Source of the DNA: Candidatus Latescibacterota bacterium
Lineage (GTDB): Bacteria; Latescibacterota; UBA2968; GCA-2709665
Length of the DNA stretch: 64,000 nucleotides
Direction of reading: 5' to 3'
NCBI GenBank assembly: GCA_965219995.1
Contig: CBDCOX010000002.1
Span: 5,184,001 to 5,248,000 of the forward strand
Positions within the stretch are counted from its first letter, which is position 1. Each line of letters begins with the position of its first letter. Below, in pieces: positions 1 through 64,000 of this stretch. Under the pieces are notes generated by a model. It did no database searches and was not told the origin of the DNA. It saw only the letters and a list, made by a program, of their open reading frames with translations. Made by a program: the position numbers and the translations under genes.

Positions 1-415
1 CCGGGAACGGATTCTCGATGGTCAGCGACTGAATGCGCTGACCGTGCTGAAGGTCCTCGCTGTACAGGCGGACGCAGCCAGACTCGACCGCACCCGCAAC
101 AATCATCGAGTCGTAGAAGCCGAAGCCGTACCTTTCGCGCAACGCCAGTCCGTGCGCGTACAGTTCCACGCTGGGTTGGACGGTCCAAAGCGGCCGAAGC
201 ACATTCGACAGCAGACTGTCCGCGTCGCCGGCCGAGAAGCCGAGCTTCTTCGTCGCCACGTTGAGCGTTTCCTGTACGACCTGAAAGCTGATGCAGCCGC
301 TCCCCGTCTCGATGCTGCGTCTCACCAGCTCCCCGGCGCGCTGACGTTTTACCTCGTCCGTGTCGTCGAGCATGTACACGAACACGTTCGCATCCAGGAA
401 GTCCTCAACGCTCAT
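1..415 (-). CDS. PIN-domain (VapC-like) toxin; last codon(s) cut by the window edge
   Basis: Manual translation from ATG at 415: MSVEDFLDANVFVYMLDD...ISFQVVQETLNV...LYSEDLQHGQRIQSLTIENPFP. Has the PIN motifs (LDAN, SEDLQHG, NPF). Absent from the ORF track because it runs off the window. Confidence 0.9.
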   Translation of the reverse strand, partial: MSVEDFLDANVFVYMLDDTDEVKRQRAGELVRRSIETGSGCISFQVVQETLNVATKKLGFSAGDADSLLSNVLRPLWTVQPSVELYAHGLALRERYGFGFYDSMIVAGAVESGCVRLYSEDLQHGQRIQSLTIENPFP

Positions 416-626
416 TCAACTCGTCCCTGGTGAACTTGCGCCCACCAGTCGCGTACTTGGCCCGGAGCTCGCACACGGCATGCATGGCGCGATTCGCCCG
501 GTAGCGTCGAGAGTACGCCTCCAGCCAGCTTCGAAACTCGGCGTTGAGGGTCGTGCTCTCCGCCGCCGCCCGCTGCCGGGCCGCGTCTATCGTGTCCGCG
601 TCCGCGCTCAGGGTGATGTTCCGCAT
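405..626 (-). CDS. Antitoxin (RHH-like) upstream of the PIN toxin
   Basis: MRNITLSADADTIDAARQRAAAESTTLN...GRKFTRDELNER, a typical small antitoxin ending in FTRDEL; overlaps the toxin start. Confidence 0.85.
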   Translation of the reverse strand: MRNITLSADADTIDAARQRAAAESTTLNAEFRSWLEAYSRRYRANRAMHAVCELRAKYATGGRKFTRDELNER

Positions 627-687
627 GTGCATTTCGTCGCCGCCCCCCGCTGGCCCGATTCCGAAAACGGAGTTTGGCACGGGATAT

Positions 688-718
688 AGAACACTGCAAT
701 GAGAACACTGGCGCCAGT
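688..718. promoter_or_regulatory. Possible TA operator: AGAACACTG direct repeat plus ACTGGCGCCAGT palindrome
   Basis: agaacactg at 688-696 and 702-710, palindrome at 707-718, about 60-90 bp upstream of the antitoxin start. Function is inferred. Confidence 0.35.
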
Positions 719-874
719 TCACTGCAAGAAAGCCACTGCCCATGCCGAGCAGAACACCGGGCGGCGTCTCTTCCCCGGCGTGCCGTTGCGGCTCTGAGGG
801 GCGGGAGCGCCTTCAAGCGGTCGATGTCATGTAGAGTGCGCCCCTTCTACGGATGGCGACCCGACGGGAAACGC

Positions 875-1291
875 ATGTTCAAACGGCTCGATCACGTGTC
901 CATCGGCGTTCTCGACATCGACAAGGCGCGCCGGCTGTTCTGCGATGTCCTCGGGGGCGAACCCCTGCCGGACGCGGGCACGTCCAGGGCGGAAGGCTTC
1001 GACTGGATGACCTTCATGCTCGGCGGCAGGAAGATGGAACTCGTCACGCCCAGCACCCCCGGGGAAGGCGGCGTGGGGCGCTACCTCGAGAAACAAGGCG
1101 AGGGCTTCCATCACATCTGCTGCACGGTCGAGGACATCCCCGCCGCCATCGCGCACTGCGAGGCCCACGGGATCAGGATCCTCGGCGGAGACGGCCGTCG
1201 CTACTTCTACCTGCATCCCCAGGACACCTTCGGCGCGCTGATCCAGGTCGTCGAGGAGACCCCGGAGACGCTCTCTTTGGCGGGGCCGTGA
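875..1291 (+). CDS. VOC/glyoxalase family protein (methylmalonyl-CoA epimerase-like)
   Basis: MFKRLDHVSIGV...MELVTP...GEGFHHIC...YLHPQDTFGALIQVVE, typical MCE-like motifs. Confidence 0.85.
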   Translation: MFKRLDHVSIGVLDIDKARRLFCDVLGGEPLPDAGTSRAEGFDWMTFMLGGRKMELVTPSTPGEGGVGRYLEKQGEGFHHICCTVEDIPAAIAHCEAHGIRILGGDGRRYFYLHPQDTFGALIQVVEETPETLSLAGP

Positions 1292-1295
1292 TCCC

Positions 1296-2644
1296 GTGAT
1301 ACACGCGCGGGGCGCCGCATTCGTGAGCGGCGCCCGTGCGCTGCTCGCCCTGGCGGCGACAGGCTCCGAAGGACCGGCCACGGCGATCGTCGGGGCCGCG
1401 CTGATCGACGGCACCGGCGCGCCGCCCGTCGAGGACTCCGTCGTCCTCGTACGCGGCGATGTCGTCGTGGCGGCCGGCCCGCGCGCGGACGTCCCGGTGC
1501 CGGAGGACGCCACCGTGATCGATGCCGCGGGCACGTTTCCTCATGCCGGGACTCATCGACCTGCACAATCACTACGGCGGCGGGCGAGAGGGCTTCGAGC
1601 GGCTTCTCGCGCTGCAGCTCGAGTTCGGCGTCACCACCGCGCGAAGCCTCGGCGCCGACGGCCCCGAGAACATGGCGGTCATCGCCGACGCCAAGGCCGG
1701 CAGGATCCCGGCGCCGCGCCTGTACACCGCGGGCGCGGGCTTCTCCCACCCAAGGGGCATGCCGCCCGGAGGCGTCATCCAGCGGCCGACCACGGTGGAC
1801 GAAGCCCGGAAGATGGTGCGCGACCTCGCCGCCGCGGACGTCGACCTCATCAAGATGTGGGTCGACGACACCCTCGACGGCCGGCTCGAGTGGACCTTCG
1901 ACTGGAACGACGGCAGGGCGCCGATCCCGAAGATCAGCCCCGAGATTCGTACCGCCCTGGTCCAGGAGGCGGCGCGTCACGGCCTGCCCGCGGTCGCCCA
2001 CATCTACAACGAGGAGGACGTCCGGCAACTGGCCGCGGTGGGCGTACGGCAGTTCGTGCATACCGTGCGCGCCGCGCCCGTGGACGCGGAGTTCGTGCGC
2101 TGGGCGAAGCGTCAGGCGCTCTCCTTCGCACCCGCCCTCGCCAAGGCGCAGGATTCCTGGTTCATGGCCGAACACCCGGAGGTCCTGGACGATCCGACCC
2201 TCCTGCGCGCCTGGGGGCAGGAACGGATCGACCGGATGAAGGCGCCGGAGACGCAGGCGGGCATGCTGGTGAACCCGCAGGGCGCGCAACTCCGCAAGGT
2301 CTACGGGCGCATGCAGCGTTTTCACCGGGCAGATGCAGGAGGCGGGAGTGACCGTTGCCCTCGGCTCCGACAGCGGCGCCGGCAACGTGCCGTTCGGCTG
2401 GGGCACCCACCACGAACTCGAGCTGCTGGTCGAGGCGGGACTCACGCCGTTGCAGGCGATCGCGGCCGGCACGTCCAATGGGGCGTGGGTGCTGGAGGGC
2501 GAAGACCCGCCCTTCGGTACGGTCGCAGCCGGCAAGGCGGCCGATCTCGTGCTCCTCTCTCGGGATCCGAGCGCCGACATCGGCAATTCGCGTAGCATCG
2601 AGCGGGTCATGCAGGCCGGTCGCTGGCTCGACGCCCCCGACTGA
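1296..2644 (+). pseudogene. Amidohydrolase family protein split by two +1 frameshifts (pseudogene or sequencing error)
   Basis: Three consecutive frames give LIDGTGAPP...IDAAG / LMPGLIDLHNH...IKMW...VAH / ALGSDSG...LTPLQAIAAGT...GKAADLVLL. Removing one T at 1536-1538 and one at 2319-2322 restores one ~448-aa ORF. Confidence 0.85.
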
Positions 2645-2668
2645 CATCCGCCGAGGAGGGACAAGCCC

Positions 2669-4654
2669 ATGTTCAAGCGTTACCGGCTCCTGTTGCCCGC
2701 CGCGTGCGCGCTGCTGCCGTCCGCATGCGAACCGACCGCCGAGCATCCGCCGGGGTACGGCGATTGGCCCCACCACCAGGGCGACCTGGCCGCTTCCAAG
2801 TATGCGCCCCTCGACCAGATCACCCCGGAGAACTTCGAGCGGCTCGAGGTGGCGTGGCGCTGGGAGTCGGCGGACCGGCGCCTCGGCGATGTCTACGACA
2901 CCGGAACGTACGTCGCGACGCCGCTGAAGGTCGGGGACCGTCTCTACACCGCCACCTCCCACGGGCAGGTCGTCGCGCTCGACCCGGCCACCGGGCAACA
3001 GCTCTGGCTGCACGACCCCCGGAGCTGGGCGGAAGAGATGCCGACCCAGCTCCCCCGGCACACCCGGGGCGTCGAGTACTGGTCCGACGGCGAGATCGAA
3101 CGCATCTTCGTCGCCACCCTCGGCAAGCAGCTCGTGTCCATCGACGCGGCGACCGGCAAGCCGGATCCGGCCTTCGGGGTCAACGGCGTCGTGGACCTGA
3201 AGAACGACCTCGGCGACGGGGCCTGGGTCACGGCGCATCTCGGCCACCGCGCACCGCCCCTCGTCGTTCGGGACGCGGTCGTCGTCGGATCGGGCGTCCA
3301 CGACTACATCTCCGAGATGCCCAATCCGCCGGGTCACGTGCGCGCCTACGACGTCCGCACCGGAACCCTCAAGTGGCGCTTCGACACGATCCCGCCGAAG
3401 GGCGCACCGTTCGCGGACACCTGGCCCGAAGACACGATCGAGAAGCAGGGCAACACCAACGTCTGGACGTACATGTCGGCCGACGAGGAACTGGGCCACG
3501 TCTACCTGCCGACCTCCACGCCGACCAACGACTACTACGGCGGAGAACGCCACGGCGACAACCTGTTCGCGGAGAGCATCGTCGCCGTGGACATCGAGAC
3601 GGGCGAGCGGGTGTGGCACTTCCAGACGGTCCACCACGGCATCTGGGACTACGACATCGCCTCCGCGCCGAACGTCATCGACGTCGAGATCGACGGCCAG
3701 CCGAGGAAGGTGCTCGCCCAGATGTCGAAGACCGCCTTCGCCTACGTCTTCGACCGTGTGACCGGAGAGCCGATCTGGCCGATCGAGGAGCGCCCGGTGC
3801 CGCAGAGCACGGTCCCCGGCGAGAAGACCGCGGCGACCCAGCCGTTCCCGACGAAGCCGGCGGCCTTCGACCGCCAGGGCGTCACCGAGGACGACCTCAT
3901 CGACTTCACGCCGGAACTCAGGGCCGAAGCGCTCCGGATCGCCGCCCAGTTCCGGCTCGGCCCGATCTTCGAGCCGCTCATCGTGGAAGGCGACGGCGGC
4001 AAGCTCGCGACGTTCGTCGTCCCCGGGGCGGGCGGCGGCGCCTCCTACCCCGGCGCCTCCTGGGATCCCGAGACGGGCGTCCTCTACGTGGAGTCGAAGA
4101 CGCGGCCCACGACCATGGCCGTCGTCAAGCCGGAAACCGGCCAGTCGGTCACCTTCGGCCTCCCGGAGTCGGGGCAGTCGGATTTCGCCTACGAGGTCAA
4201 GTACCACTCCACCGACGGCCCGCGGGGACTGCCGCTCCTGAAGCCGCCCTACCGCCGCCTGACCGCGATCGACATGAAGACCGGCGAGCACCTGTTCCAG
4301 GTGCCGCAGGGCCAGGGTCCGACAGACCATCCCGCCCTCGCCGGCCTCGACCTCGGACCGCTGGGAACGGCCTACCGCGGCGTCTCCGCCGGCGGCATCG
4401 TGGTCACGAAGACGATGCTCATCGGCTTCGTCGCCAAGGACCGGCCGTACGGGGCCGACGCCTACCCCGCGGGCGCCTGGCTGCGCGCGCAGGACAAGGC
4501 GACGGGCGAGGTCCTCGCGGAGATCGAGGTGGACCGCACCCTGCAGGGCTCGCCCATGACGTACATGCACGGGGGGCGTCAGTACATCGCCATCGCCGGC
4601 GGGGGCAGCGGCGAACCGCAGGAACTGCTCGCCTTCGCCCTGCCCGTGCAGTAG
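2669..4654 (+). CDS. PQQ-dependent dehydrogenase (quinoprotein glucose dehydrogenase-like), probable lipoprotein
   Basis: SKYAPLDQIT, ATPL, PGHVRAYDVRTG, NVW, WHFQTVHHGIWDYD, GSPMTYMHGGRQY; signal peptide ending LPSAC. Confidence 0.92.
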   Translation: MFKRYRLLLPAACALLPSACEPTAEHPPGYGDWPHHQGDLAASKYAPLDQITPENFERLEVAWRWESADRRLGDVYDTGTYVATPLKVGDRLYTATSHGQVVALDPATGQQLWLHDPRSWAEEMPTQLPRHTRGVEYWSDGEIERIFVATLGKQLVSIDAATGKPDPAFGVNGVVDLKNDLGDGAWVTAHLGHRAPPLVVRDAVVVGSGVHDYISEMPNPPGHVRAYDVRTGTLKWRFDTIPPKGAPFADTWPEDTIEKQGNTNVWTYMSADEELGHVYLPTSTPTNDYYGGERHGDNLFAESIVAVDIETGERVWHFQTVHHGIWDYDIASAPNVIDVEIDGQPRKVLAQMSKTAFAYVFDRVTGEPIWPIEERPVPQSTVPGEKTAATQPFPTKPAAFDRQGVTEDDLIDFTPELRAEALRIAAQFRLGPIFEPLIVEGDGGKLATFVVPGAGGGASYPGASWDPETGVLYVESKTRPTTMAVVKPETGQSVTFGLPESGQSDFAYEVKYHSTDGPRGLPLLKPPYRRLTAIDMKTGEHLFQVPQGQGPTDHPALAGLDLGPLGTAYRGVSAGGIVVTKTMLIGFVAKDRPYGADAYPAGAWLRAQDKATGEVLAEIEVDRTLQGSPMTYMHGGRQYIAIAGGGSGEPQELLAFALPVQ

Positions 4655-4661
4655 CGGATAC

Positions 4662-6701
4662 TTGTCCCGGCCGCGCGTCCTGCCGCTAGCGCGACCTGGC
4701 GGTCGCGTTGGGAGTTTCGCCAAGGCGAAACTCCTACGGCGCAAGCTCCTAGCCTGGGCCGCGTGCCTCCTGGCCGGCTGCGCGCAGGAACTGCCGGACT
4801 CCGACGCGGCGGTCTACCTGGGCGATGCGGGGGGGAGCCACTTTTCCCCGCTCACCCAGATCCACCCCGGCAACGTCGCCACCCTCGAGCCGGCCTGGGT
4901 CCACGACACGAACGAGTTCGGCGACGGCGTCTCCACGATGGTCACCAGTCCGCTGGTGGTCGACGGCACGCTCTACGGGCTGACGCCGCGGCTCAACGCG
5001 TTCGCCCTGGACGCCGCGTCCGGGACGGTTCGCTGGCGCTTCGAGACGCCGGAGTCCGCCGGCATGCAGCGCGGCTTGAGCTGGTGGGAAGACGGCGCGG
5101 CAGCGCGTCTCTTCTTCGGTGCGGGGCCGTGGCTGTTTGCACTCGACCCGCGGACCGGCACGCCCGTGTCGACATTCGCCGACACCGGCAGGCTGGACCT
5201 CCGTACGTTCGCCGGCGGCGCCGACGTCACCGCTCCGTCGCCGGCCGCAGTCTTCGAGGACCTCGTCGTCGTCGGCCTCGACGGAGACACCGAGGGCGCC
5301 TCCGTCCTCGCGGTCGACGCCAGGACGGGGACGCCCGCATGGCACTTCCGCGCGGGGGTGTCCGCCGGTGTCGGCACGGCCCTCGACGCGGACCGCAGGC
5401 TCCTCCTGGTCCCCACCGGACCGCCGATTCCCGCGCATCTCGGCACCGGACGACCCGACGACCCGTTGTCGGACAGCCTGCTCGCGCTCGACATCCGCAC
5501 GGGCGAACTCCGGTGGGGCCGTCAGCTCGTCCGTGAAGGTCTGCGCGGCCATGAACTCACCGCCCCACCCGTCCTCGTCCGGGTATCGCACCACGACGCG
5601 CTGGCGGACGCCGTGGCATTGCCGACGCGCTCGGGCTACCTGCACCTCTTCGACCGCAACACCGGCGCGTCGCTGCTCGAAAGCCGGGAAGTCAGCGCAC
5701 CGCCGAGTACCATTCCCGGCGAGCGCGCCGCCCCGGCACACACCACCTCGTCGGTCAGCCTCACGCGCCAGGAGTTCGCCCTCGCTGAGCGGGAGGCGGC
5801 CACCGGCCTGCCCGAGTCCCAACTCGCCCGCCTCGTGCGCGAACCGTTCGCGCCGCCCTCGATCGCGGGAACGCTCCTTTTCCCCGGCGTCGGCGCCGGT
5901 GTCGGCTGGGGCGGCGCGGCCTACGAGCCCGCGTCCCGCAAGCTGTTCGTCAACGTTCAGGAGACGGCGTCCGTCCTGCGGCTGATCGAAGTCCCGAAGG
6001 GCTTCAGCGCCCAGGACGCCTATCTCGCGCACTGCGCGCGCTGTCACGGCGTCGACCGCAAGGGCCTCTTCATGGACCGCCAGGACCGCTACGGCGCCGG
6101 CGGTCCGAGCCTCGTCGGCATCGGCGCGCGATTCACGGAGCGCGAGATCGAAGCGACCATCGTCAGGGGGCGGGGCGCGATGCAGCCCATGCCCGAGGTC
6201 GGGGAACTGGATCGTGCCGGGATCGTGGAATACCTGGTCGCCGAGCCCGATTACCTCACCTACGACGGCCGCACCACGGAGAGCGCCCACGTCGAGGTCG
6301 AGCCCGTCACGCTTCGGGGCGCCGACAGGCTACCCGCGAACGCGCCTCCGTGGGGTTCCCTCCTCGGCCTCGACCTCGACACCGGCCGGGTCGACTGGCG
6401 CGTGCCCCTGGGCAGCTATCCCGGGCATCCGGAACCGGAGGTCGGCGCGGAGAACGCCGGCGGGCCGTTGCTCACCGCATCGGGACTCGTGTTCGTCGGC
6501 GCCACGCCGGACAGCAGGTTCCGCGCCTACGACGCGTCGAATGGAACGCTCCTGTGGGAGGCGGAACTCGACGCGCCTGGGTACGCGACACCCGTCACCT
6601 ACGCCGTGGGAGGCAGGCAGTACGTCGTGATCGCGGCCGGCGGCGGGCTCCTCGGGCCGCCGTCGGGGTCCACCTACGCGGCTTTCCGGCTGCCCGACTG
6701 A
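4662..6701 (+). CDS. PQQ-type beta-propeller protein with an inserted c-type cytochrome domain
   Basis: SHFSPLTQI, TSPLVVDG, GGPLLTASGLVF, ATPVTYAVGGRQYVV; internal CARCH haem motif with distal Met (GAMQPM). Start codon uncertain. Confidence 0.85.
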   Translation: MSRPRVLPLARPGGRVGSFAKAKLLRRKLLAWAACLLAGCAQELPDSDAAVYLGDAGGSHFSPLTQIHPGNVATLEPAWVHDTNEFGDGVSTMVTSPLVVDGTLYGLTPRLNAFALDAASGTVRWRFETPESAGMQRGLSWWEDGAAARLFFGAGPWLFALDPRTGTPVSTFADTGRLDLRTFAGGADVTAPSPAAVFEDLVVVGLDGDTEGASVLAVDARTGTPAWHFRAGVSAGVGTALDADRRLLLVPTGPPIPAHLGTGRPDDPLSDSLLALDIRTGELRWGRQLVREGLRGHELTAPPVLVRVSHHDALADAVALPTRSGYLHLFDRNTGASLLESREVSAPPSTIPGERAAPAHTTSSVSLTRQEFALAEREAATGLPESQLARLVREPFAPPSIAGTLLFPGVGAGVGWGGAAYEPASRKLFVNVQETASVLRLIEVPKGFSAQDAYLAHCARCHGVDRKGLFMDRQDRYGAGGPSLVGIGARFTEREIEATIVRGRGAMQPMPEVGELDRAGIVEYLVAEPDYLTYDGRTTESAHVEVEPVTLRGADRLPANAPPWGSLLGLDLDTGRVDWRVPLGSYPGHPEPEVGAENAGGPLLTASGLVFVGATPDSRFRAYDASNGTLLWEAELDAPGYATPVTYAVGGRQYVVIAAGGGLLGPPSGSTYAAFRLPD

Positions 6702-6728
6702 CCTCCGGTCGGCGCCAGGCGCCAGGCG

Positions 6729-8123
6729 TCACCCCTCCCGTTGCACGGAGGCGAGCGTCTCGTCGAGCGCCCGCTCGAGCTTCGTGAACAGTTCGTCCAC
6801 CTGCGCGTCGGTAATGACGAGCGGCGGACACAACGCCAGGATGTCGCCCAGGCTGCGCACGATCAGGCCGTGCTCGAGGGCGCGGTCCATGCAGTGGTTG
6901 CCGACCTGAAGCGCGGGGTCGAAGTTCCGCTTCTCTTCCTTGTCGGCCACCAGTTCCACCGCGCCGATCAACCCCTTGCCGCGCGCGTTTCCAACCAGCG
7001 GATGCTCCGCGAGCGCCGCCAGGCGGGCCTGGAACGTCTCCCCGACCCGGGCCGCGTGCGCGAACACCTCCCGCTCCTCCATCAACTCGAGGGCGCGCAG
7101 GGCGACCGCGGAGCACACGGGGTGTCCCGAGTACGTGAAGCCGTGCGCGAAGTTGCCCACTTCGGAGCTCGCCGCGACGAACGCCTCGTACATCCACTCG
7201 GGGACGAGCACCGCGGAAATCGGCAGGTAGGCCGAGGAGAGCGCTTTCGCGACGCTCATCGTCGTCGGCGCGATGCCCATGGTCTGCGCCCCGAAGGGGT
7301 TTCCGGTGCGCCCGAAGCCACAGATCACCTCGTCGTCGATGAAGTGGACGCCGTACTTCCCGAGGACCGCCTGGATCTTCCGGTAGTACCCGTCCGGCGG
7401 CACGATGACGCCGCCCGCCCCGAGCACCGGTTCCGCGATGAAGGCCGCCACCGTCTCCGGTCCCTCCGCGCGGATCAGGGCTTCGAGTTCGTTCGCGAGC
7501 CGCGTCGTGAAGTCGTCCTCCGTCTCACCCTCGCGGGCCTGCCGGTAGTAGTGGGGATTGGCCGTGTGCAGGACGTTCGGGATCGGCAGGTCGAAGTGCT
7601 TGTGGAACGGGGGCAGGCCCGTGAGGCTGCCGCTCGCGACGGTCACGCCGTGGTACGCGCCGAGACGCGACACGATCTTCTTCTTTTCGGGCTTCCCGAT
7701 CAGGTTGTGGTAGTACCACATCAGCTTGACCTGGGTGTCGTTCGCGTCCGACCCCGACAGGCCGAAGAACACGCGCCCGGCGTCGAAAGGCATCATCGCC
7801 TTCAGCTTCTCCGCCAGCAGCACGCTCGGCTCGTTGGTCTTGCCCCCGAAGAGCTGCGAGTACGCGAGTTGCCGCATCTGCGCTTCCGCCACGCGCGCGA
7901 GTTCCGGCTCCCCGTAGCCCAGCGCCGTGCACCACAGCCCGGCCATGCCTTCCAGGTACTGCTTCCCGCGGTCGTCCCACAGGTAGACGCCCTCGGCGCG
8001 CTCATGCACCGACGGACCGCGGAGCTGGTGGTCCGCCAGGTTAGTCGTCGGGTGGAGCACGTGCCGGAGGTCCTTCGCTTCGATGGACTCGGGCGGAAAC
8101 TCGTTGTGCAGGGGATCGGCCAT
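6729..8123 (-). CDS. Class III aminotransferase (omega-amine/polyamine:pyruvate type)
   Basis: GLWC, SGSDAND, YHGVT, AFIAEPVLGAGG, DDEVICGFGRTG, AKALSSAYLP (PLP Lys), HGFTYSGHP. Confidence 0.93.
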   Translation of the reverse strand: MADPLHNEFPPESIEAKDLRHVLHPTTNLADHQLRGPSVHERAEGVYLWDDRGKQYLEGMAGLWCTALGYGEPELARVAEAQMRQLAYSQLFGGKTNEPSVLLAEKLKAMMPFDAGRVFFGLSGSDANDTQVKLMWYYHNLIGKPEKKKIVSRLGAYHGVTVASGSLTGLPPFHKHFDLPIPNVLHTANPHYYRQAREGETEDDFTTRLANELEALIRAEGPETVAAFIAEPVLGAGGVIVPPDGYYRKIQAVLGKYGVHFIDDEVICGFGRTGNPFGAQTMGIAPTTMSVAKALSSAYLPISAVLVPEWMYEAFVAASSEVGNFAHGFTYSGHPVCSAVALRALELMEEREVFAHAARVGETFQARLAALAEHPLVGNARGKGLIGAVELVADKEEKRNFDPALQVGNHCMDRALEHGLIVRSLGDILALCPPLVITDAQVDELFTKLERALDETLASVQREG

Positions 8124-8180
8124 GGATGACTCTCTCCTATTGGCTGGCAACTTCGACGGTGGCGCGGGCCATGCGCCCAT

Positions 8181-8786
8181 TCACGTCCAAACGCCTTGGG
8201 CGACACGACCGCGAAGGGCCGCGATTGCACGAGCAAGGCTTGGAGACCGGACGGCCCCCCGTTCAACGTCCCAAGCGCCTCGGGCGAAGTCCGAAATCCG
8301 ATTGGCGTACTCGGGACCGACGGAACGACCACTGCCGGGACGCGGGGGGACGCTGCGCTGCACCGCTCGCGACGTTGAGTGCCGGCAGACATCGACCACG
8401 TGGCGTTTCGGGTCAGGCAATTCATCGGGGCGCACGGCTATTCGATTTGGCCTGACCGAGAACGTGGCGGCAAATCCGTCAACATCCGCGAGAAGCCAAT
8501 TCTCCATTTTGCGCACCGGTACGCGCAAGCAGAGACGCTCGTCGAGCTTCACGCCGGCCGGCAGACCGTCAATCAACACCGGAGGACAGGACACAGCGTC
8601 CAGATCCCTCAACACAAGCCAGTTCAGGGCGCGACTCGACCGGCTTACCTCCCTGACCCGCTGATCGAGCCTCCCGGCGCTCCGCGCGGTGATCGCCGGC
8701 AGCGGTTCGAGGCCCACATGCCTGATCAGTCGCTCGGCCACCGGAATGTCGGTATCGCCCTCCACGGCGATGTACACGAACGTCAC
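8181..8786 (-). CDS. TOPRIM-like/DUF4276-type protein partnered with an ABC-type ATPase
   Basis: IAVEGDTD, LRDLD, MENWLLAD, DPK, SPSL motifs; GTG start overlaps the ATPase stop (GTGA). Confidence 0.7.
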   Translation of the reverse strand: MTFVYIAVEGDTDIPVAERLIRHVGLEPLPAITARSAGRLDQRVREVSRSSRALNWLVLRDLDAVSCPPVLIDGLPAGVKLDERLCLRVPVRKMENWLLADVDGFAATFSVRPNRIAVRPDELPDPKRHVVDVCRHSTSRAVQRSVPPRPGSGRSVGPEYANRISDFARGAWDVERGAVRSPSLARAIAALRGRVAQGVWT

Positions 8787-9946
8787 GTCCCGGCGAGCCG
8801 CCTGGGCAAATCGGTCACCTCGTCCGGCTCCGTGCGTGGGCCAAGAATCTCTGCGAGGCTCAAGCCGCACTCCAACAAGGCATGGACATCCGGCACAGAC
8901 GTGGCGGGCAACGCCACCGTCCCGTCGTTTCCCGGCGTGAGCAGCACAACCTCGTCAACGCCAAGCCCCGGATCTTCCAGGATCTCATTCGAGTGGGTCG
9001 TCAGGAGGATCTGGGGGCCACCAGCGCCCGCGACACGATTGAAGACCGTCGGCAACTGCTTCACCACGGACGTGTGGAGTGATAACTCCGGCTCCTCCAG
9101 CAGCACGGGGCCCCGACCCCATTCTCCCTCCAGCAATGACCAGAGCAGGCCGATCATTCGCAGCGTACCGTCCGAGAACAGCCGTTCGTCCTGGATGGCC
9201 GGGTGGGAACGCCAGTGTTCGTAGCGGGCTCCCAGATGCCAATGCCCGATCTCGTCCTGAACGAGTTCGATCTGGTCCATCTGTGGAACCGCCGCCCGCA
9301 GTCCCTCCCCGATTCTCCGCAGGCGGTGAGATCGCGTGGTCGAAGGGGTCCTGGCCATCCTGAGCAGCAGGTCCGACCCGTAGGGGTCCTCTCGCACGCT
9401 GCCGGCACGCTCGGGCTCACGAATCAGGTGCGGGACGAGATGTAGGTAACGAACGGACCCCAGGAACTCCGAAATCTCCCGAAAGTCCCTGTTCGCGTTC
9501 ACCTGTTCCAGGTGGGTCTGAGTCATGCGCTCTGGATCGTCCTCGTCCTCCGGGGTCGGCCGCTCGAGGACAGGTCGCCCGCGGTTGCAGACAATCTCGT
9601 GCGTCAAAACCGGTCGATGACGCCCACGCTGCTCGGCGGTGAACGTCATCTCGTAGCTCCACTCGTCCGGGCACTCATCGCTCCCGATGCTGATGTGGAT
9701 GGTCACGCGCCCGTGGTTGTAGTTTCGTGCTGCCAGACAGCGCAGGCGCGGGATGCCTCCACGAGTCTCCACGGCATCTTGAAAGCCGCCTGCCGGCGAC
9801 GCGATCTGCTTCAGGAACCGGAGTGCGTCCAGCAGGTTGGACTTCCCTGACGCATTCGGGCCAACGATCACCAGCCGCTCGCGCAGGTCGAAATCCGCCT
9901 GCTTGAAGTTGCGCCAGTTCTTCAGCGTGAGATGAGTGATTCGCAT
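8783..9946 (-). CDS. ABC/AAA_21-type (RecF/SMC-like) ATPase
   Basis: MRITHLTLKNWRNF, GPNASGKSN (Walker A), FSDGT (signature), LLEEPE (Walker B), TTHS (H-loop). Confidence 0.92.
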   Translation of the reverse strand: MRITHLTLKNWRNFKQADFDLRERLVIVGPNASGKSNLLDALRFLKQIASPAGGFQDAVETRGGIPRLRCLAARNYNHGRVTIHISIGSDECPDEWSYEMTFTAEQRGRHRPVLTHEIVCNRGRPVLERPTPEDEDDPERMTQTHLEQVNANRDFREISEFLGSVRYLHLVPHLIREPERAGSVREDPYGSDLLLRMARTPSTTRSHRLRRIGEGLRAAVPQMDQIELVQDEIGHWHLGARYEHWRSHPAIQDERLFSDGTLRMIGLLWSLLEGEWGRGPVLLEEPELSLHTSVVKQLPTVFNRVAGAGGPQILLTTHSNEILEDPGLGVDEVVLLTPGNDGTVALPATSVPDVHALLECGLSLAEILGPRTEPDEVTDLPRRLAGT

Positions 9947-10040
9947 CGCGGCAATGTTAGCAAGAGGGGCGCGCACGGAGACGACAGTGGGAGGTCCCAG
10001 AACCGCGTCTCGCGCCGGGGATCTCGGTAGGCGGTTCCGA

Positions 10041-10063
10041 AGCCGGGGCATTGCGCCCCGGCT
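10041..10063. terminator. GC-rich hairpin downstream of ald (possible terminator)
   Basis: agccggggc-attgc-gccccggct, a 9-bp perfect stem; no clear U-tract. Confidence 0.3.
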
Positions 10064-10112
10064 CCTCCGCTTCCCTGCCGGCAACCCAGCGGGCCGCCTC
10101 TCCTTGCGAACG

Positions 10113-11294
10113 TTACGCCGTGCCGCCGCCGGCCCTGGCGGGCCCGCGGCCCCCGGGGAAGCTGTCGCTCGCCCCGGGGGCGGGGGGATGGTCGGCACCC
10201 GCACGGGAGCCATTGGCGGCCGCCAACGCTTCCGCGACCGCCGGGTGCCGTATACGACCGGCGTGAACGTTCAAGCCCTGGGCGAGGCACGGATCATCGA
10301 CCAGCGCGGTGCGCCAGCCCTTGTCGGCCAACGTCTGGACGAAGGGGAGAGCGACGTTGTTGAAGGCCAACGTCGACGTCCGCGCCACCGCCCCGGGCAT
10401 GTTGGTAACGCAATAGTGCACCACCCCTTCCGCGACATAGGTCGGGGCGTCATGCGTGGTCGGGCGACTCGTCTCGGCACAGCCGCCCTGGTCGATGCAG
10501 ACATCGACCAGCACGGTGCCGTCGCGCATCGACCGTACCAGTTCCCGGGAGAGGAGCTTCGGCGCGGCTGCGCCCGGCACCAGCGCCGCTCCCACGACGA
10601 GGTCGGCGCCACGGACGGCATACTCGATGAGATCGGGACGCGCGCAGAGCACGCGCGCCCGGTTCCCGAAACACTTGCGCCGACGCATCAGGCGCGCCGG
10701 GTCCTTCTCGATGATCGTGACATCGGCGCCGAGGCCCAGCGCCATCCGCGCCGCATTCACCCCCGCCACGCCTCCGCCGAGGATCACCACGCTCGCGGGC
10801 ATCACGCCCGTCGCGCCCGAAAGCAGTACGCCGCGTCCGCCGCTCGCGCACTGCAGCGCGGTCGCGCCGACCTGGATCGACATCCGACCGGCGATCTCGC
10901 TCATGGGAGCGAGCAGCGGCAGGGTGCCGTTCCCGGCCGTCACCGTCTCGCAGGCGATCGCCGTGACCCGGGCGTCCAAGAGGTGCGCCCCGAGTTCCGG
11001 ACACGCCGCCAGGTGCAGGTAGCAGAAGAGGACCTGACCCGACCGCAGCCGCCGCCACTCCTCCGGCTGGGGCTCCTTGACCTTGACGATGAGTTCGGAG
11101 TCGAAGACGACCTCGGCGCTCGCCACCCGCGCCCCCGCGAGGAGGTACTGCTCGTCCGAGAAGCCGACGCCACCGCCGGCGCCCGCCTGCACGGTCACCT
11201 CGTGACCCGCTCCGGTGAGCACGGAGACCGCGGACGGCGCCAGGCCGACCCGGTGTTCCTGGCTCTTGACTTCCCTGGGGATACCGATCCGCAT
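10113..11294 (-). CDS. ald: Alanine dehydrogenase
   Basis: MRIGIPREVKSQEHRVGL, VKVKEP, YLHLA, LPLLAPMSEIAGRMS, DQGGCAETSRPTTH, YCVTNMPGAV. Confidence 0.95.
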   Translation of the reverse strand: MRIGIPREVKSQEHRVGLAPSAVSVLTGAGHEVTVQAGAGGGVGFSDEQYLLAGARVASAEVVFDSELIVKVKEPQPEEWRRLRSGQVLFCYLHLAACPELGAHLLDARVTAIACETVTAGNGTLPLLAPMSEIAGRMSIQVGATALQCASGGRGVLLSGATGVMPASVVILGGGVAGVNAARMALGLGADVTIIEKDPARLMRRRKCFGNRARVLCARPDLIEYAVRGADLVVGAALVPGAAAPKLLSRELVRSMRDGTVLVDVCIDQGGCAETSRPTTHDAPTYVAEGVVHYCVTNMPGAVARTSTLAFNNVALPFVQTLADKGWRTALVDDPCLAQGLNVHAGRIRHPAVAEALAAANGSRAGADHPPAPGASDSFPGGRGPARAGGGTA

Positions 11295-11514
11295 GTCTCG
11301 CACTGTAGAGCACGCGGCGCGGCAGGTGCTTGCGTTGTTGCGCGTCTCCAGCGGGCGACTCGCAAGATTCGACGACGCAGGCCACTTGCGGCGACCGATT
11401 CTGCTCCGTGGCTCGCCCATGTGAATCGGAACGAGTCCCCAGCCACCAGCACCGCTTGCTTTCTTGATCCAGCCACCACACGATTCGCAACAATCTTCTT
11501 CTGACTACCTGAAC

Positions 11515-11997
11515 GTGAAGAATTTTGCCGATCTGGACCGATCCGACCGAAAGATCCTGCACGAGCTTCAGAACGACGGGCGGCTCACCAACACAGCGTT
11601 GGCGGCACGCGTGAATCTCTCCGAGTCCGCCTGCCTGCGCCGAACGCGCAACCTCGAAGCGAGCGGGTTCATCCGCGGCTACGTCGGCCTGGTCGACCAG
11701 GCCCGGGCCGGATACCCGGACAACGTGTTGGTGCAGATCACGCTCCACTCCCAGCAGCGCGACGACCTGCTTGCCTTCGAGGAGGCCGTGCGCCACGTCC
11801 CCGAGGTGATGGAGTGCTACCTGATGTCCGGCGAGGCCGACTACCTCCTGCGCGTGATCGTGCGCGACGCGCCTGACTACGAGCGCGTGTACAGCCGCCA
11901 CCTGACGGGGCTGCCGGGCGTGAGCCGGGTACACTCGAGCTTCACGCTCCGCACCGTCATCAAGAAAACGGAGCTGCCCGTACGCTCGGCGGGCTGA
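11515..11997 (+). CDS. Lrp/AsnC family regulator (AldR-like), divergent from ald
   Basis: LDRSDRKILHELQNDGRLTNTALAARVNLSESACLRR, VMECYLMSGEADYLL. Confidence 0.93.
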   Translation: MKNFADLDRSDRKILHELQNDGRLTNTALAARVNLSESACLRRTRNLEASGFIRGYVGLVDQARAGYPDNVLVQITLHSQQRDDLLAFEEAVRHVPEVMECYLMSGEADYLLRVIVRDAPDYERVYSRHLTGLPGVSRVHSSFTLRTVIKKTELPVRSAG

Positions 11998-12000
11998 CAC

Positions 12001-12267
12001 TAGTGTCGTGTCACGCGTGTTCTGTCGCTTCAGAGTTCGCCCTGCGCGTCAATGCAAGGCGTGGTCCGCAGGGAATATCGAGCATATTGGCAAGGACCAC
12101 AACGCGGCAGTGGCGTGCAGGGCGACCTCCCGAAGGGCGCGCCCCACGGGGCCTGTGGCGGTGTTGCGCCCCTTGGCAATATGCCCGATATTCCCTGCGG
12201 GGAACGCGCCTTGCCACAGACCCCGTGGGACGCGCTGAAGCGGCAGAACACGCGTGACACGACACTA
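12001..12267. mobile_element. MITE-like non-autonomous fold-back element with terminal inverted repeats and flanking TA
   Basis: Left end TAGTGTCGTGTCACGCGTGTTCTGTCGCTTCAG matches the reverse complement of the right end at 32/33 positions (counting the TA); a second internal inverted pair lies at ~12054-12095 and ~12171-12214. No credible ORF. Confidence 0.75.
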
Positions 12268-12293
12268 CCCCGCCACCGACAGGAGCCACCGAC

Positions 12294-13028
12294 ATGCAGA
12301 TCCAGGTCGACGACGCCACGCTCAACGTGGAGGCGGACGGTCCCGAGGACGCCCCCGCCCTGCTCCTCTGGCACGGAGCGAACTGCACCCTGCGCTCCTG
12401 GGACCTGGTCGTGGCGCGGCTCGCGGACCGCTACCGCATCGTCCGCTTCGACGTCCGCGGGCACGGGGAAAGCGCGCCCGCGCGGGATCCCGTCACCGAC
12501 TACACCTTCGCGCGGTACGCCGACGACGCCGACGGTCTCCTGGACCACTTCGGCGTGCAGCGGTGCCACGTGTGGGGCTTCGCCTGGGGAGCGCGCGCCG
12601 CCCTGGCATACGGCGCGCTCCGTCCGGCACGGGTGCTGACCGCGGCGCTCTACGACGCGAGCATCGTCAGGCCCGACGTGAAGGCCCAGCGGGAGGGGAC
12701 TCGGGAAGCCGTACGCCGCCAGCGGGCGGCGGGCATCCGCTTCCAGCCGCCGGAAGGCTGGGACGCGCACGCGGATCCGGAAGCCGCCCGGGCGAGTCTC
12801 GGCGCGATGAACGGCTTCGACCTCCCGGCCGCGGTCGACCGACTCGCGATGCCCGTGCTCGTCGCCACCGGCGACCTCGATCCCAACCTCGCGTCCAGCC
12901 GGGACCTGGTCGCGCGCGCGGCCGATGCGCGGCTCGTCGTCCTGGCCGACGTCGGGCACGGTTCCGTGCTCCAGCGCCCCGACCTCACGGTCGAGACGTG
13001 GCTCGAGTTCCAGGGGTCGGTCGCGTAA
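12294..13028 (+). CDS. Alpha/beta hydrolase (enol-lactonase-like)
   Basis: LLWHGAN, RFDVRGHGES, WGFAWGA (Ala at the usual nucleophile position of GxSxG), GH near the C-terminus. Confidence 0.85.
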   Translation: MQIQVDDATLNVEADGPEDAPALLLWHGANCTLRSWDLVVARLADRYRIVRFDVRGHGESAPARDPVTDYTFARYADDADGLLDHFGVQRCHVWGFAWGARAALAYGALRPARVLTAALYDASIVRPDVKAQREGTREAVRRQRAAGIRFQPPEGWDAHADPEAARASLGAMNGFDLPAAVDRLAMPVLVATGDLDPNLASSRDLVARAADARLVVLADVGHGSVLQRPDLTVETWLEFQGSVA

Positions 13029-13058
13029 CGCTCCGGCCCGGGCGACTGCCGGGCCGAA

Positions 13059-13871
13059 TCAGACCAGGTCGGCGGGCTCCAGGCCGAACTCTTCGATCAC
13101 CTCGTCCGCATAGGCGATGCGGCCGGTGATGCTCGACGCGTCGCCATGGCACAGCCGCAGGCACGCTTCCGCCATGTGCTCGACCGGAGTCACGCGGTCC
13201 TTGTTCGTCTCGTTGATGAGCTTGTGATGGACGACGCCGGGCGTGGCCACGAGTCCGGGGGAGATGACGTTGACGCCGACACCCTTGCCGTACAGTTCCT
13301 GGGCCAACCCCGTCGTGAAGCGTTCGAGCGCCGCCTTGCACATGCCGTAGACGGTCCCGCCGTGGCCGCCGGCCGCATTCGCCTCCGGATGGATGGCGGC
13401 GTGCGACGAGATGTTGAGAACCCAGCCCGAGCCGCGTTCGACCATGCCGGGCAGCACCATCTGCGTGAGTTCGAAGGGCGCGTAGACCTGCACGTCCATC
13501 ATGGTGCGGTAACGCTTCTCCGAGAAGTCGATCACCGGCAGGAACCAGGTTACCGCGGCGTTGTTGACGAGGATGTCCACCGGGCCGAACGTGCTCTCGG
13601 TCTCGCTGATGAGCCTCTGACGCTCCTCCGGGTCGGCCAGGTTGGAGCGTATCGCCGCGACCGTGCCTCCCGCCGCCTCGATGTCGGCCACGCACTGCTT
13701 GATCGTGCCCGGGAGGAAATGGTCCGACGCCTCGACGGTGCGCGCCGACACCACGACCTTCGCGCCTTCCATCGCGAAGCGCTTCGCGATCGCCTCGCCG
13801 ATACCCCGGCTCGCGCCCGTGACGACGGCGACCTGCCCCTTGAGCACACCGTTCGCGTTGACTTCGGCCAT
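13059..13871 (-). CDS. Short-chain dehydrogenase/reductase
   Basis: TGASRGIG, DILVNNA, NISS, YGMCK (YxxxK). Confidence 0.93.
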   Translation of the reverse strand: MAEVNANGVLKGQVAVVTGASRGIGEAIAKRFAMEGAKVVVSARTVEASDHFLPGTIKQCVADIEAAGGTVAAIRSNLADPEERQRLISETESTFGPVDILVNNAAVTWFLPVIDFSEKRYRTMMDVQVYAPFELTQMVLPGMVERGSGWVLNISSHAAIHPEANAAGGHGGTVYGMCKAALERFTTGLAQELYGKGVGVNVISPGLVATPGVVHHKLINETNKDRVTPVEHMAEACLRLCHGDASSITGRIAYADEVIEEFGLEPADLV

Positions 13872-13913
13872 GAACCATCCCCCTCAGAAACTCGCGCGGC
13901 GAAGAGCCGCCGA

Positions 13914-14912
13914 TCATACCCCAACCGCCGCGGGCAGATGGCGCCGCGCGACGCGCCGGCCGATGCCGGTGAGCACCTCGTAGGCAATGGTGTCCGACCA
14001 CGCGGCGACCTCGTCGACGCCCACCGTCGGGCCGAAGAACTCGACCCAGTCACCCCTTTCGACGGCGATGCCGGTGGCGTCGACCTGGGTCAGGTCCATC
14101 GACACCCGACCCAGGATAGGCAGCCGGACGCCGCGGACGGCGACCTCGCCCCGATTCGACAGCAGCCGCGGGACGCCGTCGGCGTAGCCCGCGCCGACGA
14201 CCGCCACCGTCGTGTCCCGCGCGAGGACGCGCGACGCCCCGTAGCCCACGCTCTCTCCGGCCCGCACCTCACGCACCTGCAGGACCTGGCCCTCCAGCGT
14301 CGCGACGCACCGCATCGGATTGTCCCGGTCGCTGTAGGGATTGCCGCCGTACAGGCCTATACCGGGCCGGCCGATCCCCCGCACGCCGTTCAGGACGCCG
14401 GCCGAGTTCGCGATACTGACCGGGACCCCGGGGAAACGGGCCGCGACGGTCTCGAAACGCTCGAGCTGCACGGCGTTCATCGGATGATCCGGCGTGTCGG
14501 CACAGGCCAGGTGCGTCAGCAGCAGGACCACCTCCGGGTGGTCCGGCACGTCTTGCGGTGCGAAACCGAGGCGCTGCATGCCCGTGTCCACGTGGAACGC
14601 CACCGGCCCCGCGCGAAGCTGCGACGGCTGGTTGACGACGGGAACGAGGCCGTCCGCGGAGGCCTCTCCCGAGAAGACAAAGATGTCGCAATCCCCGGCG
14701 AGCGTCTCCCGCAGGGCGAGTCCCTCCGCCTCGGTCGCGACGAAGAACCGGGTGCAGTCCTCCGCCGCCAGCCGCGCGGCCACCGCTTCCATCCCGAGCC
14801 CGTAGGCATCGGCCTTGACGACCGCCGCCACCCCGTCCGGCGCGCGCGCCCGGAACGCGCGGTAGTTGGCCGCGAGCGCATCGAGGTCGACGGTCAGGCG
14901 CGCCAGCGTCAC
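13914..14912 (-). CDS. alr: Alanine racemase
   Basis: AVVKADAYGLG, DTGMQRLG, THLACAD, RPGIGLYG, VGYGA, GYADG, GRVSMD, TIAYEVLT. Confidence 0.95.
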   Translation of the reverse strand: MTLARLTVDLDALAANYRAFRARAPDGVAAVVKADAYGLGMEAVAARLAAEDCTRFFVATEAEGLALRETLAGDCDIFVFSGEASADGLVPVVNQPSQLRAGPVAFHVDTGMQRLGFAPQDVPDHPEVVLLLTHLACADTPDHPMNAVQLERFETVAARFPGVPVSIANSAGVLNGVRGIGRPGIGLYGGNPYSDRDNPMRCVATLEGQVLQVREVRAGESVGYGASRVLARDTTVAVVGAGYADGVPRLLSNRGEVAVRGVRLPILGRVSMDLTQVDATGIAVERGDWVEFFGPTVGVDEVAAWSDTIAYEVLTGIGRRVARRHLPAAVGV

Positions 14913-15066
14913 GCCCTACTTCCCCGCGGGCGCGGAGCGCAACCGTGGAGCAGGCGCGGCCGGCCTGCAAACGCGCCGTCCGGAAATCCGTGACATCCGC
15001 TCCGCCCATCGCGCGGAGCGCCTGACCGACGCCTTGCGCCCACTGCCCTCTCCCGGTACGCCGACG

Positions 15067-17073
15067 CTACAACCCGAGCAGGCCGAGCAGTTCCTCTCGG
15101 GACAGCGTCGCCGAGAGATCGATGGTGACATCGTCGATGAGTTGGTCGAACAGAGCCTGTTTCTTCGCCAGCAACCGGTCGATTCGTTCCTCGATGGTGT
15201 CGACGCACATGTACTTGACCACGTGTACCTTGACCGTCTGACCGATGCGATGCACGCGATCCTCGGCCTGCTTCTCGACCGCCGGATTCCACCATCGGTC
15301 GAGATGAAACACGTACGACGCTTCCTGCAGATTCAGGCCGACGCCACCCACGCCGAGCGATACGATCAGCGCCCGATGACCGGGGCGGGTTCTGAACGCA
15401 TCCACCAACGCCGGCCGGTCGGGGGCCGGCGTATCCCCTGTCAGGACTACCGGGTCGAACTCGGCGAGGCGCCTGGACGCCAGCCCCACGCCAGCCGTCG
15501 CGCTGACGTACTGCGAGAACACCACCGCCTTGTGGCCTCGTCCCGACAGTGCAGCGAGCCGTTCCGCGATGTCGTCCAGCTTGCTGGAGTCGCCGGTTCT
15601 CGGATCGGCATTGCAGATCTGCTTGAGCCGGGTGATCAGCTCGAGGACATGCACGATGGTCACATCCCCGCCAAGGGCCTTGAGGTAGACGATCCCGTCC
15701 CGTTCGGCGCGGTCGTAGCTGGCCCGCTGCCCGGAGGACAACTCGATGTCCCGACGGGTCACGAGCTTGTCCGGCAGGTCCTCCAGGACATCGGACTTGC
15801 GGCGGCGCAGTTGCAACTCACGGTGCCGGGCGAAAAGCGCTGGACCCGGCGCGTAGCGCTTGAGTGGCACACTGCCGTCGTGATCGACGAACTCCATCAC
15901 CGAGGCCAACTCGTCCTCGCGGTTTTCCACGGGTGTGCCGGTCAACGCCCAAGAGCGCACTCGGCCCAAACGCTTCACGGCTTCGCTGGTTTCGACGCCG
16001 CGGTTCTTGATCCGCTGAGCCTCGTCCGCCACCACCGTGTCCCAGGCCCGGCGCACCTCCTGGCGCCAAGCATCCGCGCGCAACACACCGTAGCTCGTGA
16101 GCGTGACGTCCGGTGCGGCCCGCCACTTCCACGCGCGCTCCGCCGCGGAACCGCGCACGACGATGGCCGTGAGTTCCGGCGCCCATCTCGCGATCTCGCG
16201 CCGCCATTGGTCGAGGATGCTGGTGGGCGCGACGACCAGGACCCGGCCCAAGCCGCCCCGCGACCGCCGTATGCGCAAGGCCGCGATGACCTGGATGGTC
16301 TTGCCGAGCCCCATGTCGTCCGCGAGCAACAGCCCCGGCATGTCGAGCAACGCGCGCACGCCCTCTTGCTGGAACGGCATCAGCGGGGCCGGCCAGGACA
16401 GCGGGCCCGACCCGTCGGCGGGAGAATCGCACAGGTCGGGGGGAGGACAGAGAATGTGGCGCAGCCGCCCGGGCAGATCGGGTGTTCCCGAGTCCGGAGG
16501 GGAGGTCTCCGTCAGCGGCAGCGTAACGGTCACGGCGAAACCCGGGATCGTGGTCACCCCACGCACCCGGCCATCCCCGAACGCCGCATCCGCCGCCACC
16601 GATACACGGCTCAACGGCTCGAGTCCGCGGGCGTCGGCCGACAGGCGCCGCATGGTCCGTTCGGCGACCGCAGTGGGTTCCCGCGCCCACGACGGCATCT
16701 GCGGCGCGCTTCCCGCCGCGTGCTCGGGAATCCGGTACACGGGCACCTGCACTGCGGCGGCAGTGGATCCGTCGAGTTCCTCCGCCGCTGCCACGATCAG
16801 CACTGGCCGTTCCGGTCCGCCGTCGAGCAGCGCGTCGATGGCCGCGCGCAACGGGTACGAGGCCCCCACCGGCGCGTCGGTTCGGGCGGCTTCAAAGCTG
16901 GCGAACCGGAAACGGATCGGCGTGCCGTCGACGCCTGACTCGAACAGCGCCACACGCGATCCGGAGCCGTCCGGCGCCCGGGACACCCGCAACCACGCTA
17001 CCGACCCGGTATCCGGCCGCTGCGGCGCAACGACCCCACGGTCCGCAACCGCAATTCCCCCTTCCCGGTTCAC
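15067..17073 (-). CDS. SNF2-family (SF2) helicase/translocase
   Basis: LADDMGLGKT, DEAQ, TGTPVEN, LRRRK, FSQ, GLNLQEA, WWNPAVEKQAEDRVHRIGQ. Start placed at GTG 17073, which overlaps the upstream stop. Confidence 0.9.
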   Translation of the reverse strand: MNREGGIAVADRGVVAPQRPDTGSVAWLRVSRAPDGSGSRVALFESGVDGTPIRFRFASFEAARTDAPVGASYPLRAAIDALLDGGPERPVLIVAAAEELDGSTAAAVQVPVYRIPEHAAGSAPQMPSWAREPTAVAERTMRRLSADARGLEPLSRVSVAADAAFGDGRVRGVTTIPGFAVTVTLPLTETSPPDSGTPDLPGRLRHILCPPPDLCDSPADGSGPLSWPAPLMPFQQEGVRALLDMPGLLLADDMGLGKTIQVIAALRIRRSRGGLGRVLVVAPTSILDQWRREIARWAPELTAIVVRGSAAERAWKWRAAPDVTLTSYGVLRADAWRQEVRRAWDTVVADEAQRIKNRGVETSEAVKRLGRVRSWALTGTPVENREDELASVMEFVDHDGSVPLKRYAPGPALFARHRELQLRRRKSDVLEDLPDKLVTRRDIELSSGQRASYDRAERDGIVYLKALGGDVTIVHVLELITRLKQICNADPRTGDSSKLDDIAERLAALSGRGHKAVVFSQYVSATAGVGLASRRLAEFDPVVLTGDTPAPDRPALVDAFRTRPGHRALIVSLGVGGVGLNLQEASYVFHLDRWWNPAVEKQAEDRVHRIGQTVKVHVVKYMCVDTIEERIDRLLAKKQALFDQLIDDVTIDLSATLSREELLGLLGL

Positions 17074-18113
17074 GCCGGCCGTGGGGTCAGCACGAGGTCG
17101 GTGCCGAAACCCAATCCCCCGACCTCGGCCGCCGCGCGCATCTGCTTCTCTTTCGTCGCGTTGTTGCTGTTGGTCGCGAGCCACCAGCCACCGACGAGCT
17201 CCGTGGCGTGCTCCCGCAGGTCTGGCCTGTGAGGGTAAAGCGCCTCGGGGTTCCGAGCGATGTACCGACGCGTTCTGTCGCCACGCTCTCGACCAGCGAA
17301 GACCGGGTGCGCGGCGCATCGTTCCAGAAACGTCTCGTCACGCGCGTGCAGATCCCGCAAGACCACCACCAGCGCGTCCTTCATGTTCGCGAAGTCGTGC
17401 TCCCGACCCTCGACCGTGACCGTCCCCCGCCTGTGCGTCCGGCGTCGCGTCCCGGAACCTGACGCCGGGATCGAAGCGCGCGGACCGGGCGCCGCTTTCG
17501 CAAGGAAGCACCTGACGTCGCCAGCATCGGGCCTGACACCAGCCGAGTCCCACACTTCATCGCGGAGCAGTTCCACCAACTGGCCGTCCGCCCGCGACAC
17601 CAGCCGCTGCCAGGCCCGCGGAATGGCGCGCCGCATCACCGCTTCCTTGACCGAAGCGCCAGAGACGACGTGCCCGCTCGACAGAAAACGGTCCAGAACC
17701 TCCGCAGTGTCCTCGCTCGTCCGCAAGTCCAGCGCGAAAACCGGTTCCGCATCTTCTCCGTCTTCCGCGAAGAACAGCCGCCATGTCGGGCCATCGGTCA
17801 CAAGCAGCAAAGGAACGCCCGCGCGCCGCGCCCGCGGGAGAACCTCCGTAACGGCGTTCCCCTCGCGCCAGCGCCCTTCGAGCTCGACGACGCAGTGCGG
17901 GCGTGCCAACGGCGTGCCGCACAGCGCAAGATCAACGCGATGCCGCCCCAGGGCAAAGTCCGGCACCACGGCGGAGGTGTCGAACACGTCCCACCCCAGT
18001 TCCTGGAGTAGGGGCAGGACCATGCCGTTGAGCACCGCCTGGCGTCCCCTTGCGGGACTCGCGCCGAACCGCCCGACGGCTTCCGCGATGCGCCGCTGCA
18101 GCGAGGCGTTCAC
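17070..18113 (-). CDS. HsdR_N-like restriction-endonuclease-fold domain (altered catalytic motif) fused to a C-terminal SeqA-like DNA-binding domain
   Basis: N-terminus VLPLLQELGWDVFD...VVPD...RVDLAL...VELE...VTDGPTWRLF; C-terminus RTRRYIARNPEAL...GWWLATNSNNATK resembles SeqA GRTRVYFA...YWVITNTNTGRK. Confidence 0.65.
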   Translation of the reverse strand: MNASLQRRIAEAVGRFGASPARGRQAVLNGMVLPLLQELGWDVFDTSAVVPDFALGRHRVDLALCGTPLARPHCVVELEGRWREGNAVTEVLPRARRAGVPLLLVTDGPTWRLFFAEDGEDAEPVFALDLRTSEDTAEVLDRFLSSGHVVSGASVKEAVMRRAIPRAWQRLVSRADGQLVELLRDEVWDSAGVRPDAGDVRCFLAKAAPGPRASIPASGSGTRRRTHRRGTVTVEGREHDFANMKDALVVVLRDLHARDETFLERCAAHPVFAGRERGDRTRRYIARNPEALYPHRPDLREHATELVGGWWLATNSNNATKEKQMRAAAEVGGLGFGTDLVLTPRPA

Positions 18114-19396
18114 GCTTGCTCCGTCCCGCCCTCCGGGTCGCCTTCGAGGTCACGGTCCTCGCGGTAGTCGGGGGCGAACTGCTCCGTCTCGGTCTCCGGC
18201 ACGGCCTCGGGAACGAGTCGGCGAAGATCCCACGCGTTGATGGCGGCGCGGACCTTGTAACGCATCCGGCCCTGGAAGCCCGCGCCTCCGGCGTCCAGAT
18301 CGAGCGTCGGCGCCGCCCAGCCATGCGCCTTGCCGTAGATGCCCCGCAACCGCTCGACCGCCTGCGTCACGTCCACGTCCGTCGGCGCACGCAACGTTAC
18401 GCAGTCGTCGCGCAATGCCCGCATGCCCGCTTCGGCCAGATTCGCGAGGTGTGCGTGACGCAGGCTGCCGAGCAGTCGCGGACGTACGTTGTCGCAGTCC
18501 TGCTTGCCGTCCGCGCTGATGACGGCCGACGCGAAGTCCTCGGTCAGCGCACCCGCCACGGCGATGCCCCCCTGGGGGCCGTCGTCTTCTCCCAACCAAC
18601 GCGCCACTTCCGCGTAGGCACGCCCGCGTTGAAGGATCGAATAGGAGCCGATGAGTTCCAGCTCGTCCAGCAGGACGACCCATCCTCGATACCCGGCGCC
18701 CTTCACGAGTTCCAGCGCGAAACGGAGCCGCTGTCCCGGCAACTCCGCGGCGCGCGGCGCCCGGAAGCGGTGTCGCTGCAACTGTCCTATCTCCCGCAGC
18801 CCAGCGCGCACCCGGGATAGCAGGATACGGTCCCCGGCCCAGAAGGACTCGATCGCCCTCTTCAGGTCCGGGTCCCCGGAGTCCTGGTAGACGGTGAGCG
18901 TTGCCGGGAATATGCCGCTCAGCATCCCGCCGGCTGCCGCTTCCTCCGCCCATCGCAAGAGGGCGTACTCTCTTCCCGACGCCCGCAGAGCCTCCCCCAG
19001 TTCCTCGATCAGCCGGCCGCCCCGGTCCGGCATGAGGGCGCTCTCGATGGCTGCGGCGAACACCTTCCCCAGATCGTAAAGCGGGGTTTCCTTGCTCACG
19101 GCGACCTTGCTGCATACGAAGCCCTGCGCGAGCGCGAGTTCCTGAAAGTGCGCGAGCACGTGCGACTTTCCGGAACCGAAGTCGCCAGAGAGGAGCATGC
19201 CGCGGTGTCCGTCCGGAGCGGCGTCGAGGAGCGTCCGAAACCGCGCCTCCGCAGCCTCCTGATTGCAGCCGAGCAGGCGCACGGCAGCGCGGTTCGGCAC
19301 TCCGTTGCGCAGCGCCTCGAGGGCTTGCCGGCAGTCGCGTTGCGAGGCGTCGGCGGCCTCTCCGGGCCGGATGCCGGTGGCGTGCTGCCGGCTCAC
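18110..19396 (-). CDS. DUF2791/BrxD-like P-loop ATPase
   Basis: ALEALRNGVP, GDFGSGKSH (Walker A), GYRGWVVLLDELE (Walker B), RGRAY. Confidence 0.8.
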   Translation of the reverse strand: MSRQHATGIRPGEAADASQRDCRQALEALRNGVPNRAAVRLLGCNQEAAEARFRTLLDAAPDGHRGMLLSGDFGSGKSHVLAHFQELALAQGFVCSKVAVSKETPLYDLGKVFAAAIESALMPDRGGRLIEELGEALRASGREYALLRWAEEAAAGGMLSGIFPATLTVYQDSGDPDLKRAIESFWAGDRILLSRVRAGLREIGQLQRHRFRAPRAAELPGQRLRFALELVKGAGYRGWVVLLDELELIGSYSILQRGRAYAEVARWLGEDDGPQGGIAVAGALTEDFASAVISADGKQDCDNVRPRLLGSLRHAHLANLAEAGMRALRDDCVTLRAPTDVDVTQAVERLRGIYGKAHGWAAPTLDLDAGGAGFQGRMRYKVRAAINAWDLRRLVPEAVPETETEQFAPDYREDRDLEGDPEGGTEQA

Positions 19397-20361
19397 GGCG
19401 GCGCGCCCTCCAGGCCGAGTCGCACCAGCGCCGCCATCGGATTGACGTGGCGGCGGTCCCGCACGTCATCCATCACGCGCGTACGCAACGCGTCGTAGAT
19501 GCGCCAGCCGCGCGGCGCCTGATCGTCCACGAAGTCCGGGCTCGTCGCGACGATCAGCAGCGTGCCCGTCAGGCGGTCGATACCGTCGACGAACTCGCGC
19601 AGCAGTTCGTAGTGATCGATCGTCATGGCTCGCGTGTAGTAACGTGCTCCGTCCCGCGGGTTGCGCGCCACCGTGACACGGCTGGTGTCGAAGACGATGG
19701 CGGTGCCCGTGTAGGCGCTGGCCGCCAGCCACCGGAGGGCGGACTCCATGAAGTAGCGGGCCGTGGTCCGATTGATCGGCGTGCCGATCGAGAAGGGCCG
19801 CAGGGGGCCTATGCGGTTGTTCTCGCCGGTCAGCCAGTCCAGCAGGGGCTGACAGGCATCACGCCCACCCCCGGCGCCGCACTCCGCCATGCAAAGGTGA
19901 TACATCGCCCTGCGGAAGTCCCGTCCCATGCCCGGGTCGTCCAGGACGCGACCCTGCACTTCGCGCCGCAGCTCCAGCAGCACCGTCTGGACGGTCAGCC
20001 CGCTCTGCGCCCCGATGCCCTCGGCGACCGGCGTCGTCTCCTCCACGCCGTCCGCGACCATTCCCAGACCCGCGGCGAGGGCCAGGATGCGCCGCCGCGC
20101 GAGCAGCCACCAGTCGATCCGCGTCGCTATCGCGTGAAACACATCCTGCGGCATGTGGGCGCGGCAATCGCGGGCGTCGACCCGGACCGCGAAGTACCCC
20201 CGTTCGACACAACGCTGCGCCAGCCCCCGCGCCAGCTGCCGCCGCTCGGTCTCGTCGCCGACCGCGATCTTGAACGCGGCGCCGCCCTCCGCAACAAAAG
20301 TCCGCAAGTACTCGCGGTCCAGAACGTCGAGCCAACGCTCGACAGATATGCCGTGCTGCAT
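19393..20361 (-). CDS. Degenerate DUF2791/BrxD-like paralogue
   Basis: EYLRTFVAEGGAAFKIAVG precedes the P-loop position but GKT/S is missing; WLTGE, YTGTAIVFD, YELLREFVDGID and YDALRTRV are DUF2791-like. ATG overlaps the upstream TGA (TGATG). Confidence 0.65.
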   Translation of the reverse strand: MQHGISVERWLDVLDREYLRTFVAEGGAAFKIAVGDETERRQLARGLAQRCVERGYFAVRVDARDCRAHMPQDVFHAIATRIDWWLLARRRILALAAGLGMVADGVEETTPVAEGIGAQSGLTVQTVLLELRREVQGRVLDDPGMGRDFRRAMYHLCMAECGAGGGRDACQPLLDWLTGENNRIGPLRPFSIGTPINRTTARYFMESALRWLAASAYTGTAIVFDTSRVTVARNPRDGARYYTRAMTIDHYELLREFVDGIDRLTGTLLIVATSPDFVDDQAPRGWRIYDALRTRVMDDVRDRRHVNPMAALVRLGLEGAPP

Positions 20362-21161
20362 CAACCTGCGTCGCTGAACTTGACGCCGTAGTACTCGAGG
20401 TTCTCCCCGGCCGGATCGACGAACGAGAACAGGTCCGCCGAACGAACCCGCGTTCCGGTCGAGGCGGGGAACGACACGACGAAGCCTCTTCTGGTCTCCC
20501 GCGGTCCCTTGGCATCGAGCGTGTAGATGTCCCGCGCGAAGTCGCTACGGTCGTAGTCCCGGCTCGCGCCCGGCAGGGCCGTCAGGACCTTGTAGATGCG
20601 TGCCAGCGGCAAGACGCGGCCACCGCCGCTCCCCGCCAGGTCCCCGCCCGCCTCCCGCAGCAGCTCGTCGTAAACCAGGTACAGCGTCTCGAGGAAGCGC
20701 GCGGGTGCAAAGCCGCTGGTCCGGCGCTGGTTACGCAGGAGTTGGGCCGCCAGGAACGAGGGACGGATACTCCTCAGGCGCTTGCGGTCGACCCGGACGG
20801 CGCGTTCCGCAGGCAGGATGCGCACCATGGACGGGTACGCGACCAGATAGCCGTCCCGCTCGTGGAGCGTCACCCCCGCCGCTTCCGCCGCCCCGCGCAG
20901 TTCTTCCGCGTATCCCGCCTCGAGGTATGCCTCTTCCTCCTGCGGCGCGAAAGGCCAGGCGGCGCCCGCGGTACGTACTTCGCCGTCAAGGGCTGCGCAT
21001 GCCAGGTCGAGATCCGCCTGGGCCTTGCGTAGCGCGCCGATGTTGCCCTCCCGAGCGGCTTTCGCCATTGCCCGGGCCTTGCCGGCGACGCCGGCCGCCG
21101 CCTTGCGAGTCGCCTCCGCGACCGCCTCCGCGCCCTCGAAAGCCTGTTCGATCACGTGCAT
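20361..21161 (-). CDS. Hypothetical protein (N-terminal helical/coiled-coil, possible C-terminal winged helix); first gene of the five-gene operon
   Basis: 266-aa ORF with natural composition, coupled to the next gene. Family not recognised. Confidence 0.75.
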   Translation of the reverse strand: MHVIEQAFEGAEAVAEATRKAAAGVAGKARAMAKAAREGNIGALRKAQADLDLACAALDGEVRTAGAAWPFAPQEEEAYLEAGYAEELRGAAEAAGVTLHERDGYLVAYPSMVRILPAERAVRVDRKRLRSIRPSFLAAQLLRNQRRTSGFAPARFLETLYLVYDELLREAGGDLAGSGGGRVLPLARIYKVLTALPGASRDYDRSDFARDIYTLDAKGPRETRRGFVVSFPASTGTRVRSADLFSFVDPAGENLEYYGVKFSDAG

Positions 21162-21333
21162 CCTGCGTCCCGCCCGTTGCTCGACCGGAATATAGCATCG
21201 CGATCCGCCGCCGGTTCAACGGTCCGGCCGGCGCCACGCCCCCGGAGAGTTCTTGCCAGGATCTGCTCTCGGGGTCGAACGGCCTCCGGCTGTCTGCGGT
21301 TAGACTGCGCATCCGCTCGGACCTGGAGCACAC

Positions 21334-22254
21334 ATGAACTCACCCCCGCGCGCAATGGGCATCCTGCTCACTGCACTTTGCTGTGCGGCGTGGCCCACCG
21401 CCGCCGACCTTCTCGACCGCGTCGAGCACAAGTACGCCGACAACGACGGCGTCTCCATCCACTACGCCCTCGCGGGGGAAGGCCCCCTCGTCGTCGCGAT
21501 CCACGGATTTCCGGACTTCTGGTACACGTGGCGCGACCAGATGGAGGCGCTGGAAGGGGACTACCGCATCGCGGCGGTCGACCTGCGCGGCTACAACCTG
21601 AGTGACCAGCCCGAAGGCGTCGCGAGCTACGCGATGCCGAACCTGGTGGCCGACATCGCGGCGGTCATCGCCGCCGAGGGCGAGGACTCCGCGGTCGTCG
21701 TCGGGCACGACTGGGGCGGAGCGATCACCTGGAACGTCGCCATGGCGCGACCGGACCTGGTCGATGCGCTCGTGATCCTCAACCTGCCCCACCCGGCGGG
21801 GCTCAGCCGGGAACTCGCGACCAATCCCCAGCAGCAGGAGAACAGCCAGTACGCGCGGAACTTCCAGCAACCCGATGCGCACACCTACCTGACCGCCGAG
21901 GCGCTGACGGGGTGGGTGCGGGACGAGACCGCCAAGGCGCACTACGTCGCCGCTTTCGAACGGTCCGACTTCGAAGCGATGCTGAACTACTACAAGGCCA
22001 ACTATCCTCGAGCCTCGGGCGACGCGATGGCGCCGGGACCGGAGTTCCCCAAGGTGCAGGCTCCCGTGCTGATGTTCCACGGCCTCGACGACCAGGCGCT
22101 GCTGCCGGGCGGCCTGAACGGAACCTGGGACTGGCTGGAGCGCGACCTCACCCTGGTGACCATCCCCGGCGCCGGGCACTTCGTGCAGCAGGACGCGAGC
22201 CGGCTCGTGTCCGAGACGATGGAGGACTGGCTGGGACGGCGGGTGGGAGGTTGA
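21334..22254 (+). CDS. Exported alpha/beta hydrolase, epoxide-hydrolase-like
   Basis: [24 protein letters not shown] (Asp nucleophile), NYYKAN, GHFVQ; N-terminal signal peptide. Confidence 0.92.
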
Positions 22255-22469
22255 ACGCGAACCGCGCCGGACCCAGGGTGGCCTCACGCCAGTTTCCGAA
22301 AGCGAAACAACCCGATCCGCTATTTCGATTTCGGCGCTAAATCAAGATAAGCCGGCGGCTCGCCGTTCGGTGCGACAATCGGACTCCAGGGCCTCCGTCG
22401 ACGCCAGGGGAGCAGTCGCCGCGAACCTGTGAAGCAGGCTTTCCACCACGCGAACCGGAGAACCCCGAT

Positions 22470-23303
22470 ATGAGCCTCAAGGAATTCGACCTCGCGGGCC
22501 GCACCGCCATCGTCACCGGGGCCGCCCGCGGCATCGGGAAGGGCATCGCGCTGACCCTGGCCGACGCCGGGGCGGACGTCGTGGCGACGGACGTGCTGCC
22601 GGAGATCGAGCAGACGAGCGAGGAGATCCGGGAGAGGGGCCGCCGCAGCCTGGCCATTCCGACGGACGTGCGCCAGACGGAGCAGGTGGACGCGATGGTG
22701 GAAGCGACCGTCGCGGAGTTCGGCAAGGTCGACATCCTGGTCTCCAACGCGGGCATAGACATCAAGAAGCCGCTCATCCTGGTGGACGGCGGCTCCCCAC
22801 TGCGGATGCGCGCCGATGCGCACTTCGACTCACCCCTCCTCGAGGAGGAGTGGGAGGCGATGCTGGACATCAACCTGAAGGGCTACGTGCGCTGCGCCAT
22901 CGCGGTCGGCCGCCACATGATCGAGCAGAAGAGCGGCCGGATCATCGCGATCGGTTCCGTCGCCGGCCTGCGCGCCGGGGACATCGGCACCATCTACGCC
23001 GCCTCCAAGGCCGGCGTGCACCAGTTCTCGTGCGCGCTGTCGCGGGAGTGGTCGCCGTTCAACATCACGGTGAACTGCATCGCCCCCGGCGCCATCGGTC
23101 CCACCGAGTCGTGGTACGTGCCCTCCTGGAACATCTCCCGCGAGGAACACGAGGAGAGCTTCAGGCGCGTGGTCCGGAGCGTTCCCCTCAAGCGATTCGG
23201 TTCCACGCGGGAACTGGGCATGCTCACGGTCTTCCTGGCGTCGGAAGCCGGCGCCTACATCAGCGGGCAGGTCATCGCCCACGACGGCGGATTCAGCGCC
23301 TGA
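22470..23303 (+). CDS. Short-chain dehydrogenase/reductase
   Basis: TGAARGIG, DILVSNAG, YAASK, VNCIAPG, YISGQVI. Confidence 0.93.
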   Translation: MSLKEFDLAGRTAIVTGAARGIGKGIALTLADAGADVVATDVLPEIEQTSEEIRERGRRSLAIPTDVRQTEQVDAMVEATVAEFGKVDILVSNAGIDIKKPLILVDGGSPLRMRADAHFDSPLLEEEWEAMLDINLKGYVRCAIAVGRHMIEQKSGRIIAIGSVAGLRAGDIGTIYAASKAGVHQFSCALSREWSPFNITVNCIAPGAIGPTESWYVPSWNISREEHEESFRRVVRSVPLKRFGSTRELGMLTVFLASEAGAYISGQVIAHDGGFSA

Positions 23304-23329
23304 GCGCCGGCGCGAACAAGAGAGGCGGC

Positions 23330-24265
23330 ATGGACATTCCCGAAGAGAAGCTCCTCTGGATGTACCGGACGATGGTCACGACGAGAAAGCTCTACGAGAC
23401 GATGTACGAGATGTACCGGCACGGGTCGAGCCTCGGCAACTTCGTCGCCGGCGAAGGCGAGGAGGCCATCCCCGCGGCCATCTGCGCGAACCTCCGGCGC
23501 GAAGACTCCTACAAGCCCAACTTCCGGCAGACGAGCTGCCTGTTCGCCAAGGAAGGCTACGAGCTCGCGGACATCTTTTCGGGGAACCTCTTCGATGCCG
23601 AGCGCGGCTACCTGGGCTTCAGCCTGGCCCTCGGCGAGGACGTGGGCGTCTACACCGGCTTCGCCCTCGCGGCGCAGATGCGTGGGACCGACCAGGTGTG
23701 CGTCTGCACGTTCGGGGAGGGCACGGCGAGCAAGGGCTCCATCCACGAGGCGATGGTCGTCGCCGCCGCGTGGCAGCTGCCGATCGTCTTCGTGCTGCAG
23801 AACAACCAGTACTGCGGCGGGACCCGGTACTCGAAGGTGTACCGGTTCGACGACCTCGCCGACCGTGCCCGGGGCTACGGCATCCCGGGGCGCAGCGTGG
23901 ACGGGAACGACGTGATCGCGACCTACGCGGTCGTCCGGGAGTTCGTCGAGCGGGCCCGAACGGGCGGCGGCCCGGGCCTGATCGTGGCGGAGACGTATCG
24001 CCTGAGCCCGTATTTCGAGCGGGCTCCCGGCGAGATCGTCATCGAAGGGTACCGGCCCGACGGCGAACTCGAGGAGGCGCGCGGGAACGATCCCATCCCC
24101 CGGTTCCGCAAGACGCTCTCCGAGCTGGGTCTGCTGACCGTCGGGGATGTCGAGCGGATCGACCGGGACGTGGAGGACGAGATCGCGCGGGCCATGTCGG
24201 ACGGCAGACAGCGGCCCAGGGTCGACTACGACCAGTACATCCAGTACGCGGTCGCCGAGCTGTAG
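23330..24265 (+). CDS. TPP-dependent dehydrogenase E1 alpha subunit (atypical)
   Basis: GEGEEA, FGEGTASKGSIHEA...LPIVFVLQNNQY (ThDP motif), VDGNDV, GPGLIVAETYR, DPI. Confidence 0.88.
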   Translation: MDIPEEKLLWMYRTMVTTRKLYETMYEMYRHGSSLGNFVAGEGEEAIPAAICANLRREDSYKPNFRQTSCLFAKEGYELADIFSGNLFDAERGYLGFSLALGEDVGVYTGFALAAQMRGTDQVCVCTFGEGTASKGSIHEAMVVAAAWQLPIVFVLQNNQYCGGTRYSKVYRFDDLADRARGYGIPGRSVDGNDVIATYAVVREFVERARTGGGPGLIVAETYRLSPYFERAPGEIVIEGYRPDGELEEARGNDPIPRFRKTLSELGLLTVGDVERIDRDVEDEIARAMSDGRQRPRVDYDQYIQYAVAEL

Positions 24266-24302
24266 GCGGTCTGGCCGGGCAGGCCAAGCGGAGGAGAGGA
24301 CG

Positions 24303-25337
24303 GTGGCGGCGAATCCCGAAGCGAAAGTGCGGATGCTCGACTGCGGCGAGGCGATCAACGCCGCGTTCCGCGAAGAGATGCGCCGCGACGAGCGGGTGGT
24401 GATGTGGGGCGAGGACGTGATCACCATGGAGTCGCCCACCGCCGGCGCGGACCTCTGCACGCGGGGCCTGTTCGAGGAGTTCGGCGGCGACCGGATCCGC
24501 GACACCCCGGTGGTCGAGGCGGCGATCATCGAGACCGCGATCGGCGCGGCGCTGGCGGGGCTTCGGCCCATCGCCCACGTGATGACGGGCGGCTTCCAGA
24601 TGGGCTGCTTCGACCCGATCTTCGCCCGGCTCGGCACGGCGTACCAGGAGTGGAAGCATCCCGGTACGCTGCCGGTGGTGGTCATGGCCTCCGTCCTCGG
24701 CGGGGCGGCAAAGGGGGCGGACCACGCCCTGTCGCCCGAGGCCCTGTTCATGCACAGCCCGGGGCTGAAGGTCGTCATGCCGTCCACCGCGTACGACACC
24801 AAGGGACTGCTGAAGACCGCGATTCGCGACGACTTCCCCGTGATGTTCTACACCCACCGGGAGGTCATGATCCGCGAAAAGAAGGAAGCGATACCGGACG
24901 AGGAGTACCTGATCCCGTTCGGTCAGGCCCACGTCAAGCGGAACGGGGAGGACGTGACGATCGTGACCTGGTCGGGCATGGTCCTGCGCGCCCTCGCGGC
25001 CGCGGAGGAGCTCGCCGGCGAGGGCATCCGCGCCGAAGTGGTCGACCTGCGCACCCTCGTGCCGATGGATGTCGACACGATAGTCACGTCCGTCCGGAAG
25101 ACGGGCGCGCTCCTCATCGTGCACGAGGCCATGAAACGCGCGGGGGCCGCGGGCGAGGTCGCCATGCGCGTGGCCGAGGCCGCCCCCGACGTCGTGCGCA
25201 CCCTCAAGGCGCCCATACGCCGGCTCGCGGCGAAGAACGTCGCGCTACCCACGAGTCTCAGGATCGAGCGCCGGTTGGTGCCGCAGGTCGGGGACATCGT
25301 CCAGGCGGCGCAGGACCTGGTTCAGGAGAGCAAGTAG
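24303..25337 (+). CDS. TPP-dependent dehydrogenase E1 beta subunit
   Basis: GEDV, DTPVVEAA, PGLKVVMPST, EVVDLRTLVPMD, SVRKTG, LKAPIRRLA. Confidence 0.9.
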   Translation: MAANPEAKVRMLDCGEAINAAFREEMRRDERVVMWGEDVITMESPTAGADLCTRGLFEEFGGDRIRDTPVVEAAIIETAIGAALAGLRPIAHVMTGGFQMGCFDPIFARLGTAYQEWKHPGTLPVVVMASVLGGAAKGADHALSPEALFMHSPGLKVVMPSTAYDTKGLLKTAIRDDFPVMFYTHREVMIREKKEAIPDEEYLIPFGQAHVKRNGEDVTIVTWSGMVLRALAAAEELAGEGIRAEVVDLRTLVPMDVDTIVTSVRKTGALLIVHEAMKRAGAAGEVAMRVAEAAPDVVRTLKAPIRRLAAKNVALPTSLRIERRLVPQVGDIVQAAQDLVQESK

Positions 25338-26144
25338 ATGGCGAAGCTGCTGTACGAAGTGAAGGACGGGATCGCCTGGACCCGGTTCAACCGGCCGGAG
25401 ATCCTGAACGCGCTGGACTCCGACGAACTCGGCGCGTTCGTGCGGGCGCTCCAGGAAGCCGCGGACGATCCAGAGGTCAAGGCGATCGTCATCTCGAGCG
25501 TCGGCGACTCGTTCTGCGCCGGCGAGGACCTGAAGAACGCCCTCAGGGAGTACCCGCTGCTCCAGACCGGCGAGATGCACCCCATTCTCGACATCGTCGA
25601 GGACATCACCGAGGGCCTGCAGGCCATCCCCCGCATCATCCGCATGGCGCGCAAGGTCGTGATCGCGTCGGTCCGCGGACTCGCGGTGGGCGGCGGCTTC
25701 GAGATCGCGATCGACTCGGACCTGATCGTGGCCGCCGAGAGCGCCCGCTTCGGCTTCCCGGAAGGCAACGCCGGCATGACGATCACCGGCGCCGCCACGA
25801 AGCTGCTGCCGCTCAGTATCGGCCTGCACCGCGCCCGCGAGCTCGCCCTGACCGGCGAGTTCATCGACGCCGCCGAGGCCTATCGGATCGGTCTCGTGAA
25901 CCGGCTCGTGCCAACGGGGGAGGAAGACGCCGAGGCCGAGCGGCTCGCCCGGCGCATCATGACGCGGGCGCCGTTCTCCGTCGTCAACCACAAGCGCCTG
26001 CTGCAGAACGCGGCGGAGATCGGCTTCGAGGCGACCCTCGAACTCGAGAAGCAGACCATCACGAACATGATCTACACCGAGGACTACGGCGAAGCGATCA
26101 CGGCCTTCGGCGAGAAGCGCACGCCCACGTTCAAGGGCCGTTAG
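25338..26144 (+). CDS. Enoyl-CoA hydratase/isomerase (crotonase) family protein
   Basis: NRPEILNAL, FCAGEDL, AVGGGFE, FGFPE, GLVNRLV, FGEKRTPTFKGR. Confidence 0.93.
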   Translation: MAKLLYEVKDGIAWTRFNRPEILNALDSDELGAFVRALQEAADDPEVKAIVISSVGDSFCAGEDLKNALREYPLLQTGEMHPILDIVEDITEGLQAIPRIIRMARKVVIASVRGLAVGGGFEIAIDSDLIVAAESARFGFPEGNAGMTITGAATKLLPLSIGLHRARELALTGEFIDAAEAYRIGLVNRLVPTGEEDAEAERLARRIMTRAPFSVVNHKRLLQNAAEIGFEATLELEKQTITNMIYTEDYGEAITAFGEKRTPTFKGR

Positions 26145-26240
26145 CCATCGCCGCCGGGTCGGGCGTGTCGGAGGAACGGTATTTCCGACATTCGGAAACT
26201 CTGCTAGCCTGTGCGAGTGTCCGGCCAACCGAGCCTACAG

Positions 26241-26492
26241 GTGCCCCAGACGCTGATCGTATCCAACCGCGGCCAGATCACGCTCCCGGCCGCAACCCGC
26301 AAGCGCCTTGGCATCAAGGGCGGCGATGTCGTCATCATGGAATACAGAGACAACGAAATCGTGCTCAAGCCAGGCGTCGTGCTTGAGGTCGAGATCTACG
26401 CCGACGAGCAGATCGCGGAGTGGGTTGCCGCCGACAGGCTCGATGACGAGGAGCGCGAACGCATCGTCGATGCCGTCACCCGTCCGAAGTGA
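26241..26492 (+). CDS. AbrB/MazE/SpoVT-family antitoxin
   Basis: SNRGQITLPAATRKRLGIKGGD motif; overlaps the toxin start. Confidence 0.88.
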   Translation: MPQTLIVSNRGQITLPAATRKRLGIKGGDVVIMEYRDNEIVLKPGVVLEVEIYADEQIAEWVAADRLDDEERERIVDAVTRPK

Positions 26493-26899
26493 AGCTGTTT
26501 CTCGACGCCAACGTCCTGTTCACAGCCGCGCACAACCCAGGAGGCAAGGCGTCGTTGATCATCGAACTCCAGGCGCAGGCCATCTGGGCGCTAGTCACCA
26601 GCACGTTTACCCGTGAAGAAGCGCTACGGAACGTACGCGCGAACGCCCCGGAGGCGGAAGATCGCCTGCGCGCCATTCTGAGAGATCTGGAGGTCGTCGA
26701 GCATCCGCCCGACCTGGAATGCCCGGCGGGTCTCGTGGAGAAGGACCGGCCTGTCTTTCAGGCGGCCCTCGGCTGTGGCGCCAGTCATCTGCTGACCGGC
26801 GATCTCAAGCACTTTGGCCAGTTCATGAACAGGCCGGAGGACACGTCCGGTGTTCACGTCCAGACGGTCGCGGCGTTCCTGGAGTCGCTGAGTGGCTGA
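26489..26899 (+). CDS. PIN-domain toxin
   Basis: LFLDANVLFTA, EEALRN, KDRPV, LLTGDLKHF. Confidence 0.9.
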   Translation: MKLFLDANVLFTAAHNPGGKASLIIELQAQAIWALVTSTFTREEALRNVRANAPEAEDRLRAILRDLEVVEHPPDLECPAGLVEKDRPVFQAALGCGASHLLTGDLKHFGQFMNRPEDTSGVHVQTVAAFLESLSG

Positions 26900-26990
26900 A
26901 GGATCTACGTCGCAGACGTCGCCGAGGTCGCCGTCGTCTGTGGCGCCGTGCGCGGCGGTTACACTCATCGGTTTGCTGACGGGCTAAGCG

Positions 26991-28943
26991 ATGAGAGCAG
27001 CCTTTCCCACCGCCTGCCTGCTGCTCGCCGCCGCGGGCAGCGCCGACGAACCGGGCACGATGATCGAGTGGCCCCATGTCGGCGCCGATCAGGCGCACAC
27101 CAAGTACTCCGCCGCCGCCGACATCCGCGTCGCGAACGTCGGGGAGCTCGGAATCGCCTGGCAATGGCAACCGAACGAGGCGCCGTTCCCGGAGTACGGC
27201 AGCAAGCCCGGCAGGTTCATGACGACGCCCATCATGGTCGACGATGTCCTGTACCTGTCGACCATGTATACCCGGGTGGTCGCTCTCGACGCGCAGACCG
27301 GCGCCGAACTGTGGGCTTTCGACCCCAAGGCATACGAGGGCGGGTCGTGGGGCGTCCGCCCCGCCGGGTTCGAGCACCGCGGCGTCGCCCACTGGCGCGA
27401 TGGGGACGACGCCCGCATCTTCCTCAACAGCCGGGACCGGCTGTACGCGGTCGATGCCGACACCGGCGAACTCGACACGGGCTTCGGCGACCGCGGCAGC
27501 GTGTTGCTGAGCGCAGGCCACGGCCGCTCGGTAAGCGCATCCGAGTTCGACCAGACCTCGCCGCCCGTGGTGTTCGAGGATCTGGTGATCGTCGGCAGCC
27601 GCATCCCGGACCAGGTCCAACGCAGATTCGACCCGCCGGGAACGGTGCAGGCCTTCGACGTGCGCACCGGAGAGCGCCGCTGGGTCTTCTTCACCGTGCC
27701 GCAGTCGAAGGACGACTACGGCGCCGACACCTGGAAGGACGAATCCTGGCGTTTCGCCGGCCATGCCAACGTCTGGGGCCTCATGTCGGTGGACGAGCGG
27801 CGCGGCCTGCTCTATGTGCCGACGAGTACGCCGAGCAGCGACTACTGGGGTGGGCGGCGGCTCGGCGCAAACCTGTTCGCGGACTCGCTGGTGTGCCTCG
27901 ATGCGCGCACCGGCAAGCGCCGGTGGCACTTCCAGGCCGTGCATCACGGCCTCTGGGACTACGACTTCGGCGCGCCGCCGAACCTGGTATCGATCACGGT
28001 CGACGGGCGCGAGATCGACGCCGTCGCCGAGGTGTCCAAGCAGGGCTTCACCTATGTGTTCGACCGTGTGACGGGCGAGCCGGTCTGGCCCATCGAGGAG
28101 CGGCCGGTGGACGTGGCGACCGACGTGCCGGGCGAAGTACCGCATCCGACGCAGCCGTTCCCGACCAGGCCGCCGCCGTTCAGCGGCCAGGGCGTCGCCC
28201 TGGAGGACGCCAACGACCTGACGCCGGAGATCCATGCGCTGGCGCTCGAGGAGATGCGGCAGTTCAGGTTGGGTCCGCTGTTCACGCCGCCCAGCCTGCG
28301 CGGAACGCTGCAGCGTCCCGGCACGGTCGGCGCCGCATCCTGGGGCGGCGCGGCGTTCGATCCCGAGACCCGGCTGCTCTTCGTGAGGACATCGGAGAGC
28401 GCCGATACCAACCAGGTCTGCGAGGATGCGGGCGAGAACCCGGAAGTCGATGTGCCCTACAGCAACGACTGTCCCCACGGCGCGACGCTCGTCATGTTCC
28501 GCGGCGCACCCGGATCGCGGGGCGCGGAGGCCCCGCCGCGCACACTCGGCCCGATACCGGTCATCAAGCCGCCCTACGCGCATCTGGTGGCGATCGACAT
28601 GGACGCGGGCGAGATCGCCTGGAAGGTGCCCTTCGGGGAAGGCAGCGCCGAGATCCGCGAGCACCCGCTGCTGCGCGGCGTCAAGCTGCCGGATCGGCTC
28701 GGCACGTTCGGCAGGGGCGGCCCGATGGCAACCGCGGGCGAACTCGTGTTCGTCGGCGGCGGCGATCCCTACCTGTACGCATTCGACCAGGCGACCGGCA
28801 CCGAGGTCTGGCGCGGCGCCACGCCGCAACCAACGGAAGGCAACCCCATCACCTACCGCACGCGATCCGGGCGACAGTTCGTCGTCATTGCCGCCGGTGC
28901 GGGAGAGGATGCGGTCCTGGTCGCCTTCGCGCGGCCCGAGTAG
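26991..28943 (+). CDS. PQQ-dependent dehydrogenase (quinoprotein glucose dehydrogenase-like)
   Basis: TTPIMVD, PGTVQAFDVRTG, ANVW, WHFQAVHHGLWDYD, NPITYRTRSGRQF; signal peptide; paralogue of 2669-4654. Confidence 0.92.
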   Translation: MRAAFPTACLLLAAAGSADEPGTMIEWPHVGADQAHTKYSAAADIRVANVGELGIAWQWQPNEAPFPEYGSKPGRFMTTPIMVDDVLYLSTMYTRVVALDAQTGAELWAFDPKAYEGGSWGVRPAGFEHRGVAHWRDGDDARIFLNSRDRLYAVDADTGELDTGFGDRGSVLLSAGHGRSVSASEFDQTSPPVVFEDLVIVGSRIPDQVQRRFDPPGTVQAFDVRTGERRWVFFTVPQSKDDYGADTWKDESWRFAGHANVWGLMSVDERRGLLYVPTSTPSSDYWGGRRLGANLFADSLVCLDARTGKRRWHFQAVHHGLWDYDFGAPPNLVSITVDGREIDAVAEVSKQGFTYVFDRVTGEPVWPIEERPVDVATDVPGEVPHPTQPFPTRPPPFSGQGVALEDANDLTPEIHALALEEMRQFRLGPLFTPPSLRGTLQRPGTVGAASWGGAAFDPETRLLFVRTSESADTNQVCEDAGENPEVDVPYSNDCPHGATLVMFRGAPGSRGAEAPPRTLGPIPVIKPPYAHLVAIDMDAGEIAWKVPFGEGSAEIREHPLLRGVKLPDRLGTFGRGGPMATAGELVFVGGGDPYLYAFDQATGTEVWRGATPQPTEGNPITYRTRSGRQFVVIAAGAGEDAVLVAFARPE

Positions 28944-29006
28944 CCGCGGCTGCGTGGTTCGGGCGCCGCCCGTCGCCATCGTACCGGCCGGCGCGCTCCG
29001 GAAGGG

Positions 29007-30704
29007 TCACTCGACGCGCACGGAAACCACGTCCAGGTCGTGGTATTGCCGATGGTCCAGAGACGACGCGTAATGCAGCAGCAGCCTGAGGGACGCCTCG
29101 GACTCGCGCGGCAGGTCGGCCACGTCGATCACCGACGCCAGGTCCTCGAGATTCTGGTTGCCAACGCTCGCGAGGAACTCCAGCGTGAGCGCCTTGCCGT
29201 CCGCCTGCGCCACCACGAGCAGGCGGCGCTCGGCCCCGTTCTGCATGAGTGTGTGCAACGTCTCCTCGCCGACGGCGCGCAAGCGATGGGTCGTCTCTTC
29301 ACTGGCATCGACGCCGGCGGCGAATCCGGTCAGGAATCGGTCCACCGCCGCAACCGCCTCGTCGTCCAGCGCGACGCGCAGACGGCGCGGCCGGCGCCGG
29401 GTGACGCTGAGCATGACCGACAGCAGCACCACGGTCAGGCCGCCGGCGGTCATGCCGTTGCCGAGCAGGTCGCCGACAAAGCCCGTCATGTACTCGGGAA
29501 CAATCAGATCGAACTGGCAGGCGAGGCCGACCCAGAACCCCAGTCCGACGATCAGGCTCTTGCGGTAGTCGAGCCCTTCGGCGACCAGGATCCTGATCCC
29601 GAACATGCCCAGTAGCGCAATGACGACCACGAGGTAGGCGGCGGCCACCGGCCCCGGAATCGCCACGACCACCGCAAGCAGCTTGGGCAGGAAGGCAAGT
29701 GCGACGAAGATGGCACCCACCCAGACACCCACCGAGCGGGCGGCGACGCCGGTGACTTCGGCGATCGCGATACTGCTGCCGTAGGTGGTGTTGGGCACCG
29801 TCCCGGCGCATCCGGAGAGCAGGTTGCCCACGCCATCCGCGTTGATCGCCCCCTGCACGGCCCGGAAGTCGATGGCGCGAGGCGTGCGCCAGGATGCCCG
29901 CTGAATGGCGATGCTGTCCCCGAGCGTGTCCATGGCGCCCACCAGGGTGATCATCACGAACCCGGGGAGCAGCGCCCAGAACATGACGCCGAAGCCGAGG
30001 TCGAGCCCCGGCCAGCCGCTCGGGTCGGGCAAACCGATCCATGCCGCATCGACGATCCGGTCCACGTCGTAGATGCCGAACCAATGGCCCACCAGGCAGC
30101 CCACGACGAGTCCGATACCGAGGGACCAGAGCCGCAACGCGCCGTCGAAGCGCAGCGCCAGGAACACGATGGTCAGCAAGGCCACCCCGGCCGTTATCGG
30201 GCCGGCGGCCGGATCGGCATGTTCGGGAACCTCCGCCATCTTGCGCAGGATCAGCGGCGCGAGGCTGACCGGGATGAGCAACAGCACGGTCCCCGCCACC
30301 GTCGGGGTGAACACTTTCCGCAATGCCGCCATCTTCCAGCCCAGGCCGAACTGCACCAGCGAGGACAGCAGGATCAGGGTCGCCAGCAGGGCCGGGCCAC
30401 CCGCCTCGAGGGCGCCCACGCAGACGGGCAGATAGGCGGGGGTGCTGCCCATCACCAGGATGTAGCCGGCGCCGACGCGGCCAATGCGCAAGCCCTGCAC
30501 GATCGTCGCGACGCCGCTTACCGCCACCGCGGCGAACACCGCCCAGGCCAGGTATTCCTCCGAGCCTCCGCCGAGCGTCACCAGAACCACCGGGGGAAGC
30601 ACGACGGAGGTAATCGCAAGCGTTGCGAACTGGGCAGCTATACCAAAGGACAAGGCGGGCGACGCGCGTTCGTCCGCTTCGAACCGCGGGCCGTCGCTAC
30701 TCAC
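29007..30704 (-). CDS. NCS2 (xanthine/uracil) permease-family protein with a ~130-aa C-terminal HATPase/anti-sigma-like extension
   Basis: Multiple TM helices with FTPTVAGTV, GAINADG, TTYG...TGV, FLPK; soluble tail ...RLRAVGEETL...SLRLLLHYASSLDHRQY. Confidence 0.8.
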   Translation of the reverse strand: MSSDGPRFEADERASPALSFGIAAQFATLAITSVVLPPVVLVTLGGGSEEYLAWAVFAAVAVSGVATIVQGLRIGRVGAGYILVMGSTPAYLPVCVGALEAGGPALLATLILLSSLVQFGLGWKMAALRKVFTPTVAGTVLLLIPVSLAPLILRKMAEVPEHADPAAGPITAGVALLTIVFLALRFDGALRLWSLGIGLVVGCLVGHWFGIYDVDRIVDAAWIGLPDPSGWPGLDLGFGVMFWALLPGFVMITLVGAMDTLGDSIAIQRASWRTPRAIDFRAVQGAINADGVGNLLSGCAGTVPNTTYGSSIAIAEVTGVAARSVGVWVGAIFVALAFLPKLLAVVVAIPGPVAAAYLVVVIALLGMFGIRILVAEGLDYRKSLIVGLGFWVGLACQFDLIVPEYMTGFVGDLLGNGMTAGGLTVVLLSVMLSVTRRRPRRLRVALDDEAVAAVDRFLTGFAAGVDASEETTHRLRAVGEETLHTLMQNGAERRLLVVAQADGKALTLEFLASVGNQNLEDLASVIDVADLPRESEASLRLLLHYASSLDHRQYHDLDVVSVRVE

Positions 30705-30776
30705 TCGAAACGCTCGACCGGCCCGGCCTTCAACGAGGCCAGCCCGCGCACGGGACGCCGTCCATCAGGCCCCGGC

Positions 30777-31847
30777 CTAGCGTTGCAACCGCGGCAGCAC
30801 GTGTTCGGCGAAGCGGGCCCCGGCGGCCCGCGCCTCCGCGGACGTGTCGACGAAGTCCGGCCCGATGACGCCGAACTTCACCACGCCCAGCTCCGCAAGG
30901 TGCGCCAACTGCTCGGCGCAGTGGCCGGCCGGCCCCACGATGGCGTAGCGGTCCATGAAATCGTCCGTCAGTGCCGTCGTCTGGCGACCGCCCTGGTGGC
31001 CGTGCGCGTTCATGTCGTAGCGTTCGTGGAGCCCGCGAAACACCTCGAGCTGGCGCTCGTCGGCCGGGCCGGCCACTTCCCCGTACATCGCCGAGAAGCG
31101 CGCGAACAGACCCGTCGGCCCACGGCCAAGCTCGCGCCCCGCGGCGGTATCCTCGTCGCAGACCACATTGACGTAGGCACCGAAGCTGAGCGTGGCCGGA
31201 TCGCGGCCGGCCGCACCGGCAGCCTCGCGGGCAACGTCCATGCCCCACGCGATGCGCTTCGGATCGGCGCCCACGGCGAGCATCACTCGGTCGGCGTGGC
31301 GGGCCGCAATGCCGATGACCCGCGGCCCGGTGGCGGCGACCTCCACGGGAACCTTGGCGGCGTCGTCGGGGGCCCAGCGAATGGCGCTCGCCTCCGGCGT
31401 GTTCGCAAGGGCCAGTCGCTCCGCGGGCGGCGCCGCCTCGTCGGGGATTCCGAATCCATCGAACGGCACTCCGGAACCGGAGAGATAAGCTTGCAATTGC
31501 TCCAGGTAGGTCTCGAACCAACGCAACCGGGCCGGCGCACGGCCGAGGTGCGCCAACGCGCTGTCGCCACGACCCAGGCCCAGCACCATGCGTCCCCCGG
31601 AAAGGCGCTGCAGCGCAAACGCGGACGAGGCCGTCACGGCGGGATGTCTGGTGACCGGGTTGGTTACGGATGTCGCCAACCGCAGCGTGGTGGTGTTGAC
31701 GGCGGCAAGCCCGATAAAGACGTACGGATCGCCCGTCAGGCTCTGCGAGTCTCCCACGCCAATGCCGTCCCAGCCAGCCGCCTCGGTGCGCTTGGCAAAA
31801 TCGGCGCTCTTGGTCGGCTCCGCTACCGTCCAGGTCCAGAACTCCAT
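30777..31847 (-). CDS. LLM-class flavin/F420-dependent oxidoreductase
   Basis: GDSQSL..DPY, TSVTNPVTRHPAV, SGGRMVLGLGRGDSA, AATGPR. Confidence 0.9.
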   Translation of the reverse strand: MEFWTWTVAEPTKSADFAKRTEAAGWDGIGVGDSQSLTGDPYVFIGLAAVNTTTLRLATSVTNPVTRHPAVTASSAFALQRLSGGRMVLGLGRGDSALAHLGRAPARLRWFETYLEQLQAYLSGSGVPFDGFGIPDEAAPPAERLALANTPEASAIRWAPDDAAKVPVEVAATGPRVIGIAARHADRVMLAVGADPKRIAWGMDVAREAAGAAGRDPATLSFGAYVNVVCDEDTAAGRELGRGPTGLFARFSAMYGEVAGPADERQLEVFRGLHERYDMNAHGHQGGRQTTALTDDFMDRYAIVGPAGHCAEQLAHLAELGVVKFGVIGPDFVDTSAEARAAGARFAEHVLPRLQR

Positions 31848-31938
31848 GCGCGTACCCTTCCGCCGGAACCGAGCTACTAGAGCACAGATCGTCGCCACGC
31901 GCGAGCGCGGCTCGCCTCGGAACCGCCGGCAGCCGCCG

Positions 31939-34080
31939 TCACGCGAACAGGTACCGATACAGCTTCAGCGCGAGCGGCGCCTCGTGTTCCTCGAGCCACC
32001 GCCAGGTGTCGCGTCGCAGTGACACCGTTCTGCACGGTTCGTCGGCCACCACCGACGCCGGCTTGCCGTCTTGCGCCGCCCGGGGCCGAACCGCATCGCC
32101 CGGTCCGCACTCCTCCAGCCGGTTTCCGGCCGCATCGCAGACCGTGGCGCGGCCGGCGACGAGCAGTCGGACACCGACACCCGACGACTCCGTCTCGGTG
32201 AGGGACTCTCCCGTCCCATGGGTCCGCTCGTCCAGCCATGGCGCCAGTTCCGCCGTCAACTCCTCGAACGCGACCTGCCTGTCCAGGTAGCGCTCGAGCG
32301 CGTCCGCGCTTCGCATCAGGAGCGACGGGCGGTGCTCGTCCTCGGACTCCGCCTCCGTACTCCAGGCCTCGATGACGAGATCCTCGGCACGCTCCAGCGC
32401 GCGATCCTCGTTCGGTTCCAGCACCAGCTCTTCGAACACGGACGCGGGCACGTTGCGCGCCAGGCCGTCCCGCAACGCCTCCGACGACGCGCTGAGGACG
32501 ACCCGCACGCCCGAGGCGGACGCGCTCTGCAGAAACCTGCCCAGGACGCTCACCGCGGAGAAGTCGAAACCCGACACGCCCTTCAGGTCCAGTATCAGGC
32601 ACGTCGGCGCGGAGGCGTCCGCCAGGGACTGCTTCAGCCGGTCGGTCAGTGGCCACGCGCTGCCGAAGAAGAGGTATCCGCGCAGGCGATAACCGTGGAC
32701 CCGCTCGCCCCGCTCCAGCAGGATCGCCCGTTCGGGCGGCGTCCGGACCCGTCTGCTCCTCCGTTCCAGGCCGGTGAACCGGCCCGCGACCGGGTCCACC
32801 CGGGCGAGACGCAGCGCGAAGAACGCGAGCGTGGCGAGCATGCCGGTGGCCACGCCCTCGATGAGACCGAGGACGTTGATCACCACGACGATCAGCACCA
32901 GGATGCCGTACTCCGGCCACGGCAGTCGCCGGTAGCTGCGCACCAGGCCTTCCTCGATCATCCCGATGCCCGCGAAGACCAGGATGCCCCCGATCAGCGA
33001 CACCGGCACCAGTTCCAGCGGGCCGTCGCCGAACACCAGCGCCGCACCGATGACGAGCGCGCAGACCACGCCCGTCACGCGCGTCGAAGCACCGAACAGC
33101 CGGCTCCGAAACGACGCCGGAACGATCATGCAAAGGAACGTGCCGCCCCCCAGGCCGGCGACCACGCTCCCCGCCCCGGCCGCGCGGAACTCCCTGTCCC
33201 AGTCGAGGTCTTCGCCCAGCGCCACTTCCAGGCCGGCCAGGCTCATCACGACGCAGATGAGCGCAACGAGCACGAGGACCAGAAGGTTCGCCAGTTGCCC
33301 GGAGAGCGCCGCCCAGTCGATCGAGGCAAGGTCCGCGGGGCCGATGGCCGGCCACAGCCTCCCCTCCGCCGTGCCCGTGAACAGGAGGCCCGCCTCCCTC
33401 GCCTCCGGCCCCGACATGCCGGACATCGCGATGGCCGCGTGGTAGCAGGCCACCGCCAGGACCACGCTCAGCGGCAGGATCAGCGGGTTCCTCCAGCGCT
33501 TCATCGCGAAGTACAGCCCCACGCCGAACAGCACCCCCGGCAGCCAGCGCGCGAGCACGGCAGGCTCGAAGAGGAGCGGCATCCGGCTCCAGTGCGGTTC
33601 GGCCCCCATCATCGACATCGCGGCCAGACACACCGCCGCTCCGATCCCGGCGACGAACCCGCCGGCCACGGGAAAGGGGATGAACCGCACCAGGTTGGCA
33701 AGGCCGAACCTCCCCACCAGGACGCAGAACGCCCCCGTGCCGGCCGCCCCGATCGCGAGCGCCGCCACGGTGGTGACGAAGCGGGCGTGCCCCTCGGCGT
33801 CCATCGTCGCGCCCACGTACGCCATCACGATCACGAGTGCCGGGGACAACCCCGCGATCGCGCCGCGGTAACCACCCGCCAACGCGACGATCAGGCACCC
33901 GGCGAAGCAGCCGAACAGCACAAGGCCGATGCCCTGGGAGGCATACGGCGCGAGGGGGCCCGAGAAGATCAGCGTGGCGAACGCGACGTGCGACACGAGC
34001 AGGCCGAGTCCCGAGGTCGCTCCGACCGACAGGGCCGGTACCATCGTCGCCCAGCGGAAGTCCTCCCGGAGGTAGCCCAT
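31939..34080 (-). CDS. SulP/SLC26-family anion transporter with STAS and C-terminal cNMP-binding-like domain
   Basis: RFIPFPVAGGFVAGIG, LRGYLFFGS, ILDLKGVSGFDFSA (STAS), EDRALERAED, ECGPGD...ASVVADEPC. Confidence 0.88.
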   Translation of the reverse strand: MGYLREDFRWATMVPALSVGATSGLGLLVSHVAFATLIFSGPLAPYASQGIGLVLFGCFAGCLIVALAGGYRGAIAGLSPALVIVMAYVGATMDAEGHARFVTTVAALAIGAAGTGAFCVLVGRFGLANLVRFIPFPVAGGFVAGIGAAVCLAAMSMMGAEPHWSRMPLLFEPAVLARWLPGVLFGVGLYFAMKRWRNPLILPLSVVLAVACYHAAIAMSGMSGPEAREAGLLFTGTAEGRLWPAIGPADLASIDWAALSGQLANLLVLVLVALICVVMSLAGLEVALGEDLDWDREFRAAGAGSVVAGLGGGTFLCMIVPASFRSRLFGASTRVTGVVCALVIGAALVFGDGPLELVPVSLIGGILVFAGIGMIEEGLVRSYRRLPWPEYGILVLIVVVINVLGLIEGVATGMLATLAFFALRLARVDPVAGRFTGLERRSRRVRTPPERAILLERGERVHGYRLRGYLFFGSAWPLTDRLKQSLADASAPTCLILDLKGVSGFDFSAVSVLGRFLQSASASGVRVVLSASSEALRDGLARNVPASVFEELVLEPNEDRALERAEDLVIEAWSTEAESEDEHRPSLLMRSADALERYLDRQVAFEELTAELAPWLDERTHGTGESLTETESSGVGVRLLVAGRATVCDAAGNRLEECGPGDAVRPRAAQDGKPASVVADEPCRTVSLRRDTWRWLEEHEAPLALKLYRYLFA

Positions 34081-34152
34081 CAGGCCGCCGATCGTCGCGC
34101 GCCCATCGCGACGCGGATCCGGGGACGGGCCCCTTCCGGCCAGAGCGGCGCC

Positions 34153-34632
34153 TCAGCGCGAGCCATGGCCGCCCGCGCCGGCTCCGTATCGCCCGGCGAT
34201 CAGCGCGCGGGCACGCAGCGGGTCCGCGAGGACGCGCCGGCGGGCGGCGCCGACTTCCCGTGCGTCCAGTGGGCGAAACCCCGCCGGCAAGGTGGCCGCG
34301 CTGAACTCGCGCAGCATCCAGTTCAACACGCGGGCAAGATCCTCGTCGTCGAGCGGCGCCTGGGCCGCCTCGGGTACGCGTGCGACATAGTCGCGGCCCT
34401 CGGGCGTGCCGACGATCTCTCCGATGGGGCCACTGAGCGACGGTACCTCCGGAGGCGCCCCGGCGCCGTCCGACCGATGACAGCCGGAGCAGTGCAACAG
34501 GTAGTCCACGCGGGCGGCGCCGTCGGTCGCCGTTCCGCCCGCGCCCGCCGCGTTCGCGGTCCCGGCCAGCATCGCCGCGAGCGCCAAGGGCACGATGCCC
34601 CAGCAACACCGGGGCGTGGGCACGACGGTCAT
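34153..34632 (-). CDS. Mono-haem c-type cytochrome
   Basis: Signal peptide, YLLHCSGCH; ATG overlaps the mauA stop (ATGA). Confidence 0.88.
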   Translation of the reverse strand: MTVVPTPRCCWGIVPLALAAMLAGTANAAGAGGTATDGAARVDYLLHCSGCHRSDGAGAPPEVPSLSGPIGEIVGTPEGRDYVARVPEAAQAPLDDEDLARVLNWMLREFSAATLPAGFRPLDAREVGAARRRVLADPLRARALIAGRYGAGAGGHGSR

Positions 34633-35246
34633 CCCGCCGCTTCCGTCTCCGTGGGCGCGTCCTCGGTGACCTCGCCGATCACGGCCGCGACGGTGCAGTG
34701 GTAGGCGTGGCTCTCGACGCCGAAGCACCACAGGATGTTGTTGCTCTTGCTCGCGAAGTAGACGGGTTTCGCGCCCTCGGAACGATGGCAGAAGCACCGG
34801 GGGCAGACCGCCTTGCCGCAGCAGTCGTTGTAGGAGATGAGGTACTGCCGGTCGTCGACCGGGTTGCGGCACGTGCCCACCCAGGTGATCGGCGAAGGCT
34901 CGGCGCCCGGCGGGCAGGTGCTCTCGCTGCCGCCGCAGCAGGCGCAGAGGGCGCCCCCGAGGCCGCAGTAGCGCCAGTAGTCGCAGCTCTGCGGGTCGCC
35001 GAACTCCGCAAGGCCCGCCATCTCCGGCGCGTCGCCCCGCGGCAGCGGCGCGTCGTCCGCCTCCTCCGCCCCGAACGCCCGTTCGACGGGGAGGAGCGGC
35101 AGCGCTCCCGCGCCGGCGAGGACGCCTCCCATGCGTCCAAGGAAGCCGCGGCGCGAGGTGCGCTCCGCGAGTCCGGTCGCGGTGCGCCGGGTCACTGAGT
35201 CGAACCAGCGCGCAACCTTGGTACTGCGAGCGTCCACGTCGTTCAT
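34629..35246 (-). CDS. mauA: TTQ amine dehydrogenase small (light) subunit
   Basis: Tat motif SRRGFLG; DPQSCDYWRYC, CPPG, TWVGTC, YNDCCG, ILWCFG, YHCT; both TTQ Trp positions are present. Confidence 0.92.
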   Translation of the reverse strand: MNDVDARSTKVARWFDSVTRRTATGLAERTSRRGFLGRMGGVLAGAGALPLLPVERAFGAEEADDAPLPRGDAPEMAGLAEFGDPQSCDYWRYCGLGGALCACCGGSESTCPPGAEPSPITWVGTCRNPVDDRQYLISYNDCCGKAVCPRCFCHRSEGAKPVYFASKSNNILWCFGVESHAYHCTVAAVIGEVTEDAPTETEAAG

Positions 35247-35908
35247 CCTGTCTCCTCCCTGCGGGGGAAAGGCTCCGTCGCCGCCGGGTCGTAACGGGCG
35301 ACGCCGTCCGTCCCCTCCACCGCCTCCGTTCCGAGCACATAGTCCTGCAGCGTGGCGACACCCTTGCGCCAGGACTCCAGCAGGCTCTCCAGGTGCTCGC
35401 GCGTGTTGACCAGTCCGCGTCCCCGCAGCACCCCGTCCTCGCCGATCAGCACTGCGAACGGCAGCCGGCTCACGCCGTAGCGCATGCCAAGCGCCTGGGA
35501 CAGCACGTACGGGAACCGCGCGATCCCGACGTCCCCGGCGAAGGCGCGATGCCGCTCCGGGTCGAAGCCGTCGCTCGCGAACACGAGTTGCAGCCCCTCC
35601 GCGGACGCCAGCGACTTCGCCGCCGGCAGCAGCGACTTGCACACCGGGCACGTGGGCGACACGAAGAGCAGCAGGGTGTTCGCGTCCTGCGCGGCGCCGC
35701 CGATGCCGACCCGCCTGCCGGCCAGGTCCTCGGCCTCCACCGTCTCCGTCAACTCGCCGACCTTCGGCCCGCGCGTCGGCATCAGGGCGCCGGCGGGGGC
35801 GACCCGCTGGTGCAGCACCCCCACCTGCCGGGCCAGGGCCAGCACCGCGAGGGTGAGCACGCCCACCACCACCCAGAGCAGCACGTCGAGGACGAGGGCG
35901 CCGCTCAC
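35243..35908 (-). CDS. mauD: Methylamine utilisation protein MauD (thioredoxin-like)
   Basis: LARQVGVLHQRVAPAGAL, SPTCPVCKSLLP, GLVNTREHLESL. Confidence 0.93.
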   Translation of the reverse strand: MSGALVLDVLLWVVVGVLTLAVLALARQVGVLHQRVAPAGALMPTRGPKVGELTETVEAEDLAGRRVGIGGAAQDANTLLLFVSPTCPVCKSLLPAAKSLASAEGLQLVFASDGFDPERHRAFAGDVGIARFPYVLSQALGMRYGVSRLPFAVLIGEDGVLRGRGLVNTREHLESLLESWRKGVATLQDYVLGTEAVEGTDGVARYDPAATEPFPRREETG

Positions 35909-36447
35909 GAAGGGTCCTCCGCCCACGGCCGCATCGCCGCGGCGTTGGCCACCAGCGCGCCGGTGGCGAGATAGAGGCAAGCGCCCGCCGCGAACACCGG
36001 CAGGGCCATCGCGAGATCTCCCCAAGCAGGATTGCCGGCGCCGCCGAGGGAGAGCGGAACGAGCGCCAACGTCGCAAGCGCCGCGTTGCGCCCGACGAGG
36101 ATCCAGGAGAGCTGTTCACCGCCGCCGCAGCCGCAGTCTATCCACGAGCGTCCGCGCGCCAGGTTCGCCGTGATCGCCCCCCCGTAGCCGATCATCAAAG
36201 CGGCCGTCGCGACGCACGCGAGCAGCGCCGCGTCGTCGCGCCACGGAGCGACGATCCACGCCGCGGCCAAGCCCGCCTCCACCAAGGGAACCACCGCCAC
36301 GGCCGGCCGTACGAGCGATCCGGGCAACAGCCGGTAGTCCGCCAGGATCGCCTCGAACCCCGCCGCATCGCGGAATTTGCCCCACGCGGCAGACCCGACG
36401 AGTACGGCGAAGCCCCCCGCGGCGGCCAACATGGGAGAGTGCTCCAC
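35905..36447 (-). CDS. mauE: Methylamine utilisation membrane protein MauE
   Basis: AAWGK, YRLLP, NLARGRSWIDCGCGG, GRN. Confidence 0.9.
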   Translation of the reverse strand: MEHSPMLAAAGGFAVLVGSAAWGKFRDAAGFEAILADYRLLPGSLVRPAVAVVPLVEAGLAAAWIVAPWRDDAALLACVATAALMIGYGGAITANLARGRSWIDCGCGGGEQLSWILVGRNAALATLALVPLSLGGAGNPAWGDLAMALPVFAAGACLYLATGALVANAAAMRPWAEDPS

Positions 36448-36454
36448 GGCCCCC

Positions 36455-37594
36455 TCAATAGGCCAGCAGTCGGCCGCCGCCACCGGTGTCGACGACGTGC
36501 CGCCGTTTTCCCGTGCGGAGTTCGAATACCTGCACGCCCGCACCGATCGACGCCACCAGCAGCGGTTCGCCGCCGTCGACCACGAGCAGCGCGGAAGCCG
36601 GATCCTCGAAGGCGATCTTGCCGATGCGGCGCTTGGCCGCGCGGTGGTAGACCCAGGCTTCCGGACCCGCATCGTCCTGCGTGTCCGCGCCGCCCTGGTG
36701 CATGAGCGTCACGAGCAGGTCGAGCCCCGGATGGAAAGCCGAGGGCTGATCGCCGCCCGGCCTCCAGCCCGCGTCGTCTTCCCCGAGCAGCGACCACGAC
36801 TCCCCGAGGACGATCTCGCCGTCCCGCACGACGACCTCCCTGGTGCCGCCCCCGAAGGTCATGAGCTGCCAGCCGTCACCGGTCCGCACCGGATGGTCGA
36901 ACACCGGATCCTCTTCCACCGAGAAGAACGGCTCCGTACGCACGCGGACCGCTTCCGCGCCGTTCTCGTCGAGACCGATCCACTGCAGCGTGCCGTCGCC
37001 GCAGAGCATCAGGAAGCCGCGCTCGCCGGCGGGCAGGGTGGTCGCGCAACCGGGGGTCGAGATCTCCGCAACGAAGCGCCGGTTCTCCACGTCCACCACC
37101 GAGACCGACTGCGCCGGGGTCATGTTGAAGACCGTCACGTACCGGCCACCGGAGAGCAGGCCGAGGTAATGCGGGTGCAGCGCCGTCATCTTGGGCGGGA
37201 TGACGACTTCGGCCGTCGCGTTGAGCGTGCTGTGGGCGTAGACGCGCAACACGTCCGTGCGTTCGCCGCCGTAGCGCCGCGTGTAGTGCGTCTCCGCCGC
37301 GTAGATCTCGCCCCGGCCCGCGTGGCGCCGCACCGTCGGCGTCCAGGGCGTGAGCGAGAGGGTCCCGCGCATCTCGCCGTCGGCGGCATCGAACACGAAC
37401 GCGGCGCCCAGGGCGCTCTTGACGACGAACCACGTCGGGGCGGGCGGGCCGAGTTCCGTTGCGGCGACCGGAGACGGCGTGACGCCGGCACCGAAGGCCG
37501 CGACGCTCAGGAGGACGGCGAGCCCGTAGCGCAGGCGCCGAACGTAGTGCCCGAGAGTCTCGCAACACGTCCGGTAGACCGGCAGCCAGCGCAT
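36455..37594 (-). CDS. mauB: TTQ amine dehydrogenase large (heavy) subunit
   Basis: ETHYTRRYGGERTDV, EVVIPPK, FNMTPAQSVSVVD, ISTPGC, CGDG, WRPGG, LMH; RBS GAGGAG upstream. Confidence 0.9.
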   Translation of the reverse strand: MRWLPVYRTCCETLGHYVRRLRYGLAVLLSVAAFGAGVTPSPVAATELGPPAPTWFVVKSALGAAFVFDAADGEMRGTLSLTPWTPTVRRHAGRGEIYAAETHYTRRYGGERTDVLRVYAHSTLNATAEVVIPPKMTALHPHYLGLLSGGRYVTVFNMTPAQSVSVVDVENRRFVAEISTPGCATTLPAGERGFLMLCGDGTLQWIGLDENGAEAVRVRTEPFFSVEEDPVFDHPVRTGDGWQLMTFGGGTREVVVRDGEIVLGESWSLLGEDDAGWRPGGDQPSAFHPGLDLLVTLMHQGGADTQDDAGPEAWVYHRAAKRRIGKIAFEDPASALLVVDGGEPLLVASIGAGVQVFELRTGKRRHVVDTGGGGRLLAY

Positions 37595-37708
37595 CGCACG
37601 CTCCTCGACGAAGGCAACGGCTGGCAGTCTGTCGAATCCCGCAGCGGTCGGCAAGGGCGGCGGTGCGCGTGGTAGCCTCGAACGGCCAAGGGCGACGGTG
37701 TGTTTCCC

Positions 37709-39022
37709 ATGAGTCCGGCGCAGGAAATGGTCGTGCAAGACGTGCGCTGCTTTCAGGGCCTGCAGCGGGGCCGCCTGCGCCCCATCACACTACTCGTGGG
37801 CGAGAACAGCACCGGGAAGTCCACGTTCCTCGCCTGCTATCGGATCCAAGCGGCGACGCTCTCCCACACCGGGCCTGGGTTGGCGCAACCAGACTTCAAC
37901 GAAGAGCCGTTCAGGATGGGTTCCTTCAGGGACATCGTCCGATCTCGGCGGGGCCCACAAGGCCGCATCGACGAGTACCGACTCGGCATCGCATTCGAAT
38001 CCAACCACGCGAAGGGGCGCATCCTGGAGTTGCACACCACGTTCGCGGAGCAGGGCGCCCAGCCAACGACCTCCTCCATCCGATGGAACTTCGGGGCCGG
38101 GGAGTTCCTGGAAGCGCGGCGTGGCAATGATGGGCAAATCATCTGGCGCATACCCGGCTACGAGCTCCCGGGGCCGCTCCCTTTCGACCTCGTGAGCGTC
38201 CCAACCGCATTGGCTTCCCTCACTCCCCACGACAGGGAGACAGACCGTATCGTTGCCTATATCGAGTCTCGATTCGGGCGGTCGAAAGAGGAACGCTGGT
38301 CGTTCTCCGATGCAATGTCCCCAAGGCTGCAGGATGTGGTCCCGATCGCGCCGCTGCGGTCCGAGCCGAGACGTACGTACGACCCCGTGCGCGAGACGGC
38401 TTCGTCCGACGGGGGGCACGTCCCCATGTTGATGATGCGCCTCGACCGAACCGACAAGCCTCGCTGGAACGCGTTGCACGACGATCTTGTCGCCTTCGGC
38501 CGCGAGTCAGGCCTGTTCTCGGACTTGCGGGTCAAACGACACGGCAGGCAGATGAGCGATCCCTTCCAGTTGCGCGTGAAGGTGCGCACGGGCCCAAGCG
38601 CGAACATCATGGACGTCGGCTACGGCGTGAGCCAGAGCCTGCCCATACTGGTGGACATCATGGCGCCGGCGCAGAGCCTCCCGGGTCCTCGCACCTTCCT
38701 GCTCCAGCAACCGGAGGTGCACCTGCATCCGCGCGGCCAGGCCGAACTCGCAAGTCTCTTCGTCCAATCGTTCAAGAAACGCCGCCACCAGTTCCTTGTC
38801 GAGACGCACAGCGACTACATCGTCGACCGCGTCCGCATATGCGTCAGGAAGAAGCTCCTGCGCCCGGACGACGTATCGATTCTCTATTTCGAGCCGCGCG
38901 GCAACGCCGTGACCATTCACAACATGACGCTCGACAAGCACGGCAACCTGAACGACGCGCCGCCAGGCTACCGGGATTTCTTCGCCAAGGAGACGGACCG
39001 GCTGCTCGGTTTCGCCGATTGA
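37709..39022 (+). CDS. ABC/AAA_21-type ATPase (DUF3696-like C-terminus)
   Basis: GENSTGKS, DVGYGVSQSLP, LLQQPEVHLHP, VETHSDY, PPGYRDFF. Confidence 0.9.
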   Translation: MSPAQEMVVQDVRCFQGLQRGRLRPITLLVGENSTGKSTFLACYRIQAATLSHTGPGLAQPDFNEEPFRMGSFRDIVRSRRGPQGRIDEYRLGIAFESNHAKGRILELHTTFAEQGAQPTTSSIRWNFGAGEFLEARRGNDGQIIWRIPGYELPGPLPFDLVSVPTALASLTPHDRETDRIVAYIESRFGRSKEERWSFSDAMSPRLQDVVPIAPLRSEPRRTYDPVRETASSDGGHVPMLMMRLDRTDKPRWNALHDDLVAFGRESGLFSDLRVKRHGRQMSDPFQLRVKVRTGPSANIMDVGYGVSQSLPILVDIMAPAQSLPGPRTFLLQQPEVHLHPRGQAELASLFVQSFKKRRHQFLVETHSDYIVDRVRICVRKKLLRPDDVSILYFEPRGNAVTIHNMTLDKHGNLNDAPPGYRDFFAKETDRLLGFAD

Positions 39023-39031
39023 GGATGGGTC

Positions 39032-39496
39032 GTGTGCATGATCGTTGACGCCAACATGTTGGCTGAGTTCCTGGGCGATCCGATCAAGTACGACGCTGCG
39101 CCCATCCACGACTGGCTCGATCGAAGACGGGGGTCATTGGTCTACTCGACGGGGGGTCAGTACGGCGCGGAGCTCAGTCGGTCCCCGAATCTGAAGAGGA
39201 AGCTGGAGGACTACGCCCGACGGGGCCGAGCAAGAGTCATCCCCGCCGAGGAACTCGCAAACGACGAGCGTGAGTTGGCACGAAGCGCCGATCTTCGATC
39301 GGATGATCCGCACGTACTGGCGCTCGCACGAACAAGCGGCGCCCGCCTCCTCTACACTGCAGACAAAGAACTCATCGCGGACTTCAAGAACAAGGCCCTC
39401 ATCGACAAGCCACGCGGCAAGGTCTACTCCGGCGTCTCCAACAGACGCCTGCTCACGCGAACCGTCTGCCAACCATCGACCCCAACGAGGAACTGA
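39032..39496 (+). CDS. PIN-like domain protein coupled to the ATPase
   Basis: IVDAN, SDDPHVLALA, LLYTADKELIADF. Confidence 0.8.
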   Translation: MCMIVDANMLAEFLGDPIKYDAAPIHDWLDRRRGSLVYSTGGQYGAELSRSPNLKRKLEDYARRGRARVIPAEELANDERELARSADLRSDDPHVLALARTSGARLLYTADKELIADFKNKALIDKPRGKVYSGVSNRRLLTRTVCQPSTPTRN

Positions 39497-39497
39497 C

Positions 39498-40517
39498 ATG
39501 CGTACGGTACGAATGCTGGGCAACTGCGGTGTGGACGTGATCGACCTGCCGGACCCCGAGCCGGCGGAGCGCGACGAGGTGGTGGTGGAGGTCATGTCCT
39601 CGCCCCTCTGCGGGTCCGAGCGCCACGCCTGGGACGGCGGCAGGCGCATGGGCGCGAACAACGTCTTCAACAGCGGCCACGAGGGCTCCGGCGTCGTCGC
39701 GAAGGCGCGCGGCTCGAAGTACGTCAAGGAGGGCGACCGGGTCGCGCTGCACGCCGCCGCCCCCTGCGGGAGTTGCCGCTACTGCCTCGCCGGACACTGG
39801 GTCCTCTGCGACCGTCCTCCCGGCCGCCGCTTCCCCGGCAATCACTCCCAGTACGTGCTCGTCAACGAGCGCAGTTGCCTGCCCCTCGCCGACGACATCT
39901 CCTTCGAGACCGGCGCCCTGTTCGGCGACGCGATCGGCACGCCCTTTCGGGCGATCAAGCGCCTGGGCGTCACCGGGTTCGACACCGTGCTGATCACGGG
40001 CCAGGGTCCGATCGGCCTCGCGGCGACCATGCTCTGCCGCTTCCTCAACGCCCGCACCATCGTGCTCGACGTCAACCCCTACCGGCTCGAACAGGGCCGC
40101 CAATGCGGCGCCGACGCGTGCCTGAACCCGGCCGAGGAGACCGACATCCACGCACGCATCGCCGAGATCGCTGGGCCCCGCGGCATCGACGTGGCGCTCG
40201 AGTGCTCCGCCGCCCCGGAGGCGCAGACCCGGTGCATGGACGTGCTGCGCAAGAGCGGGCGGATGGCGCTGATCGGCGTGAGCGACAAGGGTCCGACGAT
40301 CAACACGATGCAGCACTTCACGCTGAAGGAGATCGAGGTGATCGGCACCTGGTATTCCGCACCGACGGATCACGAGGAACTCGAGGCGCTCGTGCGGCGC
40401 GGCCTCCCGGCGGACGACATGGTCACCCACCGCTTCGGCATCGAGCAGGCCCCCGAGGCCTTCGACCTGTTCTTCGGCGGAGACGCCGCGAAGGTCGTCC
40501 TCGAACCCTGGGCCTGA
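39498..40517 (+). CDS. Zinc-dependent (MDR) alcohol/polyol dehydrogenase
   Basis: LCGSE, GHEGSG, CGSCRYC...C, GQGPIG, MVTHRF. Confidence 0.92.
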   Translation: MRTVRMLGNCGVDVIDLPDPEPAERDEVVVEVMSSPLCGSERHAWDGGRRMGANNVFNSGHEGSGVVAKARGSKYVKEGDRVALHAAAPCGSCRYCLAGHWVLCDRPPGRRFPGNHSQYVLVNERSCLPLADDISFETGALFGDAIGTPFRAIKRLGVTGFDTVLITGQGPIGLAATMLCRFLNARTIVLDVNPYRLEQGRQCGADACLNPAEETDIHARIAEIAGPRGIDVALECSAAPEAQTRCMDVLRKSGRMALIGVSDKGPTINTMQHFTLKEIEVIGTWYSAPTDHEELEALVRRGLPADDMVTHRFGIEQAPEAFDLFFGGDAAKVVLEPWA

Positions 40518-40535
40518 GGATCCCGATCGCGCCGA

Positions 40536-42380
40536 TCAGTCTCCGAGCCGGATGCGGGCCGCCTTCTCCGCGTCGTACCACCACCCGTGCGGGAACGGCG
40601 ACCGGTACTTCGCTTCGAGCGCCCGTGCCGGCCGGCCGAACTTGTCCCAGTACGCGAGGAACGGATCGGCCACCGCGTTCAGCGGGACCTGGTAGTAGCC
40701 CCAGAGCAGTACGCGGTCGAGCGCCCGGAGGGCGGTCCGCATGGTCTCGAACGACGTGGCGTCCGTCGCGGTCTCCACCAGCGCGTCCACGGCGGGATGC
40801 GCGATGCCGGCCATGTTGCGCGTGAGCGGCATGCCGGCGGCCATCGAGTGGAAGAACCCCTTCAGTTCGATGATCGGCGGCAGCAGGATGTCGTGGTTGC
40901 GCAGGCCCGCCTCGAAGTCGAGACTCCGGCGGCGGTTGATGTACTCGGTGTTGTCCACGGTGCGGATCGTGCCCCGGATACCGAGTTGCGCGAGGCTGTC
41001 GATGTAGGGGAGCAGCGTCCGCTGGTCCGCCGGGGAACGCGACAGGAACTCGATCTCGAAGGGCTCGCCGCGGTCGTTCACGAGGGCGCCGCCGCGAACC
41101 CGCCATCCGGCCTCCTCGAGCAGGGCACGGGCACGCTCGAGGCCCGCCCGGTTGCGTCCGGAACCGCTCGACGCCGGCAGTGCGAACGGCTCGGTGAAGA
41201 GTTCCGCCGGCAACGTGCCGCGGAGCGGCTCCAGCAGTGCGAGTTCCGCCTCGTCCGGAAGCCCGGTCGCCGCGAACGGGGTGTTCGGGAAGTGGCTCTC
41301 CGCGCGCTCGTGGAGCCCCCGGTGCAGTGCCCGGTTCTGCCAGTCGAAGTCCATCGCGTAGGTCAGCGCCTGGCGCACGCGGCGGTCGTCGAAGGGCGGC
41401 CGGCGCGTGTTCCAGCTCAGCATGAGCCGCACGCCGATCTCGATGCGCAGGTAATACTTGCCCTTGACCAGCCAGCCCCGCGCATGGGCCGGCGTGTCGT
41501 AGGACGACACCCAGTGCCGGAGGTCCTGCTCGATCCAGTAGTCGAAGAGCCCCTTGCGGAAGGCCTCCCGCGCCACCGTGCCGTCCCGGTACACCTCGTA
41601 GCGCAGGACGTCGAAGTTGTAACGGCCCCGGTTCGGCGGCGTGTCGCGGCCCCAGTAGTCCGGCACGCGCTCGTACCGCACGCTGCGGCCCGGCTCGAAG
41701 TCCGCCACCCGGTACGGGCCGCTGCCGAGGTGCGGGACGAGGTCGGGCTTTCGGGGGTCCCGGCCCTTCCAGTAGTGGGCCGGCAGCACGGTCATGAAGT
41801 TGAGGATCGTGAAGTTGGCCGCCGTCACGTCGGCATGGGTGTGCAGGACGAACTCCCGGTCGTTCAGCACCTCGATCGACGCGATCCAGCCCAGCACGTC
41901 CGGGAGTCCCGCGGCGAACGGGTCCGCCCGGATCGTCTCCATCGTGTAGGCCACGTCGGCCGACGTGATCGGCACGCCGTCGTGCCAGTGCGCCTCCGGA
42001 CGCAACCTGAACGCGATCCAACGCCGGTCCGGGGAGACGGCGAGCCCCTCGGCCAGGTCGCCGTAGTACGCGTTCATCTCGTCGCCGGAGATCGTCAGCA
42101 GCCGGTCCAGGGTCAGGTCCGAGCCGGGCGCCCGCGCACCGGTGGACGACAGCGGCGCGAGGGTGTCGAAGGCGGCCATGTGCGACATCACCAGCGTTCC
42201 GCCCTTCGGCGCATCGGGGTTGTGATAGTCGAAATGCGTGTAGTCCGGCGGGTACTTCAGTTCCCCGAACATCGAGTAGCCGTGGCGGTAGTCGATCGCG
42301 GGGCGTTCGGCACGCTGCGCGGCAAGCGCGCTCGCCGCGACGCACAGGGAAACGCACAGGGCCGCGAGCCGCCTCCACAC
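40536..42380 (-). CDS. ABC transporter periplasmic peptide-binding protein (family 5, YejA-like)
   Basis: HGYSMFGELKYPPDYTHFDYHNPDAPKGG, GSGPYRV, GRYNFD, FDDRRVRQAL, ALDRVLLWGYY. Start uncertain (42380-42407). Confidence 0.9.
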   Translation of the reverse strand: MWRRLAALCVSLCVAASALAAQRAERPAIDYRHGYSMFGELKYPPDYTHFDYHNPDAPKGGTLVMSHMAAFDTLAPLSSTGARAPGSDLTLDRLLTISGDEMNAYYGDLAEGLAVSPDRRWIAFRLRPEAHWHDGVPITSADVAYTMETIRADPFAAGLPDVLGWIASIEVLNDREFVLHTHADVTAANFTILNFMTVLPAHYWKGRDPRKPDLVPHLGSGPYRVADFEPGRSVRYERVPDYWGRDTPPNRGRYNFDVLRYEVYRDGTVAREAFRKGLFDYWIEQDLRHWVSSYDTPAHARGWLVKGKYYLRIEIGVRLMLSWNTRRPPFDDRRVRQALTYAMDFDWQNRALHRGLHERAESHFPNTPFAATGLPDEAELALLEPLRGTLPAELFTEPFALPASSGSGRNRAGLERARALLEEAGWRVRGGALVNDRGEPFEIEFLSRSPADQRTLLPYIDSLAQLGIRGTIRTVDNTEYINRRRSLDFEAGLRNHDILLPPIIELKGFFHSMAAGMPLTRNMAGIAHPAVDALVETATDATSFETMRTALRALDRVLLWGYYQVPLNAVADPFLAYWDKFGRPARALEAKYRSPFPHGWWYDAEKAARIRLGD

Positions 42381-42387
42381 GACGGTT

Positions 42388-44016
42388 TCAGCCGTCGATG
42401 AGGACACCCGGATTGAGGATGCCGTTCGGATCGAGGCGCCCCTTGGCGGCCTTCAGCACTTCCGCGAACAGGTCCGGGCGCTGGCGGTCCCAGCCGGGCC
42501 GGTGCATGCGTCCCACGGCGTGGTGATGCGTGACCGTGCCGCCGGCGTCCACGACCGCGGCGGTCGCTTCGTCCTTGATCGCCTGCCACTGTTCCGCTTC
42601 GCCGCCGAGCGCCGCCGCTCCGTTCCACGAGTAGTAGGGCGCGGGCCCGTCGGGATAGACGTGCGTGAAGCGGCAGGACAGCGCGGCGCCCTCCCCCAGC
42701 ACGTCCTCGAGGACGCGCGTCATCCGTTCGCGTACCGCCGCGTCGAACGCGGGCCAGCGGTCCCAGGTGATGGCCGTCTCGAACGTGTCGGACAGCAGGC
42801 CGAGCCCGTTTGTCACCCCCGCGTTGACGCCGATGAAGGCGTTGCGCCACGCCCCCACCGCGCCCCCGCGGCCCGTGGCCTGGCCGCGTCCGTCGTCGAC
42901 GAGGATGTCCTCGTCCGCGATGCGCCCGCCGTGGTCGCGCGCCAGCGCCACCGCCTGCTCGATGTTCGCGCCCTGCGGGACGTCCGCCGACTCGAAGCCG
43001 ATGATGAGCAGGGCCGACGTGCCGTCGAGCCCGGCGCTCGCACCCGCTTCCACGGGGTCGAGGATGCGCAGGTTGGCCGGCCAGAGCTTCGCCTGTACGA
43101 CGGCGCGCACCGCCTCCGTGCCCGTGCGCCAGTCCGGGAACGTGATGCCCGCCGTCGCGCGGAATCGCGGGCGTTTCTGCAGGCGCAGCCAGCACTCGCT
43201 GATGATGCCGAGCGTGCCCTCCGACCCGATCACGAGCCGGTCCGGGCTCGGGCCCGCGCCGCTGCCCGGCAGGCGCCGCGTCTCCATCCATCCCGCCGGC
43301 GACAGCATGCGCGTCGACTCCACGAAGTCGTCGATGTGGGTGTGGTTGGTCGCGTAGTGGCCCCCGGAACGCGTCGCCACCCAGCCGCCCACCGTGGACC
43401 ACGGGAAGCTCTGCGGGAAGTGCCGCAAGGTCAGCCCCATCGGCCGCAGGGCGGCTTCGAGGTCCGGTCCCAGGAGGCCGGCGCCGAAGCGGCCGGCGCG
43501 CGAGACCTCGTCGATCTCGAGTACGTCGCTCAGGTGGTCCAGGTCGATGCTCACCGCGGCGTCCGACCCCTCGGGCACGTTCAGGCCCCACACCACCGAC
43601 GTCCCGCCGCCGTAGGGAATCGCCGTGTAGCCGCCGGTGTCGCACCATGCGAGCACGGCCTCGAGTTCGTCCTCCGTGCGCGGATGCGCGACCGCGTCCG
43701 GCGGGTTGTCGAACACGCCGCGCAGTGCCTTCAGGAGTTCCATCGAGTGTCCGCCGTAGGTATGCGTCGCGCGCTCCGCATGGTCGTTCGTCACGCAGCC
43801 GGCGAGGCGGGCGGGAACGTCGATCCTGGCGGGCCTGAGGGAAACCTCCCCGAGGTCGGGGACGGGGGGCGGCGTCACGTCGCGCCCGAAGCGGGCCGAC
43901 AGCCGTTCGGCCGCCGCACGGCGCTCGTCGGCGGACGGCTCGTCCGAGACGTAACCCCAGGTCCAGAAGCTGCGGCGTTCCGAGCGTGCGGCCACCCGAG
44001 ATCCCTCGTTCGACAA
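42388..44016 (-). CDS. FAD-binding oxidoreductase (alkyl-DHAP synthase-like, FAD_binding_4)
   Basis: FWTWG, PYGGGTSVV, RHFPQSF, STVGGWVATRSGG, GSEGTLG, THHHAVG, DPNGILNPG. Confidence 0.92.
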   Translation of the reverse strand: MSNEGSRVAARSERRSFWTWGYVSDEPSADERRAAAERLSARFGRDVTPPPVPDLGEVSLRPARIDVPARLAGCVTNDHAERATHTYGGHSMELLKALRGVFDNPPDAVAHPRTEDELEAVLAWCDTGGYTAIPYGGGTSVVWGLNVPEGSDAAVSIDLDHLSDVLEIDEVSRAGRFGAGLLGPDLEAALRPMGLTLRHFPQSFPWSTVGGWVATRSGGHYATNHTHIDDFVESTRMLSPAGWMETRRLPGSGAGPSPDRLVIGSEGTLGIISECWLRLQKRPRFRATAGITFPDWRTGTEAVRAVVQAKLWPANLRILDPVEAGASAGLDGTSALLIIGFESADVPQGANIEQAVALARDHGGRIADEDILVDDGRGQATGRGGAVGAWRNAFIGVNAGVTNGLGLLSDTFETAITWDRWPAFDAAVRERMTRVLEDVLGEGAALSCRFTHVYPDGPAPYYSWNGAAALGGEAEQWQAIKDEATAAVVDAGGTVTHHHAVGRMHRPGWDRQRPDLFAEVLKAAKGRLDPNGILNPGVLIDG

Positions 44017-44094
44017 CTGCGATGCGGTAAGCTACCACGCTCGTCGGGTACCGCCCGTCCGTCCAACGTCAGCCACAGGAAAACCCGTCCCGCC

Positions 44095-44175
44095 ATGCGC
44101 GAAGCCGCCGTCGCCGCCATGCAGGGGTTCATCGACGCGTTCAATGCGCAGAATCACGAGGCGCTCGGCGACTGA
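44095..44175 (+). pseudogene. Possible remnant of a SnoaL/NTF2-like gene N-terminus
   Basis: MREAAVAAMQGFIDAFNAQNHEALGD* resembles a SnoaL first helix (F.DAFN..D.EAL) but stops after 26 aa. Confidence 0.4.
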
Positions 44176-44178
44176 AAG

Positions 44179-44583
44179 ATGGGACTCGACCGCGTGCACG
44201 GCATCGTGCAGGAGGGCTTCGCGCGGACGATGGGCATCGAGTTCGTCGAGTCCGAGCCGGACCGCGTCGTCCTGCGCCTGCCCTATGGGCCGCACCTCGG
44301 CGTCGGGCGCATCCACGGCGGAGCCATCAGCGCGTTCGTCGACACCGCCGCCACCGCGGCATTCTGGTCGCTGCCCGAACCGCCGCCCAACGCCCGTGGC
44401 GCCACCGTCGGGTTCACGATCAACTACCTGCGCCTGGCGGTCGGCATCGACCTCACGGCCACGGCGACGGTACGCCGGCGGGGCGGCACGATCTCCGTCG
44501 GCGAGGTGTGCGTGACGGACGCCGCCGGGGCGGAGATCGCCATGGCAACGGTCACCTACAAGCTCGACGCGGGCACGCGTTGA
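44179..44583 (+). CDS. PaaI-family thioesterase (hotdog fold)
   Basis: IHGGAISAFVDTA, TINYLR. Confidence 0.9.
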   Translation: MGLDRVHGIVQEGFARTMGIEFVESEPDRVVLRLPYGPHLGVGRIHGGAISAFVDTAATAAFWSLPEPPPNARGATVGFTINYLRLAVGIDLTATATVRRRGGTISVGEVCVTDAAGAEIAMATVTYKLDAGTR

Positions 44584-44615
44584 CGAACCATAAGCACTTC
44601 ATTCGGGAGCAGATC

Positions 44616-45092
44616 ATGTTGAGACCCCTGGCCGCCTTCCTCCTCGCCGCCCTGCTGGGCAGCGCCGCCTTTGCCCAGGACGTCGCCACGGCCGAGATCG
44701 CCGCGCTGCTTGCGACCTACGCGCGCGCCACCAACACGCTCGACCTGGAGCTCGCCGAGGAGATCTGGAGCCAGGACCCCCGCGTCTCGTTCATCCATCC
44801 GCGCGGCCATCAACGCGGCTGGGAGGAAATCAGGGAGAACTTCTACCTCGGAGCGATGGGTGGACTGCCGACGCGACATCTCACGATCGGTGACTTCGAG
44901 ATACACCCACTCACCGACGATACGGCATGGTCCGATTTCTACTGGACCTTCGAGGCGAGTCTTCCCGACGGCACGCCCATCAACTCGGCGGGCCGCGAGA
45001 CGCAGATCTACCGGCGCGAGAACGGCGTCTGGCAGATCCATCACGTGCACTACTCCGGCATGCCCACGCAGGAGGAAGGCGAGGGCTTCTAG
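44616..45092 (+). CDS. Exported NTF2/SnoaL-like protein
   Basis: Signal peptide; FIHPRGHQRGWEEI, GRETQIY, WQIHHVHYSG. Confidence 0.85.
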   Translation: MLRPLAAFLLAALLGSAAFAQDVATAEIAALLATYARATNTLDLELAEEIWSQDPRVSFIHPRGHQRGWEEIRENFYLGAMGGLPTRHLTIGDFEIHPLTDDTAWSDFYWTFEASLPDGTPINSAGRETQIYRRENGVWQIHHVHYSGMPTQEEGEGF

Positions 45093-45130
45093 CAGCTGCC
45101 GCCGCGTCCCCAACCCGATCGGAGACCCGC

Positions 45131-46582
45131 ATGAAAGCCATCTTCATCCTGCTCGACAGCCTGAACCGCAACTACCTGCCGATCTATGGCAACGACTGGG
45201 TGCGGGCGCCGAACATCACCCGGCTCGCGAACAGCGGCGTCGTCCACGACAACCACTGGCTGGGGTCCGCCCCCTGCATGCCGGCGCGGCGCGACATCAT
45301 GACGGGGCGCCTGAACTTCCTCGAGCGGCCCTGGGGCGCCATCGAGCCGTTCGACGTGCCGTTCCCCGGCCTCCTGCGCAAGGCGGGCATCCGTTCGCAC
45401 ATGGAGACCGACCACTACCACTACTTCCACGTCGGCGGCGAGAACTACCACACCCAGTTCGACACCTACCAGTTCCACCGCGGCCAGGAGAACGACTGCT
45501 GGCAGTCGCGCGCGCGGCCGCCGGCGGAACCGGAGCACCTCGGGCGGTGGACCGAGCAGTACGCGCTCAACGCCGAGCGCTTCACCTCCGCGGCGGAGTT
45601 CCCGACGCCGAAGACCTTCCTCGGCGCCGTGGACTGGCTGCAGCGCAATGAGGGGACGGACGACTTCCTCCTCTGGGTGGAGGGCTTCGACCCCCACGAG
45701 CCGTTCGACTGTCCGCGGGTCTACGTGGACCAGTACGGCGACGACTGGTCGGGACCGCTGAACCTGTGGACGGGCTACGACCGGGCGGAGGGCGGAGAGG
45801 ACGCCATCCGGCACCTGCGCCGCCGCTACGCCGGCACGCTTTCGATGGCGGACGAGTATCTCGGCCGGCTGCTCGACGAACTCGAGCGGCAGGGCATCTT
45901 CGAGGAGACGCTCATCATCCTGACCACCGACCACGGCCACCTCATCGGCGAGCACGGCTGCACCGGCAAGAACCGGTGGCATGCCTGGAACGAACTCTCG
46001 AACCTGCCCCTCGTCGCCAAGCTGCCCGGGAACCGGCACGCCGGGCAACGCCGCGCGCAGCTCACGCAGAACATCGACGTCATGCCGACGCTGCTCGACT
46101 ACTTCGGGGTGGACTGCCCGCACGCGATCCACGGAGAGTCCCTGCGGGGCGTGTTCGAGGCGGACGCGCCTGTGGCCCGCGAGGCCGTCCTCTACGGCTG
46201 GTTCGGCATGCCCGTGAACGTGACCGACGGGAGCTACACCTACATGCGGGCCGCCGCCCAGGCCGACAACGCACCGCTCTTCATGCACTACCAGATCCCG
46301 ACGTCCTACCACTTCCACAGCCTGCCGGGCGACCGCATGTTCCGCGAGGCGGAGTTCGGCAGCTTCCTGCCCTATACCGACATGCCGGTGGTCCGCGCGC
46401 GTTCCGGGATGCGGCGGACGGACATCGTGAAGGACTCGCAGCTCTTCCACCTCGGCAACGATCCCCGGCAGACGCGCAACCTCGTCGGCAAGCCGGCGGA
46501 GGCGCGCTACGTGGACGTGCTCCGGCGGACCATGGAAGCCGCCGACGCGCCCCCCTCGCAGTTCGAGCGGCTGGGTCTGTAG
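45131..46582 (+). CDS. Sulfatase (Cys-type formylglycine)
   Basis: LLDSLNR, CMPARRDIMTG (CxPxR), FDPHEPF, TDHGH. Confidence 0.93.
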   Translation: MKAIFILLDSLNRNYLPIYGNDWVRAPNITRLANSGVVHDNHWLGSAPCMPARRDIMTGRLNFLERPWGAIEPFDVPFPGLLRKAGIRSHMETDHYHYFHVGGENYHTQFDTYQFHRGQENDCWQSRARPPAEPEHLGRWTEQYALNAERFTSAAEFPTPKTFLGAVDWLQRNEGTDDFLLWVEGFDPHEPFDCPRVYVDQYGDDWSGPLNLWTGYDRAEGGEDAIRHLRRRYAGTLSMADEYLGRLLDELERQGIFEETLIILTTDHGHLIGEHGCTGKNRWHAWNELSNLPLVAKLPGNRHAGQRRAQLTQNIDVMPTLLDYFGVDCPHAIHGESLRGVFEADAPVAREAVLYGWFGMPVNVTDGSYTYMRAAAQADNAPLFMHYQIPTSYHFHSLPGDRMFREAEFGSFLPYTDMPVVRARSGMRRTDIVKDSQLFHLGNDPRQTRNLVGKPAEARYVDVLRRTMEAADAPPSQFERLGL

Positions 46583-46620
46583 GCGGCCGCCGCCACGCGC
46601 GCCGTCGAGCCAGGCTGAAA

Positions 46621-47301
46621 ATGGGCGCCCTCGCCGGAACCGCGTTGCTCGTCGTCCTCGCCGCAGGGGGCGACCGCGCCCTCTCCCTGTTCCGCTCCGT
46701 CGCGGCAGCCAACCCGCCGGCGGACGACCGGCTGTCGTGCAGCTACACGACGCGCGCGACGATCCAGGGACGCGACCTCGAGGAGCGCTTCACGCCCGGC
46801 GAGGGCTGGCGTCTCGTCGCCATCGGCGACCGGTCCCCTTCCCTCCAGGAACTCGAGCGCTACGAGGGGGGCGCGGAGGACCGCCGCCGGCGCGGACATC
46901 CCACGGAGTTCGACGTCGCCGCGATGGCGCGCGAGGAGACGGTCGTCCTCGCCGACGAAGACTACGAGACGCTGACCTTCACGTTCGCCCTGGCGCCCTC
47001 CGAGGACAGCGACGCGCCTCCGTTCCTGGACAAGCTGCAGGGCACGCTGACGGTGCGCAAGTCCGGGTTCGTGCCAACGTCGTTCGTGCTGGAAGCCCTC
47101 GAGGAGGTCTCTCCGGGACCGACCGTGAAGATCCACGAGTTCCGCCAGGAGACGACCTTCTACCGCGACGCGGCGTCGGGCGCCCTCCTCGTCGAGTCGG
47201 TGCACGTCGACATGCGCGGCAAGGCCTTCCTGTTCAAGACGCTGGACGAGGACCGGCGCGTGCGGTACGCGGACTACGTCTGCACGCCGTCGGCTTCCTG
47301 A
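46621..47301 (+). CDS. Hypothetical exported protein
   Basis: Hydrophobic N-terminus and beta-rich body; fills the gap between the sulfatase and Nramp genes on the same strand. Confidence 0.65.
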   Translation: MGALAGTALLVVLAAGGDRALSLFRSVAAANPPADDRLSCSYTTRATIQGRDLEERFTPGEGWRLVAIGDRSPSLQELERYEGGAEDRRRRGHPTEFDVAAMAREETVVLADEDYETLTFTFALAPSEDSDAPPFLDKLQGTLTVRKSGFVPTSFVLEALEEVSPGPTVKIHEFRQETTFYRDAASGALLVESVHVDMRGKAFLFKTLDEDRRVRYADYVCTPSAS

Positions 47302-47332
47302 CCCGGCCGGCGCCAAGACAGGGAGAGCCACG

Positions 47333-48712
47333 CTGAGCGACGATCCCTACACCATCCGCCCCGGCGAAACCCGGGAACCGCCGCGGGGGCTGCTCGCCCG
47401 GCTGCGCAACCTCGGCCCGGGGATCGTCGTCTCCGGCTCCATCGTGGGGTCCGGCGAGATCCTGCTGACGGCCGGGCTCGGAGCGGCCGCGGGTTTCGTC
47501 CTCCTCTGGTGGGTGCTGTTCTCCTGCTGGATCAAGTCCCTCATCCAGGCGGAACTCGCGCGCTATGTCGTCACCACCGGCGACACCTACCTGCGCGCGC
47601 TGAACCGTCTGCCGGGCAAGCTCCGCTTCTTCAACAAGGAGCGCGTGGCCTGGCCGATCTGGCTCGGCCTCGTGGGGTTCGTGCCCGGCATCCTCATCGG
47701 CGGCGGGATCATCGGCGGCGCCGGCCAGGCGCTCGGACTGCTCCTCGGCCCCGTGGTTCCGGCGATGACCGAAACGTGGGCCACGGTGTCCGCTGCGGCC
47801 CTGGTCATGCTCATCCTCGGCACCGGGGCGTACATGCGCCTCGAGAAGGCCATGCTCGTCCTCGTCATGAGCTTCACGGCGGCCACGATCGTCTCGGCGC
47901 TCCTCATGCAGACGACGGAGTTCCGCGCCACCGGCGCCGACATCCTGTCCGGCCTGACCTTCGACTTCCCCCTCGAGCACGCCGTGCTCGCCCTCGCCAT
48001 GTACGGCGCCACCGGCGTCGCTTCGGGCGAGATCGCGGCCTACACCTACTGGTGCGTGGAGAAGGGCTATCCGACCTTCGTGGGCGGCGACCGCAACGAT
48101 CCCGGGTGGGTGGAACGGGCGCGGGGCTGGGTGCGCGTGGTCCAGACCGACGTGTGGGTGACGCTCGTCATCCTGACCTTCGCGACGCTCTCGTTCTTCT
48201 TCCTCGGCGCCGGCGTGCTGCATCGCATCGGCGAACTGCCGTCCGGTTCCGAGACGATCGCCGTCCTGTCCCGCATGTACACGCAGACCCTCGGGCCCTG
48301 GTCCTTCTGGCTGTTCAGCTTCGGGGCGTTCTGCATCCTGTTCTCGACGTCCCTGTCCGGCATCGGCGCCGGTTCCCGCAGCTTCCCCGACCTCCTCGTC
48401 ACCCTCGGCTTCATCCCGCGGAGCAACCTCGCGCTGCGGCGCAAGTGGATCGCCGGATACGTCGTCGCGATGCCCATCATCAGCGCCGGGCTCTACCTGT
48501 GGTTCCCGCAACCGATCGTGCTCGTCACCTTCGGGGCGACGTACGGCGCCTTCATGCTGCCCCTGCAGAGCTTCCTGACGTTCTACCTGCAGAAGCGCCG
48601 CATGGACCCGCGGGTCCTGCCGGGGTCCTGGGTGCGCTGGGCGGTGGCGGCGATCTTTGTCGTGCAGGCGTTCCTGTCGCTGTTCATCATCCGGAACATC
48701 CTGTTCGCGTAA
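47333..48712 (+). CDS. Nramp-like (NRAMP/MntH-related) transporter; probable CTG start
   Basis: In-frame extension LSDDPY...LGPGIVVSGSIVGSGE; ~11 TM segments; YTYWCVEKG; GGGAGAG upstream of CTG 47333. Confidence 0.85.
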   Translation: MSDDPYTIRPGETREPPRGLLARLRNLGPGIVVSGSIVGSGEILLTAGLGAAAGFVLLWWVLFSCWIKSLIQAELARYVVTTGDTYLRALNRLPGKLRFFNKERVAWPIWLGLVGFVPGILIGGGIIGGAGQALGLLLGPVVPAMTETWATVSAAALVMLILGTGAYMRLEKAMLVLVMSFTAATIVSALLMQTTEFRATGADILSGLTFDFPLEHAVLALAMYGATGVASGEIAAYTYWCVEKGYPTFVGGDRNDPGWVERARGWVRVVQTDVWVTLVILTFATLSFFFLGAGVLHRIGELPSGSETIAVLSRMYTQTLGPWSFWLFSFGAFCILFSTSLSGIGAGSRSFPDLLVTLGFIPRSNLALRRKWIAGYVVAMPIISAGLYLWFPQPIVLVTFGATYGAFMLPLQSFLTFYLQKRRMDPRVLPGSWVRWAVAAIFVVQAFLSLFIIRNILFA

Positions 48713-48777
48713 GCGGCGCCGCGCCGCCCCGTTTGACCCGTTCGCCGATCCCTCCCAAACTTGCGCCGGAGGCCACG

Positions 48778-50106
48778 ATGACCGTCGCCGGGACCGCATA
48801 CGAGACCGCCTGCAAAGCCCTTTGCCGCCTGCTCGCCGAGGCCGGGCGCAAGGCGGTCCTGCGCTCCGAGCTGACGCCGCACGCGCCGGCCCACGCCTGC
48901 GACCGCGCCCTGCGCCACTACTGCGAGACCGGGCGGCTGACGCGCGTCGGCCGCGGCATCTACGGCATCGGCGCGGCCAAGGTCTTCGAGATCGTCCCCG
49001 AGGTGATGCCGAAGCTCGGCTACCGCATCCTGCCCGGCGAGCCCGTCCGCGGCTACAGCCAGAAGTCGGGGGGCGCCGTGTGGAGGCTGGACCGGCCCTG
49101 CCGGCGCGTGATCCGCAAGCGGGGTGTGCAGGCGATGTTCGAGACGCCCGATGGAAGACGGGTTGGAAACCGGCGGCGACGGGCCGCCCTGCAAGGAGGC
49201 AGCATGGACCTACCGAAGGAGCCCCCCGGCCGCGGGGAGATCGAGGCCCACTTCAACACCTTCGAGCGGTGCCACTCGCTCGCCCGGGCGGAGAAGGACC
49301 TGCTCGTACGCCGGACCCTGCTGGCCATGGAGCGTTTCCGGAGCGACCGGGCCAGGCTCGCCATCGAGGGCGGCACGGCGCTCGTGGCCTACCACCGCGC
49401 CACCACCCGCTTCTCGGAAGATCTCGACATCCGCCTGATCCCCGACGAGTCGGTGCGGCGCCTGGACACCGACGAACGGATCGCCGTCCTGAAGGAGATC
49501 GGCCAGGAGTTCAAGGCGCACGTCCACGCGCAGATGCCGTTTCTCGAGCCGACCCGCAAGGGACGGATCCGCAAGGACGCGGTCCTGCAGACGTTCATCT
49601 ACAACTATCGGAGCGCGGTTCCGGACGAGAACGTCGTGGCGGGCATCAAGTGCGAGCTGGTGCACATCCCGCTGATGATGCCGACGGTCGAGCGAATCGG
49701 AGTGACCGGAGAGCCGTTCGACGCGATTCGCGTGCCGGAAATCGCCAGCGGCAAGTGGCAGGCCCTTGCGACCCGGCTGCCGCGCAACGCCGACTCCTAT
49801 CCCGATCTCGTGCGCCACGTCCACGACCTTGCGGCGGTCGCCAGCGTCCTGGAAGGGCTCGACCCGGATACCGCCCACCGCACCATGCTGCGCGACGCGA
49901 CGACGCACGAGTCCGTGGCCGCCGTCCTGGAAGAGGTGGCCCGGCCCGTCTGGCGCGCACACTACGAAGGCTACATGGAACGGATGGGCGTCCTGCCGGT
50001 GAGCGACTGGCCGAACAGCCATCCCTCGTGGCACATCGTGCTCGCGAACTTCACGGCCCTGGCGCGGGAACTCGGCCTGTCGCCGCCGCCCGCCTCGGGC
50101 AAGTAA
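48778..50106 (+). CDS. Fused AbiEi-like wHTH and AbiEii nucleotidyltransferase (type IV TA in one reading frame)
   Basis: N-terminus DRALRHYCETGRLTRVGRGIY; C-terminus EKD, EGGTAL, RFSEDLD, GKWQAL, RHVHDL; no intervening stop; internal GGAGG-N4-ATG at 49204. Confidence 0.85.
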   Translation: MTVAGTAYETACKALCRLLAEAGRKAVLRSELTPHAPAHACDRALRHYCETGRLTRVGRGIYGIGAAKVFEIVPEVMPKLGYRILPGEPVRGYSQKSGGAVWRLDRPCRRVIRKRGVQAMFETPDGRRVGNRRRRAALQGGSMDLPKEPPGRGEIEAHFNTFERCHSLARAEKDLLVRRTLLAMERFRSDRARLAIEGGTALVAYHRATTRFSEDLDIRLIPDESVRRLDTDERIAVLKEIGQEFKAHVHAQMPFLEPTRKGRIRKDAVLQTFIYNYRSAVPDENVVAGIKCELVHIPLMMPTVERIGVTGEPFDAIRVPEIASGKWQALATRLPRNADSYPDLVRHVHDLAAVASVLEGLDPDTAHRTMLRDATTHESVAAVLEEVARPVWRAHYEGYMERMGVLPVSDWPNSHPSWHIVLANFTALARELGLSPPPASGK

Positions 50107-50224
50107 CCGCGTTCGGACGAACGATGCGAGGGCTACAGGGGCGGGGCTTGTGCCCGTCGGGGGGTGGCTGACTTGACTCCGCAGAACACCGGCGCTGGAC
50201 ATCCAGAAAGGGAGAATAGATCGG

Positions 50225-50698
50225 CTACAGCGCCTGGTTCCCGAGGTCGTCGGCGATCTCTTCCGGCGTGACGCGGGGTTCGTAGCGGGCCAGGACCTCG
50301 CCGTCCGGACCGACCAGGAACTTCGTGAAGTTCCACGTGACGTCCGGCTTGCCCTTGGGATTCGCCTTTCGCGACGTCAGGTAGCGATACAGTTCGCACG
50401 CCCGCTTGCCCCTGACCCTCACCCGCTCGAAGATCGGGAAGGTCGCGTCGTAGCGGGACCGGGCGAACTCGAGAATCTCCTCGTGAGTGCCCGGTTCCTG
50501 TCCGCCGAACTGGTTGCACGGGAAGCCGAGCACCGTCACGTTGCCGTCTTCATGCAGGGTACGCAGACCTGCGTACTGGTGCGTGTGGCCTCACTGGCTG
50601 GCGAGGTTGACGACCAGGCAGGCCGCTCCCTTGTACCGTTCGAAAGACACCGGCTCGCCGGTGATGGCGTTCATGGTGAGGTCGTGGAACTCGGACAT
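50225..50698 (-). CDS. Selenocysteine-containing glutathione peroxidase
   Basis: Manual translation MSEFHDLTM...VVNLASQ(TGA)GHTHQY...LGFPCNQFGGQEPG...WNFTKFLV; in-frame TGA (50591-50593, codon 36) at the peroxidatic position. Confidence 0.92.
50559..50576 (-). promoter_or_regulatory. Bacterial SECIS element
   Basis: GUACGCA-GGUC-UGCGUAC hairpin starting 14 nt after the UGA; apical GCAGGUCUGC is the same as the E. coli fdhF SECIS apex. Confidence 0.8.
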
Positions 50699-50791
50699 CG
50701 TGGCTCTCCTGTGTGGCGGGTCCGTCGCCGGCGCCGACAACCGTAGTGAAACAATCTATGATTTTCCGCTCCTCTCGGCTCGAGAACCAAC

Positions 50792-52243
50792 TTGAGATTT
50801 CGCGTGGTCCGTACCGGCGTCATCGCCGGCGCACTGCTGGTCGGTTGCGATGGCGGGCGTCAACCAGCCGAAGCGGAGCGGATCGACGCGCCGGAAACCG
50901 TTCGGCTGGCGGTCGGCGAACCCGTCCGCATCGGCTCGGGCACCTCTCCGCTGGACGGCGACTGCGGGAAGCTGAGCGACGGCTACACCTACCCGGACGA
51001 CACCGAGACGGACCCGCGCCTCGCGATATCGCGGACCGATCCCGCACGCGTCGCGGTGGCCTTCATGCGCGACCCGGTGCTCGCCATCTCGGCCGCGGCT
51101 TCGGAGGACGGCGGCGCGACCTGGCGGGAAGCGGAGCCCCCCGGCCTGTCGCCCTGCACCGGGACGTCCTACAACAGCTACGGCGACCAGGACCTCGCCG
51201 TCGGCGTCGACGACCGCCTCTATCTCGTATCGGTCCAGGGCGATTTCACGCCGGAAGGACAGCCGCTGGTGCTGGGCACGGAGTTCTGGATGAACAGCGC
51301 CGTGACGGTATCGACCTCCACGGACTTCGGCCGTACCTGGTCGGAGCCCGCGGTCGTATCGCCCCTTGGGGAATACCAGCACACGACCGTGGTCGCCACG
51401 GATCCCGGGCGGCCCGGCATCGCGCACGTCGCCTGGCACGTGCACCGGAACCCGAGCCAGCCCCAGGGCACGGCGTCCCACCTGGAGGACGGCCGGGTGT
51501 ACATGGCGACGACCGCGGACGGCGGCGCGTCCTGGAGCGAACCGGAGACCGTCATGCCGGCGAGGGGTGCGCTGGACCTCCTGTCCTTCGAAGACGGCGA
51601 ACTGCTGGCGGTGGCGCTGGTCGGCGAAGATCCAACCACGGCCGCCATGGCCGTGAGCCGCCGGTCGGACGCCGGCTGGAGCGAAGCGAAGGCCCTGCCC
51701 CTGCAATCGAACACGTCGGCGTTCCTGCATCCGGAAGGCGAGATGGTGCTCGCCATCGACATGCCGGTCTCCCTGGGCCCAGACGGCACGCTCCACCAGG
51801 TCGCGTCGACCTACGACCCGGCTACCAACCGAGGCAGCGTGGCCGTCGCGAGGTCCCATGACCGCGGCGCGTCCTGGAGCGCTCCGACGACGGTGGCCGA
51901 CATCGAGGGGCCGGCCTGGAACGCGGCCATCGGCGCCGCGCCGGACGGGGCTCTCGGCGTGTTCTGGTACGACGCCCGGGAAGACGTGCCGGGCGACGCC
52001 GCCATCTCTACCCGGGCGCGCTTTGCCGTATCGCTCGACGGCGAGTCCTGGATGGAGACCGCGCTGTCGGAGCCGTTCGATCTCGCCCTGGCGCCCCGGC
52101 CGCATGTCCTCCTCTATCTCGGCAACTACTTCGAGGTCAAACCGGCCGGGCCGGGGGCCTTCGGCGTCGCTTTCGCGGTTGCCCCGCCACTGTCCGCGGG
52201 CGCCGCCGACCTGCACTACGTCAACGTCGCCTATCGCCCGTAG
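50792..52243 (+). CDS. Sialidase-like BNR/Asp-box beta-propeller lipoprotein
   Basis: Lipobox LVGC; Asp-boxes SEDGGATW, STDFGRTW, TADGGASW, SHDRGASW, SLDGESW. Confidence 0.82.
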   Translation: MRFRVVRTGVIAGALLVGCDGGRQPAEAERIDAPETVRLAVGEPVRIGSGTSPLDGDCGKLSDGYTYPDDTETDPRLAISRTDPARVAVAFMRDPVLAISAAASEDGGATWREAEPPGLSPCTGTSYNSYGDQDLAVGVDDRLYLVSVQGDFTPEGQPLVLGTEFWMNSAVTVSTSTDFGRTWSEPAVVSPLGEYQHTTVVATDPGRPGIAHVAWHVHRNPSQPQGTASHLEDGRVYMATTADGGASWSEPETVMPARGALDLLSFEDGELLAVALVGEDPTTAAMAVSRRSDAGWSEAKALPLQSNTSAFLHPEGEMVLAIDMPVSLGPDGTLHQVASTYDPATNRGSVAVARSHDRGASWSAPTTVADIEGPAWNAAIGAAPDGALGVFWYDAREDVPGDAAISTRARFAVSLDGESWMETALSEPFDLALAPRPHVLLYLGNYFEVKPAGPGAFGVAFAVAPPLSAGAADLHYVNVAYRP

Positions 52244-52251
52244 CGCCCCGG

Positions 52252-53376
52252 ATGCTGATTTCCCCCGACAACCATCTCGGGCTCATGGCCCTGCTCTTCG
52301 CCATCGTCGGCGTCTGCTGCTGGTCCGAACGCTTCGCCTGGGGGAGCCGAGCTTCCGCGCCCGTGCTGGTCATCCTGCTGGCTCTCGTGCTCTCGAACCT
52401 GGGACTGATCCCGCGGGAGGCGCCGAGCTACGCCTTCGTCTCCGAGTACTTCGTGATGGCCGCCATCCCCCTGCTGCTGTTCAAGGCGGACCTGCGCCTG
52501 ATTTTCGCCGAGACCGGACGCCTGCTCTTCGCGTTCCTCCTCGCCGCTGGCGGCACGGTGCTCGGTGTCGTCACGGCCTTCTTCCTGGTGCCCGTGGGCG
52601 ACGTGGCACCCCAAGCCGCGGCGGCCATCACCGGAGGCTATACCGGGGGCGGCATGAACTTCGTCGCCGTCTCGAAGGTGGTGGGGCTCGAGGACCCGAC
52701 CCGCTTCGCCGTGGTGCTCGGGGCGGAGGCGAGCGTGGGACTGGCGTACCTGATGCTGCTCTCGGCGATGCCGGCCTTCGCCTGGTTCGCCCGTTGGGAT
52801 GCGTCCGCCGCCCCGGCGCGGCCGGCGGAAGAACCGGGACCGCAACAGGTCACCGACGGACCCGACCTGACCCACATGGGGCTGGGGCTCGGGCTGAGCC
52901 TGACCGTCTGCGCGGTGGGCACGTGGCTCGCGAACCTGGCCGGACAGCCGCGCTTCGCCATCCTCGCCATCACGCTCATCGCCATCGCCGCCGCCAACCT
53001 GGCCCGCCGCCGGATGCAGACGCTGAAGGGGGACTTCACGCTGGGGATGCTGCTGCTCTACGTCTTCTTCGGCGTGTTCGGCGCGGGCGTCGACCTGGTG
53101 TCCATGCTGCGCCAGGCGCCGCTGCTGATGCTCTTCGCCTTCGTGATCATCGCGGTGCATGCGACCGTCGCCTTTGGGCTCGGTCGCCTGTTCGGCTTCA
53201 GCGCGCGGGAGCTGGCCGTGGCCTCCAACGCCTGCGTGCTCGGGCCTCCGACGGCGGCGGCGCTCGCGGCGCGCTCCGGGTGGCACAAACTGGTCACGCC
53301 GGGCATCCTGTGCGGCATCTTCGGGTACCTGATCGGCAACTTCCTCGGCGCGGGGGTGTTCGAGCTGTTGCGGTAA
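52252..53376 (+). CDS. DUF819-family membrane protein
   Basis: SNLGLIP, AIPLLLFKADL, YTGGGMNFVAV, ASNACVLGPPTA, GYLIGN. Confidence 0.85.
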   Translation: MLISPDNHLGLMALLFAIVGVCCWSERFAWGSRASAPVLVILLALVLSNLGLIPREAPSYAFVSEYFVMAAIPLLLFKADLRLIFAETGRLLFAFLLAAGGTVLGVVTAFFLVPVGDVAPQAAAAITGGYTGGGMNFVAVSKVVGLEDPTRFAVVLGAEASVGLAYLMLLSAMPAFAWFARWDASAAPARPAEEPGPQQVTDGPDLTHMGLGLGLSLTVCAVGTWLANLAGQPRFAILAITLIAIAAANLARRRMQTLKGDFTLGMLLLYVFFGVFGAGVDLVSMLRQAPLLMLFAFVIIAVHATVAFGLGRLFGFSARELAVASNACVLGPPTAAALAARSGWHKLVTPGILCGIFGYLIGNFLGAGVFELLR

Positions 53377-53409
53377 AGCGTCGCTCGCCGTCACGCGGCT
53401 GGACTATGG

Positions 53410-53964
53410 CTACGCCCGACGGACGGAAAGGACCTGTCGCGCACGCGCCGCGTCGGCGGCTTCCATGGTTGACCGAGTGCGTACGAACTGATCCGGAAAG
53501 AGCTCGTCGAATTCCATCCCATAGCCGTCATCGATGATGACGAAGCGTTCGACTTCCGGGTGCGCGTCCAGATAGTCCTTCACTTCCCCCGCCCGGTAGT
53601 GCGGGGCGCTTCCGCTCTCGCCGGTCTTGTCGGTGACGTAGCGATGAAGGTCGTGAATGCGGAAGTACGCCTGGAGCGTTTCGACGGACTTTCCCCTGCG
53701 CCAATCCGAGCTGACCACGATCTCGGCGCCGAAGTCCTCGCACAACGCTCTCAGCCGTTCGACGGCATCCTTGTCCCAGTCATGGTAGATGGCTCCGAGG
53801 TCGTACTTGTCGAAATCGAGATACGCCGCATCGTCGAGGTCGTCGGCCAGACTCCGTCGCAACTCCTCCAGATCATCCTTGAAACGCTTCTGGCTTGACG
53901 AACTCTGAAGGACGCCGTCGATGTCCAGGAAGATCGCCGTCCGGCGAGGTGCTTCGTTTTGCAT
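53410..53964 (-). CDS. HAD-superfamily phosphatase (HAD_SAK_2, Swiss-Army-knife RNA-repair-like)
   Basis: IFLDIDGVL, IVVSSDWR, RAGEVKDYL, FVIIDD. Confidence 0.82.
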   Translation of the reverse strand: MQNEAPRRTAIFLDIDGVLQSSSSQKRFKDDLEELRRSLADDLDDAAYLDFDKYDLGAIYHDWDKDAVERLRALCEDFGAEIVVSSDWRRGKSVETLQAYFRIHDLHRYVTDKTGESGSAPHYRAGEVKDYLDAHPEVERFVIIDDGYGMEFDELFPDQFVRTRSTMEAADAARARQVLSVRRA

Positions 53965-54138
53965 TTTCTCCGAAGCCGCCGTCGTCTCGGCGGCATGCTT
54001 CCGGGGCGCTATCGTCTCCTCCCGATTGCATATTCGTCGATGCAGGACATCTTGTCGACGTAGTTTGTGGTCGCCGCCGCCGGCCTGCGTCCTTGCCTGC
54101 AACGTCCCCCGAACAGTTCCACGGGAGCCCGAACCGCC

Positions 54139-55797
54139 ATGCATCGCCGCGACCTGCTGACTTCCACCCTGGCCGGTGCGGCCGCCCTCGCGTTCGCGCC
54201 CCGCGCGTTCGCCGGGGGCTCGCGCGACTGGGCGGCCCTCGCCCGCCAGGACCGGAAACCCATCCAGCCCGATCTCGCCAACGTTTATGCCACGGGCAGC
54301 CGCGTCATGGCGTCGAGCGACCATCCGTACGCCACGGAGGCGGCGTTGTGGGCCCTCGAGCGCGGCGGTACGGCGGCCGATGCGTACATGACGGCGGCGA
54401 TCGCCCAATGCGTGCTGGAACCGACCATGACGACGCTCGGCGGGGGCTTCGGCATGGCGTTCTGGGACGCGGGAAGCGGAGAACTCAAGCAGGGGGGCGG
54501 CGCCTTCGCCTTCCCGAGCGGCGCCCCCGCCACGGAACCCTACGACGAGCAGAGGTCCTGGACGGGCTGGGGCGCCATGGTGCCCGGCTTCGTGCGGGGG
54601 CTCGGGGTCTGCCACGAGGCTTGGGGCAAGCTGCCCTGGAAGGACCTCTTCGAACCCGCCATCGTCTTCGCACGCGACGGCTTCGTCATCGACCACCTGC
54701 TGTGGGGCTACGCCAAGGCGACCCGCAAGATGATCGGCCGCTTCCCCGGACCCGGGCGCGAGGACTGGTTCCGGGACGGCTACATGCTCGGCGTCGGCGA
54801 CATCCTCAGGCAGCCCGCGCACGCGGCGACCCTCGAGGCGCTGCGCGACGAAGGGCCGGACTACTTCTACACCGGACCGTTCGCCCGGGAACTCGCGGAG
54901 GAGGTCCAGCGGCGCGGCGGCGGCATCACCGTCGACGACCTGAAGAACTTCGACCAGGCGTTGATTTCGCCGCCCTGGAAGCCCGGCGAAGCGGGCGGCA
55001 CGCCGTACCGGGGGATGGAGGTAGCGCCGGTCTCGGGCGCCCTGTTCCAGCTCGGTCTGCGCGTCTTCGAGGCCGCGGACCTCGGTGGCATGGGCCGCCC
55101 GACCGACTCCGTCGAGGCCCTGCACACCCAGGTGCGCCTGGCCCAGGAACTCTGGATCCGCGGCCGGGACATCACGCCGGACAACCAGGCCGAGTGGGTC
55201 TCCGAAGCGCACGCCGCCGAGGTGCTGGAGGCGATCCGCAATGCGCCGTCGCGTCCGTTCCGCGGTTTCTCGGCCGCGACCTGCGGGCTGACCATCGTCG
55301 ACGCCGCGGGCAACGTGGCCGCCGGCACCCATTCGAGCTCTTCCGAGCCGTTCGGCACCGGCATCAACGTCGGCGGCGTCATCCTCAACCGCGCCACCTT
55401 CATCCGCAAGTTCACGGACATGCCCAAGGGGTTCTCGACCCAGCTCTGGCTGTTCCGGGACGGCAAGCCCGCGCTGGCCATGGCCACCCCGAGCCGTTCG
55501 CTCATGGAATGCCTGCTCCAGGGCGCGGCGAACGTCGTCGAGTACGACATGTCCCTCACGGACGCCGTGTCCGCGCCCCGGTTCGGCCATCCGCATCCGG
55601 GCATGACCGCCATCGAGATCGAAGGGGATTTCCGCGAGGAGGTGCTGACCGCGCTGGCGGCCAGGGGGCACGATCTCTACCGCGTCTCTCCCAAGGACGT
55701 CAACATGGGGAGCATCCACGGCGTGCGCCTGGCCGAAGACGGCCTGATCGAGGGAGTCGCAGACCCCCGGAGACGGGGTCTCGCCAAGGGCGCCTGA
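54139..55797 (+). CDS. Gamma-glutamyltransferase family protein, Tat-exported
   Basis: HRRDLL Tat motif; GGTAADA, VPG, PWKDLFEPAI..ARDGF, FYTG, TCGLTIVDAAGN, APRF, GVADPRR. Confidence 0.88.
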   Translation: MHRRDLLTSTLAGAAALAFAPRAFAGGSRDWAALARQDRKPIQPDLANVYATGSRVMASSDHPYATEAALWALERGGTAADAYMTAAIAQCVLEPTMTTLGGGFGMAFWDAGSGELKQGGGAFAFPSGAPATEPYDEQRSWTGWGAMVPGFVRGLGVCHEAWGKLPWKDLFEPAIVFARDGFVIDHLLWGYAKATRKMIGRFPGPGREDWFRDGYMLGVGDILRQPAHAATLEALRDEGPDYFYTGPFARELAEEVQRRGGGITVDDLKNFDQALISPPWKPGEAGGTPYRGMEVAPVSGALFQLGLRVFEAADLGGMGRPTDSVEALHTQVRLAQELWIRGRDITPDNQAEWVSEAHAAEVLEAIRNAPSRPFRGFSAATCGLTIVDAAGNVAAGTHSSSSEPFGTGINVGGVILNRATFIRKFTDMPKGFSTQLWLFRDGKPALAMATPSRSLMECLLQGAANVVEYDMSLTDAVSAPRFGHPHPGMTAIEIEGDFREEVLTALAARGHDLYRVSPKDVNMGSIHGVRLAEDGLIEGVADPRRRGLAKGA

Positions 55798-55823
55798 ACC
55801 CGCGGGCACAGGCGGCGCCAGTC

Positions 55824-57668
55824 TCAATATGCGAACGCGCGGCCGTTCGTGTAGGCGTGAGACGCGGCCATCAGGTCGCCGGTGTCCGGGTCCCGGCTGA
55901 TCCCGGCCCAGAGACCCTGGGTGTAGCGGCGCTGTTCGGCGGGCAACCGTTCCACCGGCAGGCCGCTGGCCTCGAGGACCGCGTCGCCGAACTCCCCTTC
56001 CATGACCCGGACCACCCACTTGGGCACGGCCTGGTCGGACGACGGGTCGAGGACGGGTCTCGGCAGGAAGAACGCCGGGGCGTCCACCGCGTCCTTCACG
56101 TTCATGCCGAAGTGAATCGTGCCGAACAATGACTGGAACGTCTGCTGGTGCAGGCCCGTGGCCATGGAGGCGAACGCGACCGCCGGGTGCCCGTCCCGGG
56201 TGAGGATACCCACTTCGATCGGGTCCGCCACCCGGCCGCCGGGCCCGGCCGCCGCCACCGCGGCTTTCTGGTTGACCGCGGGGTCGCCGATGGACACCCC
56301 GTCGACGATGATGGCCGTGGCGCCCCACACGACGCAGTTGATGGAGTGGGTGACGGCGGTCATGTTGCCCCACCGGTCGACCGCGATCACGGTGTCCGAG
56401 TGGGACGGGGGCGCTTCCGCGTACTGGGCCGGCATCGCGCCGGCCTCCATGCGCGACCAGAGGGCGTCCGCGGTCTCCGGCCGAATGCGGCTCGCGTCGG
56501 TGAGGTCGAGCCCCGGATAGAGCTGTTCCCGGGTCTCCGGCGGCAGTATCGACAGCATCATGTTGAACGTCAGGTTCGATGCGCGCCGCAGGGACTCGCC
56601 GTTCGTCGACCAGTGCCCGAGGGACGCGATGCCCGCCGCGTCCCCGAGGTGCAGCGCCTCGATCATGTTCACGCCCCCGAAGGACGGCAGGCCGTTGGCG
56701 TGGATCCGGTACTCCCCCACGTCCGCCTCCAGCGGCGGGACCCACATCACCTCGTAGGCCGCGAGGTCCTCCAACGACATGGTGCCGCCGTCCGCCTGCA
56801 CCGCCGCCACGGCCCGTTCCGCCCAAGGGCCCGTGTACATGTAGTCGGCGCCCTGCTCGGCGATGGCCTCGAGGGTGCGCGCCACGCCCGGCTGGCGGAA
56901 CACCTGCCCTTCCTCGATCCACGCGCCGTCCGGATTCGTGAACACGGCCTTCGACTCCGGCAGGCGCGAAAGCGCGTGCTTGCGCGGCTCGAGGAAGCTG
57001 ACCAGGCGCGAGTTGAACGGGATCCCCGCCGCGGCAACGTGGATCGCCGGGGCGAAGAGGTGCCGGAAGTCCAGCTTGCCGTAGCGGCGGTGCGCCGCCT
57101 CCACGGCCCGCATGAAGCCGCCCACCAGCGCGGTGCGCCCGCTCGGTTCGTCGGAGCCGTACATTTCCTCTTCCGAACCCATGCCGATCGTGCCGGGAAT
57201 CGACATCGGATCGTCGTCGCCGAGCACCGCGTTCCAGCCCGCGTTGAGCGAGACGATCTCGTCGGCCGCGGCGTCGTAATGCACCATGGTCATGATGCCG
57301 AAGTAGCTGATCACCGCGCCGGCGCCGAGGGCCACCTGGGTGAGCGCGGTGGTCATGGCGGCATCGACCGACGAACCGCCCTGGCGCAGCGCCTCCAGCC
57401 CCGCGCGCTGGGCGAGGGGGTGGTAGCTGCCCGTCACCGCGCCCTGCCGGCCCTCCGCCACGGGATTGCCCGGGAAGGCGACGTCCTCCAGCGCCAGGTA
57501 GGCTTCCCATTCCCCCGCGGGCCAGCCGGCCGGAGACAGGTCGACCGCCGGCGCTTCGGACCCGGCCACGTCCGGCGCCCCGGGCGCGCTCGCTTCCTCC
57601 GCGCAACCGCCGGTCACCGCGGCAACGAGCACGGCCGGGACGAGACGCAGAAACGCGCCCCGCGTCAT
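55824..57668 (-). CDS. Gamma-glutamyltransferase family lipoprotein with Ser at the nucleophile position
   Basis: Lipobox-like TGGC; [46 protein letters not shown]. Confidence 0.85.
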
Positions 57669-58810
57669 CCGCACACCTCGGCGAACACGCGCAGGAAGTT
57701 CTCGCCGAGGATGCCCCGCACCGCCTCGTCCGGGTATCCCCGCGCCACCAGGCCGCGGGTGAAGTTGACGAAGTCCCGCGCATCGTCGTAGCCGACCAGG
57801 TTCTGGCGGATCGTGATGCCGTGCTCGGGGCGGAACCCCAACTCCTCGGTGTTGCGGCCGATGGTGTCCTCCGCGATCCCGTGGCTGAGCATGAAGGGCC
57901 AGTCGGTGCCGATGCCGACGTGTTGCCAGCCGACCACGCCGACGATGTAGTCGATGTGATCGAGCATGACGTCCACGGTCGCCCCGGCTTCCGGCGGCGC
58001 CAGGAAGAAGGGCACCGCGTAGACGCCGATCAGCCCGCCGGTGTCGGCAATGGCCTTCAGTTCCTCGTCGGACTTGGCCCGGTCGTGCAGGTAGACGCCC
58101 TCGGCGCTCGTGTGGTTCGCCGTGACCGGCGCCCGGGAGAACGCGCAGGCATCGAGGGTCGTCTGCCGGCTGCAATGCGAGGTGTCGACGATGAGGCCGA
58201 TGTCGTTCATCTTCTGGACGACCTCGATGCCGTAGTTGCTGAGGCCCGCGTTGGTCCGGTCCGTGCAGCCTGAGCCGACGAAATCCTGGCGGTTGTAGGT
58301 GAGCATCACCGATCGGGTGCCGAGCGCCCTGGCCCGGTCGAACTGTTCGAGTTCCCGGGGCAGGCCCTCCAGGCCGGGCTGGGCGAACCCGTAGGTGACG
58401 TACTCGCCCGCCGCGTGGGCCGTGCGGAAGTCCGCGGCCGTGTCGGCGAAATCCATCCAGGGAATGGACCGCACCTGCTCGTTCAGCCGCTCGAGCGGTT
58501 CCAGCGAACGCTCGCTGACGCCGCCCATGGCGAAGCTCGCCGCGCTGTGGCCCTTGCAGAAGACCTGCAGCGCATCCGAACCTCCCTCCGCCGTCAGGGC
58601 ATAGGGCAGTTCCATGCCGTCGAGAAACCGCTGCCAGGGGTTCATGTCCGCCGGCAGGCGCTCCTCGACCACGTCGCCCGGCAACCGGTCGTAGAGGGCG
58701 GGCCCTCCCGGCCCCATGCTGCACATGTCGATGCTGATGCTCGTGCGGTGCAACTCGGCGGCGTGCCGCTCCCGCTCCGCGTTCAGACCCAGTTCGTAGT
58801 CTCCGGACAC
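57665..58810 (-). CDS. Membrane dipeptidase (peptidase M19) family protein
   Basis: [47 protein letters not shown]. Confidence 0.88.
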
Positions 58811-58862
58811 GTCGGCTCTCCTCAGGCTGGAACGTTCGGCCGCGCGCGCTCTGCCCCGGCCA

Positions 58863-59399
58863 TCACAGGCGCGCCTCCCGCAGTTCCGCGAGGACGCTGG
58901 AAATGTACTTCTCGACCATGCTCACCGAGACGCCCATCCGGACGGCGATGTCCGCGTACGAGCACCCTTCGACACGATGGCACAGGAACGCGCTCGCGGC
59001 CTTGTCGCTGACCTGGGTCAGGGCGCGGTCGAGTTGCTCGAGCTGCTCGATCTGTTCCGTCCAGAGCGAGGGATCGTGCTCTTCCATGTCCTTGAGATCG
59101 CCGAATCCGTCGAGGGAGTCGGTCCGGTCGAGCCGCCGCGCCGCGCGGCGACGCCACCGGTCACGCAGCAGGTTCGCCGCCGCCGAGAACAGGAAGCCCT
59201 TGCAGTTCGTGGGCGGGGCCCGGTCCACCTGGCGAATCAGCCGAACGTACAGTTCCTGCAGCAGGTCCTCGGCCTCCGACTCGCTGACGGTACGCTGGAA
59301 GAACGTGCGCAACTGGCGATGGTAAGTGGCGTAGCTGTCGGAAACGTAGTCGTTGCGTGCCGACGGCGCTGCCGTGGCGGCGGTTGCGAGACCGTGCAC
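58863..59399 (-). CDS. ECF sigma-70 factor (FecI-like)
   Basis: [50 protein letters not shown]. Confidence 0.9.
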
Positions 59400-59434
59400 A
59401 ACGCCCTCCCCCCGTGAGCTTGTGACTCCCTAAA

Positions 59435-59472
59435 CATACGGCAATGTACGGAAACAGTACAGGGCTGTATGG
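59435..59472. promoter_or_regulatory. Four phased TACGG-like direct repeats in the divergent promoter region
   Basis: tacgg 59437, tacgg 59447, tacag 59458, tatgg 59468, spaced 10-11 bp in an AT-richer intergenic patch. Confidence 0.4.
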
Positions 59473-59586
59473 AAGCGTGCAAATGCCCGCGCCCGGGGGC
59501 TGGCGGAGCGGTGCGCCATGACTCGACTCGGGCTGTGGAAACCGGCGGGCCATGCGTCCTAGAGCCGGCAATTCGGAGGGTGACGC

Positions 59587-61497
59587 ATGGCTGGAGGTGA
59601 ATTGAGCGGTCTCGACCGGCGGCTCGGCGTGGGCGAGCCGATCACGCGGCGGGACTTCATCGGGTCGACGCTGGTCGGCGCGGGTGCGACCCTGCTGTCG
59701 GGCTGCGCCCCGCTCGCCACCACCCCGCAAACCGTTCAGACCGCGGGATTCCATCCCTGGGACGGTTACGGCGGCGTCGGCGACTACGCCACCAGCAACG
59801 GCAACACCCAGGCGGTCATGGACGCCGCGCACGTCCTGCGCGACGGCGGCCAAGCCGGTGCGCTCGCCTCAGCCTCCGCTACGGGCGAGACGTTCGATCT
59901 CGTGGTGGTGGGCGGCGGATTCGCCGGGCTCGGCGCCGCCTTCCAGTTCCACGCCGGCAGCGAAGGCAGGACCTGCCTGGTGCTCGACAATCACCCGGTG
60001 TTCGGCGGCGAGGCGAAGGAGAACGAGTTCTCCGTCGGCGGCTATCGGCTGTTCGGACCGCAGGGCTCCAACGGCTTCATGCCGCCGGTGGGTCGAACCA
60101 CTCTCTCGGACGACGTGTGGCGCGCCGTCGGCATGCCGATGGAGTACGAGTTCGCCGACGCCGACGAGACCTTCGGCATGCGCCTCGCCCACGACAGCTA
60201 CGACGCGATGTTCTGGGGCGAACCGCACCTGGATGTCGGTCACTACTTCCGCGACGGCAACGGCGGCTGCTGGGTGAAGGACATCTGGGACGACGGCCTC
60301 GCACGCACCCCCTGGTCCGACCCCCTGCGGCGCGACATGCTCCGCGCCTTCACCGGCAAGGAGACCGCGCACGGCATGGAAGGCCTGGGGCCCTGGCTCG
60401 ACGCGATGAGCTACCGCGACTACCTGGTGCGGGAACTCAGGCTGCATCCCGGCGTCGCGGACCACATCGACCCGGTGCTGGCCATCGCGAACTACGGTTT
60501 CGGATGCGACGTGATCTCGGCCTACGCCGCCTACCTGCTGCAGTTGCCCGGCATGAAGGGCTACTTCACCGCGGACACCTACGACTTCTCGCAGATCAAG
60601 ATCATGAGCTTCCCCGGCGGCAACACCACCTATGCCCGCTACATCGTCAAGCACCTGATCCCGGACTCCATCCCGGGGCAGGGGCTCGAGAACATCGCCC
60701 ACGGCAGGATCGACTTCGACGCGCTCGACCGCGACGGCGCCCCGACCCGCCTGCGCCTCGGCGCCACGGCCATCGGCGTGCGGCACGAGGGCGACGGCGT
60801 CCGCGTGACCTACCTGCACGACGGGCGCGCCGAGCACGTGCGCGCCCGCACCGTCGCGATTGCCGCGAGCGGCCAGATGGCCCGCAGGATCGTCGCCGAC
60901 ATGCCCGAGAACGTGCGCGCGAACTACGCGCAGTTCCATCACGGCGCCGTGCTGGTGGTCAACGTGGCGCTCAACAACTGGCGCTTCCTGCACCGGCTCG
61001 GCATCGGCGCCGGGCGCTGGTACGACGGCTTCGGTTTCGTCGGCAGCATCCGCGCGCCCATGAAGGTCGGCGGGCTGACCGCGCCCCACCACCCCGACCT
61101 GCCGACGGTGATGACCTTCTACGTGCCCTTCCACACCCCGGGTCTCCACATCGACGCCCAGGCCCGGCTCGGCCGCGCCCAGTTGCTCGCGAAGCCCTAC
61201 CTCGACTACGAGCGCGAGATTCGCACCCACATGAACGACCTGTTCGGCTCCGCCGGGTTCGACGCCCGCCGGGACATCGCCGGCATCATCCTCAACCGGT
61301 GGGGGCACGCGTACATCGCGCCGCAGCCGGGGTTCTACTTCGGCGGCGAGAACGGCGAGGGACTCACCGCACCCATGAAGCAGGGGCACGGCCGCATCTT
61401 CTACGGCCACTCCGAACTCGGCTGGCGCATGAACTACCGGAACGCCATCACCGAGGGCGGCCGCGCCGGCGAGCAGGCCGCCGCGGCGCTCGGCTGA
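59587..61497 (+). CDS. Spermidine dehydrogenase (SpdH)-like FAD oxidoreductase, Tat-exported
   Basis: ITRRDFIG, DLVVVGGGFAG, LDNHPVFGGEAKENEF, FPGGN, AGFDARRDIAGIILNRWGHAY. Confidence 0.85.
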   Translation: MAGGELSGLDRRLGVGEPITRRDFIGSTLVGAGATLLSGCAPLATTPQTVQTAGFHPWDGYGGVGDYATSNGNTQAVMDAAHVLRDGGQAGALASASATGETFDLVVVGGGFAGLGAAFQFHAGSEGRTCLVLDNHPVFGGEAKENEFSVGGYRLFGPQGSNGFMPPVGRTTLSDDVWRAVGMPMEYEFADADETFGMRLAHDSYDAMFWGEPHLDVGHYFRDGNGGCWVKDIWDDGLARTPWSDPLRRDMLRAFTGKETAHGMEGLGPWLDAMSYRDYLVRELRLHPGVADHIDPVLAIANYGFGCDVISAYAAYLLQLPGMKGYFTADTYDFSQIKIMSFPGGNTTYARYIVKHLIPDSIPGQGLENIAHGRIDFDALDRDGAPTRLRLGATAIGVRHEGDGVRVTYLHDGRAEHVRARTVAIAASGQMARRIVADMPENVRANYAQFHHGAVLVVNVALNNWRFLHRLGIGAGRWYDGFGFVGSIRAPMKVGGLTAPHHPDLPTVMTFYVPFHTPGLHIDAQARLGRAQLLAKPYLDYEREIRTHMNDLFGSAGFDARRDIAGIILNRWGHAYIAPQPGFYFGGENGEGLTAPMKQGHGRIFYGHSELGWRMNYRNAITEGGRAGEQAAAALG

Positions 61498-61568
61498 GGA
61501 CCGCAGGAGACGATGAGTTAGGGCTGGGCGGCGACCGGGTCAGAGGGCGAGTTGCCCCGGGTGGACGG

Positions 61569-61811
61569 CTACAGCAACCGCAAGGCGGCGAACAGCAACG
61601 TCGCCGTGGCTACCTGGGCGGCAATGATGCGTACTGTCAGTTCGGCCTTGAGCGCGGCGAGGTCAGTCTTGAGCGCGGCGAGGTCGGCCTTCGTCGCCAG
61701 CGAGTCGTCGGCGACGGCAACGGTCTCGACGATCGCGCGCGCCGCCGCCGTGTCTACGCCGGCCGCTTCCAAACGTTCGACCGCCGCTGCGGTGTCGATC
61801 GTGTACGCCAT
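61569..61811 (-). CDS. Small DUF1640/CCDC90-like coiled-coil protein with a C-terminal membrane anchor
   Basis: IDTAAAVERLEAAG, LATKADL, heptads KADLAAL/KTDLAAL, hydrophobic C-terminus. Confidence 0.75.
   Translation of the reverse strand: MAYTIDTAAAVERLEAAGVDTAAARAIVETVAVADDSLATKADLAALKTDLAALKAELTVRIIAAQVATATLLFAALRLL
61647..61688. repeat. 21-bp tandem duplication encoding a heptad
   Basis: cttgagcgcggcgaggtc occurs at 61647 and 61668. Confidence 0.8.
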
Positions 61812-61862
61812 GTCACGAATTGTGCCCGTCCCTGCGCAAACCGCAAGGATGGCTGCCGGTCG

Positions 61863-62161
61863 TGCACCGACTCGGCATCGGCGCCAGGCGCTGATACGAC
61901 CGCTTCGGGTTCGTCGGCAGCATCCGCGCGCCGATGGAGCGCCCCCGGGATATCGCCGGCATCATCCTCAACCGGTGGGGCCACGGGTACATCGCGCCGC
62001 ACCGGGGTTCTACTTCGGCGGCGCGAACGGCGACGGACTCACCGCGCCCGTGAAGCAGGGGCGGCCGCATCTTCTACGGCCACTCCCAGCTCGGCTGGTG
62101 CATCAACTACCGGAACGCCATCACCGAGGGTGGCCGCGCCGGCGAGCAGGCCGCCGCGGCG
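61863..62161 (+). pseudogene. Degenerate duplicate of the 3' part of the SpdH-like gene
   Basis: Matches ~60989-61062 and ~61268-61488 with an internal deletion of about 190-200 bp, a TGG to TGA change and frameshifting indels. Confidence 0.88.
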
Positions 62162-62198
62162 GCCACCCATCGTTGGCATCAGTCCGCAAAAGCCTTAA

Positions 62199-62695
<497 letters not shown>

Positions 62696-62722
62696 GCGCC
62701 GCGCCGAAGCGCTGCCCGGAGG

Positions 62723-64000
62723 CTACCTCGCTTCGGCTGACCCGTTCGGCGCCTCGTCGCTCGGCGGAGTCAGCAGCGCGCCGAAGAACGTGCTCAGGTC
62801 CGGATTGCCGCCGATCTCAAGGTAGGCCTGGCGGAACTCGTCCCTCGAGACGGTTGAGTTTTCGTCCAGGAACGTCGAGACCGCCGCCGTGTCCGTGCCA
62901 TGGGCGCGCAGGTCGCGGGCGCCCCGGACGAACGCCCCGCGGTCCCAGTTGTCCTGGCCGGCGGCCCGGTCCGGGTTGAGCAGGGCGGCATCCGCCGCGT
63001 CTTGAATCTGCGCGTCGGACACGGGCGTGGGAATGGCGATGGCGTAGTTGAAGGCGGCGGTGAAGAGCACGCCGCGCACGTACGAGACGGTCCTCGCCCA
63101 GTCGGCGCCGGAACGGCGCTCGGCCACCTCCGGCACGGCCGCGTCGACGAGCAGCCAGTTCTCGATGACGCTGCGCAGCATGGTGACGTCGGGGGCTATT
63201 TCCGGCACCGCCCAGTTGTTGGTCGCGTAGACGACGGCGGTGTCGAAGTTGGGCCAGGCAAGCGCCCCGTTCTGCCAGCCGTACATGTGGGCGCCGCCGT
63301 GCTGGATGTTGAAGGCCGGCTCGCCGACCTTGTCGAGCATCCAGGCGAGGCCCATCTGCAATCCGCCCATGGACTCCGACTGCGGCGTCAACGCCAGCTC
63401 GACGGTTTCGGGCGCGAGGATCCGCGCGCCGCCGTATTCGCCCCCGTTCAGGAACGCCAGGAGGAACCGCACGAAGTCGCCCGGCGTCGCCACGAAGCCG
63501 CCCGCCGGGAACTCGCCGAAGTAGACCGCCGGCGTCGGGATCCAGACCGATCCCATGGGCATGTAGCCGGTGGACCTGCGTTCCCAGATGTCCGGGCGGA
63601 TGTGCTCCCGATCCTGCACCGGCGGATACTGCGAGTAGCGCATGCCGAGCGGTTCCATGAAGTGCCGCTCGACGAACTCCGAGTACGACAGTCCTTCCGG
63701 GTTGTTCTCCTCGACGATCAGGCCGAGGGTGCCCATGCCGAGGTTCGAGTACATGAACGCCTCCCCCGCCCTGGCGTGCCAGCGGGGCATGCTGTCGCCC
63801 CCCATCATCGGCACCATCGGGCGGGCGTACTCCGCCTCGATCTCCTCGCGCAGGGACCGCGGCCGCTCGAACAGGCTGAGGGCGGCGTCCTGCATGAGGC
63901 CCGGCCTGTGGGTCAGCAGGTCGCGAACCGTGATGTCCCGTCCGCCGAGGGGATTGCGCACCTCGAAGGGCAGGTAGTCGTTGATCGGCCCGTCGAGCTC
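62723..64000 (-). CDS. Serine hydrolase, beta-lactamase family (5' end outside the window)
   Basis: ITVRDLLTH, FMYSN, EPLGM, PAGG, HGG. Confidence 0.88.
   Translation of the reverse strand, partial: ELDGPINDYLPFEVRNPLGGRDITVRDLLTHRPGLMQDAALSLFERPRSLREEIEAEYARPMVPMMGGDSMPRWHARAGEAFMYSNLGMGTLGLIVEENNPEGLSYSEFVERHFMEPLGMRYSQYPPVQDREHIRPDIWERRSTGYMPMGSVWIPTPAVYFGEFPAGGFVATPGDFVRFLLAFLNGGEYGGARILAPETVELALTPQSESMGGLQMGLAWMLDKVGEPAFNIQHGGAHMYGWQNGALAWPNFDTAVVYATNNWAVPEIAPDVTMLRSVIENWLLVDAAVPEVAERRSGADWARTVSYVRGVLFTAAFNYAIAIPTPVSDAQIQDAADAALLNPDRAAGQDNWDRGAFVRGARDLRAHGTDTAAVSTFLDENSTVSRDEFRQAYLEIGGNPDLSTFFGALLTPPSDEAPNGSAEAR

Follow-up and report, generated by a model that had tools for sequence, protein, structure and literature searches.

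A candidate defence operon pairing an intact and a degenerate BrxD-like ATPase with an SNF2 helicase

What might an operon do that combines two BrxD-like ATPase genes, one of them lacking its Walker A motif, with a gene for an SNF2 helicase? We examined such a locus in a 64,000-nucleotide stretch of a Candidatus Latescibacterota genome (the window), where five minus-strand ORFs at 15067-21161 (genes A to E, Table 1) form one operon. A preliminary description had presented them as a coupled unit, and its coordinates and all four overlap strings were re-read exactly as claimed: neighbouring genes overlap at 4/4 junctions, with the minus-strand string TGATG at 20359-20363 between A and B, and GTGA at 19393-19396, 18110-18113 and 17070-17073. 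The third-position G+C of the five frames is 0.80-0.88, indicating that these are the coding frames, and the long plus-strand ORFs opposite the operon failed the same filter. The block indeed lies beside the alanine racemase gene alr, with an alpha/beta-hydrolase-fold gene on the other side, and its flanks in the window are metabolic (alr, SDR, hydrolases and E1 dehydrogenase). The gap separating gene A from the divergently oriented hydrolase gene is presumed from its position only to hold the operon promoter; a simple scan of it found no sigma-70-like site.

Table 1 Features of the operon and its immediate flanks (positions in the window; domains of A in residues)
Feature	Position	Strand	Remark
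Alanine racemase gene (alr)	13914-14912		flanking gene
Gene E	ORF 15067-17319	-	668 aa when read from GTG at 17073
E, SNF2 ATPase core	15067-16389	-	residues ~229-668 and stop codon
E, N-terminal domain	16474-17073	-	residues ~1-200, autonomous module
Gene D	17070-18113	-	347 aa
Gene C	18110-19396	-	428 aa
Gene B	19393-20364/20361	-	323/322 aa
Gene A	20361-21161	-	266 aa
A, N-terminal helical hairpin	residues 3-66
A, alpha/beta sandwich	residues ~71-148
A, winged-helix-like C-terminal domain	residues ~149-266
Intergenic region, gene A to divergent hydrolase gene	21162-21333	.	presumed operon promoter region
Alpha/beta-hydrolase-fold gene	21334-22254		flanking gene

Conservation of the gene order had been proposed as a check on this unit. 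The order A-B-C was found in all 17 loci retrieved with A and in 78 of the 80 retrieved with the C profile, the other two starting inside B at a contig end, which shows that the arrangement is more than chance. E follows A-B-C in 16/17 and 67/80 of these loci, respectively, and is missing beside A-B-C in 13/80, two of which are at contig ends. D, in contrast, belongs to the operon in just one small clade, made up of the window, a MAG nearly identical to it and two more species (three of the 80 D-family loci kept and one of the 80 C-found loci, plus a fragment in L004), implying that it is a lineage-specific accessory. Judged by these comparisons, the conserved core is the four genes A, B, C and E, not the five originally proposed as a unit.

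Both ATPase genes passed the Pfam cut-off of 22.2 bits for PF10923 BrxC_BrxD (DUF2791), B with 34.6 bits (aligned to profile positions 163-331) and C with 61.7 bits, as expected from the preliminary description, which had also correctly noted that one is intact and the other has lost its Walker A motif. In C, Walker A (GDFGSGKS) and Walker B (VVLLDELE, including the LLDE noted earlier) are invariant in the 17 aligned members, as are residues G74, G76, K77, S78, D244, E245 and R257, and conserved arginines are kept in 17/17. In B, Walker A has degenerated to GGAAFK, without GK[ST], and D-T/N replaces the D-E of Walker B (FDT in the window copy), both losses being common to 17/17 aligned members. 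These motifs mark B as a conserved pseudo-ATPase with dead Walker A and B, and C as an intact BrxD-type (ORC/Cdc6-class) AAA+ protein, which would be the only one of the pair able to hydrolyse ATP. Comparing the profiles of B and C gave weak support for their paralogy: hhalign aligned the Walker B regions with E 0.0029 and a probability of 10.5%. Against the PADLOC BrxD model C scored 49.3 bits, and against NF033438 BREX_BrxD 49.8 bits (cut-off 350); the PADLOC SngB model reached 18.5 bits over residues 63-107 only, the P-loop. Its best sequence match of solved structure was TnsC, again in the P-loop region only (E 0.0063).

Gene A is the signature gene of the system. It fell into no Pfam, PADLOC, NCBIfam or PHROG family; at E<=0.1, Pfam and PADLOC yielded nothing for it beyond a sub-threshold match to CATASP, and Pfam showed no TerB domain. 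Its own family comprises 813 clusters at 50% identity. The earlier reading of A as a helical adaptor holds for its helical hairpin, but the hairpin is only one of three parts: weak fold matches point to an alpha/beta domain and to a winged-helix-like domain as well. We read A as a DNA-binding-like, non-enzymatic protein.

The last gene, E, encodes an SNF2 protein as originally stated. It matched PF00176 SNF2-rel_dom (155.7 bits) and PF00271 Helicase_C (62.9 bits), and motifs I (DDMGLGKT), II (DEAQ), III (LTGTP), V and VI (QAEDRxHRIGQ) are invariant in 15/15 aligned members; no nuclease domain was found in E. Its N-terminal domain occurs as a separate gene of ~180 aa between C and the SNF2 gene in nine related loci (hmmsearch E 6e-39 to 2e-54 against these separate ORFs) and is thus an autonomous module, most likely one for docking or regulation. 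For its fold, the Atlas gave only weak leads, to N-termini associated with SWIM/SNF2 proteins (scores 0.77-0.87). Wherever a model of a named system matched E, the match was confined to the helicase core or fell far short of the cut-off. In PADLOC, ZorD scored 254 bits against the core, DpdE 229 bits and HmaA 59.4 bits (helicase core only), and SngC was absent from the best 25 of E's 40 matches; the NCBIfam equivalogs ZorD NF041790 and DrmD NF038318 reached 161.9 (cut-off 1500) and 67.8 (cut-off 950), respectively.

D itself has no Pfam match. Many of its 47 homologues have precomputed PF04313/PF13588 labels, and both families are present in homologues of 35-47% identity; these labels point to D as a divergent relative of the HsdR_N (PD-(D/E)xK fold) "type IV restriction endonuclease-like" proteins. 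The HsdR_N half of its earlier "HsdR_N/SeqA-like" assignment thus stands through the labels of homologues, whereas the SeqA likeness and the suggested role as a reader of DNA modification found no support in our analysis. D also has a conserved C-terminal domain without assigned function. D61 is kept, and in the window copy E takes the place of the (D/E)xK lysine; this position reads E/Q/H/H/H in the five operon-clade members, and the lysine is kept in 10/10 aligned homologues outside the operon. An E or Q in place of this lysine is compatible with activity in BamHI and BglII.

None of the named systems of PADLOC v2 or NCBIfam fits the operon, in line with the preliminary description, and PADLOC has no model that A, B or D would match. 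The reported absence of PglZ, PglX and BrxC was also upheld, none of them being matched among the five operon proteins, nor was a methyltransferase domain. In the genome, the sole PF08665 (PglZ) match is at C2:1176980-1177558, ~4 Mb from the window, and PF10923 matches lie only inside gene C, with no BrxC-type match elsewhere. We rejected BREX (types 2/6), as PglZ, PglX/BrxX and BrxC/PglY are missing, BrxD scores 49.8 against 350 and the helicase is SNF2; Shango, as A has no match to the TerB domain required of SngA; and Zorya, as no ZorA, ZorB or ZorC was found among the five proteins, ZorD scores 161.9 against 1500 and E has no nuclease domain. DISARM was matched only by DrmD models, via the helicase core (NF038318, 67.8 against 950), and for the Hma and DUF499 BR systems neither a DUF499 ATPase nor an N6-methyltransferase was matched in the five proteins.

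Several of these systems nevertheless share parts of the layout. BrxD is described as an ORC/Cdc6 AAA+ protein in a tight dyad with the BrxHI helicase, with a proposed role as loader or activator (PMC12839542). The operon has in common with this BREX 2/6 dyad a stand-alone ORC/Cdc6-class PF10923 ATPase paired with a helicase, but it lacks PglZ, PglX, PglW and BrxC, has two ATPase paralogues (one dead) and the extra gene A, and its helicase is SNF2 rather than Lhr/Ski2-like. Shango, a validated anti-phage system of a TerB-like protein, an ATPase and a DEAD/DEAH helicase (10.1101/2022.11.11.516204), has the same three-role layout of small non-enzymatic protein, ATPase and helicase, whereas here the ATPase is duplicated, the helicase is SNF2 and A has no TerB. 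An ORC/Cdc6-class AAA+ protein and an SNF2 helicase also make up the defence core of the Hma and DUF499-centred BR systems; as described in PMC12839542, however, these need an N6-methyltransferase, a DUF499 ATPase and a helicase with TUDOR and REase-like domains, none of which was found here. The role order of BrxA-BrxB-BrxC, namely a small DNA-binding protein, an inactive P-loop NTPase (a proposed sensor) and an active ORC/Cdc6-type ATPase (PMC12839542), may likewise recur in A-B-C, a likeness of roles only; A and B had no match at E<=0.1 to the BrxA and BrxB families, and C has 428 aa compared with ~1200 aa for BrxC of canonical BREX. ZorD, DrmD, DpdE and DruE (of Zorya, DISARM, Dpd and Druantia) are likewise SNF2 or large SF2 defence motors, but all matches to them are to the helicase core, and their partner genes are absent here.

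A relative of C is encoded in at least 502 species genomes (of 575 pattern matches among 185,579 species genomes), and the labelled rows of the C tree span 10 phyla. This tree mostly follows the phyla, with 13 label changes where 9 is the minimum and 49 the shuffled mean, so long vertical retention is possible, a pattern that would fit a housekeeping gene too. Occurrence is patchy among genomes assigned to the same genus by tool labels, with a strong match in 7/14 others, and near-identical copies were seen in runs labelled sponge metagenome. Searches of 72,556 plasmid and 50,697 phage records gave no match, and A to D have no PHROG family. The helicase is exchangeable among relatives. In L081, A-B-C is followed by a DruE-like helicase of 1914 aa (353.6 bits). 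L217 and L218 are sister loci, each with an A-like gene (profile E 3e-11 and 2e-7) and a helicase of 1915-1931 aa in which a BrxHI/SngC-like part (BrxHI 297-307 bits, SngC 243-244 bits) is fused to an SF1 helicase. The BrxD-like genes of L218 number two, both with intact P-loops; in L217 one BrxD-like ORF was called, and a second region matches C by tblastn. The ATPase of this sister system matches PADLOC SngB at 116 bits.

We scored the nearest neighbours (up to two ORFs per side) of 26 loci with PADLOC models and, as a single-genome control, did the same for 26 randomly chosen places of the genome that contains the window. Enrichment in defence islands, another check that had been proposed, was partly borne out. 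PADLOC-matching neighbours made up 19/101 ORFs compared with 3/92 control ORFs (Fisher p 0.0006, ORFs within a locus not being independent), and 11/26 loci compared with 3/26 control places had at least one (Fisher p 0.027), but without ankyrin, ABC and transporter-type matches the per-locus count was 8/26 compared with 2/26 (p 0.075). The excess of defence-type neighbours is thus fragile. Within ~8 kb, nine of the first 16 loci have RM, Abi, AriA-like, NERD-helicase, IetA or candidate systems; no defence-model neighbour was found in 7/16 and in 15/26 loci. Seven of the 16 loci (L006, L008, L009, L014, L015, L016 and L018) have a transposase, integrase or reverse-transcriptase gene no more than 8 kb away, none of the transposases or integrases is a conserved neighbour, and the flanks vary from locus to locus.

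Taken together, a defence function is suggested by the neighbours and by the architectures of the relatives, and we lean slightly towards reading the locus as an ATPase-licensed helicase defence module, a four-part machine with the clade-specific D. A, B and C would form a sensor/loader complex on DNA, in which C, by binding and hydrolysing ATP, would license or load the helicase and B would be a fixed pseudo-subunit with a regulatory role; and E, as an SNF2 DNA translocase, would then act on foreign (phage or plasmid) DNA. We infer complex formation, the loader role and the target; the scheme follows the logic proposed for BrxD-BrxHI in BREX 2/6 and matches the ATPase-helicase pair of Shango. 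No nuclease, toxin, methylase or other obvious effector was found in the core. A broader reading is possible, and we advance it only tentatively: A and the BrxD-like ATPase pair may be the conserved sensor/loader core of a large, unnamed anti-phage superfamily with interchangeable helicases, in which the SNF2 variant, spread over at least 10 bacterial phyla, would protect without a methylase or dedicated nuclease, by ATP-licensed translocation on invading DNA.

The same absence of a nuclease, toxin and methylase from the core would suit a cellular DNA-transaction module, in which the ORC/Cdc6-like pair and a DNA-binding partner recruit the SNF2 translocase for repair, resolution of replication-transcription conflicts, recycling of RNA polymerase (RapA-like) or nucleoid remodelling. 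The metabolic flanks in the window, the loci lacking a defence-model neighbour (7/16 and 15/26), the largely phylum-coherent C tree (13 changes against a minimum of 9) and the absence from the plasmid and phage collections searched are consistent with such a role. However, we think it unlikely, as the distribution is sporadic (at least 502 of 185,579 species genomes, and 7/14 other genomes of the genus), defence-type neighbours exceed the control, transposases or integrases flank 7/16 loci, and the helicases of the related triads are DruE-like or BrxHI/SngC-like, which are known defence families.

A function that a mobile element carries or benefits from, with the AAA+ pair selecting targets or regulating in the manner of TnsC, or else maintaining the element or countering defence, rather than giving the host immunity, is more doubtful still. 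It draws on the TnsC match of C, limited to the P-loop (E 0.0063), and on the transposase, integrase or reverse-transcriptase genes within 8 kb in seven loci, but it is at odds with the varying flanks without a conserved transposase or integrase, the searches of 72,556 plasmid and 50,697 phage records that gave no match and the lack of a PHROG family for A-D. It is very improbable that the operon is a decayed BREX type 2/6 remnant that lost PglZ, PglX and BrxC and kept the BrxD-like genes and a helicase. B and C do fall into PF10923 BrxC_BrxD, and a helicase is the usual companion of BrxD according to PMC12839542, but the conservation data contradict decay: the methylase-free, PglZ-free order is kept in 78/80 loci with motifs intact. 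C also reaches 49.8 bits where the BrxD equivalog requires 350, the helicase is SNF2 and not Lhr-like BrxHI, the only PglZ-domain ORF of the genome is ~4 Mb away, and no BrxC-type match lies outside C.

If the ATPase-licensed helicase module does serve in defence, it adds a widespread family to those built on the ATPase-helicase dyad also found in BREX 2/6 and Shango, in a form without methylase, PglZ or TerB, in which the contribution of the BrxD-type ATPase to its helicase could be singled out. Its nuclease-free core would then point to immunity by translocation or remodelling rather than cutting. The live/dead ATPase pair and the detachable N-terminal domain of the SNF2 protein offer direct experimental handles. 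If it does not serve in defence, the operon would still represent a conserved, uncharacterised bacterial machine of ORC/Cdc6-like and SNF2 proteins.

Genes A to E form a real operon in the window, as the preliminary description had it, but the conserved module consists of four genes, to which the fifth, D, is a clade-specific addition. The coordinates of the five overlapping minus-strand reading frames and all their junction strings (on the minus strand, TGATG at 20363-20359 followed by GTGA three times) were reproduced. The third-position G+C of 0.80-0.88 in the A-E frames, in a window of ~69% G+C, indicates that these frames are coding, and the long plus-strand ORFs overlying them did not pass the third-position G+C filter. 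A promoter scan of the operon returned no promoter, and a terminator scan gave one terminator-like hairpin, inside B; shuffled sequences gave more. The operon is flanked by the expected alanine racemase gene and by a gene described before as epoxide-hydrolase-like, of which we recovered the alpha/beta-hydrolase fold; the surroundings further out are metabolic. About 5 kb from the operon, a 93-aa ORF (window 26211-26492, plus strand) carries a MazE/AbrB-type antitoxin domain (E 6.7e-12).

Genes of the operon in the window and features of loci fetched from other genomes (L handles)
Feature	Location	Strand	Description
A	20361-21161	-	266 aa (ORF listing and translation)
B	19393-20361	-	322 aa, ATG start (ORF listing and translation)
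C	18110-19396	-	428 aa (ORF listing and translation)
D	17070-18113	-	347 aa (ORF listing and translation)
E	15067-17073	-	668 aa, GTG start; a longer, ATG-started ORF extends up to 17319
Separate E N-domain gene	L060, L062, L071, L073, L074, L076, L089, L093, L099; ~9260-9850 in most		
Helicase variant	L081:9821-15565		A-B-C, then 1914-aa DEAD/MZB helicase in the SNF2 place; Druantia DruE match, 353.6 bits
Sister loci	L217:640-11879; L218:7161-16365		
Sister A-like gene	L218; L217		299 aa; 311 aa (A profile E 3e-11; 2e-7)
Sister first BrxD-like ATPase	L218		431 aa, intact P-loop; PF10923 191 bits, PADLOC BrxD 150 bits, SngB 116 bits
Sister first BrxD-like ATPase	L217		tblastn-matched region only, 24% identity to C; no ORF called
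Sister second BrxD-like ATPase	L218; L217		409 aa; 487 aa; P-loop intact
Sister helicase	L218; L217		1915 aa; 1931 aa; N-terminus BrxHI 297-307 bits, SngC 243-244 bits

A scan with A, using one genome per species and tblastn for gene order, returned 17 loci. The order A-B-C, the neighbourhood that the preliminary description wanted checked for conservation, was identical in all 17, and E followed directly in 15; it lies ~2.6 kb further on in L019 and is missing from L017. Because the profile of 41 diverse A relatives lacks a conserved stretch, the wider locus scan was run with a C profile, yielding at least 575 pattern hits, at least 502 of them encoding C relatives. The best 80 of these at least 502 loci, all from MAGs, span ten phyla and comprise A-B-C-E in 64 cases, A-B-C-D-E in one, A-B-C without E in 13 (two at contig ends) and B-C-E in two, with the contig end inside B in both. 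A FastTree was built from 96 C sequences, one from the window and 95 from the fetched loci, with four contigs represented twice. Its groups mostly follow the phyla: 13 label changes were counted, where 10 phyla require at least 9 and shuffling gave 49 on average. Among genomes labelled as the same genus, 7 of 14 others had a strong C match at just 56-59% identity. Searched as markers of an empty insertion site, the racemase and hydrolase flank proteins had no match at E<=1e-30 in five such genomes, and 20-kb regions from two of the same-genus-labelled C homologue loci (L207-L214) had 55-57% G+C versus 69% in the window.

Two studies contributed five DNA runs, all labelled sponge metagenome, in which near-identical operon DNA was found (shares 0.21-0.37). 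A 9720-nt contig covers the whole stretch with 294 differences, indicating that the five-gene form is present in a close relative. The taxon list of the best 80 C loci presumably resembles that of sponge-associated communities. Metatranscriptome contigs from two libraries of one study covered portions of B, C, D and E, and one bridged the A/B junction, with 95-98% likeness; we do not count them as proof of transcription, since DNA carry-over may account for them and a silent control stretch was lacking.

The pairing of an intact with a degenerate BrxD-like ATPase was borne out. Both C (61.7 bits) and B (34.6 bits, via its C-terminal two thirds) score above the Pfam cut-off of 22.2 bits for PF10923 BrxC_BrxD. 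C further matched PADLOC BrxD at 49.3 bits and the NCBIfam BrxD equivalog at 49.8 bits, the latter far under its cut-off of 350. In the alignment of 17 members, GxFGxGKS and LLDE are invariant and arginines conserved in C, whereas all 17 B proteins have GGAAxK and D-N/T where C has its Walker motifs. A profile-profile comparison of B with C was weak (E 0.0029, probability 10.5%), with the Walker B regions aligned. C had no match in the phage collection. In one fetched locus (L007:1122-3368), B and C lie in one reading frame with a single stop codon between them, which could be a fusion, read-through or a sequencing artefact.

E is the SNF2 protein foreseen earlier. It has SNF2-rel_dom and Helicase_C domains, and none of the 15 aligned sequences departs from motifs I, II (DEAQ), III, V and VI; no nuclease domain was found in E. 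Models of ZorD, DpdE, DrmD, HmaA and BrxH matched E in the helicase core only, or far under curated cut-offs. The N-terminal domain of E, for which Atlas look-up leads were all under 0.9, is encoded in nine loci by a separate ~180-aa gene (hmmsearch E 6e-39 to 2e-54) that is flanked by C and a shorter SNF2 gene. In loci without E, unrelated genes come next, except in L081.

D itself matched no family. Its HsdR_N-like character came through its 47 homologues (identity 35-47%, one 95%), which largely carry HsdR_N families and some of which JGI names 'predicted type IV restriction endonuclease'. When 15 sequences were aligned, all ten homologues from outside this operon type retained the D...ExK motif, and its lysine was replaced by E, Q, H, H and H in the five operon-clade members. 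Among 80 D loci kept from 171 relatives, A-B-C-D-E operons were present in three (L100, which is the contig of the near-identical MAG L003; L101; and L143); 75 had none of the other four operon genes nearby, and in two the sole trace of the operon was a match, on the opposite strand, to the helicase core of E. This distribution indicates that D is an accessory of one small clade. Within the loci found with A, the one complete D is that of L003, whose identity to the window is 95-98%; in L004 D is fragmentary.

A had no family in Pfam, PADLOC, NCBIfam or PHROG and no match in the plasmid collection, and the Atlas look-up gave unnamed clusters only. At 90% identity its family comprises 149 clusters as far as the word index reaches, and at 50% identity 813 with E<=1e-3 and 588 with E<=1e-10, none named at either level. 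Searches of solved-structure sequences with A and with C gave P-loop-level matches at most. The full-length model (pLDDT 85.7) has a long helical hairpin at residues 3-66 followed by alpha/beta parts; the fold search matched the hairpin only, and Foldseek returned nothing. For residues 68-266, modelled separately (pLDDT 82.5), fold matches were weak and all below the tool's noise mark, Foldseek gave no significant match, and no enzyme fold emerged. Residues E101, D103 and D125-x-K127 had raised the suspicion of a PD-(D/E)xK nuclease; we dropped this candidate because no nuclease fold appeared in the best 50 VIA rows or in Foldseek and because these residues vary in the wider A family. Models of A co-folded with B and with C (residues 15-420) scored 0.00, which is uninformative either way.

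As the preliminary description held, no match was obtained to a named system, here among those modelled in PADLOC v2 and NCBIfam. A-B-C-E shares its ATPase-helicase logic with BREX, Shango and Hma, but each of these has defining features that are absent here. According to PMC12839542, BrxD is an ORC/Cdc6 AAA+ protein that forms a tight dyad with BrxHI and is a proposed loader or activator, inactive P-loop proteins such as BrxB are sensors, and combinations of DUF499, SNF2 and methylase constitute Hma/BR systems. Its section list includes no stand-alone BrxD and SNF2 system; its Supplementary Data S1 may list such neighbourhoods. As outlined in 10.1101/2022.11.11.516204, the validated Shango system combines a TerB-like protein with an ATPase and a DEAD/DEAH helicase. 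SNF2, BrxD, ORC and Cdc6 are all without mention in preprint 10.1101/2025.09.30.679545. Literature on DUF2791/BrxD with SNF2, including sponge defence and supplements aside, yielded no description of A-B-C-E. In the window's genome, a PglZ domain was found in one ORF (L180, G000:C2:1176980-1177558; 530-aa open frame, 65.4 bits), ~4 Mb away, and there was no BrxC-type match outside gene C.

The neighbourhood bears on whether the module serves defence or a housekeeping role in DNA transactions, the latter being, in our judgement, unlikely. In a first set of 16 loci (140 ORFs of at least 110 aa within ~8 kb, the 9 most distant left out), 22 ORFs had a PADLOC match (E<=1e-10); they lie in 10 loci, or in 9 once the locus with nothing but an ankyrin match is set aside. 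The matches included a type I methylase, a type IIG RM enzyme, a methyl-directed REase with HNH, AbiE, AbiL, an AriA-like ATPase, a NERD helicase, IetA and candidate PDC systems; Pfam added ParDE, RES, transposases and an integrase. In a second set of 26 further loci, limited to the nearest two ORFs or fewer per side, 19 of 101 ORFs and 11 of 26 loci matched, against 3 of 92 ORFs and 3 of 26 places at random positions in the window's own genome under the same ORF rule (Fisher p 0.0006 for ORFs, 0.027 for loci). After removal of ankyrin, ABC and transporter-type matches, the figures were 14/101 versus 2/92 ORFs (p 0.0034) and 8/26 versus 2/26 loci (p 0.075). The excess is suggestive only, since the control comes from one genome and ORFs of the same locus are non-independent. 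The defence-island enrichment that the preliminary description wanted tested shows as an excess over a one-genome control; it weakens in the filtered per-locus comparison, and the window's own operon has no defence neighbours. Ankyrin-repeat genes adjoin the operon in L009, L011, L038 and L051. Two control places in the window's genome hold a SoFic-like ORF (L204:12385-13605, 113.6 bits) and a PDC-S01-type AAA_14/DUF4143 ATPase (L206:12451-13794, 523 bits). Of the candidate undescribed defence system, the recurring unit that fits no named system stands; its defence function and the formation of a complex are what we infer.

Through weak matches to C among more distant relatives, a sister system came to light in L217 and L218; it combines an A-like gene (wider A profile 1.6e-12 in L218, 1.4e-9 in L217) with BrxD-like ATPases and a helicase whose C-terminus is an SF1 helicase; that of L217 also has a weak PD-(D/E)xK match. 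We lean slightly towards reading the module as a novel form of defence system in which an ATPase licenses a helicase. Judged from the gene make-up of the sister loci, the triad of A and two BrxD-like ATPases would predate the SNF2 variant, the inactivity of B would be derived, and the helicase partner is exchangeable.
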